Of a stretch of 64,000 nucleotides of DNA, positions 1 to 64,000 are shown piece after piece; position 1 is the stretch's first letter; every line of letters starts with the position of its first letter. The position numbers were made by a program, and so were the translations under genes. Under the pieces are notes generated by a model. That model had not been told where the DNA came from. It saw only the letters and a list, made by a program, of their open reading frames with translations, and made no database searches. Source of the stretch: an uncultured bacterium (GTDB taxonomy: Bacteria; Abyssobacteria; SURF-5); assembly GCA_964607485.1 (NCBI GenBank), contig CAZSKP010000005.1, positions 101,052 to 165,051 of the forward strand. Reading direction: 5' to 3'.

Positions 1-542
1 GGCTGACGTCGCGATGGGTTTCTCTCGTGAATGTGGAAGAGGTTCCGATAGAATACAAGGGACGGAAGAAGGAAGACGAAAAGCTTCTCTGCTACACGTC
101 TCCTCCTCTGGAGCAAGACACGGAGGTGACAGGACACCCCATTGTCCGCCTGTATGTCTCGTCCACGGCCGACGACGGCAACTTCTTTGCGTACCTCGAA
201 GATGTTGACCCCACGGGAGACGTCACCTACGTCACCGAAGGCGAGTTGCGCGCGCTCCACCGCAAACTGAGCGATGAGAAGCCGCCGTATGTCGACGTGG
301 TGCCCTATCGCACGTTCAACCGCAGGGACGCAATGCCCCTCGTGCCGGGCGAGGTGGCGGAGCTTGTGTTCGACCTGCTGCCAACCTCGTATCTCTATAA
401 GAAAGGGCACTCGATTCGGGTGGCGATTGCCGGCGCCGACAAGGACCATTTCGCGCTGATGAAAACCGATCCGCCGCCCACGCTGACAGTGTTCCGGAAC
501 AAGCACCATGCGTCGGCCATTGACTTACCCGTGGTCCGCTGA
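1..542 (+). CDS. CocE/NonD (X-Pro dipeptidyl-peptidase-like) hydrolase, C-terminal part; 5' end lies outside the window
   Basis: Frame is open from position 3. Motifs [25 protein letters not shown] and [10 protein letters not shown] are typical of the PepX_C/CocE C-terminal domain. Confidence 0.85.
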
Positions 543-593
543 TAGGACGCCGTTCGAACGGGGATGCACGGCGGCTTGATCTTGGGCGCCTAC

Positions 594-622
594 TTGACTA
601 AGAGGAGGATCTTTCGTATGAT
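594..622 (+). promoter_or_regulatory. sigma70-type promoter candidate
   Basis: TTGACT-17bp-TATGAT, ending 7 nt before the ATG at 630. Confidence 0.55.
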
Positions 623-629
623 GGGTTTC

Positions 630-1139
630 ATGAACGAACCTTCCGCCGGGCGGCTCTCATTCCGAATTTCTGCGAGCAACAGGTGCGCCCGGCTGTTGCG
701 TTCAGGCGGCGCGGCAGCGGTGTTAGCAGTCGTTATCGCCCTGGCATCCTGCGCCTCGTCGGCTGAGTACCCCGCCATGCCCCCTCCGATGACGAAGGTT
801 CTGCCCGCGAGTTTTCAGAAGACGTTTGACGCCACGCGGTCGGTATTGGATGAAGACCGGAGGCTGGTTCTGCACACCATTGACAACGCCGGCAGGTTTG
901 TCGCATGGGAGAAAACGGGCGGATTCATCTTCTTCCAGCATAGGACGGTCCTCGACATCAGGCTGGAGCCGGTCGGCCCCGAGCAGACAAAGGTCGTCAT
1001 GCACATGAGCGCCGAATCATACGAGATGGGCGGCCTCACGCGTCCTGCCGGCTGGTATCCTTCCTCGGATGTGGACACTTTCCTCGGCGAAGACATCATG
1101 GGCCTCATCGAGAAGAAGGCCGAAAAGTTGTCGGGATAG
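630..1139 (+). CDS. hypothetical lipoprotein (start uncertain)
   Basis: Hydrophobic stretch followed by the lipobox LASC. ATG 630 chosen from the promoter position. Confidence 0.65.
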   Translation: MNEPSAGRLSFRISASNRCARLLRSGGAAAVLAVVIALASCASSAEYPAMPPPMTKVLPASFQKTFDATRSVLDEDRRLVLHTIDNAGRFVAWEKTGGFIFFQHRTVLDIRLEPVGPEQTKVVMHMSAESYEMGGLTRPAGWYPSSDVDTFLGEDIMGLIEKKAEKLSG

Positions 1140-1204
1140 GCTGGGCGCCGGCGGCGTCCCTTCCGGCGTCGCGCATTCCGTGGCGTGTTCGATTCCTTAA
1201 TAAC

Positions 1205-1323
1205 GTAGGGGCGCACGGCCGTGCGCCCCGACGGGGGTGTGGATTTGGGGGAATGTGGCGGGGGGTGGGGGGGGGGGTTGATTTTCTTAAATCCGGTGGG
1301 GCCCCGCGGCGGGCCGCCCCTAC
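1205..1323. repeat. REP-like GTAG palindrome pair; second copy and spacer degraded
   Basis: GTAGGGGCGCACGGCCGTGCGCCCCGAC at 1205-1232. A degenerate copy ends ...GCCCCTAC at 1323. The pair lies between convergent genes. Confidence 0.6.
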
Positions 1324-1370
1324 TCGTTTCTGCATTTGCGGAAATGTGACGGTGCTTCTGGAGCGTCTTT

Positions 1371-2573
1371 CTATTTTTCCCTTTCGATAATCGTTGCGAC
1401 GCCCTGCCCGCCGCCGACGCAGGCATTGGCAAGTCCGTAGCGGGCGTTCTTCTTTTCGAGAATCCGCGCCAGCGTGCCTATCAAGCGGATGCCCGTGGCG
1501 CCCAGCGGATGGCCGATGGCCGTGCCGCCGCCCATCACGTTGACCTTGTTCGGGTCGATGCCCAGTTCCTTGATGCAGTTGAGCGCAACGACGCAGAAGG
1601 CTTCGTTGATTTCCCAGTAGTCGATGTCTTTCGCCTTGAGTCCGGCCTTTTCGAGGGCCTTCTTGCTCGACGGCACCGGGCCCGCTCCCATGATTGTCGG
1701 ATCGACGCCCGACCAACCCATGGAGCGGATGGTCGCCAGGGGCTTAATGCCTTTCTTCTTGGCGGTCTCCTTCGACATGAGGATCATTGCCGTTGCCGCC
1801 GCGTTCAGCGGCGAGGAGTTACCCGCCGTGATGATGCCGTCGGGTCTGAATGCGGGCTTCAAGCCTGCGAGACCCTCCATCGTAGTGCCTTCGCGCACTG
1901 CCTGGTCGGTGTCGACGACCTTCTTGCTTCCATCGCCTTGTTCGGCCTCGATGGGCAGGATCTCGCCCTCGAAGAAACCATCCTTTCGGGCCTGAACCGC
2001 GAGGTCGTGGCTGCGCTTCGCCCACTCGTCCATCGCTTCCTTGGTGATGCCCGACTGTGCGGCCAGCTTCTCGGCCGTGAGACCCATGTTCATGGTTGTC
2101 ATCATGTCCCAATGATGATACTGCTCATCGCCGATAAGGGCGGGATTGGGGGCGATGGCGTCGCTGCCCCTCGCCACCAGGTCCATGGGCACGCGGGTCA
2201 TGTGTTCCATGCCGGTGCACAGCACGATGTCCGAATAGCCGGTCATGATTTCCATTGAGCCGATCTGTACGGCGGCCATGGCGGACCCGCACTGCTGGTC
2301 GACAAACCTGGCCGCGACGGTCTCGGCCAGATTGGCGAGAAACACGGGAATCCTGCCGCCGTATGTCCATTGCTCGTTGACTCCCATTGCGGAGCCGGTG
2401 ATACAATTGTCAATCTCTTTCGGGTCGACACCCGTGCGTTTGACCAGCTCCTTTATGACGGAGCCGAGCAAGACGTCGGCCCTCACCTGGCCGAACCAGT
2501 CCCGACCCGGGTCGTTCGGGCGCGACCTCGATTGAGCGGTTCTCAGGTATCCTACAATTACGGGTTCTTTCAT
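1371..2573 (-). CDS. acetyl-CoA C-acyltransferase (thiolase)
   Basis: Catalytic motifs [19 protein letters not shown] and CVGGGQG. Confidence 0.95.
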
Positions 2574-2693
2574 CGTTCAACTCCTTTTTCTAGTTCTTTC
2601 CCGTACCCTCTCCTGCCAAAACACGATTGGCCCACAGTACGATAGCGCCGAACCTTCAGCAGAACTCAGCCTCTTCCGTTGTCCCGCCGCTTC

Positions 2694-3539
2694 TCAGGTC
2701 AGCGGGAAGAAGTCCGGCATGTCCTTGCTCACCCGCATCGTCCATCGTGGCGGCCTCTTCTCCATGAACGATACGATCCCCTCGTGGCAGTCGGGCTGAG
2801 TGCCCGTCCACCCGAAGTAGGCGTGATTTATCTGTTCGACCTTTTCGAGGTCGTTCTCGGCGAGGAATTGCCAGAGCATGCGTTTCGTGAGGGCGATGGA
2901 AACCGGCGCCGCATGGGTCGCGATCTCGGTCGCCAGCTCGCGGGCCGATTTCAGGAGTTCGGCGTCCGGCACGACTCGGCTCACGAGCCCGCACTCGAGC
3001 GCCTCCTTAGCGCCGATGATCCTGCCCGTGTACATCAGCTCCGCCGCCTTGCTCACCCCGACGATGCGGGGGAGAAACCACGGGCTGGCCAGCTCGGGAA
3101 TCACACCCCGCCGCACGAACACCATGCCGAAGCGGGCGCTCTCGGCGGCGATTCGGATGTCCATGGGGAGTATCATCGTGAGGCCGACGCCTACCGCCGG
3201 ACCGTTGACCGCGACGATGACCGGCTTCTTGAGATCGAGAAGGGAAAAAAGAATGTTGCCCACTTGAGTCACGTCTTGGGACTTTTCCTCCGAGCCCTCC
3301 TGCCGTTCGGAAGATTCGAAGGTCGTCGCACCCGTGGAGAGGTCCATCCCCGCGCAAAAGCCCCTTCCGGCGCCCGTGAGTATCGTGGCCCTGATGTCGT
3401 CGTCATTGTCGACCTTTTGAAGAGCGTCTATCATCTCGGCGGCCAGCACGAAAGTGAACGCGTTCAGGCGTTCCGGGCGGTTCAGCGTGATGGTCGCCAC
3501 CTGCTCCGATACATCAAAAAGAATCTGTTTATAGCTCAT
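2694..3539 (-). CDS. enoyl-CoA hydratase/isomerase (crotonase family)
   Basis: ITLNRPERLNA, FCAGMDL and AVNGPAVGVG motifs. Confidence 0.93.
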   Translation of the reverse strand: MSYKQILFDVSEQVATITLNRPERLNAFTFVLAAEMIDALQKVDNDDDIRATILTGAGRGFCAGMDLSTGATTFESSERQEGSEEKSQDVTQVGNILFSLLDLKKPVIVAVNGPAVGVGLTMILPMDIRIAAESARFGMVFVRRGVIPELASPWFLPRIVGVSKAAELMYTGRIIGAKEALECGLVSRVVPDAELLKSARELATEIATHAAPVSIALTKRMLWQFLAENDLEKVEQINHAYFGWTGTQPDCHEGIVSFMEKRPPRWTMRVSKDMPDFFPLT

Positions 3540-3660
3540 TCCGTGCCTCTCGTGTGACGGTTGGGTGAATGAAACGCCTCTCCTCCGGCAAAGCTAACCT
3601 GATCGCAGCGGCCGTGACGGAACTCACTCCTGGCTGCGCGCGAATTCCGCCGCACGACTC

Positions 3661-5124
3661 TCAGTCTTCGATGCCCGCGAGTCGTTTGACCATGTTCTTG
3701 CGCAACTCGATGTCGTACTGCGAGGTGATGGCGATCTGCTCCATTATGGGGGACCCGCCGCCGTGATAGCTTCCGAACGCATGCACGCCCGCGGTGGCGG
3801 AGCAGAGCAGGTCGCCGACGTAGCGCCACAATTGAGCCGCGTTTTCCGCCGATATGTCGGGATTGCGCATAATATATTTGTTGAGCAAATCCTTCGTTTC
3901 GGTATTGATGAAATCGCCTTCGTACGGGAACGTCGCGGGTATGCCTCCGGCCAGGTCGCACAGCATCTCACTCTCGTGGAAGACCGCCTCGCCCGTCAGG
4001 CAGCGTCCGACGTTGGCATAGATGGAGTCGGGGATATAATTGCCCGGCCCGTAGGTGACCTTGCCCAGCCCGGGGACGAACACCTCGGGTCCGCCGAGCT
4101 CCGACGCCGTGAAACCGGCCGCGTATCCCAGCTCTGTGACCATGATGAATTCGGACAGCTTCGTACGCACGTGTGACGCCTTCTGTATGCCGTTGTACTC
4201 GGCTATGAGCGCCGCGGTTCCGAGCAGGAGGTCCCCGATGGCCGGCTTGCAGCCGGAATAGCTGTGCCGGTGAAACAGTGCGAATAAGAGGGCGCACGCG
4301 CCGCCGTGGACGGTCTCTCCGCACAGAAACACGCGGTCCCACGGGATGAACACGTTGTCGAAGATGGTGTAGGAATCGGTTGCTCCGGGGGTGAAGCCCC
4401 TGGGGAAATGCTGCCTCTTGCGAAGGTTGTGGATGCTCACCACCTGCTTGATGCCTTCCCAGTCTGCGGGGATGGCGAATGCGACGGCCCAATCCTTTTC
4501 CTCCGGCTTGAGCGCGCGGGTGGGCACGACGAGGATCTCGTCGGCGACCGACGCCTCGGAATTGTGGACCTTGCAGCCGCGGACGACGACGCCGTCGCTC
4601 TTCCGCTCGACAACCCTCAGGTACAGGTCGGGGTCTTCCTGCTCGCTCGGCCGCCTCATGCGGTGACCCTTGACGTCGGTCTGGGCGCAGCAGCCCACGA
4701 GGTCCTCTTTTTGAAAGCGCTCGAGCCATTTCTTGAAGTTGCTGTGATACTCGGTCGCGCCATTGTTCTCCTTGTCGGCCTCGTAGGAAACGGCGTAGAT
4801 TGCGTTGGTGGCGTCGATGCCCATGCAGCGCTGAATGCACCCGCCGACCACACGGCAGAGCATGCGTGTCATGTCCTGCTTCTTGTGCAAATCCTCTTTG
4901 TTCTGGTGAACATGACAGAAACGGCTGATCTTTTCTCCGGTGAGGTGAGAGGTGGCGGTGCACAGGTCTTCATATTGCGGGTCGTTCGCGTAGTCGAAGG
5001 TCACGCCGATGGTGTTGAGACAATCCATCTGCAGCTCGTCGTCACGGTCGATCTTTTGACCGTTCACGTAAATGTTGCGACGCTTCTTCTTAAGACCTTC
5101 GATGTATTGTTCTTTCGTTCGCAT
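3661..5124 (-). CDS. 4-hydroxybutyryl-CoA dehydratase-like protein (AbfD/HpaB family)
   Basis: CIQRCMG and HRHSYSGCK (Cys/His cluster ligands), QTDVKG, and C-terminal HGGGSP. Confidence 0.85.
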   Translation of the reverse strand: MRTKEQYIEGLKKKRRNIYVNGQKIDRDDELQMDCLNTIGVTFDYANDPQYEDLCTATSHLTGEKISRFCHVHQNKEDLHKKQDMTRMLCRVVGGCIQRCMGIDATNAIYAVSYEADKENNGATEYHSNFKKWLERFQKEDLVGCCAQTDVKGHRMRRPSEQEDPDLYLRVVERKSDGVVVRGCKVHNSEASVADEILVVPTRALKPEEKDWAVAFAIPADWEGIKQVVSIHNLRKRQHFPRGFTPGATDSYTIFDNVFIPWDRVFLCGETVHGGACALLFALFHRHSYSGCKPAIGDLLLGTAALIAEYNGIQKASHVRTKLSEFIMVTELGYAAGFTASELGGPEVFVPGLGKVTYGPGNYIPDSIYANVGRCLTGEAVFHESEMLCDLAGGIPATFPYEGDFINTETKDLLNKYIMRNPDISAENAAQLWRYVGDLLCSATAGVHAFGSYHGGGSPIMEQIAITSQYDIELRKNMVKRLAGIED

Positions 5125-5324
5125 ACTCCCTACTCCTTGGTCTTAAGGCTGGTTGTGCCTTGTACCCAAAACCGGCAAAAGTCGGTTTGCCAAAGAATAT
5201 GTTTCGGCCATTGCGGGATGATATGTGCTCGGCCACACAGGGGTGTAAGCTATAATATCATATTGTTGACAAGAAAGGCAAACTTTTCCCCCTTCCATCT
5301 TCCGCAAGCGCAATTGAGGGAGAG

Positions 5325-6593
5325 TTAACCCGGCGCTCTCGGCGGAATGGCCAGGAAGCTCAGTCCGGTGGCGAGAGTGTAGGTCGCCACGAAGACGGCG
5401 AACGCGAATAGGTAGCTTTGGTTGATGTCGAAGATGAATCCGGCAAACGGAGGCCCGACCGAGGCCCCGATAGTGCTGAACACGTAGAACATTCCCAGTA
5501 TCACCCCAAATGACTTCATGCCGAAGCACTCGCCCACAATCAACGGTTCGAGAGCAATCACTCCTCCCATCGCGAAACCCCAGATAATCACGAACCAGAA
5601 GGGAGAGCCGAGCGCTTGCGTGCGCAGCAGCAAAACGGTGCCGACCGCCTGAAGCCCGAAACACAGAGCCATCGCGTAACGAACGGGGTAACGGTCGGCC
5701 ATCGCTCCGAAGAAGAGTTTTCCCGCGATGCCCAGAAGCGCGCAAAGCCCGAGGGCGTCGGCGGCCTTCTCGGGCGAGATACCGATGTCCTGAAAATACG
5801 CCACCTGATGCACCAGAATCCCGATCTGACCGAAAGTCGCAAGGATGAACGCGGCCGCTATCGCCCAGAAACTGGGTGTCCGGACCGCCTCGCGAAACGT
5901 CAAGCCAACAGCGGCGGCGAAGCCAGATGGCATCCGGTTGTGCTTCTCTCTCGCCGGATCGTCGGCAGGAGTTTTGCCGTCTGGCAGTACACCAAGCTCC
6001 GCCGGACGCCTCTTGAAAACTGCGCCGGCGACCGGAATCAGGACCAGGAAGGTGAGGACGCCGAAGATCAAGAATGTCCTCTGCCATTGAAACAGGTCGA
6101 TGAGCCTGCGCGTGAGCGGCACGACGATCAGACCGCCCACGCCGACCCCGACCATCATGACGCCCATCGCCCTTCCTCGCTTCCTTTCGAACCAGTCGGA
6201 GACGGCGTAGCTGGTTGACATGGGGCCGGTGCAGCTCACGCCGACCGCCAATAAGAGGCAGATGAGGCAGAACTGCCAGAGCGTTTGCATGCGACTGAAC
6301 AGCACGAAGGAGGCGCTCATGATGAGCGCGCCCGCGATGACTATCTTCTTGACGCCCCATGCGGGCACCAATCGGCCCACCACGGGGCTTGCGAGTCCGC
6401 CCCCGACAAACGTCATGGAGATGCCTATCGCGGTCTCGCCTTTTCCCCAGCCGAGGTTCTCGCTCAACGCCACAAGGAACACGGGAAACGAGTAGAACCC
6501 GACACCGGCATGGAACCACAGGCTCACGAAACCGGCGGCCACGATGTACCAGCCGTAGAATATCCCTCGGCGCTGGGGTGCGCGGGCGTTCAT
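5325..6593 (-). CDS. MFS transporter
   Basis: FYGWYIV start, about 12 hydrophobic segments, WFERKRGRAMG and GAMADRY motifs. Confidence 0.9.
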   Translation of the reverse strand: MNARAPQRRGIFYGWYIVAAGFVSLWFHAGVGFYSFPVFLVALSENLGWGKGETAIGISMTFVGGGLASPVVGRLVPAWGVKKIVIAGALIMSASFVLFSRMQTLWQFCLICLLLAVGVSCTGPMSTSYAVSDWFERKRGRAMGVMMVGVGVGGLIVVPLTRRLIDLFQWQRTFLIFGVLTFLVLIPVAGAVFKRRPAELGVLPDGKTPADDPAREKHNRMPSGFAAAVGLTFREAVRTPSFWAIAAAFILATFGQIGILVHQVAYFQDIGISPEKAADALGLCALLGIAGKLFFGAMADRYPVRYAMALCFGLQAVGTVLLLRTQALGSPFWFVIIWGFAMGGVIALEPLIVGECFGMKSFGVILGMFYVFSTIGASVGPPFAGFIFDINQSYLFAFAVFVATYTLATGLSFLAIPPRAPG

Positions 6594-6718
6594 GAACAGT
6601 CTAGCCCCCATGGGTGCAGATTTGTTGCCCGCATGGGTGCAACATGTCCCGCCCATGCACATATTTCAAATCGCATCGAACTCTTCACAGCATGTTGTCC
6701 AAGAGGCCATTGCCGATT

Positions 6719-6839
6719 TGTCATTCTGAGCCCTTCGGCTGCGCTCAGGATAAACTCCGCGAAGAATCTCCTGCGCTCCCGCGAAAATGAGAGATTCTTC
6801 GTCGCCCGGGTCTGCGACCCTTTGCTCCTCAGGATGACA
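6719..6839. repeat. MITE/REP-like palindromic element
   Basis: Terminal inverted repeats TGTCATTCTGAG ... CTCAGGATGACA, with an internal pair CGAAGAATCTC/GAGATTCTTCG. Confidence 0.7.
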
Positions 6840-6923
6840 CTTCCGATAAGGTTGTCAAGAGGAACCTTCTTTCGGCAACAGCCCTTCCAGATACAACCAT
6901 ATTCTCGCAGGAAAACGGATTTC

Positions 6924-8405
6924 TCACCTGACCGTCTTTGAAGAGGCGCGCGTAACGTACCATTTGTACAGCCGCGAGGACAGGATTCTCAGATTGCGCG
7001 GCCCGCCGTACGGAATCTTGTGATTCACAACAAAGAGGCGGGTATGCTCGCTCTCCTCGTTTGCCATCAGTTCCGAGATGATGCGCCCGGCGAGCTGGCC
7101 GAACGCGACGCCTTCGCCGTTGTAGGCGACTCCGTAGAATATGTTCTTGTGTTCTCCCATCACTCCCACCGACGAAACAAAATCGAGCGTGAACCCCATT
7201 GTGCCTCCCCAGGCGTGGTCGATTCGCAGTCCCTCTAACTGGGGAAATGTGGTGAACAGGCTTTTTGTCAGGAGTTCGATGACAGGCTTGTTGTTCCCCG
7301 AGCTCAACGCATCGTTGGCGTAATACGGATAGTCCGTTCCGCCGATGACGATTCGGCCGTCCGCTGTGGGCCGCTGATAGTCGAACAGCACGCGCATGTC
7401 GGCGATCCCCTGCCGGTTTTGCCAGCCGATGGATTCCCACTGCGCTTTGTTGAGCGGCTCGGTGGCTATCACGTAGCTGCAAAGGGGTATCACGCGGTTT
7501 TGGAAGAAGCCGAGTTTGGAGGAGTAGCCGTTCAGGCCGAGCACGAGCACGGGAGCGGTTATCTCGCCCATCTCCGTCTCCACACGGTGCACCTTGCCCG
7601 GAGTGACGCGCATCACCAAGGTTCGTTCCCTGACCTCGACTCCGGCATTCTCTATCACCGGCTTTATCCCCCGTGCCAGCTTTGCAGGGTTGACGATGGC
7701 TCCGTAGGGGAACTTCACCCCGGCGATGTAGCGGGGCGACTTGACCTCAGCCTCGAGCTCTTTTCCCTGCACGAACGTGGCGTCGAGTCCCATCGCTTTG
7801 TATCGTTCGAGCTCCTTTTCCATGTGTTCGGCCTGCTCTTCATCCATCGCGGCTTCCAGCATGCCGTTTTCCTCGAAGTCGCACTCGACGCCGTTTTCCG
7901 AGATCAACTCCTTGATTTGTCCGATGCCGTAAAGGGTGGCGTCGAAGGCTTTGCGACCCAGTTCCGGACCCGCCTTGTCAACGTAGTCCATCAGGCCGGG
8001 TATGCCGGCGTCGCAGAAGCCGCCATTGCGGCCGCTCGCGCCGTAGCCGCAGCAGGCTCCCTCGAGCAGCACGATTTTCTTGTCCGGGTATTTGCGGCTG
8101 AGATTGTAAGCCGAAGAGAGGCCGGTGAAGCCGCCGCCGATAATGACGATGTCGGCCTTGCGACTTCCTTTCAGCGGCGCGTTTATCTCTTGATGTTCGA
8201 GGTCGGCCGCCTTGAACCAGAAGTTGTCGAGGAAGTATTCATACAAGTCCGGCGGCCTCGCGGGGTCGTTTCCCACGCGTGAAAGCCCGTAGGAGAGCCC
8301 CCACGCGCCCGCCGCACCCGCAGCCACACCGCCCACAAAGGCGCGCCGGGTTATCTTCCTTCCGCTGCCAACATCGGTCTTCTCAATCTTTGTGTCCTCG
8401 CTCAC
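6924..8405 (-). CDS. Tat-exported FAD-dependent oxidoreductase (DAO/PuuB-like)
   Basis: TRRAFV twin-arginine motif, IIGGGFTGLS, GASGRNGG and YNGEGVA. Confidence 0.88.
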   Translation of the reverse strand: MSEDTKIEKTDVGSGRKITRRAFVGGVAAGAAGAWGLSYGLSRVGNDPARPPDLYEYFLDNFWFKAADLEHQEINAPLKGSRKADIVIIGGGFTGLSSAYNLSRKYPDKKIVLLEGACCGYGASGRNGGFCDAGIPGLMDYVDKAGPELGRKAFDATLYGIGQIKELISENGVECDFEENGMLEAAMDEEQAEHMEKELERYKAMGLDATFVQGKELEAEVKSPRYIAGVKFPYGAIVNPAKLARGIKPVIENAGVEVRERTLVMRVTPGKVHRVETEMGEITAPVLVLGLNGYSSKLGFFQNRVIPLCSYVIATEPLNKAQWESIGWQNRQGIADMRVLFDYQRPTADGRIVIGGTDYPYYANDALSSGNNKPVIELLTKSLFTTFPQLEGLRIDHAWGGTMGFTLDFVSSVGVMGEHKNIFYGVAYNGEGVAFGQLAGRIISELMANEESEHTRLFVVNHKIPYGGPRNLRILSSRLYKWYVTRASSKTVR

Positions 8406-8426
8406 TGTCGGCCTCCTTTGTCTTCG

Positions 8427-9155
8427 TTACAAATACCTCCGGTCCCGAGAGGTGCGTTTTCCTCTTGGCTTTCGGCTGGCTCGCTTCTTCGCTCTTATGA
8501 TGAACATCATCCCCTGCTCGCGAAATTCTATTCTGATGAATCCCGCTTTCCTGAGCATTTGCCGGTATTCGTCCATGTACAGGAAATGTCCCAGCGAGAA
8601 CTTCATGCCCAAACGCCAGAGCAGATTGGTTTCACACTTGTCCCGGTTCAGCGTCGAAAGAGCGAGCGTACCGCCCGGCCGCAGCATCTGCGCCATCTCG
8701 GCCAACGCGCGCTCCGGATGAACAAAGTTGGGCAGGCCGTTGCAGCTCAGCACCGCGTCGAAAGATTCTTGCTTGAAACGGTCGGAGAGTTTTTCCGCGT
8801 CGGCCTTGCGGTAACGGATGTTTCGCAGCTTCAGCCGTCTCGCCCGTGCGCGCGCCCTTTGAAGCATTTCGGTGGAGATGTCGACAGCCACGACGTTGCC
8901 CTCAGGCCCAATGGCACGGCACAACGCCTGATGTCCGGCGCCGGTGCCGCACGCGACGTCGAGCACCGTCGCACCCGGCTCCACGCGTGCCAGTTCAACA
9001 AACCTTTCCTCGAACTCGTCGTATGAAATGTCGCCGAACAGGCGAAACAGCTTTATGAAAAAGGGCTGCGCGACGTCATAGAAACGTGCATAGGAGTCCC
9101 AGGCAAGTTCGGTAACACCGAAATCTCGGATGCTTCTTCCAGTGAATATCTTCAT
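8427..9155 (-). CDS. class I SAM-dependent methyltransferase (UbiE-like)
   Basis: VLDVACGTG, VDIS and LRPGG motifs. Confidence 0.88.
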   Translation of the reverse strand: MKIFTGRSIRDFGVTELAWDSYARFYDVAQPFFIKLFRLFGDISYDEFEERFVELARVEPGATVLDVACGTGAGHQALCRAIGPEGNVVAVDISTEMLQRARARARRLKLRNIRYRKADAEKLSDRFKQESFDAVLSCNGLPNFVHPERALAEMAQMLRPGGTLALSTLNRDKCETNLLWRLGMKFSLGHFLYMDEYRQMLRKAGFIRIEFREQGMMFIIRAKKRASRKPRGKRTSRDRRYL

Positions 9156-9359
9156 GAGGGTGTACGGGCTGGGAGAACGTGTGCCTTCGCATGACAGCTT
9201 ACCACGACCAAATCCCGAAAATCAAAACGTTGGCTCCGAGGCTCAAGCGGGCGCCAGCTTCGTGTTTGACCCTGAAGTCGGCCACGTGATAGGATACGCT
9301 CCGCGCGTGAATTCCATATAGATGTAGTCAGTAAGCGGAGTCTTCGGAGGTGTAAATCG

Positions 9360-10430
9360 ATGGGGAAGAAGGTCGTCGTGCTTGGAGGAGATGGAATCGG
9401 CCCGGAGGTGACGGACGCCGCCGCCTACGTATTGAGGGAAGCCGGATTCGGGCTCGACATACACACGCCGCCATGCGGCGAAAAAGTCGTCGATGAATTT
9501 GGAACCGCGCTTCCCGACGAGACGAGGGAGATGTGCGGCGACGCCGACGCGATACTGTTCGGCGCAACGGGCGAGGCGAGCATAATAATCATCGCGTATC
9601 TCCGCTTCGTCCTGAGAGCATACGCCAATGTGCGTCCGCTGAAATACTACGCTGGCTCCAATTCGCCGCTGGCACATCCCGGCAAGATCGACTTCGTCGT
9701 GGTGAGAGAGAACCTGGAGGGGATGTATCCCGGTCGGGAGGGCGACCTGTCGGACATGGCCAGAGCCATGCCCGATTACCGCGACCTGTTGGGCAAGAGT
9801 TTCGGCGATTTGGGCGAGGGCAAGTTTGCGGTCCGCGTCATCACGAAGGAGGGCTCCGACAGGATCGCCCGGTTCGCGTGCGAGCTGGCGCGGAAACGCA
9901 AGCGGATGGGCCATGCCGGGAAAGTCACCTGCGTGACAAAACAGAACATGCTCAGAGAATCCTGCGGCCTGTTCAAGCAGAGGGTCGAAGAGGTGCTCAA
10001 AGAATATCCCGAGCTTGCGTACGAGCATTTCCACGTGGACGACGCGGCGCGCCGGCTGGTGAGATTTCCGCAGGAGATGGACGTGGTCGTGACCTCGAAC
10101 ATGTTCGGCGACATACTGTCCGACCTCGGAGCGGAGCTGGTCGGCGGCCTGGGAATCGCCCCGAGCGGCTGCTACAGCGATGAGAAGGCCTACTTCGAGT
10201 CGATCCACGGTTCCGCTCCCGACATCGCGGGCAAGGGAGTGGCCAATCCGACGGCGACCATCCTGTCGGCGAGCATGATGTTGGATTACCTGGGGATGGA
10301 AGGCGAGGCGGTTGCGCTCGAGCGGGCGGTCGAACGTGCTTATCGCAAGGGGAAAACCCTCCCGCACGACCAGGGCGGCCGCGCGACGACCATGGAATTC
10401 GCCGACGCGGTGCTTAAGGAAATCAAATAA
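9360..10430 (+). CDS. isocitrate/isopropylmalate dehydrogenase family protein
   Basis: GDGIGPEV, VRENLEG, NMFGDILSD and HGSAPDIAGKGVANP. Confidence 0.92.
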   Translation: MGKKVVVLGGDGIGPEVTDAAAYVLREAGFGLDIHTPPCGEKVVDEFGTALPDETREMCGDADAILFGATGEASIIIIAYLRFVLRAYANVRPLKYYAGSNSPLAHPGKIDFVVVRENLEGMYPGREGDLSDMARAMPDYRDLLGKSFGDLGEGKFAVRVITKEGSDRIARFACELARKRKRMGHAGKVTCVTKQNMLRESCGLFKQRVEEVLKEYPELAYEHFHVDDAARRLVRFPQEMDVVVTSNMFGDILSDLGAELVGGLGIAPSGCYSDEKAYFESIHGSAPDIAGKGVANPTATILSASMMLDYLGMEGEAVALERAVERAYRKGKTLPHDQGGRATTMEFADAVLKEIK

Positions 10431-10505
10431 CATTTCCGTATCGCCAACAAGATTTCAAATTGCGGTGACCACCCCGCCGTTTTTCAGCCGAGAGATGAGG
10501 AGATT

Positions 10506-11918
10506 TTGAGAATGCAGGATTCCGCCCGGACCCTGAACCGCATATTTCATCCGAAATCCGTCGCGATAGTGGGCGCTTCGGATAATCCGTTCAAGATGGG
10601 ATTCCGCTGTGTGGCGAGCCTGGTCGAGATAGGGTTCGAGGGAGGAGTGTATCCGGTCAACGACCGGGTGGATTCCATCTGCGGTCTGAAGACCTATCCA
10701 ACGCTCTTGGACGTGAACGGAGACGTGGATCTGGTCATCATCGTCGTTCCCGCGCAGCACGTGCCCGACGCGCTCAGGGCGGCCGCGCAAAAGCGCGCCG
10801 CGGGAGCGGTCATCATCACAGCCGGTTTCAAGGAAATCGAGGGCGACGAGGGCGCCGCGCTCCAGGCGGAGATAACGCGCATCGCGAACGACGCCGGCAT
10901 CAAGATAGTCGGCCCGAACACGTTCGGGATGGTTAATACGGTGGCCAACCTCAACGCCTCATTCACGCCGGTTTTCAGCCACCTAAAGCGTGGGACGATC
11001 AGCATGCTCGGCCAGAGCGGAGGTGTGTGCCACCTCGTTTCGTTCCAGGCGATTGACGAAGGAGTGGGAATGAACAAGGTGGTCGGGCTGGGCAATCGCT
11101 GCAACCTGAGCTTCCCGGAGCTGCTCGAGTACCTCGCCGACGACCCCGAGACCCGCACAATCATTCTGTACCTTGAGGGCATCGAGGAAGCGCGCGCCCT
11201 CATGGAAACCGCGAAGAGCGTGGCCCCGCGCAAGCCGCTCGTCGGGCTAAAGGTAGGACATTCCGAGGCGGCCTCGCGGGCGGTGCAGTCGCACACGGGC
11301 TCGCTGTCGGGCAGGAGCAACCTGTACTATGCGGCGTTCGAGCAGGCGGGCATCGTGCCCGCTCGCGACACGGTCGAGCTGCTGGACGTGGCGAAGATTC
11401 TCGACATGATACCGCCGCCTGCGGGCGACAGGGTTGCGGTCATGTCGTTCCAGGCGGGGCCGGGCATCATGCTCACCGATTTGTGCGTGAGCCATGGGCT
11501 GAGAATGCCGAGTCTTTCGCCCGACACTGTGGCCGGGCTCAAGCGGCTCTGGCCCGACTTCACCATCCGGAGCAACCCGGTGGACCTCGCGTTCCTTACC
11601 GACATGAGCATGTTCGGCGAGGCGGCGCGGCTGGTGCTGACGGACGAGAACGTGGACGCGGTCATCGTCTTCTATCTGGACTTCTTCGGCATGTTCACCA
11701 ACGCCGTGTCGCAGGACCTGCTTTCGTTGAAAGAGGAACTGGGAAAACCCATCGTCATGTGCGTGAATTTTCCGACCAGTGTGTCTGCCGGAGAGACCGT
11801 GGAAGCACTCGCCAAATTACAGGAGAACGGCATCCCGGTCTATCCGCTTCCCGAACGCGCCGTGAAAGCGCTGAAGGGGCTCGTCCGCCGGGGCGAGATA
11901 GAGAGAGCCCTGCGGTAA
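10506..11918 (+). CDS. acyl-CoA synthetase (NDP-forming) alpha subunit / CoA-binding protein
   Basis: PKSVAIVGAS, GPNTFG, QSGG, SHTGSL (phospho-His) and NPVDL. Confidence 0.9.
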   Translation: MRMQDSARTLNRIFHPKSVAIVGASDNPFKMGFRCVASLVEIGFEGGVYPVNDRVDSICGLKTYPTLLDVNGDVDLVIIVVPAQHVPDALRAAAQKRAAGAVIITAGFKEIEGDEGAALQAEITRIANDAGIKIVGPNTFGMVNTVANLNASFTPVFSHLKRGTISMLGQSGGVCHLVSFQAIDEGVGMNKVVGLGNRCNLSFPELLEYLADDPETRTIILYLEGIEEARALMETAKSVAPRKPLVGLKVGHSEAASRAVQSHTGSLSGRSNLYYAAFEQAGIVPARDTVELLDVAKILDMIPPPAGDRVAVMSFQAGPGIMLTDLCVSHGLRMPSLSPDTVAGLKRLWPDFTIRSNPVDLAFLTDMSMFGEAARLVLTDENVDAVIVFYLDFFGMFTNAVSQDLLSLKEELGKPIVMCVNFPTSVSAGETVEALAKLQENGIPVYPLPERAVKALKGLVRRGEIERALR

Positions 11919-11921
11919 CTA

Positions 11922-12332
11922 TCACACCTTTTCCGCGTACACCTTGAACAACACCCGCCCCAGACCTCCGTGCGCGGCCCCGGTGTCGATGCACTGGACG
12001 TGGTTGAAGATGTACTTGTTCGGGTCTTCTCCGGTCACTATGGCCGACAGCATCGCACGAATGGCGGTGTTCAGGGGCGTGATGGCGTCGGTGCAGACGT
12101 TGTCGGCGGTCGTCTCGTCCTTGTTCAGCATCGTGGCATTGAACACCAGCTTGTCGCCGGGTTTGTAGAAAGCGAAGCAGTTTTCCGATTCGACCACTTC
12201 CGCCACGATCTTGTAGCCCATCAGCGCCATGCTGTTCTCAAGCATGCGTTCCATCCCGGGGGAAAGCTTGTCGAGTTCCTCGTCGCTGATGCCAACCATG
12301 CTCTTTACCATCTCACGCGTTGCTTCATCCAT
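11922..12332 (-). CDS. hypothetical Cys-containing protein (TIGR04076-like)
   Basis: GGAG RBS upstream. Pattern KIVAEVV..C...YKPGD...C..A...C.D..G.V.F resembles that family. Confidence 0.6.
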   Translation of the reverse strand: MDEATREMVKSMVGISDEELDKLSPGMERMLENSMALMGYKIVAEVVESENCFAFYKPGDKLVFNATMLNKDETTADNVCTDAITPLNTAIRAMLSAIVTGEDPNKYIFNHVQCIDTGAAHGGLGRVLFKVYAEKV

Positions 12333-12434
12333 TTCTCTTCTCCTTGGTTACTGTACCCCTGTTTCGAAGTTCACGATGCCGCCACGAACCGTGGGAAGAA
12401 GCCAATCTCCATCCATGGTGCGGGCACATACGCG

Positions 12435-14096
12435 TCATTCCGCAATTCGGTGTGTCAATATGGCTCGCATGTCGGCGTAATACTTGCTCTCTCGCCGAAT
12501 CGCCACATCCGACAGTTTTCCCGCGAGCGGAAAGTATTCGTAATGACTGGCGAAGTATGGGTTCTCGCGCAGCCGTTTTACCGTTTCTCTGTAATCCGGG
12601 TGAGGCATATAGACCAAGTCCGGCCGATATTTTTCAAAAAGGAAATCCGCGGAAAATCCCCCGCGGGCGAATCTCGTCTCGTTCAGGCCCGTCAGGTCGA
12701 CGATGGTCTTCTTGGGATTGATTGCAGCCGGGAGACCGACCTCCGTGGTGGCGATGACGAGGTCGTCCGGCAGCAGCGAGAAATCGTCTAGACAGAACCA
12801 TGTGTCGCGGTAGCGATGCCAATAGTTTTCCATGATGTTGAACCGGGTGTAGTCGCCCGTGACGAGGCTTGTGCGAATATCTCTCGACACCTGGAGATAT
12901 CGAGGCAGAAGGAAACCCAGCAGGAAAAACGTGGCAAGCAGCACGACCGGTTTGGAGAAATTCGCGGATTTCCATTCCGGAAGCTTTTTGATAATTCTCG
13001 CGCCACCCTGAAAGGCGAGAAACATGAGCGCCGCCAGCGTCGGAAAATAGAAGCGCTGATTGTAGTGCATTATCTGCAACACGAAGAATAAGTAGTACAG
13101 GATGAACAAGCCCGTTGCGACGATGAGCCCTTTGTCGGTCGCCGAGGTCTCCCGCCGCCATCCTTTGAAGTAGATGAAGAAGTTCGCACCGATTATCAAA
13201 AACAAATACCAGTATGAATTGACGTAGGTGAGAAGCTCGTTGACGGGTGTGTCGGAATATTTCTTGTATATGAAATCTCCGTAAAGCTTCGAGCCTTTCG
13301 CGTAGAACGACAGTGGCAGGGGCGAGTTGAAATACCCTGAAGCCAACCACGCCTGGCCGCCTGCAACGACGGCGGTAACACAAATGACAATGAGCGCGTT
13401 CCGTTTGGCCTTGCGGTCTGAGGCGAAGACGATGATCGAAGCGGGGACGACGAATGAGTAGAGCAGCAGGTCGGGCCTTGCCGAAAATGCCAGGCCGCCC
13501 CACACTCCCATCAGCGCGATGCTCGCCCCGGATGCCGACCGCTCATGCCATTTACTGATGAAAATATATGCCGCCAGAAAGGCGAGCGCGAATGCGGTGT
13601 CCATGCCGCTGGTGAAATGCGCCGCCAGCGGATTGATAGAGTTACCGACGACAAGGGAAAAGGCGATGATCAGAAGCAAAGAGCGTTTTGCCGCAGGCTC
13701 GGCGTCCACATATCGCAGCAGCATCACCATCAGGATGAGAAACAAGACGCCGCATATGAGGCTCGATAGCAGGGCGGTCGCGACGGGATTGTGAGCGAAC
13801 AAGGCGCGGAGCGGCACGACGATGCCGAGAAACAAGGGGGAGGTCAGACCGTAAGTCGGCTCGCCTCCGGGATTCCACGAAAGTTTTCCATGAGCGAGCA
13901 CGTTGTCTGCGTATCGGATGAACATGAATGAATCGTCCCAGATGTCGCCTCGGAAGAACTGGTTGCATATCTCCAGAACGATTATTCCGCAGCAGGCAAG
14001 CAGGACAAGCCAGTAACATGTCTTTAGAAGTCTGCGCTCCTCGACCACGTTTTCGCGAGGTAGCGTGTCCGATGAGGCCATGGAGTCGTCAATCAC
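12435..14096 (-). CDS. polytopic membrane protein, probable GT-C glycosyltransferase
   Basis: DDSFMFIRYADN...G.LSWNPG...GLTSPL, SGMDT, ARPD and DLTGLN motifs; many TM helices. Confidence 0.7.
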   Translation of the reverse strand: MIDDSMASSDTLPRENVVEERRLLKTCYWLVLLACCGIIVLEICNQFFRGDIWDDSFMFIRYADNVLAHGKLSWNPGGEPTYGLTSPLFLGIVVPLRALFAHNPVATALLSSLICGVLFLILMVMLLRYVDAEPAAKRSLLLIIAFSLVVGNSINPLAAHFTSGMDTAFALAFLAAYIFISKWHERSASGASIALMGVWGGLAFSARPDLLLYSFVVPASIIVFASDRKAKRNALIVICVTAVVAGGQAWLASGYFNSPLPLSFYAKGSKLYGDFIYKKYSDTPVNELLTYVNSYWYLFLIIGANFFIYFKGWRRETSATDKGLIVATGLFILYYLFFVLQIMHYNQRFYFPTLAALMFLAFQGGARIIKKLPEWKSANFSKPVVLLATFFLLGFLLPRYLQVSRDIRTSLVTGDYTRFNIMENYWHRYRDTWFCLDDFSLLPDDLVIATTEVGLPAAINPKKTIVDLTGLNETRFARGGFSADFLFEKYRPDLVYMPHPDYRETVKRLRENPYFASHYEYFPLAGKLSDVAIRRESKYYADMRAILTHRIAE

Positions 14097-15712
14097 CTCC
14101 CCGGCGCGTCCGCATGCCTGGGAACCGAGGGGAAAAGTTCCCTGTCGGTGTGTGGAATGAAGATGGCGGCGTTGAGCCTGTTCATGAATTCGTTGTCGGT
14201 TGTCAACTGGAGATAGGCGGTTTTGCTGCGAATCGACTCTACCTCGTCGCGCAGTTTATATGAAGCGAGCATCAGACATGCTCCCAGCCCGGCGCTGTTC
14301 CCCAACACTTGGAATCGTTCCAGGGGGATATCGGGAACCATGCCGATCGTGACAGCGTGTCTCGGGTCGATGTGTTCGCCGAAACTGCCCGCGACGAAAA
14401 AGGTTTCAATGTCGTCGAAGCCGACACCCATTCTCTCGGTGACGAGCGTGAGCGCCGTGTACATCGCGCCCTTCGCTCTCATGAGATTCCCTATGTCCAG
14501 TTCATCAACGACAATGTCTTTTGCGCCATTTCGCTCGCCGGCCATAACGACCGCGTAGCCTCTTACATCGTCACTCGTTCTGAGCCGGGGCGTCACGAGG
14601 CGGTCCGTGATGCGTCCCTTGGAGTCGATGGCTCCGGAGAGATACAGTTCCGCAACCAGGTCGATGAGGCCCGAGCCGCAGATGCCCTCGGCCGGACCTC
14701 CCCCGATGACCTCGACGGTGGGCTCGAGGGTTTCCCTGTCGATTCGGACCCTCTCGATTGCGCCGTTCGCTGCGCGCATGCCCGCCTTTGCGCCGCCGCT
14801 CTCCAGCGCAGGTCCGGCGGCTCCCGCGCACACGACGAGCCAGTCGCGGTTGCCCAGCACTATCTCGGCGTTTGTTCCCACGTCCACCAGCAGCGAAAGT
14901 CCGCTCCTCCTGTGCATTCCAGACGCCAGAATCCCGGCAACGACATCACCCCCGAAGTAGCTGCCGAGGTTGGGAAACACGTAAACGGGCGCATCCGCAT
15001 GGGCGCTCAACATCAGCTCTCTCGCCTTCAGCAGCAACGCCCGACCGGTCACCGGCACGTAAGGTTCTCGGCACAGGTGGTACGGGTCCAGGCCGAGCAG
15101 CAGGTGCATCATCGCGGGGTTCCCGGCCACGCTGACCGCGTAGATATCGTTCGCGCGCAACTCCTGCGCCTCTGTGAGCGCGGCGACGGCCTCGTTGATG
15201 CATCCCACGACCGAGTCCCGGAGCGTCGCCAGCCCGCCGGGCGTCTGGCAGAAATGGATTCTCGAAAGGATATCCTCGCCGCAGGCGGTTTGGGGATTCT
15301 CCATCGCCATTCTGCCGGCTATCTCTCCGCTTGTCATGTTGACGAGGTAGAGGCTAACCGTGGTCGTCCCCACATCGATTGCGAGGCCGAAGCAATCGGT
15401 AGTGTCATGGCCTTCGAGCAGGTCGATGAGCTCCCACGTTCGCTCGCCTTGCGCCACGACGGCGGTCACCCGGAACAAGGCATTTCGCAGTACCGCACCG
15501 ATTCGGCGGATAAGGCCCAGCGACACTTCCACCTCTTCTGGAGCCGGTTCTCCCAGAGTCAGACCGTCGTGCAACGCCGAGAGCACCCTTTCGACGTCTC
15601 CCAACGGGTCTTCGAGCGTCGGTTTCAACAGCTCGAGCCGGTGTTTGCGTGCAATCGGGTCGTCATGTGGGAGCGTAATCGGTCTCTCGCCGTCTTGACT
15701 TGAAAGAAACAT
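14093..15712 (-). CDS. ASKHA-domain ATPase (RACo/DUF4445 corrinoid-activator family), no N-terminal ferredoxin
   Basis: AIDVGTTT, GEDILSRI, DVGTNAE, AGPALE and GICGSG motifs. Confidence 0.88.
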   Translation of the reverse strand: MFLSSQDGERPITLPHDDPIARKHRLELLKPTLEDPLGDVERVLSALHDGLTLGEPAPEEVEVSLGLIRRIGAVLRNALFRVTAVVAQGERTWELIDLLEGHDTTDCFGLAIDVGTTTVSLYLVNMTSGEIAGRMAMENPQTACGEDILSRIHFCQTPGGLATLRDSVVGCINEAVAALTEAQELRANDIYAVSVAGNPAMMHLLLGLDPYHLCREPYVPVTGRALLLKARELMLSAHADAPVYVFPNLGSYFGGDVVAGILASGMHRRSGLSLLVDVGTNAEIVLGNRDWLVVCAGAAGPALESGGAKAGMRAANGAIERVRIDRETLEPTVEVIGGGPAEGICGSGLIDLVAELYLSGAIDSKGRITDRLVTPRLRTSDDVRGYAVVMAGERNGAKDIVVDELDIGNLMRAKGAMYTALTLVTERMGVGFDDIETFFVAGSFGEHIDPRHAVTIGMVPDIPLERFQVLGNSAGLGACLMLASYKLRDEVESIRSKTAYLQLTTDNEFMNRLNAAIFIPHTDRELFPSVPRHADAPGR

Positions 15713-15745
15713 AAGATTTCGACGATTCGCCTGTAGATTGCGCGC

Positions 15746-15976
15746 TCAGCTTTCGAGCAGAGCCTTGAGCAATTCCAGACTCGACGGCTGACCGCCGATG
15801 CCGAAGTTTTCGGCCGGAATCTCCTCTATCAGGCACCACGTGAATGGCTGGAGCTTTTCCTTCGGATGGGGTCTGGCCTCTATCTCGGCCACGACCTCCG
15901 TCACGCGGGCTATCATTTCCCTCTTCTTCTCTTCCGACAGCACACCCTCGAACACCTTGATTTGAATCAGCGGCAT
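15746..15976 (-). CDS. 4-oxalocrotonate tautomerase family protein
   Basis: Starts MPLIQIK (catalytic Pro1) after an AAGGAGG RBS; IEEIPAENFGIGG. Confidence 0.85.
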   Translation of the reverse strand: MPLIQIKVFEGVLSEEKKREMIARVTEVVAEIEARPHPKEKLQPFTWCLIEEIPAENFGIGGQPSSLELLKALLES

Positions 15977-16198
15977 GATTACCTCCTTTGAATTGCAGGC
16001 CACAAGGCTGCCAATTACTTTACCATTTCACTCGGTCGATTAACAAGAGTTTTGATGGGCGGGAGTAGTGCGGGTAGGCGCAATCAATAGTGCGGGGACA
16101 AGATAACGCAAGCTACAGACATGTCTCGCTTCCGCTTGCGGATGGTAAGCGATAGGCGAAGCTCGCCGTGAAAGACGACGCTCCTGACCTTAGCTCGC

Positions 16199-16354
16199 TC
16201 AGAACTTGTACGCGCCGGTTATCAGAACGAGGAAAATCAGGAGCGCAACACCGAGAATGAGGCTGTAGCCGATCAGTTTCTTTTCAGTGGAGGAAAGAGG
16301 TTCCGCCTTCTCCTCCATCTCCTCGGCTATCTTGTTTTCCGCTGGGTCGGTCAT
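16199..16354 (-). CDS. small single-TM protein (51 aa), absent from the ORF track
   Basis: Hand translation: MTDPAENKIAEEMEEKAEPLSSTEKKLIGYSLILGVALLIFLVLITGAYKF*. GGAGAG RBS; lies directly behind the transporter gene. Confidence 0.75.
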   Translation of the reverse strand: MTDPAENKIAEEMEEKAEPLSSTEKKLIGYSLILGVALLIFLVLITGAYKF

Positions 16355-16392
16355 TTTCTTTCTCTCCTAAAAGACTCTTGACAAACTCGGCC

Positions 16393-17844
16393 TCACTGAA
16401 TAATGGGCGGCAAGATGCCGTGGAAGAACAGGAAGGAAATAAGCAGACCCACCCATATGATGAACCCGAAAAGGCACAGCAGGTACACCAGCGCGAGCTT
16501 TCCCATTCCTTCCTTTCTCAACGAGGCAAAGTTCGAGATCACTCCTATCGAGAAAAATGTCAGGGCGAAAAAGAGCTGCCGCAGGCTGTTGGTCCCGGAG
16601 ATGCCCTCCTTTAGAGAGGGAACCAGCTTCGACACCGACAACCCAAGCGCCGCAACAAACAGGAAGGTGAAGAAATATCCGATGACGAACTTCGGGAACC
16701 GATACCATATCTCCATCTTCGGCACCTTGACGCCCGGCTTCTTTTCTATTCCATACACCCAGACGATTGCCAATACGAATGCCCAGATGCCGATGAATAT
16801 GTCGATGAAGATTTTCGTCGTCACTCCGGCCGTGAGTATCCAGTCCTTCTCGTAATTTATTCCCTGGACACTTAATGCTTTGGCGCGGATGAGGGCATCG
16901 GTTACCGCGCCGCTCGCCGCCGCCGCGCCGTCGGTCTTTATCGCGAGCCCCATCCAGGCGCCCGCGACCATCGGCTCCTTGTATAGCCACGCCTGCGCAG
17001 CGAACGGAATTATCACAAGCTCGACCACCGCAAAGACGATGACCAGCGAGGAAACGATGACGGGCACCACGGGCCGCGCCCTGATCGCTCCCCCCGTCGC
17101 GATGGCGGCCGACACCCCGCAGATGGAGATTCCCGATGCCAGGGGAGCGGCCCATTCCGGCGTGAGCTTGAACCATCTCCGGGCTATGAAATAGACGACA
17201 GGCCAGTAAATCAAATAGGCCTCGACGATGGCGCAGAGACCCCGGAAGAATATGGTTTTTGCCAGACCGAACGAATGGAATGTCTTCAGGCCGACCACCG
17301 CGCCCAAAATCACGATGGCCGTCTTGATGAACCATTCCGGTTTTGCCGCGTCTTCAAGATATTTCGCCAGCCCCTTGAAGAAATTTCCCACGATGAGGCC
17401 CGCGATGAGCGCGACGATGTATCCCGCCTCCCCTGTCAGGCTCATCGACCACGAAATGCCGAATTTCTCCCGGACGTTGGGCGTCGCCGCGATGTATGCC
17501 CAGTGTCCTGCGACCCAGCAGATGTAGGTGAGCCAGAATATTATGGAAAAGCCCAACAGATACTTTTTCAGCTTTGTTCCCAACGAGACCGCGCCGATTG
17601 CAGTGATTACCGTGACGAAGACGTACGTGAGGAGCAGCGAAAGGAGTCCCGGAATCGCGCCGTACTGTTCGGACGTGGTGCTCAGCGCTTTCGAGAGACT
17701 CGTATAAACATTCGTCTTAGCCACCCACCCAAGCAGATCCACTCCGAGCAGCGAGTTGCCCGTGCCCAGAAACACTATGAAGAGCCCGAGCCATACTGAC
17801 CACCAGTCCTCGGTGTTGAAGGATGCTCTCTCATCTCTGGCCAT
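16393..17844 (-). CDS. putative sulfate exporter family (YeiH-like) transporter
   Basis: EDWWSVWLG, SICGVSAAIA and RFPKFVIG motifs; AAGGAGG RBS before the ATG at 17844. Confidence 0.88.
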   Translation of the reverse strand: MARDERASFNTEDWWSVWLGLFIVFLGTGNSLLGVDLLGWVAKTNVYTSLSKALSTTSEQYGAIPGLLSLLLTYVFVTVITAIGAVSLGTKLKKYLLGFSIIFWLTYICWVAGHWAYIAATPNVREKFGISWSMSLTGEAGYIVALIAGLIVGNFFKGLAKYLEDAAKPEWFIKTAIVILGAVVGLKTFHSFGLAKTIFFRGLCAIVEAYLIYWPVVYFIARRWFKLTPEWAAPLASGISICGVSAAIATGGAIRARPVVPVIVSSLVIVFAVVELVIIPFAAQAWLYKEPMVAGAWMGLAIKTDGAAAASGAVTDALIRAKALSVQGINYEKDWILTAGVTTKIFIDIFIGIWAFVLAIVWVYGIEKKPGVKVPKMEIWYRFPKFVIGYFFTFLFVAALGLSVSKLVPSLKEGISGTNSLRQLFFALTFFSIGVISNFASLRKEGMGKLALVYLLCLFGFIIWVGLLISFLFFHGILPPIIQ

Positions 17845-18149
17845 TTGAGTCTCCTCCTTGAGTAGCCACTGTATCCGTGGTGCCAGGCAAACAGTGGTCG
17901 GTTGAGATGTACGGGAATGGGAGAGCTGAATGTCCGGAAAAAGGGGCCGTCTTGCAGAAGGTGGCAACTGAGTCCCTCTGCCAAGCCATGCGGGGCAGGA
18001 CGCTCACTAGGGCCTTTGAGTTTCGCCATCTGGCCCCTGATTGGAATGGGGTGAACAAGGCGCCGGGGCTCCTCTTCACGCGTTCCCTAGTAAACCATCT
18101 CCAATTTTAGTAGAGCAGGCCGCATATGTCAAGAATTTATCTGATGGTC

Positions 18150-19274
18150 TCAGAAGCCAAGAGCGCGAAGGCAGCTCCGGCAGGGGAGCGGAAGCGGGGC
18201 CTCTTCCTCTTCCGCCGCGGTTTTCCGCAGGGCAACAGAGGCGCCGCCGTCCGCTTCCGGCGGCAAGAAATATTGCATCGGGTTCGGCCGAAGCTCGACC
18301 TCTTCACGCCTGGCATGAGCCTCCCTGAACCCTGCGTATCGGGGTGAATTCCATATTTCCAAAAGGGATAGCTCGGCCACGCGTCCGAGAACAAACCTCT
18401 CCACGCTGAGTGTCCGGCCAAGGTATCGTCTCGGGATATTTCCGCTTATCGGAGGATTGAGGAACACGCAGGGAGACACCTCTCCTCGAACGCCGATGTA
18501 CAGATTTCGCCGTGGCTCTTCGCGACAGACCGCCGTCGGCGTCTGCTGCGCAGGCTCATGATAGAAAGGAAGCGAGAGAAGCCTTGAGAGCCACGAGGCC
18601 CGGCGCAGATGTTTTCTCACCTGCCTGAGCCAGGAGGCACCCTCGTCGAGAAACACAAGATTGTTCTCTTGTTCCGGCGTGGAGACCAGAATGGGATTAA
18701 TCGCTGTCACACTTTCGGTGCCCGCCTTTCTCGCTTTCCGCGCCGCCCGTGCGAGCGTCGATATGTTTGCCCGCGTCATCTGGAATGATGCGACAATTCG
18801 CGGAACTCTCGACCTGCGCTGCGATTTCAGCTCCTTCATCATCCGGATTTTTCCCAAGATTTGCTCCAACTCCGTGCCCGGTCGGTTCTCCTCATGGCAT
18901 GCGGATGTTCCGCCGCCCAGGGAGAAAATGATCGAGTCGAGCCCGGCCTCGATCAAACGGCCGGCCGTCGCGTCTGTGAGCAGGGTGCCGTTGGTGGTTA
19001 TCGAAGCCCTGCTCCCTCTTTCCGAAATCGCCCGGACGAGATCGGGCAGGTCTGCTCTCAAGAGCGGTTCGCCCCATCCCTGCAGATGATACAGCCGGCC
19101 TTCGGCTGCGGTCTCAGACACCACCCTTTCGAACACGCTTGAGGAGAGGTCTTCGGAAATCCACTGTGACTTCAGCTCGGGAACGCTTCGCGGACATGCG
19201 GGACAACTCAGGTTGCAGCGACTCGTCACTTCGATCTGAATGATGCCCGGCAGCTCCGGTGAGGATATAGGCAT
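18150..19274 (-). CDS. radical SAM protein with SPASM/twitch domain
   Basis: CNLSCPAC, GWGEP and TNG motifs; C-terminal C...GEVSPC...CRSC. Confidence 0.88.
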   Translation of the reverse strand: MPISSPELPGIIQIEVTSRCNLSCPACPRSVPELKSQWISEDLSSSVFERVVSETAAEGRLYHLQGWGEPLLRADLPDLVRAISERGSRASITTNGTLLTDATAGRLIEAGLDSIIFSLGGGTSACHEENRPGTELEQILGKIRMMKELKSQRRSRVPRIVASFQMTRANISTLARAARKARKAGTESVTAINPILVSTPEQENNLVFLDEGASWLRQVRKHLRRASWLSRLLSLPFYHEPAQQTPTAVCREEPRRNLYIGVRGEVSPCVFLNPPISGNIPRRYLGRTLSVERFVLGRVAELSLLEIWNSPRYAGFREAHARREEVELRPNPMQYFLPPEADGGASVALRKTAAEEEEAPLPLPCRSCLRALGF

Positions 19275-19341
19275 GATGGCAACCAGCCGAGGCGGTTAAC
19301 GAAGGGAAGCTCGACGAACGATGGTCATTTCCCCTGTCGGC

Positions 19342-20127
19342 CTATGGGTCGAAGTGCTCCGAAATGCGCTCAATACTGACGCCGCGCCCGGTAGAATCAT
19401 CGACCTCCACCAGCACGGCCTGAAGCTGCAAGTTCTCTTCGGCGACCTCAAACCGCGAAGGTATGCCCGTGACGAAACGCGTGAGCACCTGCTCCGGTTT
19501 CATTCCGATTATGCTGTCGTGGGGACCGGTCATGCCCACGTCGGTGATGTAGGCGGTTCCGTGGGGAAGTATTCGCTCGTCGGCGGTCTGAATGTGGGTG
19601 TGAGTGCCCAACACGGCCGATGCCTTCCCGTCGAGGTACCATCCCAGCGCCATCTTTTCCGAGGTAGCCTCGGCGTGCATGTCGAGTATGACAACGGGTG
19701 TCTGTTCCCTTAACTCTTCGGCGAGTTCCAATCCGGTTCGGAACGGACAATCGTTGCTCTCCATGAAAATGCGGCCGACCAGGTTGAATATTGCCGCGCG
19801 TCTGCCGTTGCCGGTATCGTAAATGATGCTTTTCGCGCCCGGGCTGCCGGGCGGATAGTTTGCCGGTCGCACGATGTTGTCCATCGAATCGATGGCTTTG
19901 CTCAACTCCGCCCTTCTCCACGTGTGATTTCCCATCGTGACGACGTTCACCCCATACCCCATGATTTCCCGGATGAGTTGCGGTGTGGCTCCCAGCCCTC
20001 CGGCAAGGTTCTCGCCGTTGGCGATGGTCACATCGGGGGCATGCTGCCGCTTCACCGACGGCAAGTGGTCGCGGAGTATGCGCCGACCTGGACCGCCCAC
20101 AACGTCGCCGATGAAGAGGATGCGCAT
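19342..20127 (-). CDS. ymdB: YmdB family metallophosphoesterase
   Basis: GDVVG, NGEN, HAEATSEK, GTHTH and TDVGMTG; downstream of rny. Confidence 0.93.
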   Translation of the reverse strand: MRILFIGDVVGGPGRRILRDHLPSVKRQHAPDVTIANGENLAGGLGATPQLIREIMGYGVNVVTMGNHTWRRAELSKAIDSMDNIVRPANYPPGSPGAKSIIYDTGNGRRAAIFNLVGRIFMESNDCPFRTGLELAEELREQTPVVILDMHAEATSEKMALGWYLDGKASAVLGTHTHIQTADERILPHGTAYITDVGMTGPHDSIIGMKPEQVLTRFVTGIPSRFEVAEENLQLQAVLVEVDDSTGRGVSIERISEHFDP

Positions 20128-20154
20128 GGAAAGTCCTTTCTCTTATGCGTTCAT

Positions 20155-20185
20155 AAAAAAAGCCCCTCCCGCGAGGGAGGGGCTT
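20155..20185 (-). terminator. intrinsic terminator after rny
   Basis: AAGCCCCTCCC-GCGA-GGGAGGGGCTT hairpin with a T-tract on the minus strand. Confidence 0.8.
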
Positions 20186-20197
20186 CTGAGTTACGAA

Positions 20198-21784
20198 TCA
20201 CTTTGCATACTCGACCGCGCGGGTCTCACGTATGCATATTATCTTAATCTGACCCGGATATTCAAGTTCCTGCTCGATCTTCTTCGTTATGTCGCGAGCG
20301 AGCTGGGTCATCTCGGCGTCGCTGAGTTTTTCGGGCTCGATTATCACCCGAATCTCGCGGCCGGCCTGAATGGCATACGTTTTCTCGACGCCGACAAAGC
20401 TGTCGGCGATGTGTTCCAGCTTCTCCAGCCTCTTCACGTATGTCTCGAGCGTCTCGCGCCGTGCGCCGGGTCTTGCGGCGGAGACGGCGTCGCTCGCCTG
20501 GGTGAGGACCGCGATCAACGAATTGGGCGACACGTCGTTGTGGTGAGCCTCGATAGCGTTGACGATTATGTCGCTCTCGCCGAATTTCTTCGCCAGTTGC
20601 GCCCCGATGCGGGCGTGGGTGCCCTCGACCTCGTGGTCGAGAGCTTTCCCGATGTCGTGCACAAAGCCGGCGCGCTTGGCCTGTTGCACGTTGAGCCCCA
20701 GCTCTGCCGCCATTATGCCGCAGATGAAGGCGACCTCCTTCGAGTGCTGGAGCACGTTCTGGCCGTAACTCGTCCGGTACCTCAGCCGGCCCATCAGCCT
20801 TATTTCTTCCGGGTGCAGGCTGTGCACTCCGGTTTCCAGCGCTGCGTTTTCGCCTTCCTCGCGGATGGCCGTCTCCATTTCTTCCTGAACCTTTGCGACG
20901 ACCTCTTCGATTCTGGCGGGATGAATCCGCCCATCGGCTATCAGGCGTTCGAGCGAAATTCGAGCGATTTCTCTTCGGATGGGGTCGAAGCCTGAAAGGA
21001 TAACGGCTTCAGGAGTGTCGTCAACGATTATGTCGATGCCGGTGGCGTTCTCCAGGGCCCTGATGTTCCGGCCTTCCCTTCCTATTATGCGGCCTTTCAT
21101 CTCATCGTTTGGAAGGGAGACCACCGAGACGGTCGATTCAACGACGTAGTCTGCCGCGCATCGCTGAATCGCGTTGCAGATTATTTCCTTCGCCTTTTTC
21201 TCGGCCACTTCGCGCGTCTCATCTTCTATCCTCTTAATGCGAAGGGCCGCCTCGTGCTTGACCTGCTCCTCAAGCTGAGAGAGCAGGAGTTTCCTCGCGT
21301 CGGCGGCGGTCAGGCCGGACAGGTTTTGCAGCTTGTCGCGTTGCTGCTCTATCAGGCTCTGGAACTCCTCGCGCATCTTGTTGACGTTCTTGTCACGCGC
21401 GCTCAGGTCTTTCTCTCTGGCGACGAGATTGTTTTCTTTCCTCTCGAGGAGTTCAACCTTTTTGTCGAGGTTTTCCTCCCGTTGAATCAGACGCTTTTCG
21501 AGCTCCAGAACCTCTTGCTTGCGCTCCCACGTCTCCTTCTCAAATTGCGTCCGCATCTTGAGGCGCTCGTCTTTTATCTCGAGGAGCCCCTCTTTGATTA
21601 TTGAATTTGCCTCCTTCTGCGCGTTTCCGGTAATTCTCTCGGCGGCTTTCCTTGCGGAACTCAGACGCCGCCTGCCCAGCAAAAGCCATACGGCGAGACC
21701 CAACACCATTATTATGACCCCCACCGCAATCCCTATGAGAAGGGACAGACGGGGGTCGCCAACGAAATAGCGGTTGAAATCCAC
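20198..21784 (-). CDS. rny: ribonuclease Y
   Basis: N-terminal TM, coiled coil, KH ([13 protein letters not shown]) and HD (HDIGKA) domains. Confidence 0.97.
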
Positions 21785-22176
21785 GATATCTATTTTCCTT
21801 CACCCCCCATAATAATATGTAAACGGAGCGCCCACCCAAAGCCAGCGCAGACACCCCTGCCTCACGTAACGGACGGACACGGTTCACCGTCCTAATTTCG
21901 TGTGTACCAATAGGTTGTCTCACAGAACTAATTGATCTCCAAGAACTTCGAAAATGTTGCAAAACTTTCGTCGCCAGTTACTCAATCTCATTGTCATTAT
22001 AGATTGGCAGTACATGAAAAGTCAAGAACAAACATTGGCGAGGCTCCCCCTCCAGGTTGACAGAAGCGATGAATTTTCAAGATGTTAAGGAATGGAATGC
22101 GAACCTGCGTGCATCTTCGTCGACTGCTGCGGCGGACGTGACAACATGCCTTGATTGTGGTATCATTGTTTGATAT

Positions 22177-24378
22177 ATGAAACAGAAAACCGAGCAGATC
22201 CGCAGAGCCTCGTCCAAAGCGCCCGAGCCTCCAAAGGAGCGACCACAGCAGGACACCACGCGAAAGAGACGGTTTTCGTTCAGTCTCCGACGCCTGTTGT
22301 TTCTGATGTTGGGGGGAGGACTCTTGGGCGTGGCATGTGGCATATCGCTGGGCCTCACCCGCGACCTTCCCCAGATCACGAATCTGGAAAATTTCAAGCC
22401 CATGCTGTCGTCCATCGTGCGTTCATCTGACGGCCAGGTGCTGGCGGAATTCGGAATCGAAAAGAGGCAACGCACCTCGCTCACCCGGATGCCGCCCCAA
22501 CTGCAACAGGCCTTCCTCGCGGTCGAGGACCAATATTTTTACCGGCACTTTGGCGTGAACCCGGCGGGAATTCTCCGGGCGGCCTACGAGAATATAATGG
22601 CGGGCCACGTCGTCCAAGGCGGTAGCACGATCACTCAGCAACTGGCACGCAACCTTTTCCTGACCCGACGGAGAGACTTCGCCCGCAAAGCGCGCGAGGC
22701 GATTCTGGCGCTTCAAATCGAGAGAAGCTATACGAAAGAACAGATACTCGAGATGTATCTGAACCAGATATACCTCGGCCACGGCGCATACGGCGTCGAA
22801 GAAGCGTCTCAGCTTTACTTTGGCAAGCACGCCGAAGACTTGACGCTCGCCCAGTGCGCTTTGCTGGCGGCGCTTCCCAAGGCGCCCAACAAGTATTCGC
22901 CCAAGAACAATCCCGCCGCCGCGCTCCGAAGGAGAAATCTCGTTCTGGAGATGATGTACCATGAGGGCTACATCACCAAGGAAGAATGCATCTCGGCCAA
23001 GTTCGAGCCCATCCTTCTGGCGACTCCGTCCACGAAGAAGTCCTCCTTAGCGCCGTATTTCGCCGAATACGTTCGACAATACGTCATCGACAGGTACGGC
23101 TATGACATGCTTTACAAAGGAGGGCTCCAGATACATACCACACTCGACCTCAAAATGCAGCAAGCGGCCGAGGCGGCGATCGAGGAGAGCCTCAGGAAAT
23201 ATCAGTTGCAGCGAACGGTCGAGTCTCTGAACGAAAACCGCGATGAGGCGGGCGGAGCCGACGAGGCCCTGCCCGATGATATTTCGGCACCACGCGAAGC
23301 GAGTAAGGTGCCGAAAGAGATGGCCACCGACATCGTGCAGGCGGCGCTTGTGGCCATAGACCCCCGCTCGGGCGAGATCCGCGCCTTGGTGGGCGGACGC
23401 GACTTTGACAAGAGCGAGTTCAACCGTGCGGTTCAGGCTCGACGACAACCGGGTTCCGGATTCAAACCGTTCATCTGGGCGACAGCCCTCGAAAGCGGCA
23501 TGACGGCCTCAGACAGGATAGTCGATGCCCCCGTCGTGTTTCACTTTCAAGATAAGGTGTGGGAGCCCAAGAACTATGAGGACCGCTTCTACGGCCCCAC
23601 AACGCTCAGAGAAGCCTTGGAACACTCTCGCAACATAGTCGCCATAAGACTGCTGAACCAACTGGGAGTCACTCCCGTTATCAGGCTCGCCCACAGAATG
23701 GGAATAGACAGTTACCTCCAGCCGAACCTCACGCTCGCCCTCGGTTCCACCGGTGTGAGCCCTCTCGAAATCACCTCAGCCTTCGCGACATTCGATGCAG
23801 GCGGCATCCAGCGGGAACCGACGTCGGTTCTGAGGATAATCGGCCCGGATGGCGCGATTATCGAAGAAAAACAGCCCCGAGAGCGCATAGCTCTCTCCGA
23901 GCAGACGGCCTACATCATGACCACGCTGATGGAAGGCGTCGTCGAAAGGGGCACGGGCAGGGCAGCCAGGGACCTTGGACGTCCCTGCGCGGGCAAGACC
24001 GGGACCACCAACGACTGCACCGACGCCTGGTTCATCGGTTACACACCTCAACTTGTCACGGGCGTGTGGGTTGGGTATGACGACATGAGGTCGCTGGGAA
24101 AGAGACAGACCGGTGGACGTGTGGCCGCACCCATCTGGACGAGCTTCATGAAGGCCGCCCTCGCCGGCGAGCCAGTGGAAGATTTCAGCGTTCCGCCCGA
24201 CATCGAATTCGTTGAGGTCGAAAGCAGCAGCGGGCTTCTGCCGCCTCCCGGAAGCGTAAACAAAATCACGCAGGCCTTTCAAGCGGGCACCGCCCCCACA
24301 AGATATCACGACCCCGACGAAGATGAACGCACGGCGGAAGACATCATGCACATATTTCCCACCGACTTGCCCCTCTGA
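22177..24378 (+). CDS. class A penicillin-binding protein (PBP1A family)
   Basis: GT motifs EDQYF, GGSTITQQ and RKAREA; TP motifs SGFK, SRN and KTG. Confidence 0.95.
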   Translation: MKQKTEQIRRASSKAPEPPKERPQQDTTRKRRFSFSLRRLLFLMLGGGLLGVACGISLGLTRDLPQITNLENFKPMLSSIVRSSDGQVLAEFGIEKRQRTSLTRMPPQLQQAFLAVEDQYFYRHFGVNPAGILRAAYENIMAGHVVQGGSTITQQLARNLFLTRRRDFARKAREAILALQIERSYTKEQILEMYLNQIYLGHGAYGVEEASQLYFGKHAEDLTLAQCALLAALPKAPNKYSPKNNPAAALRRRNLVLEMMYHEGYITKEECISAKFEPILLATPSTKKSSLAPYFAEYVRQYVIDRYGYDMLYKGGLQIHTTLDLKMQQAAEAAIEESLRKYQLQRTVESLNENRDEAGGADEALPDDISAPREASKVPKEMATDIVQAALVAIDPRSGEIRALVGGRDFDKSEFNRAVQARRQPGSGFKPFIWATALESGMTASDRIVDAPVVFHFQDKVWEPKNYEDRFYGPTTLREALEHSRNIVAIRLLNQLGVTPVIRLAHRMGIDSYLQPNLTLALGSTGVSPLEITSAFATFDAGGIQREPTSVLRIIGPDGAIIEEKQPRERIALSEQTAYIMTTLMEGVVERGTGRAARDLGRPCAGKTGTTNDCTDAWFIGYTPQLVTGVWVGYDDMRSLGKRQTGGRVAAPIWTSFMKAALAGEPVEDFSVPPDIEFVEVESSSGLLPPPGSVNKITQAFQAGTAPTRYHDPDEDERTAEDIMHIFPTDLPL

Positions 24379-24419
24379 GCCGGGTCGCGGGCGCCTTGCG
24401 ACACGCCTGGAATCGCCTC

Positions 24420-24448
24420 TTGACATCCATCGCGAAAGGCAATAGAAT
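24420..24448 (+). promoter_or_regulatory. sigma70-type promoter candidate
   Basis: TTGACA-17bp-TAGAAT upstream of the SDR gene. Confidence 0.6.
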
Positions 24449-24554
24449 TAGCTCGCCTCGGAACACCCCAATAAAAACAATGGTTCATTTGATTCCGCAT
24501 GACGTGTAGAATCGTCTTGGTGGCGGACAATAAGTTGAAGGGAGGAGAACAGAG

Positions 24555-25397
24555 ATGGGACTGCTTGACGGAAAAGTGGCAATCGTTACCGGCTCCGGCG
24601 GCGGAATAGGCCGGTGTCATGCCTTGGCGCTGGCCAAAGAAGGCGCAAAAGTAGTGGTCAACGACGTGGGAGGCGACCGCAGCGGCACGGGCGGTGGCAA
24701 AAGCATGGCCGACAAGGTTGTGGATGAGATCAAGGCCGCCGGCGGAGAGGCAGCGGCAAACTATGACAGCGTTGCCACCATGGCGGGCGGCAAGGCTATC
24801 GTGCAAACGGCTCTGGACACCTTCGGCAGGATCGACATACTTGTCAACAACGCCGGCATCCTGCGTGACAAATCCCTGCTCAAGATGGATGAAAACATGT
24901 GGGACGGCGTCATTGCCGTGCACCTCAAAGGGACATTCGCATGCACCCAGCCCGCAGCCGCCTGGATGAAGGAAAACGGTCAGGGCGGACGGATAATCAA
25001 CACCAGCTCCACCTCCGGCCTCCTGGGCAACTTCGGCCAGTCGAACTACGGCGCCGCGAAGGCGGGCATAGCCGGCTTTACCCGCGTCTGCGCGATCGAG
25101 CTTGCAAAGTACGGCATCACTGTGAACGCATTGGTGCCCGTCGCAAAGACGCGGATGACCGAAGACCTCGCTCCCTTTGCACAGCTTGGGGAAGGCGAGC
25201 TCGATCCGGCATACATCTCGCCGATGCTCGTGTTCCTTGCCTCAGACCTTGGCAAGGACATCAACGGCAAATTCTTCCTTATCCAGGGCCCGCGCATCTC
25301 CATGATGGAAGTCAAGGCTACCGAGGGCGTAGGCAAGGATGCGATGTGGACGCCGCAGGAAATCGCGAAAAGCTTGGACAAAATCATGGCCTGGTAA
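24555..25397 (+). CDS. SDR family oxidoreductase (3-hydroxyacyl-CoA dehydrogenase-like)
   Basis: TGSGGGIG, VNNAGILRD and GNFGQSNYGAAK. Confidence 0.93.
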   Translation: MGLLDGKVAIVTGSGGGIGRCHALALAKEGAKVVVNDVGGDRSGTGGGKSMADKVVDEIKAAGGEAAANYDSVATMAGGKAIVQTALDTFGRIDILVNNAGILRDKSLLKMDENMWDGVIAVHLKGTFACTQPAAAWMKENGQGGRIINTSSTSGLLGNFGQSNYGAAKAGIAGFTRVCAIELAKYGITVNALVPVAKTRMTEDLAPFAQLGEGELDPAYISPMLVFLASDLGKDINGKFFLIQGPRISMMEVKATEGVGKDAMWTPQEIAKSLDKIMAW

Positions 25398-25422
25398 CGC
25401 GCCTTTCACTGAAAGGAAAACG

Positions 25423-25454
25423 GTGAGCCGCAGCGATGCGGCTCACGTTTTTTT
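25423..25454 (+). terminator. intrinsic terminator
   Basis: GTGAGCCGCA-GCGA-TGCGGCTCAC followed by GTTTTTTT. Confidence 0.85.
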
Positions 25455-25593
25455 CGGACCTCTCATTCCGGTAGCGAGGAAGTCTCTTCCGTCGGGGCTC
25501 CCACTGGACAACGATATCGAGAGTATTTAGAATATGGTTATGATTTCTCTAATCCGATTTGTGATGTTCTATATGACCGGCAGCTTGGAAGAC

Positions 25594-26565
25594 ATGTCGA
25601 AAATGTGGCTGTTCATCGGGATCTTAGTCGTGCTGGCGTCATGTGGAGGAGGTAATAATCAGGGTCGCGCGGCCGAGGGGCCCGCCCGCCTGTTGCCGCC
25701 TGCTCCCGCCGAATGGCGCGAAGCAGGGGAGACGCTGACGTTTTCCGACGTCGCGCTCTCGAATTATATCAATGGCGGCGCCGAGGCGTACTTCGCCTAT
25801 GGATTCAAGCGGGTGGCCGTGCGGGAGTTTCGGAGCGCCTCCGACGCACGGCTGACTGTGGAAATTTATGAGATGGACCGCCCCGAGAACGCCTATGGCA
25901 TTTACTCGACCGACTCGGCCGGCGAACACTGGCCCGTCGGAGCCGACGCCTCATACGGTGACGGGTTGCTCAGGTTCTGGAAAGGACCGTACTTCGTGCG
26001 CATCATGTGCTTCCCGCCCGATTCCTCCGTCGAGACTCTCATTCGGGAAATTGGCGCCGGGATTGCGGACGCCATCGTCGCGGAAAGCCGGCGGCCGAAC
26101 ATAGTGAAGCTGCTGCCCGAAGGGGCGTACGTGCCCGACACCGCCTGCTACTTTCACCGGCAGACATCTCTGAACAACATACGGTTTCTCTCGGACGAGA
26201 ACCTGCTTCACCTCGGCGACGACGTGGACGCGCTCACGTGGGAACAGGAGGTCTCGGACCCAAAAGGGAAGCGGAGCAGGCTGAGACACATCGTCATCCG
26301 CTATCCGTCGCAGTCTTCCGCCTCTGCGGCGTTTGATGATTTCACGACGAAATATCTTCGAGCCGAAAACGTTTCAACGACCGAGGCGCGAGTGAGGACA
26401 CCGCTCGTCGGCCGGTTGTCCAACGAACGGTACGCCGCGGCGGGCCTTGAAGGTGAATGGGTGTTGTTCATCCTCGACGCCGACTCTCCCGAATCGGCCG
26501 CCAAGGCTCTAGCCCAGACCGATGCAAGGTTGGACGCCTTCATCCGTCAACCAAAGGGGAAATAA
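25594..26565 (+). CDS. lipoprotein, DUF6599-like
   Basis: Lipobox LASC; LSNYINGGAEAY and VEIYEM...AYGIYS...FWKG motifs. Confidence 0.7.
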   Translation: MSKMWLFIGILVVLASCGGGNNQGRAAEGPARLLPPAPAEWREAGETLTFSDVALSNYINGGAEAYFAYGFKRVAVREFRSASDARLTVEIYEMDRPENAYGIYSTDSAGEHWPVGADASYGDGLLRFWKGPYFVRIMCFPPDSSVETLIREIGAGIADAIVAESRRPNIVKLLPEGAYVPDTACYFHRQTSLNNIRFLSDENLLHLGDDVDALTWEQEVSDPKGKRSRLRHIVIRYPSQSSASAAFDDFTTKYLRAENVSTTEARVRTPLVGRLSNERYAAAGLEGEWVLFILDADSPESAAKALAQTDARLDAFIRQPKGK

Positions 26566-26567
26566 TC

Positions 26568-27593
26568 ATGATGCACGGAAAAGATGAACCTCGTTCCCAC
26601 GGCTCACTCACGAGAAGGGATTTCTTGAGAGACACGGCGCTGGGTGCGGCGGGCGTCGCCCTCGGGGCGGCCGGCTGTTCCCCGTTTGCGGAAGCGGGCT
26701 ACGAGCCGGTCGTCGGCGAATCGCTTCCAGCCGGCAAGAGCAGGGTCGTTCTCGTGCGTGAAGAAGACGCTTTTGGCAATAACGGAACGCCTCGGGAGGA
26801 GCGGCTGGGGGAGATGCTGGAACGAGCGATGCTCGAGCTTGCAGGAGAGTCGAAAAGCGACGCCGCCTGGGCACGATTCTTCAAGGCGGACGACGTCGTG
26901 GGTGTGAAGATAAACGTGATGATGACGCCGACGTCTCCTGAGCTGTCGCGCTCGGTCGTTCGAGGGATCATGAGCGCAGGCGTGCGCGAACAGAACATAA
27001 TCCTGTGGGACAGGAACAACGCCGGTTATGGATTGGAGGGCGCCACGGTTCGCAACGAGAAGTTCGGCTACGATTCGAAATCGCTCAGCCGGATAGTCAC
27101 CGACAAGGCGACCGCTCTGGTGAACGTTCCGGGAACAAAGGTGCACTGGCTCGCCGGCGTGGGGGTGGCTCTGAAAAACTGGGTCGGGGCCGTGACGAAC
27201 ATAAATGTGCCCGACATAGGAGTGGCTTACAAAATCCACGGCGATAGCTGCGCCGAATGCGCGAGCATTCCGGCGATATCTGCCATCAGGGACAAATCCC
27301 GGCTGGTTGTGGTCGATGCGCTCAGGCCGCTCTTCCACGGAGGGCCGCAGGTCAACCCGCGCTATCTCTGGCCGTATCGAGGGATAATTGTCGGCGTCGA
27401 TCCAGTAGCCGTCGACACCGTGTGCATGAAGATATTGGAGGCAAAGCGCCGCGAGTACAAGGGAGAGGAGTGGCCGATCAGCCCTCCGCCGAAGCTCATC
27501 TTCACGGCAGAGCGAAAATACAGACTCGGCCACGCCAACATGGAGAACATCGAGATCGTGAAGCTGGGGTGGAAGGACGGAGTCCTGGTGTGA
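26568..27593 (+). CDS. Tat-exported DUF362-domain protein
   Basis: TRRDFL signal, VGVKIN, ALKN and DPVAVD motifs. Confidence 0.8.
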   Translation: MMHGKDEPRSHGSLTRRDFLRDTALGAAGVALGAAGCSPFAEAGYEPVVGESLPAGKSRVVLVREEDAFGNNGTPREERLGEMLERAMLELAGESKSDAAWARFFKADDVVGVKINVMMTPTSPELSRSVVRGIMSAGVREQNIILWDRNNAGYGLEGATVRNEKFGYDSKSLSRIVTDKATALVNVPGTKVHWLAGVGVALKNWVGAVTNINVPDIGVAYKIHGDSCAECASIPAISAIRDKSRLVVVDALRPLFHGGPQVNPRYLWPYRGIIVGVDPVAVDTVCMKILEAKRREYKGEEWPISPPPKLIFTAERKYRLGHANMENIEIVKLGWKDGVLV

Positions 27594-27625
27594 TGCGCCC
27601 CGCCGGAACCCGGCGTCTTCCCTTT

Positions 27626-27756
27626 GCAGGCTGGAAGCCTGCGCTACATCAGAGCCCGTCATTTCCTTCTCTACATTTGAGCCGTCGTCCTTTTCTTGGC
27701 TGACTGGATGTCTCTGCGCTGCTTCAGAGCCGTCGTAGCGCAGGCATCTTGCCTGC
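27626..27756. repeat. inverted REP doublet
   Basis: GCAGGCTGGAAGCCTGCGCTAC (27626-27647) and GTAGCGCAGGCATCTTGCCTGC (27735-27756). Each is a GTAG-footed hairpin. Confidence 0.75.
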
Positions 27757-27957
27757 ACGACACGGCGACCAGCTTGACAAATCACTTTTTCAAGTGATAG
27801 CGTGATGAACCGGAGCTGATGAGGGTGTCTCCTCTTTTTATGGTTTTCATTCATGGAGATACCCTCTACAGTTTTTGTCTCCTCTTCAGTCAATTCCAAA
27901 CCTTCTCTGCCCCCGAAAGATGCCTCCCGCTGACGGTCCTAGAACGCCCGCCGTTGC

Positions 27958-27986
27958 TTGACATTTGATGGTGCTGTTTATAAGAT
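27958..27986 (+). promoter_or_regulatory. sigma70-type promoter candidate
   Basis: TTGACA-17bp-TAAGAT upstream of the nucleotidyltransferase gene. Confidence 0.6.
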
Positions 27987-28017
27987 GAGTGTGTAAATCG
28001 TTTATTCGCGAAGGTGT

Positions 28018-29403
28018 GTGAAAGTGGCGGCAGCACTGAAAACCGACTACTCTATTCCGCGACAGGTATTGCGGATTTTCGACGCGTTCGAGCGCGAAGG
28101 GGTACAGGTGTACCTTGTCGGAGGAATCGTCCGTGAAATCCTGCGCGGGTCGGAAGAAGAGCTCAACGATTTCGATTTCGCCACGCCGACGTCCGCCGAG
28201 CAGACCGCCAAGATTCTCCGGAAGGCCGGCATGCGTCCCATTCCGATAGGGATGGCGTTCGGCACGGTGGGCGCGTTCATCGAGGGCATAAGGGCGGACA
28301 TCACCACCTTTCGGCGTGGCGAGGAGTACAAGCCGCGCTCCCGGCATCCGCAGGTCGATTTCGGGGGCACGATAGAGGAGGACTTGCAGCGGCGCGATTT
28401 CTGCATGAATGCGATTGCGATGACGAAGTCGGGCGAGATAATCGACCCATATGACGGATTGAAGGACATAAAGAACAAGCACATCTCGGTCGCGGGCGAT
28501 GCGGCGAAAGTGTTCAGCGACGACCCTCTGCGGCTCCTGCGGGCGGCGCGGTTTGTCTCGCAGCTCGGCTACTCGGTGGTGCCGTCGGTCAAGAAAACCG
28601 CCCGCAAGATGGCGTTTTTCATAACTGCGGTCTCGCGCGAGCGCTGGAAGATGGAGATGGACAAGCTGCTCATGGGCGACGACGTGCATAAGGGGCTCGA
28701 CTATCTGCTCGAGAGCGACCTGCTCACCTTCATGATGCCTGAGGTGACCGTGCTGAAGGGCTTCAACCAGACCGACGAGTACCACCACAAGGACGTGTGG
28801 GAACATACCAAGCGAGCGCTGAAGGCCTCGGTCAAGCGGCTCGACGTGCGGTGGGCCTTGCTGTTCCACGATTTGGGTAAACCCTACACGAAATCCGTCC
28901 GGGACGGCCACGTGCATTTCTATCACCACGAGGTGGTCGGCGAGACGCTCGCGCGAAGCATCATGTTCCGACTCAGATTCTCGAACGAGCAGAGAAGGAA
29001 GGTCTCGTCGCTGATCTTCAACCACATGCGGCCCAACATGTACGACGACGACTGGAACGACTCTGCCGTACGGCGGCTCGCCAGAGACATGCGCGGCAAC
29101 GTGTTTGATCTCATTGACCTTTCGCGGGCCGACATCACGTCGATGCGGCCCGAAACCGTCCGGCGAGGGCTCGCCCGCCTCGACAAACTGCATCAACGGG
29201 TCGAGCAGGTGCTCGCCGAAGACGCGAAACAGCCGCCGCTTCCCAAGGGAATGGGAACCGCGATCATGGAGCGCTTCGGAATGGAGGAAGGCCCGCAGGT
29301 GGGCGAATACATGGCTCGTCTGCATAAGGCCGTCGATGAGGGCAGGCTGGAGCCGGGACACGACTACGACTACTATCTCTCGTTTCTCGAAGAGTCGGAA
29401 TAG
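28018..29403 (+). CDS. cca: CCA tRNA nucleotidyltransferase with HD domain
   Basis: LVGGIVRE..DFDFAT, DLQRRDF, DDPLRLLRAARF and LFHDLGK. Confidence 0.88.
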   Translation: MKVAAALKTDYSIPRQVLRIFDAFEREGVQVYLVGGIVREILRGSEEELNDFDFATPTSAEQTAKILRKAGMRPIPIGMAFGTVGAFIEGIRADITTFRRGEEYKPRSRHPQVDFGGTIEEDLQRRDFCMNAIAMTKSGEIIDPYDGLKDIKNKHISVAGDAAKVFSDDPLRLLRAARFVSQLGYSVVPSVKKTARKMAFFITAVSRERWKMEMDKLLMGDDVHKGLDYLLESDLLTFMMPEVTVLKGFNQTDEYHHKDVWEHTKRALKASVKRLDVRWALLFHDLGKPYTKSVRDGHVHFYHHEVVGETLARSIMFRLRFSNEQRRKVSSLIFNHMRPNMYDDDWNDSAVRRLARDMRGNVFDLIDLSRADITSMRPETVRRGLARLDKLHQRVEQVLAEDAKQPPLPKGMGTAIMERFGMEEGPQVGEYMARLHKAVDEGRLEPGHDYDYYLSFLEESE

Positions 29404-29500
29404 CTTTGCCGTTGGAATTTCCTTATCAAGATAACGGACAAAGTGAATCTTGAATGTTTCCGGGCGAGGAAAATCACGAAGGAAGCGTGGGGGGTGAAAT

Positions 29501-29785
29501 ATGGAATGGTGGATGAGGATGCGCATTGCTACAAAGGTCTGGCTAGTGTCAGGACTCGGCTTTTTCATCGGCATTATCATCTGGTTTTGCGTGGCCGCAA
29601 GTCGAGTGGGCCTATCTTCTGCGCTTCTTTTCCTTGCCTTGGCATGCGTGGGTCTTGTTGCCCTTGGGATTGCTGCAAAAGATATTCATCAACACGGACT
29701 TGGTGGTGTGCGATTTTATCTTTTGTGTGTTGGGGCGATGTTATCCTGTCTTGGTTTCATCGGGCCTTTTTTTCTCTGGCCATGA
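29501..29785 (+). CDS. hypothetical membrane protein (about 3 TM)
   Basis: GGGGTG RBS and hydrophobic segments; its TGA overlaps the leader of the next gene. Confidence 0.55.
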   Translation: MEWWMRMRIATKVWLVSGLGFFIGIIIWFCVAASRVGLSSALLFLALACVGLVALGIAAKDIHQHGLGGVRFYLLCVGAMLSCLGFIGPFFLWP

Positions 29786-29811
29786 GAGGAGGACGAGGAG
29801 GGGATGGGGCG

Positions 29812-30306
29812 GTGTTTATAATATTCGGCTGGGGCCGCCAGACGCGGAGGGATTGGGGTCCTACTTGCGCGCTGAGCTGTCCCAACTGTAGCAATGACAA
29901 GTTTTGGCATTTACTGAGCCTGACAAGATGGTTCACCCTTTTTTTCATTCCGGTAATTCCGTATAGCTTTAAGAACTATCTGGTCTGCCCTGTATGTTCA
30001 GAGGCGCTCGAACTCAACCGTGCGCAAACGGAGAGGGCAAAAAGGTTGAACGGGACGACCACATCTTTCTTGAACGATGAAATGACAGAAGAGCAATACC
30101 TTTCAGCCTTAGATGCTGTTGATTTGTTCGAGGAAAGAAAAGCTATAGAGCCTCCGCCTCCAAAGAAAATCTCCCTGAATTGTCCTCACTGCGATGCAAA
30201 ATACAGCGTCGGGGAACAATACGCTGGAAAGCAGGGCCGCTGCAAGAAGTGTGGGGGACTTATCGTTGTGCCCGACAGACGGCACGCGGCCACAAAGCAG
30301 GGATAG
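29812..30306 (+). CDS. zinc-ribbon protein (zinc_ribbon_15-like N-terminus plus a second C-terminal zinc ribbon)
   Basis: GTG start MFIIFGW; CPNC...WFTLFFIPVIP...CPVC; C-terminal CPHC-x15-CKKC. Confidence 0.75.
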   Translation: MFIIFGWGRQTRRDWGPTCALSCPNCSNDKFWHLLSLTRWFTLFFIPVIPYSFKNYLVCPVCSEALELNRAQTERAKRLNGTTTSFLNDEMTEEQYLSALDAVDLFEERKAIEPPPPKKISLNCPHCDAKYSVGEQYAGKQGRCKKCGGLIVVPDRRHAATKQG

Positions 30307-30989
30307 GGCAATGAGCAAGGCGGGGAAGATTCTCGGTTTGATTTTGTTTTGGGGATGCGGTGGGTTGCTGTTTTTACTTGAGGAGTGTTATTTCTGGACG
30401 TGGTGGGGACCGTTCGGCGTCGCTGTCGCGACCTTTATTCCGCCAGTTGTTGTCTTTTTCCCGTTCGTGTTTTGGTATAAAGAGGGAGTATTTCCATTGG
30501 GATATTTCATTCTTTGGGGTCTATCTATCACGGGGGGAATGATAGCTGCGTTTGTAGAGGAAGAGGGAGACAACCCAATAACTTTTTCTAAAACGATGAA
30601 GGTCTTGAGTAAAATAGCGCAGGTTGTCGTTTTGCTTTCTTGCTCCTTTCTCTTTCTTGGGGGACTCCTCTTACTTACTTTCGCGTTTATTCGATTGAGT
30701 GATGATAGCCATTCCGCTATAGCTGGACTTTATCTTGGTCGGGCAGTAATACCCTTATTGCTCGGGGGTGCAGGCTGCTATTGGGCTGGCCGTAGGCTGT
30801 TCGGGAAAAAAGGGGAACCAGCCACTACCAAATCCGTCACTCCATCTCCTGTTGAAACTGTCGAGCAGAAGCCCGCTCCGAAGATTGAGGCTTCCTGTCC
30901 TCACTGCGACGCAAAATACGCCGTCGAGGAACAATACGCTGGAAAGCAGGGCCGCTGCAAGAAGTGCGGGGGACTGATGGTCGTGCCCG
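30181..30989 (+). repeat. direct repeat of about 95 bp (30181-30275 and 30895-30989) encoding the shared zinc ribbon
   Basis: Both copies read TGTCCTCACTGCGA...GAACAATACGCTGGAAAGCAGGGCCGCTGCAAGAAGTG...GTGCCCGA. Confidence 0.9.
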
Positions 30990-31018
30990 ATAAAAGGCTT
31001 GCAACAAGGAAGGAATGA
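30311..31018 (+). CDS. membrane protein with C-terminal zinc ribbon
   Basis: About 5 TM segments, a Pro/Thr linker, then CPHC-x15-CKKC. Confidence 0.7.
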   Translation: MSKAGKILGLILFWGCGGLLFLLEECYFWTWWGPFGVAVATFIPPVVVFFPFVFWYKEGVFPLGYFILWGLSITGGMIAAFVEEEGDNPITFSKTMKVLSKIAQVVVLLSCSFLFLGGLLLLTFAFIRLSDDSHSAIAGLYLGRAVIPLLLGGAGCYWAGRRLFGKKGEPATTKSVTPSPVETVEQKPAPKIEASCPHCDAKYAVEEQYAGKQGRCKKCGGLMVVPDKRLATRKE

Positions 31019-31398
31019 TGAAACTGACCTGGTTAGCGTGCTTGGCGCTTTGTGGTTTGTTCATGGGGGGATGTGCGCGTGAACTTGAGTGTGAGATAGA
31101 CTACTCAAAGCCCGATATGATTACTCCTCCATTCTTCTGGATAAAAAATTCAGAAGTTGGGCAAGTTTGGTATGACGTTGTGGTGGAAATCAATTATGAT
31201 GCGCCAGGCGGGGGATACGCATTTTTGGTGAAGGAAATTCAAGGTGGCGATTCAGCTTTTCTTGACGCTAGAACCTTTGCAAAAAAGAGTGGAGTGCGTT
31301 TCGAGTGGGGAAAGCGAAAGCTAAATAATGTTCGTGTGAGTGTGAGATACCCAAGGCGAAAACCTATAATTTTTGACCTGCGCCATGAGTATTTATGA
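31015..31398 (+). CDS. hypothetical lipoprotein
   Basis: Signal peptide ending MGGC; ATGA overlap with the upstream gene. Confidence 0.65.
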   Translation: MMKLTWLACLALCGLFMGGCARELECEIDYSKPDMITPPFFWIKNSEVGQVWYDVVVEINYDAPGGGYAFLVKEIQGGDSAFLDARTFAKKSGVRFEWGKRKLNNVRVSVRYPRRKPIIFDLRHEYL

Positions 31399-31584
31399 GT
31401 TCGCTTCTTATGACCAAAATGTGACAGCTTCGGACGGCTTTATGCTGTTTCTCACTCCCTCGCACGTTCTCAAGTTTGAAGAGAGAGATTGAGGGGTAAA
31501 GGCAAAGGCAACAATAGTCTTCCCCCTTTTTGAAAGGGACTGAAGGGGATTTAACAACCCCCCGCCAGCAAAGAGAACCATCAC

Positions 31585-32163
31585 ATGAAGATAGGAATCC
31601 TCGGAGGAACATTCGACCCTATTCATACCGGCCACCTGATAATTGCGGAAGAGGCGCGCTGGCAATGTGAGCTCGACATTGTGCTGTTCATAGTGACGTC
31701 TCATCCGCCGCACAAGAAAGAGCCGGAGGCCGCGGCCGAGGACAGATTCAGAATGGTGGAACTGGCGACCGTGGGCGAACCGGCCTTTCGTCCGTCCCGC
31801 ATCGAGATCGAGCGCGGCGGCAATTCTTACACGGCGGAGACGCTGAGAGAGCTGCTCCGAATGTATCCGGGAGCTTCGCTGCATCTGATAGTCGGGGCCG
31901 ATTCGGTGATTGATTTCTCCGACTGGAAGAATCCCGAAGCTGTGATCGAAATGGCCGATGTGGTCGTCGCGTCGCGTCCCGGCTTCGACCTGTCACAGAT
32001 GGAGCCGAGGCTGCGCGGCAGGACGCGTGTTCTGCAGAGTCCGGCGGTGGAGATTTCCTCGACGATGATTCGCAAACGGTTGCACGACGGGAAATCCGTG
32101 CGGTTCCTTGTTCCGGAAGCCGTCGAGCGATACATACGCGAACGGCAACTTTATTCCCACTGA
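31585..32163 (+). CDS. nadD: nicotinate-nucleotide adenylyltransferase
   Basis: GGTFDPIHTGH, PPHK and ISSTMIR. Confidence 0.96.
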   Translation: MKIGILGGTFDPIHTGHLIIAEEARWQCELDIVLFIVTSHPPHKKEPEAAAEDRFRMVELATVGEPAFRPSRIEIERGGNSYTAETLRELLRMYPGASLHLIVGADSVIDFSDWKNPEAVIEMADVVVASRPGFDLSQMEPRLRGRTRVLQSPAVEISSTMIRKRLHDGKSVRFLVPEAVERYIRERQLYSH

Positions 32164-32173
32164 GTTCGAATCC

Positions 32174-32767
32174 ATGCGAGAAACAAAGCGCGCGGCACAG
32201 GAGCTTTCCAGGATAGCCGAAGAGTACGCCTGCTCGAATCTCAACGGGCGATTGCTCAAACACGCTCGCGGATGCGCCGAGATGGCACAGAAGCTGGCGC
32301 AAAGATTCGGCCTCGACGCAGAAAGGGCCGTCACAGCCTCGTACTTGCACGACATCGGCAAACAGTTCTCCCGCGAAGAGCAGGCCGCCTTGGCGCGGAA
32401 AATGGATATGTCGGCATCCGAGATTCGCTCATATCCGCCCGAGGTCTTGCATGGACCGCTCGGCGCGCTTATCGCAAAGAAGCAGCTTGGCATCGACGAC
32501 CCCGAGGTGCTTCAAGCCGTCGAGGCTCACAGCACCGGCTGCCCCGGCATGTGCGGCTTGGCCAAAGTCGTCTTTGTCGCGGACTTCATCGAACCCTCGC
32601 GCAGATTCCCTGGCGCCTCCGAACTGCGCAGTCGCGAACACGCCACCCTCGACAAGATGGCGGCCGCGATTCTCAAACGCAAGCTGATCTACTTGATGGA
32701 AAAGAGAAAAGTCATCGACGCGCGCGCGCTTGACTTCTGGAATGAACTGATGTGCGGAGGGACGTGA
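32174..32767 (+). CDS. yqeK: HD-domain Ap4A hydrolase, YqeK-like
   Basis: LHDIGK, LHG and VFVADFIEP; follows nadD. Confidence 0.85.
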
Positions 32768-32835
32768 CCGGTTTCTCCCCGTCTGCGCAAGCCCGCCGGG
32801 AGAGGCCCTTGCGGCTTTCACGGAAGGAGCAAAAG

Positions 32836-33252
32836 ATGAAGAGCTATCGCAAAGAACTGTGGTTCAACGTTCCCGCGAGACGTGCGTTCATCAACATCAC
32901 TCCGCAGGTCGAGGAATGCTTGAGGGAGAGCGGCGTCAAGGAGGGCCTCGTTCTCTGCAACGCGATGCACATCACGGCGTCCGTGTTCATCAATGACAAC
33001 GAATCCGGCCTGCACCACGACTTCGAAGTGTGGCTGGAGAAGCTTGCGCCGCACGAGCCGGTGAAGCAGTATCGGCACAACGTGGGCGAGGACAACGCCG
33101 ACGCGCACCTGAAGCGGTCGGTCATGGGCCGCGAGGTCGTCGTCGCCGTCACCGGCGGCAAACTCGATTTCGGCCCGTGGGAGCAGATCTTCTACGGCGA
33201 ATTCGACGGCCGCCGCCGCAAACGCGTCCTCGTCAAGATTATCGGGGAGTGA
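32836..33252 (+). CDS. yjbQ: YjbQ/UPF0047 family protein
   Basis: [17 protein letters not shown] and [13 protein letters not shown]. Confidence 0.9.
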
Positions 33253-33293
33253 GCATCAACCTTTAAGGGCTGGGTTGCATGGACGAATGTGCA

Positions 33294-34205
33294 TCAGAAT
33301 GGAATATCATTGCCATCTGGTTCAGGCTCTGACGGCCTTGGCTTCATCTCAAGGTCTTTTTGGATGACGAAAAGAATGAAAGCACCAGCAAGGTGAACAG
33401 CAAGCTCCGCATAGACCTTGGAGACTGAGACTACTTCTTCACCTTGGCCATGCCCGCCAAGGCGGTTGCGGATGAAGGGTAGGGCCATTAGAACCGAATC
33501 ACCGAATGAGCCTGAAAATCTTTCAGGCATATCCTCGTAGAAACCGGCGTCGGCAAGCTCACGAATCAAGGCGCTAGCATTTCCAGTGTCGTGGCCGAGG
33601 ACCGTTTTGAGAACACTTTCAAAGCTCTTGCAGGCGTTATGTATTGCCCCTTTGTGATCACCTGCAGCCATGTCATTCCTTGCGTCTCGAAATTCATCAA
33701 GTGCGCCCTGAAAGCCCTCGGCTTTCATCAATTCTTGCGATCGCGTGGCCAATTGCATGCACAGAAAGTCCGAGTCAACCTTGAAAAATTGACCATCTAC
33801 CAAACGCCAAGGACAGCCTTCCTCTTCGAAGATGTTGTTGATTTCTTGCTGAAACTTCCCCTTCAAATCATCCATGAGCTCATCATTGAAAAGTTCTATC
33901 ACATCTAGGACCTGAGCAGGATAGGCTCCCTCAACGAAACCTTTCAGGTCAACTTTCACACGACGGTCAGAGTCGTTGAATGCCTCAAGCTTATCTACTC
34001 CATAAGATCTCTTAAGCAATGCCGGAAGCTCCGCGAGGATCGAAGATTGGTTTGCCCAATTGTCGGCGGGGTCAGGCCGCACCCAAGTGGAATGATTCAG
34101 GTCTTCCAGGATAAGCCATATGCGTTTTCGCAAACGTTTCGAAATCGAAACCTTCAGTCGCTTGCCAAAAATCGCTTCTTCGTGACGCTTTGAGAAGGGT
34201 CTCAT
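33294..34205 (-). CDS. abortive-infection family protein (AbiJ-like N-terminus plus Abi_C/HEPN-like C-terminus)
   Basis: AIHNACKSFESVLK and RNRLGGH motifs; AT-richer than its flanks. Confidence 0.7.
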   Translation of the reverse strand: MRPFSKRHEEAIFGKRLKVSISKRLRKRIWLILEDLNHSTWVRPDPADNWANQSSILAELPALLKRSYGVDKLEAFNDSDRRVKVDLKGFVEGAYPAQVLDVIELFNDELMDDLKGKFQQEINNIFEEEGCPWRLVDGQFFKVDSDFLCMQLATRSQELMKAEGFQGALDEFRDARNDMAAGDHKGAIHNACKSFESVLKTVLGHDTGNASALIRELADAGFYEDMPERFSGSFGDSVLMALPFIRNRLGGHGQGEEVVSVSKVYAELAVHLAGAFILFVIQKDLEMKPRPSEPEPDGNDIPF

Positions 34206-34309
34206 AGTCTGCCTAGTCTTTCCCGGTCAACTCCTCGTTTCAGAGCCTTCGACCTTCATCAAGATTGCCAACGTTAATTGACGGCGCTTCAGCTGCATCA
34301 CTTCTTTGT

Positions 34310-35875
34310 TCAATTCTTTGCCACAATCTTGCTCACCTCCTTTGCCGCCATGGTGCCGGAGGTGACGGCTTCGGGGAAGCGAGTGACGGGGCCGACGTAT
34401 TCGGCGTTGGCGAAGTAGATGTTGCCGAATGGCTTTCCCAGCTTGGGGAACACGTCGGTGATGTAGCCGGGGTAGGGGACGGAGTAGTTTCTCGTGCGCA
34501 GTAGCACATGCACGGCCTCGACCTTTTCGATTGCGCCGGGGAAACGCTCGTCGAGCTCGCTCAACACGCGACAGGCCATCTTGACCATCGCGTCTTTGTC
34601 CTGCACGAGGTCCACATTTTCCAACGACATCTTGTTGAAACACGAGAGCACGTTCGGCCGCTCGGGGCCTCGGTCGCGGCAGAACCAGCCGGGCACGGTC
34701 ACGGCCTGCACGGTGCAGTTCATCACGCCCAGCCGGTAACCGCGCCGATATATCGGCCGGCGCGAGCAGAAGTGGAACACTGGATAGCTGAACCTGCGCA
34801 TTTGGCCCATCGCCTCTTTGAGCTCGGGCGGGATGTCCTCGACGATTTCCTTCGTTATGTTCGCCTCCGCGTTGACGATGGCAGCCCTGGCGCGGACGGT
34901 GGATACTTTCCCGTTGCGCCAGTAGGTCGCCAGCACGCGCCCGTTGGCATCGTGCCGTATCCTGTAGACGAACGCGCCCGTGAGCATCCGCCCCGGCCCT
35001 GCTTCTTCGACCTTTTGGGCGAGCGTCCGATTTATCAGCCCCAGACCTCCGGGGAACGAGCAGATGCCCTCGTTGCCCGCATAATCCTGCTCCTGCGCCG
35101 ATGAGATTGCGTAGTAGGCCGATACGTCGGCGGTGTGAGGATACGGCTTGGCAATTTGCTCATACCACTGCCTGAACTCGGGCGAGTATTCCTTCATGAA
35201 TTCGGAGAATGGCACGCGGTCAAGCTCCTGCTTGCGAGCCTCGCAATCAATCTTCGGCATGTCGCGGCGGTAAAACTGTATGATGTCGAGCTTCACGCGC
35301 CACGGAAGCGGCATCCTGAAAAAGCCCCAGAAACTGTACGGGTTCGCCACCTGACGGTTGCCGGGGAAGACGACAACCAGCGGGCTCGTGTCCCTTTGGG
35401 GCGTCAGATGCAGTTCGTGGCACAGATCCCAGACCGAATCGGCCCACGTGCCGGGCGTGCCGATGTATTGGCCGCCGAGCGAAAACGGCATACCCTCCCA
35501 TTCGTGATACATAGAATTGCCACCGAGCTCAGGCAGAGCCTCGAGCAGCAGGATGTTGCGGTCTCTGAGGCGATAGGCGGCCGTCAGCCCGGCCGCTCCT
35601 CCGCCGACGATGACGACTTCCACCTCGCGCTCCGGCTCGGGCGATTGGGTGAGCCTGCCCTCCCGAAACATTCGGTTGGGATTATCGGGAAACACTTCGC
35701 CGTGGAACGTGATCATATCCTCAAGTTTTTCGGGAGGAACATCTCTCGTCTTCAAGCGCCCTCCTTCTTTATAAGCCCACACGTCCTTCGCTCCAAGGGC
35801 GCCCATGCCGAGCACCGCCGCTCCTCCGCCGGCTGCCAGTATTTTCTTAAGAAACAAGCGTCTCGATGTCTCCAT
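34310..35875 (-). CDS. Tat-exported flavin amine-oxidase-family oxidoreductase
   Basis: SRRLFLK signal, IVGGGAAGL, LGG and IYFAN..EAVTSG. Confidence 0.82.
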   Translation of the reverse strand: METSRRLFLKKILAAGGGAAVLGMGALGAKDVWAYKEGGRLKTRDVPPEKLEDMITFHGEVFPDNPNRMFREGRLTQSPEPEREVEVVIVGGGAAGLTAAYRLRDRNILLLEALPELGGNSMYHEWEGMPFSLGGQYIGTPGTWADSVWDLCHELHLTPQRDTSPLVVVFPGNRQVANPYSFWGFFRMPLPWRVKLDIIQFYRRDMPKIDCEARKQELDRVPFSEFMKEYSPEFRQWYEQIAKPYPHTADVSAYYAISSAQEQDYAGNEGICSFPGGLGLINRTLAQKVEEAGPGRMLTGAFVYRIRHDANGRVLATYWRNGKVSTVRARAAIVNAEANITKEIVEDIPPELKEAMGQMRRFSYPVFHFCSRRPIYRRGYRLGVMNCTVQAVTVPGWFCRDRGPERPNVLSCFNKMSLENVDLVQDKDAMVKMACRVLSELDERFPGAIEKVEAVHVLLRTRNYSVPYPGYITDVFPKLGKPFGNIYFANAEYVGPVTRFPEAVTSGTMAAKEVSKIVAKN

Positions 35876-35968
35876 GCGTTTTCCTCAAAGTTGCGGCGTG
35901 GCACCGTTCTCGGGGCGAGGAAGATGCGGCGGCCAAGTAATACAGCGGATACCTCATAACACGTGCGC

Positions 35969-37555
35969 TCAGGCGTAATCAAGCATTTCGCCCGACCGTG
36001 TCTCGGTGATGGAAAAGAATTCCAGGTGACACTCGGCGGAGGCGTTCAGGGTGATACGGCGGTCGTACTTCTTCTCGAACTCGGCGATGGTGTCAGCTTC
36101 GGTTGCCCTGAGTCGTTCGATCACGTCTTTGTGTGCGGTCAAGGTGATGGCCTTGTAACCGTTTCCCTTACATTGTTTCTCCAGTTGTCGCAGCGCCTGG
36201 ATGGCGGTCGTCGTGACGGACTTCACCCATCCGGTTCCTTCACAATACGGGCAGGGTTCGCAGAGTGAGGGCGTCAGGCTGAGCTTCACCCGCTTGCGGG
36301 TCATCTGCACAAGCCCAAGCTCGGTAAGTCCGAGGATATATGTTTTGGAGCGGTCGGTCTTGAAAGCCTCCTGGAATTCTTTGAGGAGCTTCTGCCTGTT
36401 GGACGGTTTCTCCATATCAATGGAATCCACGACGATGATTCCGCCGATGTCGCGAAGCCTCACCTGACGGGCCACTTCCCTCGCCGCTTCCATGTTGGTC
36501 TTGAACACGGTGTCCTCGAGTTTCTGTTTGCCGGTAAATTTTCCCGTGTTCACATCTATCGTGGTGAGCGCCTCGGATTGATCGATAATGATGTAGCCGC
36601 CACTGTGCAGCCAAACTTTCTTACGGAGCGCCTTTTCTATCTGGCCGTCGAGGTCGTATTTCTCGAAGAGCGGGACGCGTCCCCGGTACAGTTCCACGCG
36701 CGGCTTGAGGTGGGGGGCAAGGTTTTCGAGCAGGTTCAGAACGGTGTCGTAGTCGCGTTTGGAGTCGATTATGAACTTGTCGATTTCATCGTTGAACACG
36801 TCTCGCACGACGCGGGCCACCTGTCCCAGGTCCTGGTGCAGGAGCGAAGGCGAAGGCATGCTATCCATCCTGCGAACGATCTTATGCCACAGGCCGGTGA
36901 GATATTTGATGTCGGCCTTGATTTCCTCCTCGCCCTTGCCTTCCCCGAGAGTTCTCACGATCAGGCCGAGGCCGTGCGGGCGCAACTTTGCGGCGATTTT
37001 CCTGAGACGTTCGCGCTCTTTATCGTTCTCGATCTTGCGGGATACGCCAAGGTGGTTGACGGTGGGCATGAGGACGAGATACCGGCCAGGCAGCGAGACA
37101 TAATTGGTCAGCCGCATTCCCTTTTGGCCCATCGGCTCTTTCGCCACCTGCACCATGATTTCCTGCCCCCGCTTGAGCATATCCTCGATTCTCATTCTGC
37201 GTCTGCGTCTCGACCGGGGCCGGTATTCGTCTTCCTCGTCTTCGTCGTCCAAGTCCACTTCGTACTCGTCGAGGGTGTCGGTGACGTCGGATACGTACAG
37301 GAACCCGTTCTTTTCCTGCCCGACGTCGACAAAGGCGGCCTCGATGCCGGGGACGATGCTCTTCACGGTTCCTTTGTAAACATTTCCGACGAGCCGACGC
37401 TCTACCTTTCGCTCGATGAAGAGCTCGGTAAGCTCGCCGTTCTCTAGCAAACCTGTCCTCGACTCCCGCGAGTCAACGCTGGCGACCAACTCTCGACGGA
37501 GTTCTTTTTTCGAGCCTTTGCCTCTTCTGCTAGTCTTCTTCTTGCGCTTTCTCAT
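35969..37555 (-). CDS. rng: Rne/Rng family ribonuclease (RNase G-like)
   Basis: GNVYKG, AAFVD, IDVNTG and LRDIGGIIVVD. Confidence 0.92.
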   Translation of the reverse strand: MRKRKKKTSRRGKGSKKELRRELVASVDSRESRTGLLENGELTELFIERKVERRLVGNVYKGTVKSIVPGIEAAFVDVGQEKNGFLYVSDVTDTLDEYEVDLDDEDEEDEYRPRSRRRRRMRIEDMLKRGQEIMVQVAKEPMGQKGMRLTNYVSLPGRYLVLMPTVNHLGVSRKIENDKERERLRKIAAKLRPHGLGLIVRTLGEGKGEEEIKADIKYLTGLWHKIVRRMDSMPSPSLLHQDLGQVARVVRDVFNDEIDKFIIDSKRDYDTVLNLLENLAPHLKPRVELYRGRVPLFEKYDLDGQIEKALRKKVWLHSGGYIIIDQSEALTTIDVNTGKFTGKQKLEDTVFKTNMEAAREVARQVRLRDIGGIIVVDSIDMEKPSNRQKLLKEFQEAFKTDRSKTYILGLTELGLVQMTRKRVKLSLTPSLCEPCPYCEGTGWVKSVTTTAIQALRQLEKQCKGNGYKAITLTAHKDVIERLRATEADTIAEFEKKYDRRITLNASAECHLEFFSITETRSGEMLDYA

Positions 37556-38225
37556 TCGTTTTCACCTGCAGGGGGTGGCCGTCGAATCTTATGTCCGTTC
37601 GAATGATTCTCAAGCATTTTGCATGGTCCGGAGAGAGGCCGAGCGCCGCGCGGGCCACTTCCGACGGACTGCACGACCCTTGGCCGCCCATGGATAGGTC
37701 CACCCGCAGCCACATGGAGTCCCGCTTGGTCGTCACTTCCGCATCGATCACGAACCGTCTGACATCGACGATGTTGCTCGCGTCCCTGCGCACCCGCTCA
37801 ACCGGCGCGGAATCCCTGGCGAGAAATTCCCGAACGAGCCTGTGACTGTTCTCGGCCACCTCTCCCTCAGGTAATTCTATCACATAACGGGCCGAGGATG
37901 CACGGGAGAGGCGGGGCGAGGAGCCCAGCACCCAGCCTGTCTCGAGCAGGTCGAGACCTCGTGGCATGGTGGCGCCGAGCCGTTCATGCAGGGTCTCCGG
38001 CGAGAGCATGCGGGCGAGAAATATGTCTGCCAGCTCGCATTTGCTCTCGTATCCGAGAGGGAGCGCCGGCCCCATGCTGAGTCTTGGGCGGGGATTGAAT
38101 CCCTCGGTGTATACGACGGGAATGGTCGCGCGGTTGAGCGCGCGTACAATGGCCCGCATCACATCGAGGTGAGAAATGAACCTGACTCGCCCAAGCTTGG
38201 CGTATTTAATCCGATAGGTCCACAT
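37530..38225 (-). CDS. radical SAM-linked protein (TIGR03936-like)
   Basis: FISHLD, YTEGFNPRP and ALPLG.ES; conserved position between the radical SAM gene and rng. Confidence 0.88.
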   Translation of the reverse strand: MWTYRIKYAKLGRVRFISHLDVMRAIVRALNRATIPVVYTEGFNPRPRLSMGPALPLGYESKCELADIFLARMLSPETLHERLGATMPRGLDLLETGWVLGSSPRLSRASSARYVIELPEGEVAENSHRLVREFLARDSAPVERVRRDASNIVDVRRFVIDAEVTTKRDSMWLRVDLSMGGQGSCSPSEVARAALGLSPDHAKCLRIIRTDIRFDGHPLQVKTNEKAQEED

Positions 38226-40020
38226 GCCCGCAAACCCCGCATCCGAGACACTTCTCCCTGCAATCGGCCGTGAACTCCGCCGTGCGCGAGCGTTCGAGTT
38301 CTTTGAGCAGATATGACTTGTTCACACCGCTCTCTATGTGGTCCCACGGGAGCGCATCGTCGGGGCCATACATGAAATTTGTCGCCCGTCCGAAATCGAT
38401 TCCGCATTCCGACATCGCCTGCCCCCAGGCATCCATATTCAGTTCCGACGACCAGCCGTCGAACCTGGCGCCGCGCTTCCACGCTCCGTATATGGCATCT
38501 CCGGTCCGTCTGTCGCCCCGTGAAAGCAGCGCCTCGAGAAGGCACAGCGAGGGCTCGCGCCAGCTTATCTTAACATCGCGGTGTCGTATGCGCGAGGTTA
38601 TGGCGGAGTACTTGTCCTGCAGATTCCGCTCATCGACGACGTTTTCCCATTGGAAGGGAGTATGCGGCTTGGGCACGAATGCCGAAAGGCTGATGTTGGT
38701 GCGGAACCTCTTTCCCCGCAGTTTGCGGCCCATCGTCCTGATTCGCTCGATGAGCGAGGCGATAGCAGCTATGTCCTCATCCGTCTCGCTCGGCAGGCCG
38801 AGCATGAAATACAGTTTGAACACATCCCAGCCGGCCCTGAGCGCATTCTCGAGTGAGCCGAACATTTCCTCCTCGGTGTAATCCTTGTTTATCACCCGCC
38901 TCAGCCGGTCGGTCGCGGCCTCGGGCGCAAACGTGAACCCGCTCTTGCGAACCTCTTGAATCTTTTCCGCGATCCCTATCGAAAAGCTGTCGAGCCTGAG
39001 CGATGGCAGCGAGATGGAGACCCTGCGGTCGGACAGCCGCCGGGTGAGGGTGCCGACGAGCTTTTCTATCTCACTGTAATCGGTCGAACTCAGCGAGGCC
39101 AGGGTGATGGCGTCGTACCCCGTCTTCGCTAGCCCTTCTTCCACGAGACGGCAGATACCCTCCACGCTTCGTTCCCGAACGGGCCTGTAGGCTGTGCCTG
39201 CATGGCAGAAGCGGCATCCGCGCGAGCATCCGCGCATTATCTCGACTATGAGGCGGTCGTGAACCGCCTCGATGAAGGACACGGGCGGGTCGGTCGGAAA
39301 GGGGGCCGTCTCGAGGTCCTTTATCCAGATGCGCTTCACCGTTTCGGGAGCGTTGAGCCTCGGCGCTATGCGGCGGAACTTTTCGCCGTCATATTCCGCT
39401 TCATAGAGCGAGGGAATGTAAACGCCCTCGATGCGAGCCCAATGGTCGAGGAGGTCTTTCCTCGCCCCTCCGTCCCGCTTGAAATCCTCGAAGGATTCGA
39501 GTAACTCGAGAATCGCCTCCTCGGCTTCGCCAATGACGAACGCATCGATGAAATCGGCCATCGGCTCCGGGTCCAACGCGCAGGGTCCGCCCGCGATGAC
39601 GAGAGGGTCGCCCTCCCTCCGTTCGCGGCTGAATATGGGGATGCCCGCGAGGTCGAGCATGTTGAGCACATTGGTGTAGTTCATCTCATATTGCAGCGAA
39701 AACCCGACGATGTCGAACTCGCGGACCGGCCGGAACGATTCGAGCGAGTAAAGTGGAATGCCGCGCTCCCGCATTTGTTTCTCCATGTCGCCCCACGGCG
39801 CAAACGTCCGTTCGGCGAGATAGGAGGACTGGGCATTGATAATGTGATAGAGAATCTTGAGCCCCAGGTGGGACATTCCTATTTCGTAGGTGTCGGGAAA
39901 AGCGAGCGCCACGCGCACCTGCGAGGCGGCCCAGTCCTTTCGTACGCTGTTCACCTCTCCGCCGACGTAGCGGCCCGGCTTTGCGACGAGCGGAAGGAAC
40001 TCTTCGATAGAATGTATCAT
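38206..40020 (-). CDS. B12-binding radical SAM protein (TIGR03960-like)
   Basis: KPGRYVGGE, FPDTYEIGMS, RGCSRGCRFC and FVPKPHTPFQW. Confidence 0.92.
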   Translation of the reverse strand: MIHSIEEFLPLVAKPGRYVGGEVNSVRKDWAASQVRVALAFPDTYEIGMSHLGLKILYHIINAQSSYLAERTFAPWGDMEKQMRERGIPLYSLESFRPVREFDIVGFSLQYEMNYTNVLNMLDLAGIPIFSRERREGDPLVIAGGPCALDPEPMADFIDAFVIGEAEEAILELLESFEDFKRDGGARKDLLDHWARIEGVYIPSLYEAEYDGEKFRRIAPRLNAPETVKRIWIKDLETAPFPTDPPVSFIEAVHDRLIVEIMRGCSRGCRFCHAGTAYRPVRERSVEGICRLVEEGLAKTGYDAITLASLSSTDYSEIEKLVGTLTRRLSDRRVSISLPSLRLDSFSIGIAEKIQEVRKSGFTFAPEAATDRLRRVINKDYTEEEMFGSLENALRAGWDVFKLYFMLGLPSETDEDIAAIASLIERIRTMGRKLRGKRFRTNISLSAFVPKPHTPFQWENVVDERNLQDKYSAITSRIRHRDVKISWREPSLCLLEALLSRGDRRTGDAIYGAWKRGARFDGWSSELNMDAWGQAMSECGIDFGRATNFMYGPDDALPWDHIESGVNKSYLLKELERSRTAEFTADCREKCLGCGVCGHVDLSD

Positions 40021-41120
40021 CAGAAGATATGGGAACGTGCCTTGATGCCCAGAAGGAGACCGACGCAGGCCATCATGGTGAGAAGATTCGAGCCTCCATA
40101 GCTCATGAATGGGAGCGGGATGCCGGTGACCGGCATGAAGCCGACCGTCATCAGCAGGTTCACGAGCACCTGGAAAGAGATGATGGTGATGACGCCGACG
40201 GCCAGCATGCTGCCCAGGAAGTCACGCGCCGATTCGGCTATCTTGAGCGCCTGAAACAACAGCCCGACGTAGAGCAGAACGAGTATGCACGAACCCACGA
40301 ACCCCCACTGTTCCGCAAACACGGAGAATATGAAGTCGGTATGCTGTTCCGGCAGGAAATTGAGCTGGCTCTGCGTGCTCGCGAGCCATCCTTTTCCCGC
40401 GAACCCGCCCGCGCCGATTGCGATCTTCGATTGAATGATCTGGTAGCTGGAGCCGAGCGGGTCGAGGTTCGGATTGACGAAGGAGAGAAGCCGCAGCTTC
40501 TGGTACTCCTTCAGGAATCCCCAGAACAGGGGAATCATGCCGATTCCCAAAGCTCCGATGGCCGCAATGTGACGACGCCTGGCGTTGGCCGCGAAGAGCA
40601 TGCCACCCGTCAGCGCCACGAGCACAAGCCCCGTGCCCAGGTCGGGCTGGAGGATTATCAGAGCAGCAGGAAGCCCGGCGATCGCGACCGCCCCCAGCAA
40701 GAACCATATCTCCCGGATTCGCTCCCTCACGTCATCCAGGTAGCGCGCCAGCGCGAACAGTGTCGCCACCTTGACAAACTCGGACGGCTGCAACTGGAAT
40801 CCAAACAGCCGCACCCATCTCTGGGCGCCGTGTACTTCCTTGCCCGCGATGAAAAGAAGCAGCAGGAACACAATCGTTGCGCCGTAAAAGTAATAGGCGA
40901 ATCGGGAAATGAAGCGGTAATCCACGGCTGTCGCCATGGCCATGGCCGCCAGACCCAACAATGCCCACATGAGCTGGCGCGAGAAGAACGGCTTGACCTC
41001 GTCCATGCCCGATTTGTAGGCCGAAGAAAACACCGTTACCAATCCAATGCAAATGAGCAGCAGGGTGCACGTAAGCGCGAAATAATCGAGCCCGCGCGTC
41101 ATTTGTCTGGGGGCTTTCAC
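40020..41120 (-). CDS. rodA: rod shape-determining protein RodA
   Basis: GAQRW, QPSEF, QPDLG, HTDFIF and PFMSYGGS. Confidence 0.96.
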   Translation of the reverse strand: MKAPRQMTRGLDYFALTCTLLLICIGLVTVFSSAYKSGMDEVKPFFSRQLMWALLGLAAMAMATAVDYRFISRFAYYFYGATIVFLLLLFIAGKEVHGAQRWVRLFGFQLQPSEFVKVATLFALARYLDDVRERIREIWFLLGAVAIAGLPAALIILQPDLGTGLVLVALTGGMLFAANARRRHIAAIGALGIGMIPLFWGFLKEYQKLRLLSFVNPNLDPLGSSYQIIQSKIAIGAGGFAGKGWLASTQSQLNFLPEQHTDFIFSVFAEQWGFVGSCILVLLYVGLLFQALKIAESARDFLGSMLAVGVITIISFQVLVNLLMTVGFMPVTGIPLPFMSYGGSNLLTMMACVGLLLGIKARSHIF

Positions 41121-43063
41121 GTGGTAGGTCCTTCCTCGCTCGTGTCTTTTGCGGCCGGCGAATCTAACGTTGAGATGCGCTTGGCGACTTCCCGCGCGAC
41201 GTGGACTGCGCTCTCCGAAGCATGTCCTCCGTGTTCGCAGAAAACGACGATCACGAGCGGTTCCTCAGGGTCGTCGGTGGCCGCCACGAACCACGCATGA
41301 TCCCTCTGCTCAAACGGGATCTTCTCCAGCTTCTCCTGGGTGTCGGCTCGCTCTCTAAATCCGACCACCTGGGCGGTCCCGGTCTTGCCGATAAGGGGGA
41401 CGATGTCGTTCTTTGCCTGCCATGCGGTACCATAGAACGGCTGCCGCGAGTTCACGGCCCGCCTGAGCCCTTCCCTTACCAAGTCCAGCGCCGCCGCGTC
41501 GTCGAGCGCATGCTCCTGGGCGGGTCGCTGTCTGAAGAGCGGCTCCGCGCTTTCCGGCGTCTCGATGGACTGGATCAAATAGGGCGTGACCAATGTGCCG
41601 CCGTTGGCGATCGCGGCGATGACACGGGCCATTTGCAGCGGAGTCGCAAGGGTATATCCCTGCCCTATCGAGGCGTTCAGTGTTTCACCGTCGTACCACC
41701 TCTTGTCCGAGGCGGCCCTGAACGCTTTCTCCTTCCACTTGGGAGAAGGGACAAGCCCCCGCATTTCGCCCGGCAGGTCTATGCCGGTCGGCTGACCCAG
41801 GCCGAACATGCGGGCATATTTCGCTATGCGGTCTATTCCGAGCTCGATCCCGACGTTGTAAAAGAAGACGTCGCAGGAATAGGCCAGCGCCTCGACCACG
41901 TTGAGGCTGCCGTGGCCGGTATCCTTCCAGCAGCGAAACCTTCTGCCGAGCCTGAATGAGCCCGTGCAGGTGAACCGGGTCTGGGGCGTTATCACGCCCT
42001 CGCGCAGGGCTGCATATGCCATGATCATCTTGAAGGTCGAGCCCGGCGCATACGCTTGCAGGGCACGGTTGAGCAGCGGGTGTCGGGGGTCGTTTAACAC
42101 GTCGAGCCTCTGTTCGTCCGTGCCGAAAGAGACGAAGATGTTCGGGTCGAACGAGGGTTTGCTGACAAGGGCTCGTACAGCTCCGGTGGTGGCTTCCATC
42201 ACGATGACGGCGCCGTCGTGTTCGCGCATCTCCTCGTTCGCAATTCGCTGGTACTCGGAATCGAGCGTCAGCCGGACGATGTTCCCCGGATGGGGAGATT
42301 TCTTGACAAGCGTCAGCAGTTCGCGGCCTGCCGTATCGATTCTGACGCGCGGGTTCCCTCTGGAATCCAACTCGATCTGTGGCCGCCCGTCGGCATACAC
42401 CTGCACCTGCACGCCTCCGTCCTCGCCCCGCAGCCATTTTTCTGCGACGAGTTCCACGCCGGCCTTTCCGACGTAATCGCCGATGCGATATCCCTGTTCG
42501 TCCATCCGTTCGAGCTCGTTAGAACCGATTTCGCCCAAATAGCCGAGCGCGTGAGAAGCGCATCGGCCAAGGGGGAAGCGTCTGCACGGCTCGGCGGTTA
42601 TTATTATCCCGGGCAGTTCGAGCGAGCACTCTTCGATCGGGGCCGCCCGCTCGATGGAAACGTCTCGTGCGACCGTGATCTGCCTGTATGGGGCAAACCT
42701 GGATGCGCTCACCTGCTCGAGCACCGCCGCCTTGTCGAAATTGAGAAAATGGTCCAGCTTGGCCAGAGTTGCGACGGGGTCGGATGCCTCGGCCGGGATG
42801 ATTGACACGGTGAACGACGGCCGGTTGTCCACAAGCAGATTTCCCCGGCGGTCGTAAACGAGCCCGCGGGGAGCTTTGAGCTGGAGGAGACGAATCCTGT
42901 TCTTGTCGGAAAGCAGCCTGAACTTGTCTCCCGCTATGAGTTGAAGGTGCGCCAGCCTGAGCGCGAATATCGCGAAACCGGCTGCGATGACCAATGTGAA
43001 GACGCGCAGCTTCCGGTGGAACCTGATTTGTTCCCTATATTTTTGTTTCAGGTAGAGTTTCAT
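41117..43063 (-). CDS. mrdA: penicillin-binding protein 2
   Basis: APRGLVYDR, STFK, SCD and KTGTAQ; located in the mre operon. Confidence 0.95.
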   Translation of the reverse strand: MKLYLKQKYREQIRFHRKLRVFTLVIAAGFAIFALRLAHLQLIAGDKFRLLSDKNRIRLLQLKAPRGLVYDRRGNLLVDNRPSFTVSIIPAEASDPVATLAKLDHFLNFDKAAVLEQVSASRFAPYRQITVARDVSIERAAPIEECSLELPGIIITAEPCRRFPLGRCASHALGYLGEIGSNELERMDEQGYRIGDYVGKAGVELVAEKWLRGEDGGVQVQVYADGRPQIELDSRGNPRVRIDTAGRELLTLVKKSPHPGNIVRLTLDSEYQRIANEEMREHDGAVIVMEATTGAVRALVSKPSFDPNIFVSFGTDEQRLDVLNDPRHPLLNRALQAYAPGSTFKMIMAYAALREGVITPQTRFTCTGSFRLGRRFRCWKDTGHGSLNVVEALAYSCDVFFYNVGIELGIDRIAKYARMFGLGQPTGIDLPGEMRGLVPSPKWKEKAFRAASDKRWYDGETLNASIGQGYTLATPLQMARVIAAIANGGTLVTPYLIQSIETPESAEPLFRQRPAQEHALDDAAALDLVREGLRRAVNSRQPFYGTAWQAKNDIVPLIGKTGTAQVVGFRERADTQEKLEKIPFEQRDHAWFVAATDDPEEPLVIVVFCEHGGHASESAVHVAREVAKRISTLDSPAAKDTSEEGPTT

Positions 43064-43577
43064 GCTCGACTTTGTACTTCATTTTCAATCGCATGTAAGA
43101 GGGGAACCGCCGCCTCTTCATCAATACGAACGCGACAGGCGCCGCCAACGCAGTGTAAACGGACGTCCATACGATCGTTCGCAGGATTTGAGTCGCCGAG
43201 CCGACTTCGTATTGGAGGACCAATTTCAAGAGAGCGAACGATACTCCGAAGACCAAGCAGCCCACGAATGCGACAAACACCTGGGCGGCCCGGTTGTCGG
43301 TCAGCAGAAAGTCCCCCGCGGCCACGAGGAAGTATGCCATGAAGGTCAACGAGAACGCGTTCATCCCGATGGCCCCCCCGGAGAAGAAGTCGCGTGTGAG
43401 CCCGAGGATGAATGCCAGCGCCATCGCCTTGCCGAAGTCTTTCCGGCTGGTAGCCACGACGACGGCCAGCACGGCGAGGTCGGGTCGTATGCCGCCGACC
43501 TCGACCGCGTTCATGAGGGTCGATTCGATGACCGCCAGCGCGATGCCGGCCAGAAATGCTTTGAGGGCAAACAGCAC
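43035..43577 (-). CDS. mreD: rod shape-determining protein MreD
   Basis: PDL...GL.RD motif, hydrophobic, and gene order. Confidence 0.85.
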   Translation of the reverse strand: MLFALKAFLAGIALAVIESTLMNAVEVGGIRPDLAVLAVVVATSRKDFGKAMALAFILGLTRDFFSGGAIGMNAFSLTFMAYFLVAAGDFLLTDNRAAQVFVAFVGCLVFGVSFALLKLVLQYEVGSATQILRTIVWTSVYTALAAPVAFVLMKRRRFPSYMRLKMKYKVEHETLPETKI

Positions 43578-43648
43578 TGCTCGTTCTCCCGTCGGGGTAG
43601 CGCGCAGAGGCGATTTCTAAGGTGGCGCATCCGGGACGGACAGCGAGC

Positions 43649-44512
43649 TCACTGGCCTGTCACGCCGCCGTCGGGCGCCTCCTCGGGAATCTGGGCCGTG
43701 ACAATGATGGCGACTTCCTCGAGCTTCTCAAAATTCGTGGCCGGAATCACCCGCGCCCACTGGAACAAGTCTCCGGGCCTGTTCTTGATTTCGCCGACGT
43801 AGCCGACACGCAGCCCTCGCGGGTAGATGCGGCTGTTGCCCGAAGTGACAAGCACGTCGCCTTCGCTTATATCAGCCGTCGGCTCGAGGTATTTGAGCAC
43901 GCATCCGCCCTCGTCGTCCCCCTGGACGACGCCCTGCGCACGGCTCTTCTGAGCCACGACGCCGACTCTTGAGTTGGAATCCGTGAGCAGCAACACCTTG
44001 CTCGAGTAGAGATAGACCTCGATTACGTACCCAGCCAATCCAGAAGATGAAAGCGCGGGGAGGCCCTTGCGCACGCCGTGAGAGGACCCTTTGTTGACCA
44101 TCACCGCGCTGAACCATGCGGTGGGGTTGGTTCCGATGACGCGCGCGATCAGCTTCGGGTCTTCGACCCGGTCGGTGAAATCGGCCAGCTTGCGCATTCG
44201 CCGCTCTTCGAGAAGCTGCTCTTTGAGCGTGACTATTTCCTGCTCGAGCTCGCCAATACGTTTTCTGAGGACGGTGTTTTGCGCACGTGCCGTGAAGAAT
44301 CCGGAAACTATGGAAAGCAGGTCTCGGCCACCGTCGTGGATGCCCTCCGACGTGGCCTGAACAGGGGAAGCCAGCCCGAGCACCACCTGGCTCCCCGAGC
44401 GTGCCACCCATCTCCTGTGAAAGCTGTCAATCATCAAGAGACATGAGAGGCAGAGGAGAACGATGAGCGTGATAGGACGTCGGTACTTCCAAAAGAAGTC
44501 GGGCAGGTACAA
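43649..44512 (-). CDS. mreC: rod shape-determining protein MreC
   Basis: TM plus coiled coil; NKGSSHGV and TSG..IYPRGL. Confidence 0.93.
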   Translation of the reverse strand: MYLPDFFWKYRRPITLIVLLCLSCLLMIDSFHRRWVARSGSQVVLGLASPVQATSEGIHDGGRDLLSIVSGFFTARAQNTVLRKRIGELEQEIVTLKEQLLEERRMRKLADFTDRVEDPKLIARVIGTNPTAWFSAVMVNKGSSHGVRKGLPALSSSGLAGYVIEVYLYSSKVLLLTDSNSRVGVVAQKSRAQGVVQGDDEGGCVLKYLEPTADISEGDVLVTSGNSRIYPRGLRVGYVGEIKNRPGDLFQWARVIPATNFEKLEEVAIIVTAQIPEEAPDGGVTGQ

Positions 44513-44545
44513 ATGCTGGACACCTCTTCAGCTTGCGCTCGCGGC

Positions 44546-45562
44546 TCAGCGCGGTTGAAACATGTACATCCCGTCCAGATACTTGCCCGCTCCCATCACC
44601 ACGGCGGTGAGTGGGTCGTCGGCAGTCCTGACCGGAAGCTGGGTTTCCTCGGCAATCAGTTTATCCAGTCCGCGAAGGAGCGAGCCGCCCCCGGCAAGCA
44701 CCATGCCTCTGTCGACGATATCGGCCGAAAGCTCGGGCGGAGTGCGCTCGAGAGTGATCTTGACCGATTCCAGGATAGTCGAAATGGGTTCGGCCAGCGC
44801 CTCCCTCACTTCCTCCGATGTAATCGTAATAGGTTTGGGCAAGCCGGCCACCATGTCGCGGCCCTTTACCGTCATGTGCGTTTCCTCGTCCATCGGAAAC
44901 GCCGAGCCGATCGCAATCTTTATTTCCTCGGCCGTTCTCTCGCCGATCATCAGGTTGTACGTTTTCTTCAGGTGCTGCATTATCGCCTGGTCCATCTCGT
45001 CGCCGGCTATGCGGGAGGTCTTGCTGAACACGATTCCGCCGAGCGAGATGACGGCCACCTCGATAGTGCCGCCGCCAATATCGACTATCATGTTCCCGAT
45101 GGGCTCCTGTACGGGCAGGCCCGCACCGATGGCCGCCGCCATCGGTTCCTCTATCAGGGCGACGCTTCGCGCGCCCGCCTGGGAGGCGGAGTCTTCGACG
45201 GCCCTTTTTTCGACCTCGGTGATGCCCGAGGGAACGGCGATAACCATGCGGGGACGGACGAGCGACTTGCGGTTATGCACTTTCTGGATGAAATAGCGCA
45301 GCATTTGCTCGGTGACCTCGAAATCGGCTATCACGCCGTCCTTCATCGGACGGATGGCTATGATGTCGCCCGGGGTGCGGCCGATCATCTGTTTGGCCTC
45401 GCTGCCGACCGCCAGGACGCGGTTCTCGCCCTGTTTTATGGCGACGACCGAGGGTTCCCTCAGCACGATTCCCTGTCCCTTTACGTACACAAGCGTGTTC
45501 GCCGTGCCGAGGTCTATTCCCATATCGTTTGAGAAGAGGCCCGCAACCGAATCGAAGATCAT
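44546..45562 (-). CDS. mreB: rod shape-determining protein MreB
   Basis: [20 protein letters not shown] and DIGGGT. Confidence 0.98.
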
Positions 45563-45826
45563 GGTCTATTCCTCCCCCGAATTTAGCATCCCGGGGCGCT
45601 CCCTATGCCCCTCCTAACGGATTCCAATCCGATTATGGCGCAGGTGTTTAAGTGATTTTACCATTTGACTCCCAAAATGTCCACAACGGATTTTTTGGGT
45701 CAATCCACGGGACCGACGCGCCGTTGTCAACGGTGAGCCCTTCTGGTATAATCTTGCGTACCCGGAGCTTACACAGGTAGTAGAGGGCAATTTTCGTGCC
45801 GGTCAGGTTGCCGGTCAACCGCGACG

Positions 45827-47314
45827 ATGCAGCCAAAGCCGATAGAGAACATTGATGGGGTCGACCCGGCCCGGTTCTGCGTCATCCAGAGACCCGGGAC
45901 GACGCCCGTCACCGTGTGCTGGCAGCCTCTGCCGAGCCACCTCAGACCGAGGGAGGTCCTGGCGGCGCTTGAGGGGGCATCGTGCCTGTTTCTGCTGGAG
46001 AGCGCCGACGGCCCCTTGAAGACAGCTCGCTACTCCATAATCGGATGCGACCCGCCGATTCGGTTCAGCGCAAAGCGGTCCTCGTGCCTCATAGTCGGGC
46101 CGGAGGGGAAACGCGAGCAGCGGGGCGACCCGATAAAGATTCTCCGGGAGCTGTTGGCTCCGTATGCGGTTCCGCCGCAGTCGTTCCTGCCGTCGTTCTA
46201 TGGGGGCGCGGTCGGACTTTTTTCGTACGACATGAAGAACTATTTCGAAGAGCTGCCCGAGACGGTCGAGGACGATCTCGGCACGCCGGATTGTTTCATC
46301 GTGTTTGTCGATACGGTGGTTTTATTCGACCGAAAACAGAACACTTCGGAAATCATCGCGAGCGAGTTCCATTGCTCGAACCTTTCGGAGTCGCATGCGA
46401 GAGCTCACGCCAAGGCGACCGGGATGCTAGGGAAGATCATGGCCGGCCTGACCCGCTCGACCGAGGACAGCCGGATTCGGTTCGGCGAAATCGGCTCGAC
46501 CCACACGCCGCAGCAATATGCCGCCATGGTCGAGCGCACGAAGGAGTACATCGCGGCGGGCGACATATTCCAGGCGAACCTCTCGCAGCGCCTCCGCGTT
46601 CCGTTCGAGGGAAACCCCATAGAACTTTACAACAGACTGTCCAGGATAAATCCGTCGCCGTTCGCGTTCTACTTCGATTTCGGCGACTTCCAGCTTGTGA
46701 GCTGCTCGCCCGAGAGGCTTGTGCGCCTGATGGGCGACTATGTGGAGACGCGGCCGATCGCCGGCACGCGCCCCCGCGGGCGCCACGTCGCCGAAGACGA
46801 CTTGATGCGCCATGAGCGGATACTGCATCCGAAAGAGCGCGCCGAACATATCATGATAGTCGATATGGCGCGCAACGACATCGGCCGGGTGTGCTCGTGC
46901 GGCACGGTCAGGCCCGACGAGCTGATGGTGATCGAGCGGTATTCGCACGTGTTTCACATCGTGTCGAACATCGTCGGAACGCTCCTGCCCGGCCGGGACT
47001 GCTTCGACCTGCTTGCCGCCGTGTTTCCCGGCGCGAGCATAACGGGCGTGCCGAAGATACGGTGCATGGAAATCATCGACGAGCTTGAACCGGTCCGCCG
47101 CGGCCCGTACACCGGCTCGCTGGGATGGATATCCTACTCGGGCGACATGGACCTGAACATCATCATCCGCACCTTTGTCGTGAAAGACGGGAATGCCTAC
47201 ATCCAGGTCGGAGGCGGCGTCGTCGCTGATTCGGAGCCCGAGCGGGAATATCAAGAGAGCCTGAGCAAGGCACAGGCATTGGTCGAGGCGCTCAAGACGG
47301 GCGAGAGAATGTGA
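45827..47314 (+). CDS. pabB: aminodeoxychorismate synthase component I (anthranilate synthase I family)
   Basis: LLES, SPERL, PIAGT and EHIMIVD; adjacent to a class IV aminotransferase. Confidence 0.8.
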   Translation: MQPKPIENIDGVDPARFCVIQRPGTTPVTVCWQPLPSHLRPREVLAALEGASCLFLLESADGPLKTARYSIIGCDPPIRFSAKRSSCLIVGPEGKREQRGDPIKILRELLAPYAVPPQSFLPSFYGGAVGLFSYDMKNYFEELPETVEDDLGTPDCFIVFVDTVVLFDRKQNTSEIIASEFHCSNLSESHARAHAKATGMLGKIMAGLTRSTEDSRIRFGEIGSTHTPQQYAAMVERTKEYIAAGDIFQANLSQRLRVPFEGNPIELYNRLSRINPSPFAFYFDFGDFQLVSCSPERLVRLMGDYVETRPIAGTRPRGRHVAEDDLMRHERILHPKERAEHIMIVDMARNDIGRVCSCGTVRPDELMVIERYSHVFHIVSNIVGTLLPGRDCFDLLAAVFPGASITGVPKIRCMEIIDELEPVRRGPYTGSLGWISYSGDMDLNIIIRTFVVKDGNAYIQVGGGVVADSEPEREYQESLSKAQALVEALKTGERM

Positions 47315-48183
47315 AACAGGATTCGGAGAAGCTGGTGTATGTCAACGGGCGGTTTGTTCCGGAGGGGGAGGCCTGCGTTTCCGTTTTCGACAGGGGATTC
47401 CTTTACGGCGACGGCGTGTTCGAGACGATGCGTTCGTATGGCGGGCGGATATTTCGTCTCAACGACCACATCGAGCGGCTGCGTCAATCCGCTGACATAA
47501 TTGAGGTGCGCCTGCCTTACGGGCCTGAGAAATTCGCGGAGATTTGCAACAGACTTCTCGAACGCAACGGCGTCGCTGATGCGATCCTGAGAATAAGCGT
47601 GACTCGTGGGCGCTCAGTGAGCGGAATAGGAACGGCGCAGGCGGGCGAGCCAACGGTCGTGGCTTTTATCAGGCCACCCAGGCCGCTTCCGGCCGAGGCC
47701 TATACGGAGGGTGTGTCGGCGAAGGTGGTCTCCGTTCGGCGCAACCTCTCGACCGCGCTCGATGCTCACATGAAGTCGATGAATTTCCTCAATTATATTC
47801 TGGCGGAGGCGGAGGCCGAAAGGGCCGGGGCGTATCAGGCGATAATGCTGAATCATGCCGGATACGTGGCCGAGGCGAGCACCGCGAACATATTCTTTGT
47901 GAATAACAACCGCCTCGTCACGCCGAGCCTCGACTGCGATATTTTGCCGGGCATCACGCGGGCCGTGGTGCTCGAGATAGCCGCCGGGGCGGGAATCCAT
48001 TGTGAAGAGAAGAAGATCAATCCGTCCGAAATCAGCGGATTTGGGGAGTGTTTCCTCACGAGCAGCGGCGTGGAGCTCGTTCCCGTGACCGTCATCGACG
48101 AGGCTCCGGTCGGAACCGGCAGGCCGGGCCCTGTGCACGCGCGCTTGCATCGGGCCTACCGCGCGCTTGCGCGAAAAGGATAA
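47311..48183 (+). CDS. class IV aminotransferase / aminodeoxychorismate lyase
   Basis: DRGFLYGDGVFET, KS.N and LPGITR. Confidence 0.9.
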   Translation: MKQDSEKLVYVNGRFVPEGEACVSVFDRGFLYGDGVFETMRSYGGRIFRLNDHIERLRQSADIIEVRLPYGPEKFAEICNRLLERNGVADAILRISVTRGRSVSGIGTAQAGEPTVVAFIRPPRPLPAEAYTEGVSAKVVSVRRNLSTALDAHMKSMNFLNYILAEAEAERAGAYQAIMLNHAGYVAEASTANIFFVNNNRLVTPSLDCDILPGITRAVVLEIAAGAGIHCEEKKINPSEISGFGECFLTSSGVELVPVTVIDEAPVGTGRPGPVHARLHRAYRALARKG

Positions 48184-48691
48184 TTGGGTGACGCTGAACA
48201 CGGAAGTGACTTTTCACAAGCTCTCCGTGGCACACCTGGATGAGGTGCTGGAGATCGAACGGCTCGGCTTCAAGACGCCGTGGAGCAAGTTTGCGTTCAT
48301 CCACGAGATTCAATTCGATAAGTCCGTCTTCAAGGTCGTCAAGGTGGGCGGTCGCGTGGTCGGCTATGGCGGCTTCTGGCTTGTCCTCGACGAGGCTCAC
48401 ATCTCGAACATCGCCGTTCACCCCGACTATCGCCGCCGGGGGCTGGGCCGCATGCTGCTCATTCATCTGCTCGAGGAAGCCGTCTCGAGAGGTGCGTCGA
48501 AGGCGTCTCTCGAGGTGCGCCGCTCGAACGCCGCGGCTCAAGAAATATACGGCGGCTTCGGCTTCAGAGTGGTCGGCGTGAGGAAGCACTATTACTCCGA
48601 CGAGAACGAGGATGCCCTCATCATGTGGAACGGCGACATCGCGGCGACCCTTGCTTCCACCACCCCAAGAGCCAAGCGTGATGTGAAGTAA
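48167..48691 (+). CDS. rimI: ribosomal protein S18 alanine N-acetyltransferase
   Basis: NIAVHP.YRRRGLG, LEVRRSN and YY..EDALIM. Confidence 0.92.
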   Translation: MREKDNWVTLNTEVTFHKLSVAHLDEVLEIERLGFKTPWSKFAFIHEIQFDKSVFKVVKVGGRVVGYGGFWLVLDEAHISNIAVHPDYRRRGLGRMLLIHLLEEAVSRGASKASLEVRRSNAAAQEIYGGFGFRVVGVRKHYYSDENEDALIMWNGDIAATLASTTPRAKRDVK

Positions 48692-48751
48692 GAGAGGCCA
48701 CGCTTTTCACTCCGCGCGTTCATTCCATCCTTGATCGTGAAGTCCTCTAAA

Positions 48752-48782
48752 TGGTGTAGACAAGTAACGGTTGTGTACACCA
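48752..48782. repeat. palindrome between convergent genes
   Basis: TGGTGTAGACAA-GTAACGG-TTGTGTACACCA, one mismatch. Confidence 0.7.
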
Positions 48783-48802
48783 CTATCCAGTTATCGAAAG
48801 AT

Positions 48803-49726
48803 TCAAATCACTCCCTCTTTAAAATGTTGTTCATCCGCGGAATTCAGTCGAGCTCCAACTATATTTCCGCACGCATCTTTTGCTAAGTCAATTCTTTCCC
48901 ATCCTTCCGCGCTTATGTGACCATGTTTCGCGAGTTCTAACGCGGCGTAAGTCTCATTTGGCGGAAAACCCTCTCTCCTAAGATTAATAGGAGTGGCCAT
49001 GCTTGGCCAAAGACTTCCCACATATGAAACATGCTCATCACCATTTCTCTCAGGGGCCAGGTTTGAACAGACAATTCCGCATAGCCTTCCCATGTCATCA
49101 AACACCGGTCCGCCGCTCATTCCACCGTCGAATCTTGCATTGGTACGAAAGCACGGAAAATTCAAACGCGAACGGTCCCGTTGTCGCTCGTGGATTTCCA
49201 ATACCTCACCGATGGCAGTATGCGGGGAAGTCCTCCAAATCACTTCATCTATTTCAGCCAAGTTCCGGGTGTGTATATTTGAACTGGCATAGCCAAATCC
49301 TGATACCCTAGAATTAACTCGAGGAGGCAGCAAAGCGATTCTGGGAGGCCTCCACTTATATTCCGCCGCCAATTTGGAGGCGGGTGTCAGACGCAAGAAA
49401 GCAACATCTGTCCAACTTGATAGCCAAACCCTGGTTATGTTCCAAAGAGCGCCGGCCTTGCCTTCTTTTAGCACTTGTATCGCGTTTATGGAAAAATTCA
49501 GACTACGCTTCCCTTGTGTCGGCATCGATCCGGAGTTTTCACATCTGCAATAATAATCTTCAATTACATGTTTTGCCGTAATAGCCAGATATTGGCCTAT
49601 CACGATTGCGGTTCCCGAAGGGTAAAAATCATCGTCTCTTTTCGCTGTCAAGGCCAATGCGAACTCAGTAATAATACTGCTTAATGGAGTTTGTTTAAAT
49701 GATGGCCTTTTTGAGTACTGTCCCAA
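48803..49726 (-). CDS. trypsin-like serine protease, no evident signal peptide (TTG start inferred)
   Basis: Triad motifs TAKHV, TDVAFL and GMSGGPV; AAGGA RBS before TTG 49726; AT-richer DNA. Confidence 0.8.
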   Translation of the reverse strand: MGQYSKRPSFKQTPLSSIITEFALALTAKRDDDFYPSGTAIVIGQYLAITAKHVIEDYYCRCENSGSMPTQGKRSLNFSINAIQVLKEGKAGALWNITRVWLSSWTDVAFLRLTPASKLAAEYKWRPPRIALLPPRVNSRVSGFGYASSNIHTRNLAEIDEVIWRTSPHTAIGEVLEIHERQRDRSRLNFPCFRTNARFDGGMSGGPVFDDMGRLCGIVCSNLAPERNGDEHVSYVGSLWPSMATPINLRREGFPPNETYAALELAKHGHISAEGWERIDLAKDACGNIVGARLNSADEQHFKEGVI

Positions 49727-49817
49727 TTGGAACGATTCCTTCGTGAGATACTGCCAAAAAAAACATATTCCATGCCGGATGCGAGTTCCGAAATTCCTGC
49801 ATGAGCCAATGGCTCTA

Positions 49818-50162
49818 TTATCGGTACTCGATGCATATCGCGACGGCGGCGACGATATCTTCCATGACCGAGGCGGATAGCTCGCCGATTCTGCGAACCA
49901 GCCGCGCCCGGTCAATCGAGCGCACCTGCAACGCATTGGCGGCTAACTCATGCCTCAAGCTGTTCTCGGCATCCGGCAAGATTCTTATCATCCACGGGTA
50001 GCGGGCAAATTCGTTTTTCCATGTTGTGATGGGGACGATTATTCGGAGTCCGATTTTCCCAAGACTGTCGGAACTGATAATGACGGCGGGACGCGATTTT
50101 TTGATTTCCCTTCCCACGGTGGGGTCGAGATTCACCTGCCAGATTTCGCCTCTATAAGCCAT
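49818..50162 (-). CDS. mazF: PemK/MazF family toxin (endoribonuclease)
   Basis: RGEIWQVNLDPTVGREIKKSRPAVIIS and QVRSIDRARL. Confidence 0.93.
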   Translation of the reverse strand: MAYRGEIWQVNLDPTVGREIKKSRPAVIISSDSLGKIGLRIIVPITTWKNEFARYPWMIRILPDAENSLRHELAANALQVRSIDRARLVRRIGELSASVMEDIVAAVAICIEYR

Positions 50163-51342
50163 CGTCCGTTCCGTCGAGAGTGGTGAACGCGGTGAGTTCA
50201 GGATCGGTCGCGTAGGCGTCGGCGGCCCTTTCCGCCGCAGCCGCCAGTATCTGTCGCTGTTCTTCTATCGGCAGCGCCGCGATCTCTTTGACTCTGCCGG
50301 GACTCTCAACAAAAGATCGTTCTTGCATGGTTTCAATAACTGTCTGTATTCCCGGACAAAGCTTCTCAGCTCTGGCCTTCGAAATGATTCCTTCAGCCAG
50401 AGCTCTCAGAACTAATTGCCTGGTTCTAATGGGGGTCTCGGGGGGATACTGCGGCCCCGGCTCCTCCTTGTGCCAGCCTTTCTTCCTGAAAGCGATGCAG
50501 ACGCTTCGGTAATACCTTTCCGAAATTACGCCGAGGTCCTTCGCGCGTCTCAGCCACGCCTGCATGCTCAGGCCGTACTTGCGCTTCAGCAACGAGAGCT
50601 CGCTCAGTTCGAGCTTCTTCCTTTTTTCGCCGAGCTCGGCGATAGCCGCCGTGTCGGGTGCCAGGAACGATGCGGCGAACCGATGCGCCACAGACTCTTC
50701 GTCCATACGCCCGACCGGTTTCGTCACCAGATGGCCGAGTTCATGAACCCAGTTGTATCTCTGTCTATCGCCGGACACGTCGGCGTTCGTGACGAGCACA
50801 GGGGTCGTTCCATTTGCCATAGCCGAGACGCCATCAATTCGCCTGTTTGCGGACAGTGCTATCACTATCAATCCCCGGTCTTCAAGCGTTTGGGCAACGT
50901 TCTCGATGGGGTTCAAACCCAGTGCCCACTTGCACCTGAGGTCTTTCGCCAGCGCTTCCACATCATTCTCGCGTCTGATAGTGACTCGTTTGGGGAGAGG
51001 CGACCTGACCGGTTTGCCACTCAGCAGGGACTCGAGCAAAAGACGATTCTCTACTGTGTCCACAATCCGTCCCTCGATCATCCCCATGTCTCGTTTGGCA
51101 AGTCCGCTGTGTTTCCGATAGGAGACAAAGGATAAGGTGACCGTTGGCTCTTTGAGAAAGCGACTGGTCTTGACTCCGAGCGCCTCGGCGATACGAATGA
51201 GGGTCTCGGAGTTTGGGACCGTTTTACCGGTTTCGTACTTCGATATGGCTTGCTTGGTGACAAAGTGTCCCATTCTGCGCACCAATTCATCCATTGAAAG
51301 GCCCCGGGCCCTGCGAATTTGTCGTATCCTTTCGCCAATCAT
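50152..51342 (-). CDS. XRE HTH plus ImmA/IrrE-family metallopeptidase with an extra C-terminal antitoxin-like tail
   Basis: IGERIRQIR..TKQAISKYETG HTH; HELGH...EE..A.RFA zinc motif; about 55 extra C-terminal residues. Confidence 0.88.
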   Translation of the reverse strand: MIGERIRQIRRARGLSMDELVRRMGHFVTKQAISKYETGKTVPNSETLIRIAEALGVKTSRFLKEPTVTLSFVSYRKHSGLAKRDMGMIEGRIVDTVENRLLLESLLSGKPVRSPLPKRVTIRRENDVEALAKDLRCKWALGLNPIENVAQTLEDRGLIVIALSANRRIDGVSAMANGTTPVLVTNADVSGDRQRYNWVHELGHLVTKPVGRMDEESVAHRFAASFLAPDTAAIAELGEKRKKLELSELSLLKRKYGLSMQAWLRRAKDLGVISERYYRSVCIAFRKKGWHKEEPGPQYPPETPIRTRQLVLRALAEGIISKARAEKLCPGIQTVIETMQERSFVESPGRVKEIAALPIEEQRQILAAAAERAADAYATDPELTAFTTLDGTDDGL

Positions 51343-51390
51343 TCCCGGTCTCCCCCCTTGTCAAGTAACTATTGCAAACGCTCCTTTTTC

Positions 51391-51426
51391 GTTGACATAT
51401 TAGCATATTTTCATCGCTTTGTCAAC
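51391..51426 (-). promoter_or_regulatory. sigma70 promoter enclosed by an inverted repeat (likely operator)
   Basis: Minus strand reads G-TTGACA-17bp-TAATAT-GTCAAC with a TGn extension. GTTGACA/TGTCAAC form the inverted repeat. Confidence 0.75.
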
Positions 51427-51661
51427 CGAGCCAGCTAGCCCGAACCCATAATGACCCTTTCGCTAATGAACCTTCCGCGAATTTTGGTCTTAGAATAAGG
51501 CGAATCCAGCTTGCGATACTTTACTTGTGAAGGTTTATCGGAACGCACACTATGTTTTCAACTCCACGCCAGTTTTCCCCTTTGTGTTGAGTTTACGGGG
51601 CCGTTGCGGATAATGTATACTCCTGAAAAAGTCCATATAGACAAAGGAAGGGGCTGAGAGT

Positions 51662-52324
51662 ATGGGCAATCACGCGATACGTCGCATCAAGGGCCTCCGT
51701 TCAGTTGCGGTGATAGGGCTGGCGGTTCTGTTGTCGTCCTGCGCCACGACTTACTACAAGACCATGGAGACATTCGGAATTCAGAAGAGGGAGATCCTGG
51801 TGGACCGCGTCGAGGAGGCGCGTGACAGCCAGGAGGAGGCCGGCGAGCAGTTTCAGTCGGCGCTCGAAAGCTTTCGAGAGGTCGCGGATTTCGATGGCGG
51901 CGAGCTTGAGAGTAAGTATGACAAGCTGAGTGCCGAGTATGAGCGCAGTAAGGCAAAGGCCGACGAGGTCAGTAAGCGAATCGCGTCGGTGGAAAAAGTG
52001 GCCGGAGATCTGTTTGACGAATGGGAGGGTGAACTCAAAGAATATTCAGACGCCCGCCTGCGGCGTTCCAGCGAGAGGATGTTGGATCAGACGCGCGACA
52101 GATATTCCGATCTCATCCGCGCCATGAAGCGGGCGGAGGCGAAGATGCCGCCGGTGCTCGCGCGACTGAACGACCAGGTGCTGTTTCTCAAGCACAACCT
52201 GAACGCTCAGGCGATCGGTTCGCTCCAGGGGGTTGCCGATAAGCTGGAGGTGGACGTGGACGACCTGCTCAAAGAGCTGGAGAGGTCCATCGCCGAGGCC
52301 AACGAATTCATTGGGCAGATGTGA
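51662..52324 (+). CDS. DUF2959 family lipoprotein
   Basis: LSSC lipobox; KREILVDRV, LFDEWE.EL and LFLKHNLNAQAI. Confidence 0.85.
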   Translation: MGNHAIRRIKGLRSVAVIGLAVLLSSCATTYYKTMETFGIQKREILVDRVEEARDSQEEAGEQFQSALESFREVADFDGGELESKYDKLSAEYERSKAKADEVSKRIASVEKVAGDLFDEWEGELKEYSDARLRRSSERMLDQTRDRYSDLIRAMKRAEAKMPPVLARLNDQVLFLKHNLNAQAIGSLQGVADKLEVDVDDLLKELERSIAEANEFIGQM

Positions 52325-52346
52325 GAGAGGCTATTTCTGAACCGGC

Positions 52347-52670
52347 TCACGCCGTCATGTCGATACGCTTGCCGACTGGTTTTTGTTCCGGTGCGGTTTT
52401 GTCTGCGGGCGGGGGCGCGGGTTCGGCGAGGCCGGTCGCGGGAGCTTCGACGTATTGTTCGTCGGCCGCGTAACCGGTGCTCAATGGAGGTTTTCGCAGG
52501 AAGGTCTCCTGTCTGCGGCCCGAGTTGGCGTTTTCTTCAGAATTGTTCTCTGTGCCGGTCAGGCTTTCGACCACTTCGATGAAGCTAGGGCCCCCTTCGG
52601 GCGGTGACTGGCCGGGACTCACCCGCCGTGTGAGAGTGGAAGACTGAAGAGGTCTGAACTTCACTTCCAT
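52347..52670 (-). CDS. hypothetical low-complexity protein ending GKRIDMTA
   Basis: AGGGGG RBS and an upstream sigma54-like motif. Confidence 0.55.
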   Translation of the reverse strand: MEVKFRPLQSSTLTRRVSPGQSPPEGGPSFIEVVESLTGTENNSEENANSGRRQETFLRKPPLSTGYAADEQYVEAPATGLAEPAPPPADKTAPEQKPVGKRIDMTA

Positions 52671-52716
52671 GACTTCGTAACCCCCTGTCGAGCGTTGGCC
52701 GCTGAGGAGAAATGGG

Positions 52717-52731
52717 GCAAATTCGATGCCA
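52717..52731 (-). promoter_or_regulatory. sigma54 (-24/-12) promoter candidate
   Basis: TGGCATC-GAAT-TTGC on the minus strand. Confidence 0.6.
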
Positions 52732-52940
52732 GGGGGCAATCGCGTCGGCCGCAATTTCTATAAACCATTATATTTCAGCATATTATGTGCGAAACGGACC
52801 CGTCTTCTCATTCTGAGGTTTCTATTGCTGCTTTCCGCTAGGCGGGCAAAAATGCCCTTCCCTGCGGAATGTTTTGCATATCGCCGGGCGATTGCCCCCG
52901 GAATGCGCGTGTGTTAGAATGGCCGACGAGGAGGTGAGCG

Positions 52941-53561
52941 ATGGGCGAACAAATCTTGAAGGTTGGAGTTCTCGGCTCGGGCAAGGGAAGCAACCTCCAA
53001 TCCATCATCGACAACGTGGCCGCGGGCAAGGTACCGGCCAAGATAGCCTGCGTGATTAGCGACGTCGAAAACGCATACATACTCGAACGCGCCCGCAAGC
53101 ACGGAGTCGAGGCGCTCTATATCGCGCCGGGCAAATACAAGACGAAGCTGGACGAGGATGCAGAGGCGACGTATATACAATGCCTGAAAGACCGAGGTGT
53201 CGGGCTGGTGGCTCTTGCCGGCTTCATGCGAATGCTGAAAGAGGATTTCGTCAACGCTTTTCCCAATCGGATAATCAACATCCATCCGTCCATTCTGCCA
53301 GCGTTTCGCGGACTCGAAGCATGGAAGCAGGCGCTCGACTACGGCGTGAAGTATACCGGCTGCACCGTCCACTTTGTTGAGATGGGCATGGACACCGGCC
53401 CGATAATCATGCAGGCGGTCGTCGAGGTGAAACCCGACGACACACCCGAGACGCTCCATCAGCGCATACAGGTAGAGGAGCACAGGATATATCCGGAAGT
53501 GGTTCGGCTGATCGCCGAAGGTCGCGTGCAACTACAAGGAAGGAAAGTAGTTACGCGGTAA
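52941..53561 (+). CDS. purN: phosphoribosylglycinamide formyltransferase
   Basis: SGKGSNLQ, LAGFMR, NIHPS and GCTVHFV. Confidence 0.97.
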   Translation: MGEQILKVGVLGSGKGSNLQSIIDNVAAGKVPAKIACVISDVENAYILERARKHGVEALYIAPGKYKTKLDEDAEATYIQCLKDRGVGLVALAGFMRMLKEDFVNAFPNRIINIHPSILPAFRGLEAWKQALDYGVKYTGCTVHFVEMGMDTGPIIMQAVVEVKPDDTPETLHQRIQVEEHRIYPEVVRLIAEGRVQLQGRKVVTR

Positions 53562-53586
53562 ATATGTCGTCGTCAGTTTTTTTCAT

Positions 53587-53615
53587 TTGACTGATGCGAC
53601 AGAATGCGTTATCAT
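53587..53615 (+). promoter_or_regulatory. sigma70-type promoter candidate for the cytochrome operon
   Basis: TTGACT-17bp-TATCAT. Confidence 0.5.
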
Positions 53616-53954
53616 GTATGTCGTCTATTCCGCTCAAAGAAGTAGAGTATGGACTCGGTGAGTCGGCGGAATCGACTGAGCCGGTAATACGCGCTGGACT
53701 TCAAAGATGAGGAGGTAAGGGTCGAACCGAATTCGCCGGTAGTTTGAGAGGGAGACAGTCGCGTCGAGCGTCTGTTTCCGTTTTGTTCGGGACGAGCAAG
53801 TGTAGCGGCAACTCAAATCTTCTGAAAATCCCCCCTCGCCCTTGCTTGTGATCACCCCCCGCAATAATCACCCCTGGCGCTTCAGTTTTGACACACCGCC
53901 TGTGCTGTACGACAATCGGCCGACAAACGAGCGGAAACGCAAAGGGCCTCGTAT

Positions 53955-55103
53955 ATGAAAAAATTCTCCGTCATCATTATCGCCTTGGCGCTCATGGCGC
54001 CTGCTCCCGAACTGGAGGCGCAACTGGAGATCGTCACCGATTCGAGCGCCAAGCCCGAGTACGTCTCGAGCCTGAACTGCGCAAAGTGTCATCTGGACAT
54101 CCACAACTATTGGAAGGATTCGCTCCACGCCAATGCGCTTGAGGACAACGTATTCCAGGCGGCTTTTATGATTGCGCTCAAGCAAGAGGGCGATGAGGTC
54201 CGCGGGATATGTCTGGACTGTCATGCTCCGACGACGTTGGCCACCAAAGACATGATGCTGGAGCTTCCGCTTTCCTCCGAGGCAATCACGTGCGATTTCT
54301 GTCACCGGACTTTCGACGTGAATCTCGGGAATGGGGAAGCACAATTGAGTCAAACGCTCGGCGACGAGAAGTACGGTCCGCTTGAACCCACGGGCGTTCC
54401 CGAATCGCATCCGTCGGTTCAGTCGGCGTTGTTCAACGACTCGAGGCTCTGCGCGACGTGTCATCAATGGACTAACCCCCAGGGCGTCGCAATTTTCGAT
54501 ACTTTTCGCGAATGGCTGAACGGCCCCTTTCCGGCGCAGGGAGTCCATTGTCAAAATTGTCACATGCCTTTGGTCGAGGGCTCTTTGGTCACCGGCAGAC
54601 CCAGGAAACCGGGCGAGAAAATCAACTCTCACAATCTTTCCGGCGGCCATTCGATAGAGCAGGTTGCCTCGGCCGCCAAAGTGAGGATTGCCTCAGTTTC
54701 TCGGGTCACGGGTGGGTTGCACGCGGTCGTCGAGGTCAGTAATGTGGGCTCCGGACACATGATTCCAACCGGCATTCCATCGCGGGCGCTCGTGCTCGAG
54801 GCACAGCTTCTGGATTCCAAGGGAAACCTGATCGAGAGCGAAAAGCATACCTTCAGAAGAGTGATTCTTGACAGCCAGCACAACGAACTCACCGCCGACG
54901 CCGACATAATTCTCAATGGCGCTTTGATATCGAAGGACAACAGGATTCCTCCCGGAGGAACGGTTGCGGTTCCGTTCGATTTTGCGGCGGCCGCAGGGCA
55001 GAAGTATCTTGTCAGGGCGACGCTACGCTACATGTACAGGCCGCTCGTCTTGCAGGAGGAGCAAATAGACATCGAGATGGGCTCGGACTCGAAGAGTCCC
55101 TGA
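53955..55103 (+). CDS. secreted pentaheme cytochrome c with C-terminal beta-rich domain
   Basis: Signal peptide; five CxxCH motifs (CAKCH, CLDCH, CDFCH, CATCH, CQNCH); GHMIPTG. Confidence 0.88.
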   Translation: MKKFSVIIIALALMAPAPELEAQLEIVTDSSAKPEYVSSLNCAKCHLDIHNYWKDSLHANALEDNVFQAAFMIALKQEGDEVRGICLDCHAPTTLATKDMMLELPLSSEAITCDFCHRTFDVNLGNGEAQLSQTLGDEKYGPLEPTGVPESHPSVQSALFNDSRLCATCHQWTNPQGVAIFDTFREWLNGPFPAQGVHCQNCHMPLVEGSLVTGRPRKPGEKINSHNLSGGHSIEQVASAAKVRIASVSRVTGGLHAVVEVSNVGSGHMIPTGIPSRALVLEAQLLDSKGNLIESEKHTFRRVILDSQHNELTADADIILNGALISKDNRIPPGGTVAVPFDFAAAAGQKYLVRATLRYMYRPLVLQEEQIDIEMGSDSKSP

Positions 55104-55154
55104 TTGGGCGAAGTGAGCGTTTTCGAACACCAAACCGAGAAGGAGGACTGCGAA

Positions 55155-55616
55155 TTGGCAGTGGAAGGCGGCGACGAAAAGAAAGAACCGATGCGTCGGC
55201 GTTCGTTTATTAATTATTGTATCGGTGCGTCTCTTGTCACGTTCGGAGGCTTTACGGCCTACGCGTTTGCCAAGTATGTCTTCCCGCCGGGCGCTCTCGG
55301 CGCGGAGACCGGGAGCGAGGCCGTGCGAATGTCGCTTGCGGAGCTTCCCGTCGGCAGCGCAAAATTTTTCCGGTACAAGGGAGAGCCCAGCGTGGTCGTG
55401 CGCGTGAACGAGAAGTCGGTCCGCGCGCTCTCGGCCGTTTGCACGCATCTTGGGTGCATCGTGAAGTGGGATGGCACCAAGAACGCGCTTGTCTGCCCGT
55501 GCCACGCGGCGGTGTTCGACGTCAACGGCAACGTCGTGGGCGGTCCCGCCCCGAGACCTCTGGCAAGTCTTCCCGCAAAGATCGCACGGGACGAGATCAT
55601 AATAGGAGAAGCGTAA
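55155..55616 (+). CDS. Rieske [2Fe-2S] subunit
   Basis: RRSFI Tat motif, CTHLGC and CPCH; AGGAGG before TTG 55155. Confidence 0.93.
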   Translation: MAVEGGDEKKEPMRRRSFINYCIGASLVTFGGFTAYAFAKYVFPPGALGAETGSEAVRMSLAELPVGSAKFFRYKGEPSVVVRVNEKSVRALSAVCTHLGCIVKWDGTKNALVCPCHAAVFDVNGNVVGGPAPRPLASLPAKIARDEIIIGEA

Positions 55617-55619
55617 CTC

Positions 55620-56363
55620 ATGGCCGAAAACGAGAAGAAAACAACGGGAGAGCAGAAACAGCCGAGTTTCGAACAGCGTTCCGGCCTGCGAGAATTATTC
55701 GAGCTGTTCTCACTGACGGGCTTCGTGTACGGACCGCTCGATGAACGGCTCGACATACGCGAGGCACTCGAGAAGAATCTCAAGAAGCCGGTTCCTTCGC
55801 ACGTCAACTGGTTGTTCTGCTTCGGGGGAATTTCTCTCTTCCTGTTTACCGTCCAGGCCGTTACCGGCATACTGCTGTTGATGTATTACCGTCCCACCAT
55901 CGCCGAGGCATACAAGAGCGTCGTGTTCGTAACCAACAACGTCCCGTTCGGATGGCTTGTGCGCGGCCTGCACCACTGGGCGGCAAACCTCATGATCATC
56001 ATGGTATTCCTCCACATGGCGCGCGTCTTCTTGTACGGAGCCTACAAGCCGCCCCGCGATTTCAACTGGGTCACGGGCGTGATACTGTTCATGCTCACGC
56101 TCGGCTTCGGGTTCACCGGCTACCTGCTTCCGTGGAACCAGATATCGTACTGGGCGACGACGGTCGGGACGGAGGTTCCCGGCGCGGTGCCCCTGATTGG
56201 AAATTTCCTCATCACGATGATTCGAGGCGGACACGCGGTAAGCCAGACGACGCTCACGCGATTCTTCGCAATACACGTGGTCATACTGCCGCTGCTGATA
56301 AGTTTCTTTTTGCTCGGCCATTTCTTCATGATACGCAAGCAGGGTATAGCGGGCCCACTCTAG
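55620..56363 (+). CDS. petB: cytochrome b6-like subunit (N-terminal half of a split cytochrome b)
   Basis: WLFCFGG, RGLHHW, GYLLPW and C-terminal IRKQGIAGPL. Confidence 0.92.
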   Translation: MAENEKKTTGEQKQPSFEQRSGLRELFELFSLTGFVYGPLDERLDIREALEKNLKKPVPSHVNWLFCFGGISLFLFTVQAVTGILLLMYYRPTIAEAYKSVVFVTNNVPFGWLVRGLHHWAANLMIIMVFLHMARVFLYGAYKPPRDFNWVTGVILFMLTLGFGFTGYLLPWNQISYWATTVGTEVPGAVPLIGNFLITMIRGGHAVSQTTLTRFFAIHVVILPLLISFFLLGHFFMIRKQGIAGPL

Positions 56364-56394
56364 CCGAAGCCCGCTCGAAAGAGGAGAAGCCACC

Positions 56395-56823
56395 ATGGCG
56401 GAAGGAATAGAGAAGAAAAAGCACGAGGAAGGCGAGCCCTTTTTCCCCAATCACATGCTCGATCAGGGGATGATGGTTTTCGTTACTCTCGCCGTCCTGT
56501 TAACGCTTGTGATGTTTTTCCCGGCTCCCATGGAGCCTCCCGCCGACCCCTTCGTGACCCCCGAGCACATCAAGCCCGAGTGGTATTTCCTCTCGGCCTA
56601 TCAGGGTCTCAAGGTGGCTGAATACTTCTCGTTCCTCGGCGCATGGGCTCCGAAGGTGCTCGGAATTCTCATTCAGGGTGCGGGGATTTTCCTGCTCGTG
56701 CTCCTTCCGTTTCTCGACAGAAACCCTGAAAGGCATCCGCGCAAGAGGCCGTTCGTCATCGGCCTGGGAATTCTGGTGCTCATCATGCTCGTCGTTCTAA
56801 CGATTTGGGGGAAGGTCTCATGA
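56395..56823 (+). CDS. petD: cytochrome b subunit IV-like
   Basis: PFFPN, PADP..TPEHIKPEWYF and LPFLDR. Confidence 0.9.
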   Translation: MAEGIEKKKHEEGEPFFPNHMLDQGMMVFVTLAVLLTLVMFFPAPMEPPADPFVTPEHIKPEWYFLSAYQGLKVAEYFSFLGAWAPKVLGILIQGAGIFLLVLLPFLDRNPERHPRKRPFVIGLGILVLIMLVVLTIWGKVS

Positions 56824-58085
56824 ACCTACCTGTTCTGCGGCTGCGTCCGGTTCTGTGGATGCTTGTGGCGACATGTGCGATGATGGGGTATCCCGTTTCG
56901 GCATTCGCGCAGGAGAGTTCCTGCGTCACATGCCACAGAGATCTGGCCGACGAGAGGCTGAGCCCGCCGGTCGAAGAATGGCTTCAGAGCGTGCATCGCG
57001 GCGCTGGTGTGGGCTGCGCCTCGTGTCATGGCGGCGACCCTCGCATCGACGACATCGGGGCCATGGCGACCGATGACTTCATCGGCGTCCCGTCGGTCAA
57101 ACAGATTCCCGAACTCTGCGCCTCGTGTCACTCGGACCCGGATAAAATGCGAAAGTATAACCTTCGCGTGGACGAGTACGACCTGTTCCGTCGAAGCGGC
57201 CACGGGCGGGCGCTCTACGAGAAGGGCGACACCAAGGTGGCCACCTGCGTCAGTTGTCACGGCGCTCACAAGATTCTGGATAAGGAAGACATCAACTCTC
57301 CCGTTCATTACACCAATGTTGCGCGAACCTGCGGCACGTGCCATTCGAATGCGGAGTACATGAAGGGATACGGCCTCCCAACCGACCAGGTCGAAAAGTA
57401 CAACAAGAGCTACCACGCGCAAATCCTCCACGGCACGATTCCGGGGAAAAATCCCGCGCTTGCTCCCACTTGCGCGAGCTGCCACACTCATAGCCCACTG
57501 CTTCCCGGCGCTGTCGAGGTCCCCGAAATATGCGGCAGATGCCATTCGGTCACGGCCAAGTATTTCAAGCTAAGCTCGCACTATGTGGCGCTGAACGACG
57601 TGGGTGTTCCCAGGTGTGTCGACTGCCACGGCAATCACGAAATCCGGTATCCCGGACCCGGCATGTTCTCCGGTAACGAACAGGGACATTGCGGTTTTTG
57701 TCATGATGAGAATTCCGACGAGTACAAGACCGGTCAGCAGATACGAGGCCTTCTCGAAGGGGCGACTGACAACGTGCAGATGATGGAACGGGAGCTTGCC
57801 GATATCGAACATTCCGGCCGCAATCTAAGCGACCTGCAGACGCTTACCGAGGAAGCGAACACATATCTCACGGAGGTTCTGCCCATCACCCACACGCTGT
57901 CCGTGGACAAAATAAAGGAGAAGACCGACCGTGCCGCCGAGAACGCGGACCAGCTCACTCAGAAGGTGACGGAGTTCAAGGCCCAGCTCAGGGCCCGGAA
58001 GAGAAACCTTGCCATCATTCTCGGCGTCATCCTTGTCAACATAGCCTTCCTGTACGTCAAACGGCGTTCGCTCGACCATTCATAG
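56820..58085 (+). CDS. nonaheme cytochrome c with coiled coil and C-terminal membrane anchor
   Basis: Signal peptide, nine CxxCH motifs and a C-terminal TM; ATGA overlap with petD. Confidence 0.9.
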   Translation: MNLPVLRLRPVLWMLVATCAMMGYPVSAFAQESSCVTCHRDLADERLSPPVEEWLQSVHRGAGVGCASCHGGDPRIDDIGAMATDDFIGVPSVKQIPELCASCHSDPDKMRKYNLRVDEYDLFRRSGHGRALYEKGDTKVATCVSCHGAHKILDKEDINSPVHYTNVARTCGTCHSNAEYMKGYGLPTDQVEKYNKSYHAQILHGTIPGKNPALAPTCASCHTHSPLLPGAVEVPEICGRCHSVTAKYFKLSSHYVALNDVGVPRCVDCHGNHEIRYPGPGMFSGNEQGHCGFCHDENSDEYKTGQQIRGLLEGATDNVQMMERELADIEHSGRNLSDLQTLTEEANTYLTEVLPITHTLSVDKIKEKTDRAAENADQLTQKVTEFKAQLRARKRNLAIILGVILVNIAFLYVKRRSLDHS

Positions 58086-58132
58086 CGAGTGCTTTGTTGC
58101 GCGTAGGCTCAACGTCGCGCGGGAGACGGCAG

Positions 58133-58993
58133 TCACCGTTCCATAATTCTCTGCAGGGCGTCGAACCATCTCGCGGCCATCTTCTCCTCGCCGCTTTCGT
58201 CCGGATGCACGCCGTCATAGGTGTCCGCTCTAGGATCGAACCCGCTGTTTTGATCGACGACGACAACGGGCGAGGCCGCCGCGGTCATTTCCGTTGCGAT
58301 GCCGTCAATCCGGCTGTTGAGGTCGTCGATACGCAAATTTGCATCGGCGTCGTCCAGGGGAATCAGCTTGGCCAACAGAACGGTCACATTTGGATTGTCG
58401 GCTCTCAGTTCGCGGATGACCTCCTTCAGTTCATTCACCGTACTGAGGGTGCTCTGTTCTCGGTAAGCGTCGTTTGTGCCGAGGTGCAGCAGGACGATAT
58501 CGGGAGTGTACTCTTTCAGCCATTCCGACAGCCTTTCGTCTTGATTATAGGGAACGCCGTTCAGAACCTGCTCGACGGCCCAGCCCCAATGTCCCTCGTG
58601 GTCGGGGTCGAAAGTCTTGCCGTCATGGGCGGGCCAGGCCGGGTTACCTCGCTCATTGGAATGCAATGAACCGACGAAGTCGAAATCGATGCCCGAGTCG
58701 ATCAGCTTTACCCACAAGTTGTACCGGTAGCTGAGATGGTCGCTGTCGGACTGGGTGATGGAGTCTCCCAGCGGCAGAATGCGTAAGGGGCCTCCCGCAT
58801 TTCGCCCCGCGAGAGTCATTTTGGGGGAATCTCTGTCAGCGTTCCTGTCGGCCAATGTCGAAGCGGCGCCTGCGGGAGATTTCGTCGGCGCCAGGCCTGC
58901 CGCCCGCGCGACCAGCAGGAGTATCCCAGCCAACATGATGATCGCGAATGCGATCAAGAGATGGCGGCCCCATTTAATCATCGAATGCGGCAT
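58133..58993 (-). CDS. SGNH/GDSL hydrolase, exported or membrane-anchored
   Basis: LGDSIT, HEGHWG, LGTND and DGVHP. Confidence 0.9.
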   Translation of the reverse strand: MPHSMIKWGRHLLIAFAIIMLAGILLLVARAAGLAPTKSPAGAASTLADRNADRDSPKMTLAGRNAGGPLRILPLGDSITQSDSDHLSYRYNLWVKLIDSGIDFDFVGSLHSNERGNPAWPAHDGKTFDPDHEGHWGWAVEQVLNGVPYNQDERLSEWLKEYTPDIVLLHLGTNDAYREQSTLSTVNELKEVIRELRADNPNVTVLLAKLIPLDDADANLRIDDLNSRIDGIATEMTAAASPVVVVDQNSGFDPRADTYDGVHPDESGEEKMAARWFDALQRIMER

Positions 58994-59031
58994 CGTCCTG
59001 CGTTTCTCCCGGCCGAAGGCTCGATGAACAG

Positions 59032-59046
59032 GCAAAGTCTATGCCT
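59032..59046 (-). promoter_or_regulatory. sigma54 promoter candidate
   Basis: AGGCATA-GACT-TTGC on the minus strand, upstream of the SGNH gene. Confidence 0.45.
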
Positions 59047-59113
59047 GCGATTTGAATAGCTCAATACAGTTATAAACTCCGTCATAACTTTCTGTCAAGC
59101 CGTTTTCGGTCGC

Positions 59114-59142
59114 TTGACTTCCCTCGTTGTTTTGAGTAAAAT
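59114..59142 (+). promoter_or_regulatory. sigma70 promoter of the tRNA
   Basis: TTGACT-17bp-TAAAAT. Confidence 0.7.
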
Positions 59143-59159
59143 TAGGGTTGCGATAACGC

Positions 59160-59243
59160 GCGGAAGTGGTGGAATTGGCAGACGCGCTGGGTTCAGGGTC
59201 CAGTGGGAGTAATCCCGTGGGGGTTCAAGTCCCCCCTTCCGCA
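59160..59243 (+). tRNA. tRNA-Leu(CAG), CCA not encoded
   Basis: Acceptor stem GCGGAAG/CTTCCGC; anticodon arm CTGGG-TTCAGGG-TCCAG; long variable arm; GGTTCAAGTCC T-arm. Confidence 0.96.
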
Positions 59244-59252
59244 CTGTGAAGC

Positions 59253-59290
59253 AGACCGCTTTTCGCAAAAGATGACGCGAAGAGCGGTTT
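59253..59290 (+). terminator. hairpin after the tRNA
   Basis: AGACCGCTTTTCGC...GCGAAGAGCGGTTT. Confidence 0.6.
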
Positions 59291-59499
59291 AGTCTTCTGG
59301 GCGGCCCTACTCGTGTTTGAAGTGTAAGCTTTGGTCTGAGCGCCTTACCCGCAAGGATGGGAAGCTTCACTGAGAAGAATTCACAACACACGCGCAATGA
59401 ATTGCACTCCTATGACATTCAAGGTTCTTTGTTCTCTCTTGTTACCCTGATGGCATAGGGGCGTAATCCATCACGCCTTTATTCTGGGAAGGTTAATAA

Positions 59500-60288
59500 G
59501 TGGACAGCAACGAAGTTGGCAAGATGTGGGATGAGAATGCGGAGTTGTGGACAAAGCTTGTTCGCAAAGGATACGACCTGTATCGCGACCATGTCAATAC
59601 ACCCGCCTTTCTCGCCATGCTTCCCGACGTTTCGGGCATGTCGGGACTCGACATCGGCTGTGGCGAGGGCTATAACACCCGGCTCGTGGCTCGCCTCGGC
59701 GCGAAGATGACGGCTATCGACATATCGAAGGTTTTCTTGAATCATGCCCGGCACTTGGAAAGAGAAGAACCCTGCGGAATTGAATACCTCTTCGCCAGCG
59801 CTATTGAGTTGCCTTTTCCCGATGCTTCGTTTGACTTCACTATGGCGACTATGAGTTTCATGGATGCGCCTGAACACGAAAAGATACTGCGCGAGGCGTA
59901 TCGAGTTACCAGGCCCGGCGGTTTCTTGCAGTTTTCGATCACACACCCGTGTTTTCAGACACCTCGTTGGAAATGGGTTCTTGACGAAGAGGGGCAAAGG
60001 ATTGCCATTGAATGCGGAGATTACTTCGAACCACCCGCCGAAGAAATCGAGGAATGGTTCTTCTCTTCCGTGCCGGCTGAACTGGAAGATTCCGGAAAAT
60101 TTCGAATCCCGGTATTCAGGCGAACTCTAAGCAGTTGGATGAATCTTCTGATCGACACTGGTTTTGTTATCGAGCGCTTCTGTGAGCCTCGCGCTGACAA
60201 AGCCACAATAGAGAAATATCCGTCCCTGGCAGACACGCGCATAATAGCTTATTTCCTTATCGTTCGATGCAGGAAACCAGCGCAATAA
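59500..60288 (+). CDS. class I SAM-dependent methyltransferase
   Basis: LDIGCGEG, IDIS and RPGG...ITHPCF. Confidence 0.9.
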   Translation: MDSNEVGKMWDENAELWTKLVRKGYDLYRDHVNTPAFLAMLPDVSGMSGLDIGCGEGYNTRLVARLGAKMTAIDISKVFLNHARHLEREEPCGIEYLFASAIELPFPDASFDFTMATMSFMDAPEHEKILREAYRVTRPGGFLQFSITHPCFQTPRWKWVLDEEGQRIAIECGDYFEPPAEEIEEWFFSSVPAELEDSGKFRIPVFRRTLSSWMNLLIDTGFVIERFCEPRADKATIEKYPSLADTRIIAYFLIVRCRKPAQ

Positions 60289-60582
60289 CGAAGACGTTCT
60301 GTGTCTGGTCCTCATATATACCAGCACATATACCAGTCTCTTCGTAACCCTCTGACTCCGCGTTGAAACCACAAACTTGGAGCACTCGTACGGTCTTGTG
60401 TTGACTGAAACCTTTCCTCACGTCCGGAGCGGCTTTCCCCACCTATCGCGCGGCGTCGCCATCGCTGGCTGGTCATCAGGCGGAGTCAAAGCGGCCCCTG
60501 CACAGAAAAGCATGAATTTTGTATGTGCCGGTAAATCAATAAGTTATGACGAAGCCGATAGCCGAGTCTGCAAGAAAGGTAC

Positions 60583-60631
60583 TTGACAGAATTAAAGGCG
60601 TGTGGTAAACTCCTATCAATTCGATAGGAGT
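60583..60631 (+). promoter_or_regulatory. sigma70 promoter with overlapping palindromic operator
   Basis: TTGACA-17bp-TAAACT; ACTCCTATC-AATTC-GATAGGAGT at 60609-60631. Confidence 0.75.
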
Positions 60632-60785
60632 AATAGGAGCATACCCGCTGACCACACACGGATTCGTTTCATATGCTTCCCACATTTCTTACACTACTCT
60701 GCGACTCTCAACTGCACTGTCCGACCTTCCTATATCTCTTTGTTTCCACGAATGAACCGGTCAACGAAAGGATGCTGTTCACGAA

Positions 60786-61286
60786 ATGAGACTCAATACT
60801 CGTGCCAGATACGTATTGCGCGCCATGATACAGATCGAGCGTAACACCCGCAATGGCAAGCCTGTCAACCTGAGCGACATCGCCGACAAGACATCTCTGT
60901 CTAGGCGCTATCTCGAGCAGTTGGTAATTCCATTAAAGAACGCTTCTCTGATACGGGGCCTGAGCGGAAAGGAGGGCGGCTATCTGTTGGCGAAACCGCC
61001 CGAGGAGATTCGCCTCGGCGACATTGTCGAGGCGGCCATCGGCCCCATCAACATCGTGCGTTGCGTAAACGACCAGGACTCATGCATGCAGGTGGAATGG
61101 TGTGAATGCCGGCCCCTGTATGTCCTGCTCAATCAACGGATCAGAGATGCCTTCAACTCTTTCACGCTGGCCGACCTGGCCGAGCACAGGGTCGAGAAGG
61201 CGGTGGCGAAGGAGCTGGCATTGACGGATCCCGATGCATCTTGTTCGTCCGGGGAAAAGAGAAAGAATGACGGGAAGAGGAGGTAG
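60786..61286 (+). CDS. Rrf2 family transcriptional regulator with Cys cluster
   Basis: RYLEQL, G..GGY.LAK and C-x6-C-x5-C. Confidence 0.93.
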   Translation: MRLNTRARYVLRAMIQIERNTRNGKPVNLSDIADKTSLSRRYLEQLVIPLKNASLIRGLSGKEGGYLLAKPPEEIRLGDIVEAAIGPINIVRCVNDQDSCMQVEWCECRPLYVLLNQRIRDAFNSFTLADLAEHRVEKAVAKELALTDPDASCSSGEKRKNDGKRR

Positions 61287-61289
61287 GCA

Positions 61290-61853
61290 ATGACACCGAA
61301 AGTGGCCCCGACCGGCATGGCCTGCCAGCCGGTTGAGAAGAAGGTGGGGAAGGCGGTCATCCGGCTTCAGCATGGCGACCTCACAGACCTGCCGGTAGAT
61401 GCGTTTGTGTTCTACGCGAGGGAAAACCTTGAAATCGGCTCGGGCTATGGCACCGCGATCCAGAGCCGGGGCGGCGCCGTCATCAAGAAGGAGTTGGGGG
61501 AGATCGGCGGCATTAAGATGGGCGAGGCGGTAATCACTGGCGCGGGGGAAATGAAGGCCAGGCAGATCATCCATGCCTGCGGCCCGAAGTTTCAGGAGGC
61601 GGACATGGAGAGGAAGCTGCGCGAGTGTATGCAATCTTCCCTGAGAGCGGCCGACAAAGCCCGCCTGAAGACGCTCGCGTTCCCGCCCATGGGAACCGGG
61701 TTCTACGGAGTTCCGCTCGACCTGTCCGCCAATGTCATGCTTGACAGCATCGCGACCTTCCTCAAGAACGACACATCTGTGGAGGAAGTGATTATCTGTG
61801 TGATCGACTACCGCGATTACGTGCCGTTCAGGAAGAAGATGGAAAGCCTGTAA
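61290..61853 (+). CDS. macrodomain (Appr-1-p family) protein
   Basis: GDLTD..VDA, GEAVITGAG, IIHACGP and AFPPMGTGFYG. Confidence 0.88.
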   Translation: MTPKVAPTGMACQPVEKKVGKAVIRLQHGDLTDLPVDAFVFYARENLEIGSGYGTAIQSRGGAVIKKELGEIGGIKMGEAVITGAGEMKARQIIHACGPKFQEADMERKLRECMQSSLRAADKARLKTLAFPPMGTGFYGVPLDLSANVMLDSIATFLKNDTSVEEVIICVIDYRDYVPFRKKMESL

Positions 61854-61867
61854 AGAGAGGGAATAGT

Positions 61868-62617
61868 ATGGATACCATTACCGTCCACACGACAAGCACC
61901 CTGCTGCACTTTGCAGAAGACAAACTTCAGATCATCGCGCTGACGTTCATGGGCTTGGTGTACATTTTGAAGGTCAGATGGATTCTGAGCTTCAAGGCGG
62001 GCAAAGAGCGGCAGGCCGCGACCGGCGACCCATCGACGACCGCAAAGAAGGGAGCGGTGTACTCGCTGTTCAACATCTTCATGCCGTGGTCGATGCCAAG
62101 CACGCGGCAGCACCCGCTGTTCTACCTGCAGTTCGGCATCTTTCACGTCGCGGTCGCGCTTTCGATCACGATGTCGATCGTCATTCCTTACTTTCCACAG
62201 CTCATCGCAGGCAAATGGGTCATATATGGGTTGCAGACGCTGTTCGCCCTCGGTTTTCTTGTGGGTCTGGGGCGGTTTATCCGCAGAGTGGCGTCGCCGT
62301 ATATAAGAGCCATCAGCACTCCCGACGACTACTTCTCGCTGGGACTGCTGGTGGTCTGGTTTGCGTTTGCGTTCATGGCCGCGCCGAACAACCGCGAGCA
62401 GACGGAGTTCTGGCTGCTGGGATATTTCTTCCTGACCGCCTTCTTCCTGTTCTATGTTCCTTTCAGCAAGATATCGCATTACATATTCTATCCCTTTACC
62501 AGATGGTACCTGGGAAAGACGCTCGGCCACAGGGGCGTCTATCCTCTTCCGTTCAACCCGGGAAAAGAGCCTCTGTCCAGGCTGTTCTCGCGGACGGAAC
62601 CGGTAAAAAGCGAGTAG
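61868..62617 (+). CDS. NarI-like membrane cytochrome b (TmcC/HmcE-like)
   Basis: About 5 TM segments; FHV, RAISTPDDY and YVPFSKISHY. Confidence 0.8.
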   Translation: MDTITVHTTSTLLHFAEDKLQIIALTFMGLVYILKVRWILSFKAGKERQAATGDPSTTAKKGAVYSLFNIFMPWSMPSTRQHPLFYLQFGIFHVAVALSITMSIVIPYFPQLIAGKWVIYGLQTLFALGFLVGLGRFIRRVASPYIRAISTPDDYFSLGLLVVWFAFAFMAAPNNREQTEFWLLGYFFLTAFFLFYVPFSKISHYIFYPFTRWYLGKTLGHRGVYPLPFNPGKEPLSRLFSRTEPVKSE

Positions 62618-62651
62618 CATACATATCGATATCCAGATAAGGAGCGAAGAG

Positions 62652-64000
62652 ATGGCCACAGCAAGATCGTACAAGTGCGAGAAAGTCATCGAGCGGTTGC
62701 ACAAGAAGGTCAACCGCCAGGTACTGGCCTCACTCGAGGCATGCGTGCACTGTGGGATGTGCACCGACCAATGCCACTACGTGCTGGCGAATCCCGGAGA
62801 CGTGACCTACATGCCCTCGTACAAGGCGGACAAACTCAGGAAGCTCTTCAAGGCTCACATCGATTGGACTGGCAGAGTATTCCCCTGGTGGGTCAGCGCG
62901 AGGAGCCTGTACACCGATGCGGAGCTTGAAGAACTCAAGGACGTCGTGTTCGGCAAGTGCACAAACTGCCGTCGCTGTTCCATCAACTGCCCCATGGGAG
63001 TGGACATGGCCACCTTCAACCGCACGGCCCGGGGCCTGCTGGTGTCGGTCGGGGTCATGCCCGAGGGTGTGGCCGTGGTGGCAAAGGACCAGTGGGAGAT
63101 CGGCAACCAGATGGGCGTGCTGAAGGAAGATTACCTCGACACGCTCGAGTGGATGGAAGAGGAGCTTCAGAGCGAGTACGACGACCCCTCCATCAAGATA
63201 CCGATTGACAAGATGAATGCCGACGTCGTGTATTCCATCAATCCCCGCGAAGTCAAGTACGACCCCCGCACCATCGCCGACGCAGCGCTCATATTCCACG
63301 TCGCCGGCGAGGACTGGACGATGGCCAGCGAAGGATGGGACATGACCAATTTCGGGCTGTTCAACGGGGACGACGAGCTCGGCGGCGCGGTCGCAAGGCG
63401 CTGCTACGAGGCGACGGAGAACCTGCGCGGCAAGAAGCTGGTCATCTCCGAATGCGGACACGGCTACCGCTCGACCCGCTGCGAAGGACAGAACTGGGGC
63501 CAGAAGGATGTTCCCTTCGAGATGGAAAGCTCGGTCATCACCATGCTGCGTTACATAAAAGAGGGAAAGATCAAGGTCGACAAGACCAAGAACACCGAGC
63601 CCGTGACCTTCCACGACTCGTGCAACAACGCAAGGAGCTGCGGCCTGACCGAGGAGCCGCGAGAATTGCTGAAGCTGGTGTGCATGGACTTCCGCGAGAT
63701 GTATCCCAACCGTGCGGAAAACTTCTGCTGCACGGGTGGCGGCGGCGCCATGTCCATGTCGGAATACACGCCGAGGAGGCTCAAGTCCGCGATAATCAAA
63801 GCCAATCAGCTCAAAGAGACGGGCGCAAAGATCGTTGTCACATCCTGCCACAACTGCGTTGACGGGCTGAGCGACTTGATCAGACACTACGAACTCGACA
63901 TGAAGGTCACCCAGTTGGTCAACCTCGTGGCCAACGCCCTCGTGGTTCCGAAGCGAGAGGCCGTGCCCGTCGAGGTCGGTGCAGCGGCCGAAGTGGATGG
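62652..64000 (+). CDS. CCG-domain Fe-S oxidoreductase (TmcB/HmcF/DsrK-like); 3' end outside the window, so absent from the ORF track
   Basis: Hand translation from ATG 62652: CVHCGMCTDQC, CTNCRRCSINCP, ECGHG, HDSC, CCTGGGG and SCHNC. Confidence 0.9.
   Translation, partial: MATARSYKCEKVIERLHKKVNRQVLASLEACVHCGMCTDQCHYVLANPGDVTYMPSYKADKLRKLFKAHIDWTGRVFPWWVSARSLYTDAELEELKDVVFGKCTNCRRCSINCPMGVDMATFNRTARGLLVSVGVMPEGVAVVAKDQWEIGNQMGVLKEDYLDTLEWMEEELQSEYDDPSIKIPIDKMNADVVYSINPREVKYDPRTIADAALIFHVAGEDWTMASEGWDMTNFGLFNGDDELGGAVARRCYEATENLRGKKLVISECGHGYRSTRCEGQNWGQKDVPFEMESSVITMLRYIKEGKIKVDKTKNTEPVTFHDSCNNARSCGLTEEPRELLKLVCMDFREMYPNRAENFCCTGGGGAMSMSEYTPRRLKSAIIKANQLKETGAKIVVTSCHNCVDGLSDLIRHYELDMKVTQLVNLVANALVVPKREAVPVEVGAAAEVD

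Follow-up and report, generated by a model that had tools for sequence, protein, structure and literature searches.

Organization of the locus

The window, that is, the whole stretch of 64,000 nucleotides analyzed here, carries two adjacent, co-oriented genes on its reverse strand. The upstream gene (50152..51342, reverse strand), annotated from its open reading frame (ORF), Pfam, PADLOC and an AF2 model, encodes a 396-aa RmrA-like putative antitoxin with an XRE helix-turn-helix (HTH) domain, an M78 peptidase and a MazE-like tail. The downstream gene (49818..50162, reverse strand; ORF and Pfam PemK_toxin) encodes a MazF/PemK endoribonuclease of 114 aa. By the ORF list and the sequence, the two genes overlap by 11 bp (50152-50162), and the ORF list leaves neither room nor frame between them for a separate small antitoxin gene. 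An earlier reading made from the sequence alone (the sequence-only reading) had described a 396-aa HTH and HELGH metallopeptidase overlapping MazF by 11 bp, and a MazF without a small antitoxin gene of its own; our coordinates, domains and ORF list agree. A 51-aa ORF at 49681-49836 overlaps the 3' end of mazF and lies mostly beyond position 49802, where the similarity of a relative ends. The antitoxin gene occurs in 2 of the 11 genomes of the phylum.

The N-terminal HTH domain (residues 6-60; 51163..51327, reverse strand) matches Pfam HTH_3 with an E-value of 1.7e-14, and its profile matches in the PDB are the N-terminal domains of ImmR-like, SinR, P22 C2, DdrO and CapH proteins. The M78 (ImmA/IrrE) zinc-peptidase core (residues 170-267; 50542..50835, reverse strand) matches PF06114 with an E-value of 5.4e-9. 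The HELGH motif at residues 200-204 (50731-50745) is invariant in our alignment of homologs (A4), as are all of H200, E201, H204 and E216. Of 195 homologs, 194 retain HExxH: 98 of the 99 that bear the C-terminal tail and all 96 that lack it. A purely structural role for the M78 domain is thus unlikely. This conservation says that M78 catalysis matters, and does not indicate the substrate.

The AF2 model of the antitoxin has a mean pLDDT of 91.2. With the full-length model as query, Foldseek returned nothing from the PDB at E <= 1e-3, and matches were obtained at the domain level only, where the nearest folds of the M78 core are CapP (7t5t) and IrrE/PprI (3dti and 8sln). The 393-aa HTH protein of entry 9vzy matches the M78 region by sequence and is absent from the Foldseek matches. 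Fourteen PADLOC RmrA models match the antitoxin over about residues 4-349 (E 2.2e-45 to 7e-27), and the best NCBIfam match is the equivalog NF052239, 'spr1629 family repressor/antitoxin', at 103.2 bits, under its cut-off of 335. A variable linker (residues 337-351; 50290..50334, reverse strand), delimited by A4 and by pLDDT, joins the conserved core to the tail. It is poorly conserved and varies in length, its pLDDT falls to 62 at residues 341-350, and flexibility is predicted for it as well as for the final ~16 residues of the protein.

The toxin matches PemK_toxin (PF02452) at residues 4-109 with an E-value of 3.1e-27, and its closest profile match is M. tuberculosis MazF9 (E 2.5e-22). R24-P25 is invariant in 29 MazF sequences (alignment A3), and R24 is presumably the catalytic Arg of characterised MazFs. 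This MazF is the sole PemK match in the genome, and it matches none of the PADLOC families.

Upstream of the antitoxin gene lies a promoter-like site (51397..51425, reverse strand) consisting of TTGACA, a 17-nt spacer and TAATAT with an upstream TG. It has 10 of 12 matches, and the block is conserved in an 80%-identical relative (G002). A candidate operator, the inverted repeat GTTGACA-N22-TGTCAAC (51391..51426, reverse strand), spans the -35 element to about +1, and alignment of the window with G002 shows both arms to be identical in the two. The spacing of 22 nt is unusual for an XRE operator; the XRE-HTH probably represses its own cassette promoter via this palindrome.

Recurrence of the fusion and limits of the cassette

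The sequence-only reading had asked whether the fusion recurs in other genomes, and it does so in many assemblies. Homologs of 396-397 aa at 92, 82, 80, 78 and 63% identity come from separate assemblies, and 22 further tail-bearing metagenome loci stand at 35-54% identity. A contig from another sample covers 50076-50417 with no differences. In addition, a gap-free contig of 1831 bp from another study, about 92% alike, spans the antitoxin gene, covering 49959-51428 with 110 substitutions and no gaps.

A sequencing run from a different study (X4) sets the limits of the unit common to relatives. Its similarity of ~92% runs from 49802 to 51428 and the sequences differ past both points, so that the common extent (49802..51428, without strand) holds the promoter and the two genes. 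The flanking genes differ in three related loci (L002, L022 and L074). A downstream trypsin-like gene was considered as a third component and rejected, being absent beside the cassette in these three loci and lying past the end of X4 similarity at 49802. Among the sequencing runs listed, none provided RNA data with the cassette.

The C-terminal tail and its linkage to MazF

The predicted MazF-binding tail, KEIAALP...DDGL (residues 352-396; 50155..50289, reverse strand), was delimited by tail search, co-occurrence and complex modeling, and it consists of a helix followed by an acidic/aromatic end. The sequence-only reading had put the extension at about 55 residues. A C-terminal extension does exist; homologs of the antitoxin, however, do not stop at 'LAEGIISKARAEKL', and because tail-less relatives also run ~15-30 residues beyond this point with a different ending, the class-specific part amounts to ~35-45 residues, not 55. 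The tail HMM matches 79 of the best 120 full-length homologs, and judged by this recurrence the tail is more than chance.

A 60-aa tail query found 20 matches among 1.84 billion representatives. Sixteen of them are proteins of at most 121 aa with the tail at the C-terminus, and such stand-alone small proteins carry RHH, DUF2281 or other N-termini. By tblastn, residues 351-393 are 40-63% identical to them. The sequence-only reading had likened the tail to small stand-alone ORFs before pemK, and the tail-only search and the genome loci show this to be correct.

Genome loci were collected by matching a degenerate DNA pattern of the motif DPELTxFxxLDG, and a MazF homolog was counted as adjacent if its start lay between -80 and +300 bp from the stop of the tail gene. 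Among the matches listed, which cover one tail subtype and form a biased sample of at least 95 C-terminal loci, a MazF homolog directly follows the C-terminal motif in 75 of 95. The remaining 20, several of them short remnant ORFs, are without an adjacent MazF. For an internal or chance occurrence of the motif, MazF is adjacent in 1 of the 24 loci listed. MazF often overlaps the upstream stand-alone antitoxin gene. The same linkage is seen within the XRE-M78 family itself: in 76 usable metagenome loci, which are kin and not independent trials, MazF lies downstream in 22 of 22 with the tail and in 1 of 54 without it, tail presence being scored with an HMM built from alignment A1. In the tail-less loci, PIN and/or DUF3368 was found in 32 of the 39 downstream ORFs scanned. 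This sister subfamily, whose core is 40-47% identical, lies directly upstream of PIN/DUF3368 genes.

The MazF of the window is 43-54% identical to the MazFs of stand-alone tail antitoxins, and in the MazF tree it is sister to those with DUF2281-type antitoxins (support 98/86); the XRE-M78 partner label needs two changes on this tree. By these sequence relationships, the C-terminal ~45 residues form a mobile module linked to MazF; toxin and tail travel as one evolutionary unit that moves among four or more kinds of N-terminal scaffold. The linkage to MazF likewise supports the view, already taken in the sequence-only reading, that an XRE-M78 protein here bears the tail as a fused antitoxin module.

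A predicted complex of the tail with the MazF dimer

Modeling the tail with a MazF dimer had been suggested as a check of this view, and the model passes its controls. The complex reaches an ipSAE of 0.87 in three runs, and the best control reaches 0.43. In the calibration, 116 of the 157 complexes of solved structure reached the mark, as did 2 of the 215 mismatched pairs; these figures hold only roughly here, as the job used custom alignments. The three runs share at least 95% of contacts, with a partner pLDDT of 86-87. The modeled tail lies across the MazF dimer and touches residues 22, 24, 79, 81-84 and 87 of both protomers, and these residues are invariant or nearly so in A3. Binding of the tail to the MazF dimer is thus supported at the level of the model. 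Since solved MazE-MazF complexes exist, the pass may partly reflect a learned likeness; against this, the tail profile has no meaningful match among PDB sequences (best E 0.08).

Proposed mechanism and alternatives

Sequence and comparison establish how the protein is built, that this arrangement recurs, that its tail is linked to MazF and that the protease motif is conserved. Beyond these, we propose that the locus is probably a self-contained two-gene type II toxin-antitoxin cassette of the Xre-COG2856/RosmerTA kind, with MazF as the toxin, neutralized by the tail, and possibly with an anti-phage role. We read it as an XRE-M78/RosmerTA-like module that took MazF and its cognate tail as the toxin, the toxin-tail unit having been grafted onto the XRE-M78 scaffold. 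The XRE-HTH would repress the cassette promoter through the palindrome over -35 to +1, and the tail helix together with the acidic/aromatic end would cover the conserved RNA-binding and catalytic face of the MazF dimer, thus neutralizing the RNase.

How the toxin would be released is a separate question, and we consider two possibilities in the following. First, the peptidase may be the trigger. The characterised M78 proteases CapP and IrrE/PprI act on XRE-type repressors, and in the pairs ImmA-ImmR, IrrE(PprI)-DdrO and CapP-CapH the cleavage is induced by a signal. Because M78 proteases cut XRE repressors in these pairs, we suggest by analogy, and tentatively, that upon a phage or DNA-damage cue the antitoxin would be cleaved by its own peptidase, either in the linker or beside the HTH. 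Such a cut would free MazF and de-repress the operon. A wider form of this proposal is likewise tentative: one polypeptide would act as repressor, sensor-protease and antitoxin, with M78 cutting its own chain or that of its dimer partner, and the same logic would apply to the PIN-linked sisters, the C-terminal extension serving as a toxin-specific plug.

Second, the cassette and the neutralization by the tail may be as proposed, with host proteases (Lon, ClpXP) degrading the disordered tail or linker to release MazF; M78 would then cut a phage or host protein, degrade the bound toxin, or serve only as a dimerisation or sensor scaffold. We judge this somewhat unlikely, and there is evidence on both sides. 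Labile antitoxins have flexible parts of the kind predicted here for the linker and the C-terminal ~16 residues. Moreover, for RipAB, a pneumococcal pair of the Rosmer family, the accessible part of the report (10.1101/2025.09.02.673660) ties the effect of the toxin to ClpX, which points to host factors and not to the antitoxin's own protease. That one M78 core serves both MazF and PIN, toxins unrelated to each other, also fits a generic, tail-independent role. The near-complete retention of HExxH stands against the scaffold variant, and the characterised M78 relatives nearest in fold act on XRE repressors, which here means a domain of the same chain.

A further alternative strikes us as very improbable: the XRE-M78 protein would mainly switch a mobile element between repression and anti-repression, as ImmR/ImmA does for ICEBs1, with MazF as neighboring cargo and no neutralizing role for the tail. 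M78 and XRE pairs do control prophages and ICEs, as the available portion of an early survey describes (Makarova 2009, PMC2701414). Tail-less members of the family are found on 14 viral contigs, among which neither the tail nor MazF was found, and the G+C of the region is 0.48-0.54 versus ~0.59-0.60 in the flanks. However, the unit common to relatives is confined to the promoter and the two genes, its neighbors differ from locus to locus, the antitoxin overlaps mazF translationally, tail and MazF strictly co-occur, and there is no separate antitoxin gene at the locus. Finally, it is scarcely credible that an ImmA-like gene and a small mazE gene became one reading frame through a frameshift or a chimeric assembly: the window does come from a metagenome-type assembly, and the best-matching run may be its own source, but the homologs in separate assemblies and the gap-free contig of another study exclude the artefact that the sequence-only reading had named as its possible undoing.

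Relationship to known systems

The XRE-M78 protein is less new than the sequence-only reading had assumed. This antitoxin class is already established in the available parts of the literature as Xre-COG2856 (Makarova et al. 2009, PMC2701414) and as RosmerTA (Millman et al. 2022 preprint; Ernits et al. 2023, PMC10440598). As far as these parts go, RosmerTA (RmrT/RmrA) shares with our cassette the XRE-HTH and ImmA-type Zn-peptidase antitoxin, the two-gene operon and the variable toxin partner. In contrast, the RmrT toxins described there are of unknown function or membrane-depolarising, whereas the adjacent co-oriented toxin here is MazF/PemK and not a member of a described RmrT family, and the neutralizing element of the window is traceable, by prediction, to a MazE-type tail. 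For the RmrTA pair of phage Kita, AlphaFold did not reliably predict a complex, according to the accessible text (PMC10440598).

The Xre-COG2856 proteins linked to PIN or RelE toxins have the same fused architecture, and our tail-less sister subfamily is likewise upstream of PIN/DUF3368 (PMC2701414, in part). Within the available portion of that survey, the partners listed for COG2856 are PIN, RelE and xre, those listed for MazF are AbrB, RHH, MazF/ccd and XF1863, and no COG2856-MazF pair appears. The survey proposed, in the same portion, a three-component circuit, whereas the window has a toxin-binding tail (predicted) fused to the antitoxin.

MazEF-type modules with small RHH/DUF2281 antitoxins (loci L003-L120) have a homologous tail and MazF directly downstream. 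Their antitoxins measure 77-143 aa and carry a simple DNA-binding domain at the N-terminus, whereas the 336 N-terminal residues in the window are an XRE-HTH and a protease, in place of the AbrB/SpoVT or RHH N-terminus of the MazEF type. The ImmA-ImmR, IrrE(PprI)-DdrO and CapP-CapH pairs resemble the window protein in their domains: the nearest M78 folds are those of CapP and IrrE, and the nearest HTH domains are ImmR-like, DdrO and CapH. Unlike these separate proteases and repressors, the window protein is one fused chain, and the gene presumably under its control is that of a toxin which the same chain is predicted to bind.

PanA antitoxins follow the same principle of a promiscuous hub with a small partner-specific neutralizing element, e.g., Phd-C; their hub, however, is DUF4065 Panacea, not M78, and has no protease motif (Ernits et al. 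2023, PMC10440598, in its accessible part). RipAB (spr1630/spr1629) of Streptococcus pneumoniae also has an XRE and ImmA-like antitoxin, genetically shown to antagonise its toxin in the consulted part of the report (10.1101/2025.09.02.673660). The proposed target of the RipA toxin, which is not an RNase, is DnaN in that report, and the window antitoxin is not an equivalog (103 versus 335 bits). The literature searched, which was that outside subscription journals, yielded no description of MazF as the toxin of an XRE-M78 antitoxin. The available portion of the NetFlax supplement does not name MazF/PemK and uses node codes; it may contain a pair of D25 with a MazF-fold toxin.

Implications

XRE and ImmA-protease antitoxins (RosmerTA, Xre-COG2856, RipB) form a large hub class with many unrelated toxin partners, and in the accessible part of the literature on them neither the neutralization route nor the protease substrate is established. 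For one partner, the XRE-M78-MazF subfamily gives a concrete answer: a MazE-type tail of ~45 residues, swapped in together with MazF, is predicted to bind the toxin. The sister subfamily without the tail carries PIN. The cassette offers a clean natural example of how a toxin and an antitoxin tail can change N-terminal scaffold as a single module. If self-cutting with a toxin-specific C-terminal plug proves true, it would be a general mechanism of RosmerTA-type antitoxins.

Cassette architecture

The cassette consists of two minus-strand genes. The first, a 396-aa ORF (50152-51342), encodes an antitoxin whose residues 6-60 form an XRE helix-turn-helix (HTH_3, E 1.7e-14) and whose residues 170-267 form an M78 ImmA/IrrE peptidase domain (E 5.4e-9), hereafter XRE-M78. 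The second, a 114-aa ORF (49818-50162), encodes a PemK/MazF toxin (E 3.1e-27), which is the sole PemK match of the 4.7-Mb, 97.5%-complete genome. The two ORFs overlap by 11 bp, the ATG of the toxin gene lying within the last codons of the antitoxin gene, and no frame suitable for a small separate antitoxin is found between or around them. This confirms the coupling of an XRE-M78 gene to mazF that the sequence-only reading had noticed.

A promoter-like site (TTGACA, 17 nt, TAATAT, with an upstream TG; 10/12 matches) lies 55 nt upstream of the antitoxin start codon, enclosed by an inverted repeat, GTTGACA-N22-TGTCAAC (51426-51391), which is identical in a relative at 80% identity (G002) despite the diverged DNA around it. 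In a roughly 92% relative from a different study, similarity ends at 49802 and 51428, with unlike sequence outside both points; the shared unit is therefore the promoter plus the two genes. Just upstream of the promoter and just outside this common stretch is a tandem 15-nt direct repeat, TAATGACCCTTTCGC / TAATGAACCTTCCGC (plus strand, 51449-51478). Only 2 of 11 genomes of the small phylum carry the antitoxin gene, and the G+C content of the cassette region (0.48-0.54) is lower than that of the flanks; both agree with horizontal acquisition.

Directly downstream of mazF, in a low-G+C stretch, is a gene for a trypsin-like serine peptidase (listed as 48803-49936, minus strand; Pfam Trypsin_2, E 2.9e-12) with weak PADLOC matches to RT-Protease_XI and LmuA. 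Its listed ORF overlaps mazF by 119 bp, and the listed start is probably too far upstream. We place it outside the unit because it is absent next to the cassette at three related loci (L002, L022, L074).

The fusion of the XRE-M78 core to its C-terminal tail (residues 352-396; 50155-50289, minus strand) is real. An origin by frameshift or misassembly is contradicted by a second-sample contig spanning 50076-50417 with 0 differences, a stretch that takes in the gene overlap and the junction of core and tail, and by a 1831-bp contig from the different study that aligns without gaps over 49959-51428, at 110 substitutions. The fusion also recurs in other genomes, as 396-397-aa homologs at 92, 82, 80, 78 and 63% identity share the same end.

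The antitoxin class

Fourteen PADLOC models for the RosmerTA antitoxin RmrA match the 396-aa protein (E 2e-45 to 7e-27) over roughly residues 4-349, leaving the tail uncovered; the top NCBIfam match is 'spr1629 family repressor/antitoxin', at 103 bits far under the equivalog cut-off of 335. The AlphaFold2 model (28 homologs; mean pLDDT 91.2) drops in confidence at residues 341-350, shows a helix over 359-379 (pLDDT 84-90) and ends with low confidence at 381-396. In Foldseek, the peptidase part is closest to CapP (7t5t) and IrrE/PprI (3dti, 3dte, and 8sln with ssDNA), and the HTH part to SinR, CapH, DdrO and P22 C2; the whole chain gave 0 matches at E 1e-3. A solved protein of similar length, PDB 9vzy chain A (393 aa, 'HTH cro/C1-type domain-containing protein'), is matched by the profile of the M78 region (E 3.5e-8) and is not among the Foldseek matches of the model; it possibly represents an RmrA-like antitoxin.

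Distribution of the tail and its linkage to MazF

A full-length search gave 1922 relatives among 8000 scored candidates. Among the best 120 of these, an HMM of the tail alignment found the tail in 79 (median length 401 aa) and not in 41 (median 353 aa), tail-less relatives having a different ending after a conserved 'RALAE..IS..RA.EL' helix. When the last 60 residues alone were searched against 1.84 billion representative proteins, 20 matches were obtained at E <= 1e-3 (best 1.2e-8), 16 of them no longer than 121 aa with the tail at the C-terminus; the short matches include pieces of the long form as well as proteins whose N-termini are unrelated. By Pfam, four stand-alone tail antitoxins carry RHH (CopG-type) domains and several others DUF2281, and the tail itself is covered by no family.

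A scan for DNA encoding DPELTxFxxLDG, with one genome per species, returned at least 119 loci, about 4 being expected by chance as estimated from the information content of the pattern. MazF was called by tblastn with the window's MazF (E <= 1e-3, start -80 to +300 bp of the stop). Among the matches listed, 95 loci had the motif within 20 residues of the ORF end and at least 150 bp following; a MazF homolog came after 75 of these, usually overlapping the stop, and was not found after 20, several of which are short remnant ORFs. With the motif internal or in an unrelated frame, MazF occurred at only 1 of 24 listed loci. The fused form appears among the matches listed at L002, L022 (Planctomycetota), L074 and the fragment L067, with MazF downstream in 4/4.

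In twelve mostly Nostoc loci (L015, L029, L034, L044, L054, L060, L076, L083, L090, L096, L101, L103), an internal DPELTEFSVLDGEDWE motif is followed by a conserved extension of ~39-47 residues (...HDAFLNGY..EDEGLYDD), with no adjacent MazF homolog. Four others (L008, L019, L047, L050) have in-frame stops in mazF beside seemingly intact tail-bearing antitoxin genes and look like decaying modules.

A second scan, of metagenome contigs with the XRE-M78 alignment, used search motifs in the peptidase rather than the tail and gave 80 loci at 35-54% identity, 76 of them usable, having the gene complete and 150 bp or more beyond it. With a tail HMM fixed beforehand from other sequences, MazF was immediately downstream in 22/22 positive loci and missing from 53/54 negative ones, counts that represent lineages rather than independent events, as the loci are relatives; the tail of the one exception, L197, is visibly divergent. 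Downstream ORFs were present at 49 tail-negative loci, and of the 39 scanned (3 duplicates and 7 ORFs <80 aa dropped), 32 matched PIN and/or DUF3368 and 7 had no match. One scaffold family thus comprises two subfamilies: in one the C-terminus is short and the partner PIN-type, in the other a MazE-type tail goes with MazF.

The tail-less class (L127-L201) has another conserved C-terminus of ~25 residues, e.g. ELLGMPL..FWQEEA.QH.GFP, which may be a PIN-specific counterpart of the MazF tail; a ~165-aa PIN + DUF3368 protein comes next. Viral contigs also carry tail-less relatives (L203-L213), with MazF absent downstream.

In a maximum-likelihood tree of 56 MazFs (110 columns, limited resolution; built without identical duplicates and without rows that contain in-frame stops or are truncated by contig ends), the MazFs that accompany RHH-type and other stand-alone antitoxins cluster in one group with good support (99/94) and those of DUF2281-type antitoxins in another (100/98), both nested among XRE-M78-linked MazFs. 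The DUF2281-linked group has the window's MazF and that of L002 as its sister (98/86). Two changes of the XRE-M78 label are required on this tree, which is unrooted, so that no direction can be assigned to them. Judged by these comparisons, the tail is a separate, mobile, MazF-linked module. The tree pattern fits the established view, ascribed to Smith and Magnuson 2004 in PMC3879964, that a toxin evolves as one module with the C-terminal region of its antitoxin, the DNA-binding N-terminus being a second module.

Predicted binding of the tail to MazF

We modelled two MazF copies (alignment of 29 rows) with a 49-residue tail (25 rows). The model scored 0.87 in 3/3 runs, the best of three controls reaching 0.43, on a scale whose mark was reached by 116/157 solved complexes versus 2/215 mismatched pairs and whose calibration is only rough because custom alignments were used. 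The runs share at least 95% of contacts (partner pLDDT 86-87). The tail touches both protomers, through its helix as well as its last 15 residues, at MazF residues including 22, 24, 79, 81-84 and 87; these positions vary little or not at all among the aligned MazFs. Since MazE-MazF complexes are already solved, the model may partly recall a general binding mode; the tail profile had no match among PDB sequences, and the MazF profile is closest to M. tuberculosis MazF9. The model supports binding of the tail to a MazF dimer, and together with the comparative evidence it gives good support to the proposal that an antitoxin tail is fused to the XRE-M78 protein and coupled to MazF.

Discussion

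In the pairs ImmA-ImmR, IrrE-DdrO and CapP-CapH, the M78 relatives closest in fold cleave repressors of the XRE type following a DNA-related signal. In the window's protein, by comparison, a single chain contains the HTH, the protease and the tail predicted to hold the toxin, with a flexible linker of low conservation joining them. HExxH is kept in 98/99 distinct tail-bearing and 96/96 tail-less homologs, and catalysis is therefore under selection in both subfamilies. We propose that the protein would cut itself or its dimer partner, thus releasing MazF and de-repressing the operon; this is the most economical reading, and a tentative one. About equally likely, the tail is turned over classically by host proteases and the M78 domain acts on something else, and the link of RipAB to ClpX in a 2025 preprint (10.1101/2025.09.02.673660) points in that direction. 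A Cys-Pro-Gly/Glu/Asp/Trp motif (CPG in the window) stands at the start of the linker (50290-50334, minus strand; residues ~337-340) in 38/99 tail-bearing versus only 2/96 tail-less homologs, and could be a hinge or processing site.

The system is a RosmerTA-like, or Xre-COG2856, module whose toxin is MazF and whose MazE-type tail is borrowed. In earlier work, COG2856-Xre fusions are placed in operons with PIN and RelE toxins (Makarova et al. 2009, PMC2701414), RosmerTA is named as a Zn-peptidase antitoxin paired with a toxin of unknown function (Millman et al. 2022), and the ImmA domain is described as an antitoxin hub that pairs with many toxins, the RmrTA complex of phage Kita not being reliably predicted by AlphaFold (Ernits et al. 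2023, PMC10440598). The 2025 preprint on RipAB demonstrates by genetics that the XRE + ImmA-like protein Spr1629 (RipB) of pneumococcus counteracts its toxin. We found no prior description of a MazF and XRE-M78 pairing in the open literature, the NetFlax tables being legible in part. The pairing is not surprising in principle; the cassette offers an unusually clean handle on the workings of the large XRE-M78 antitoxin class.
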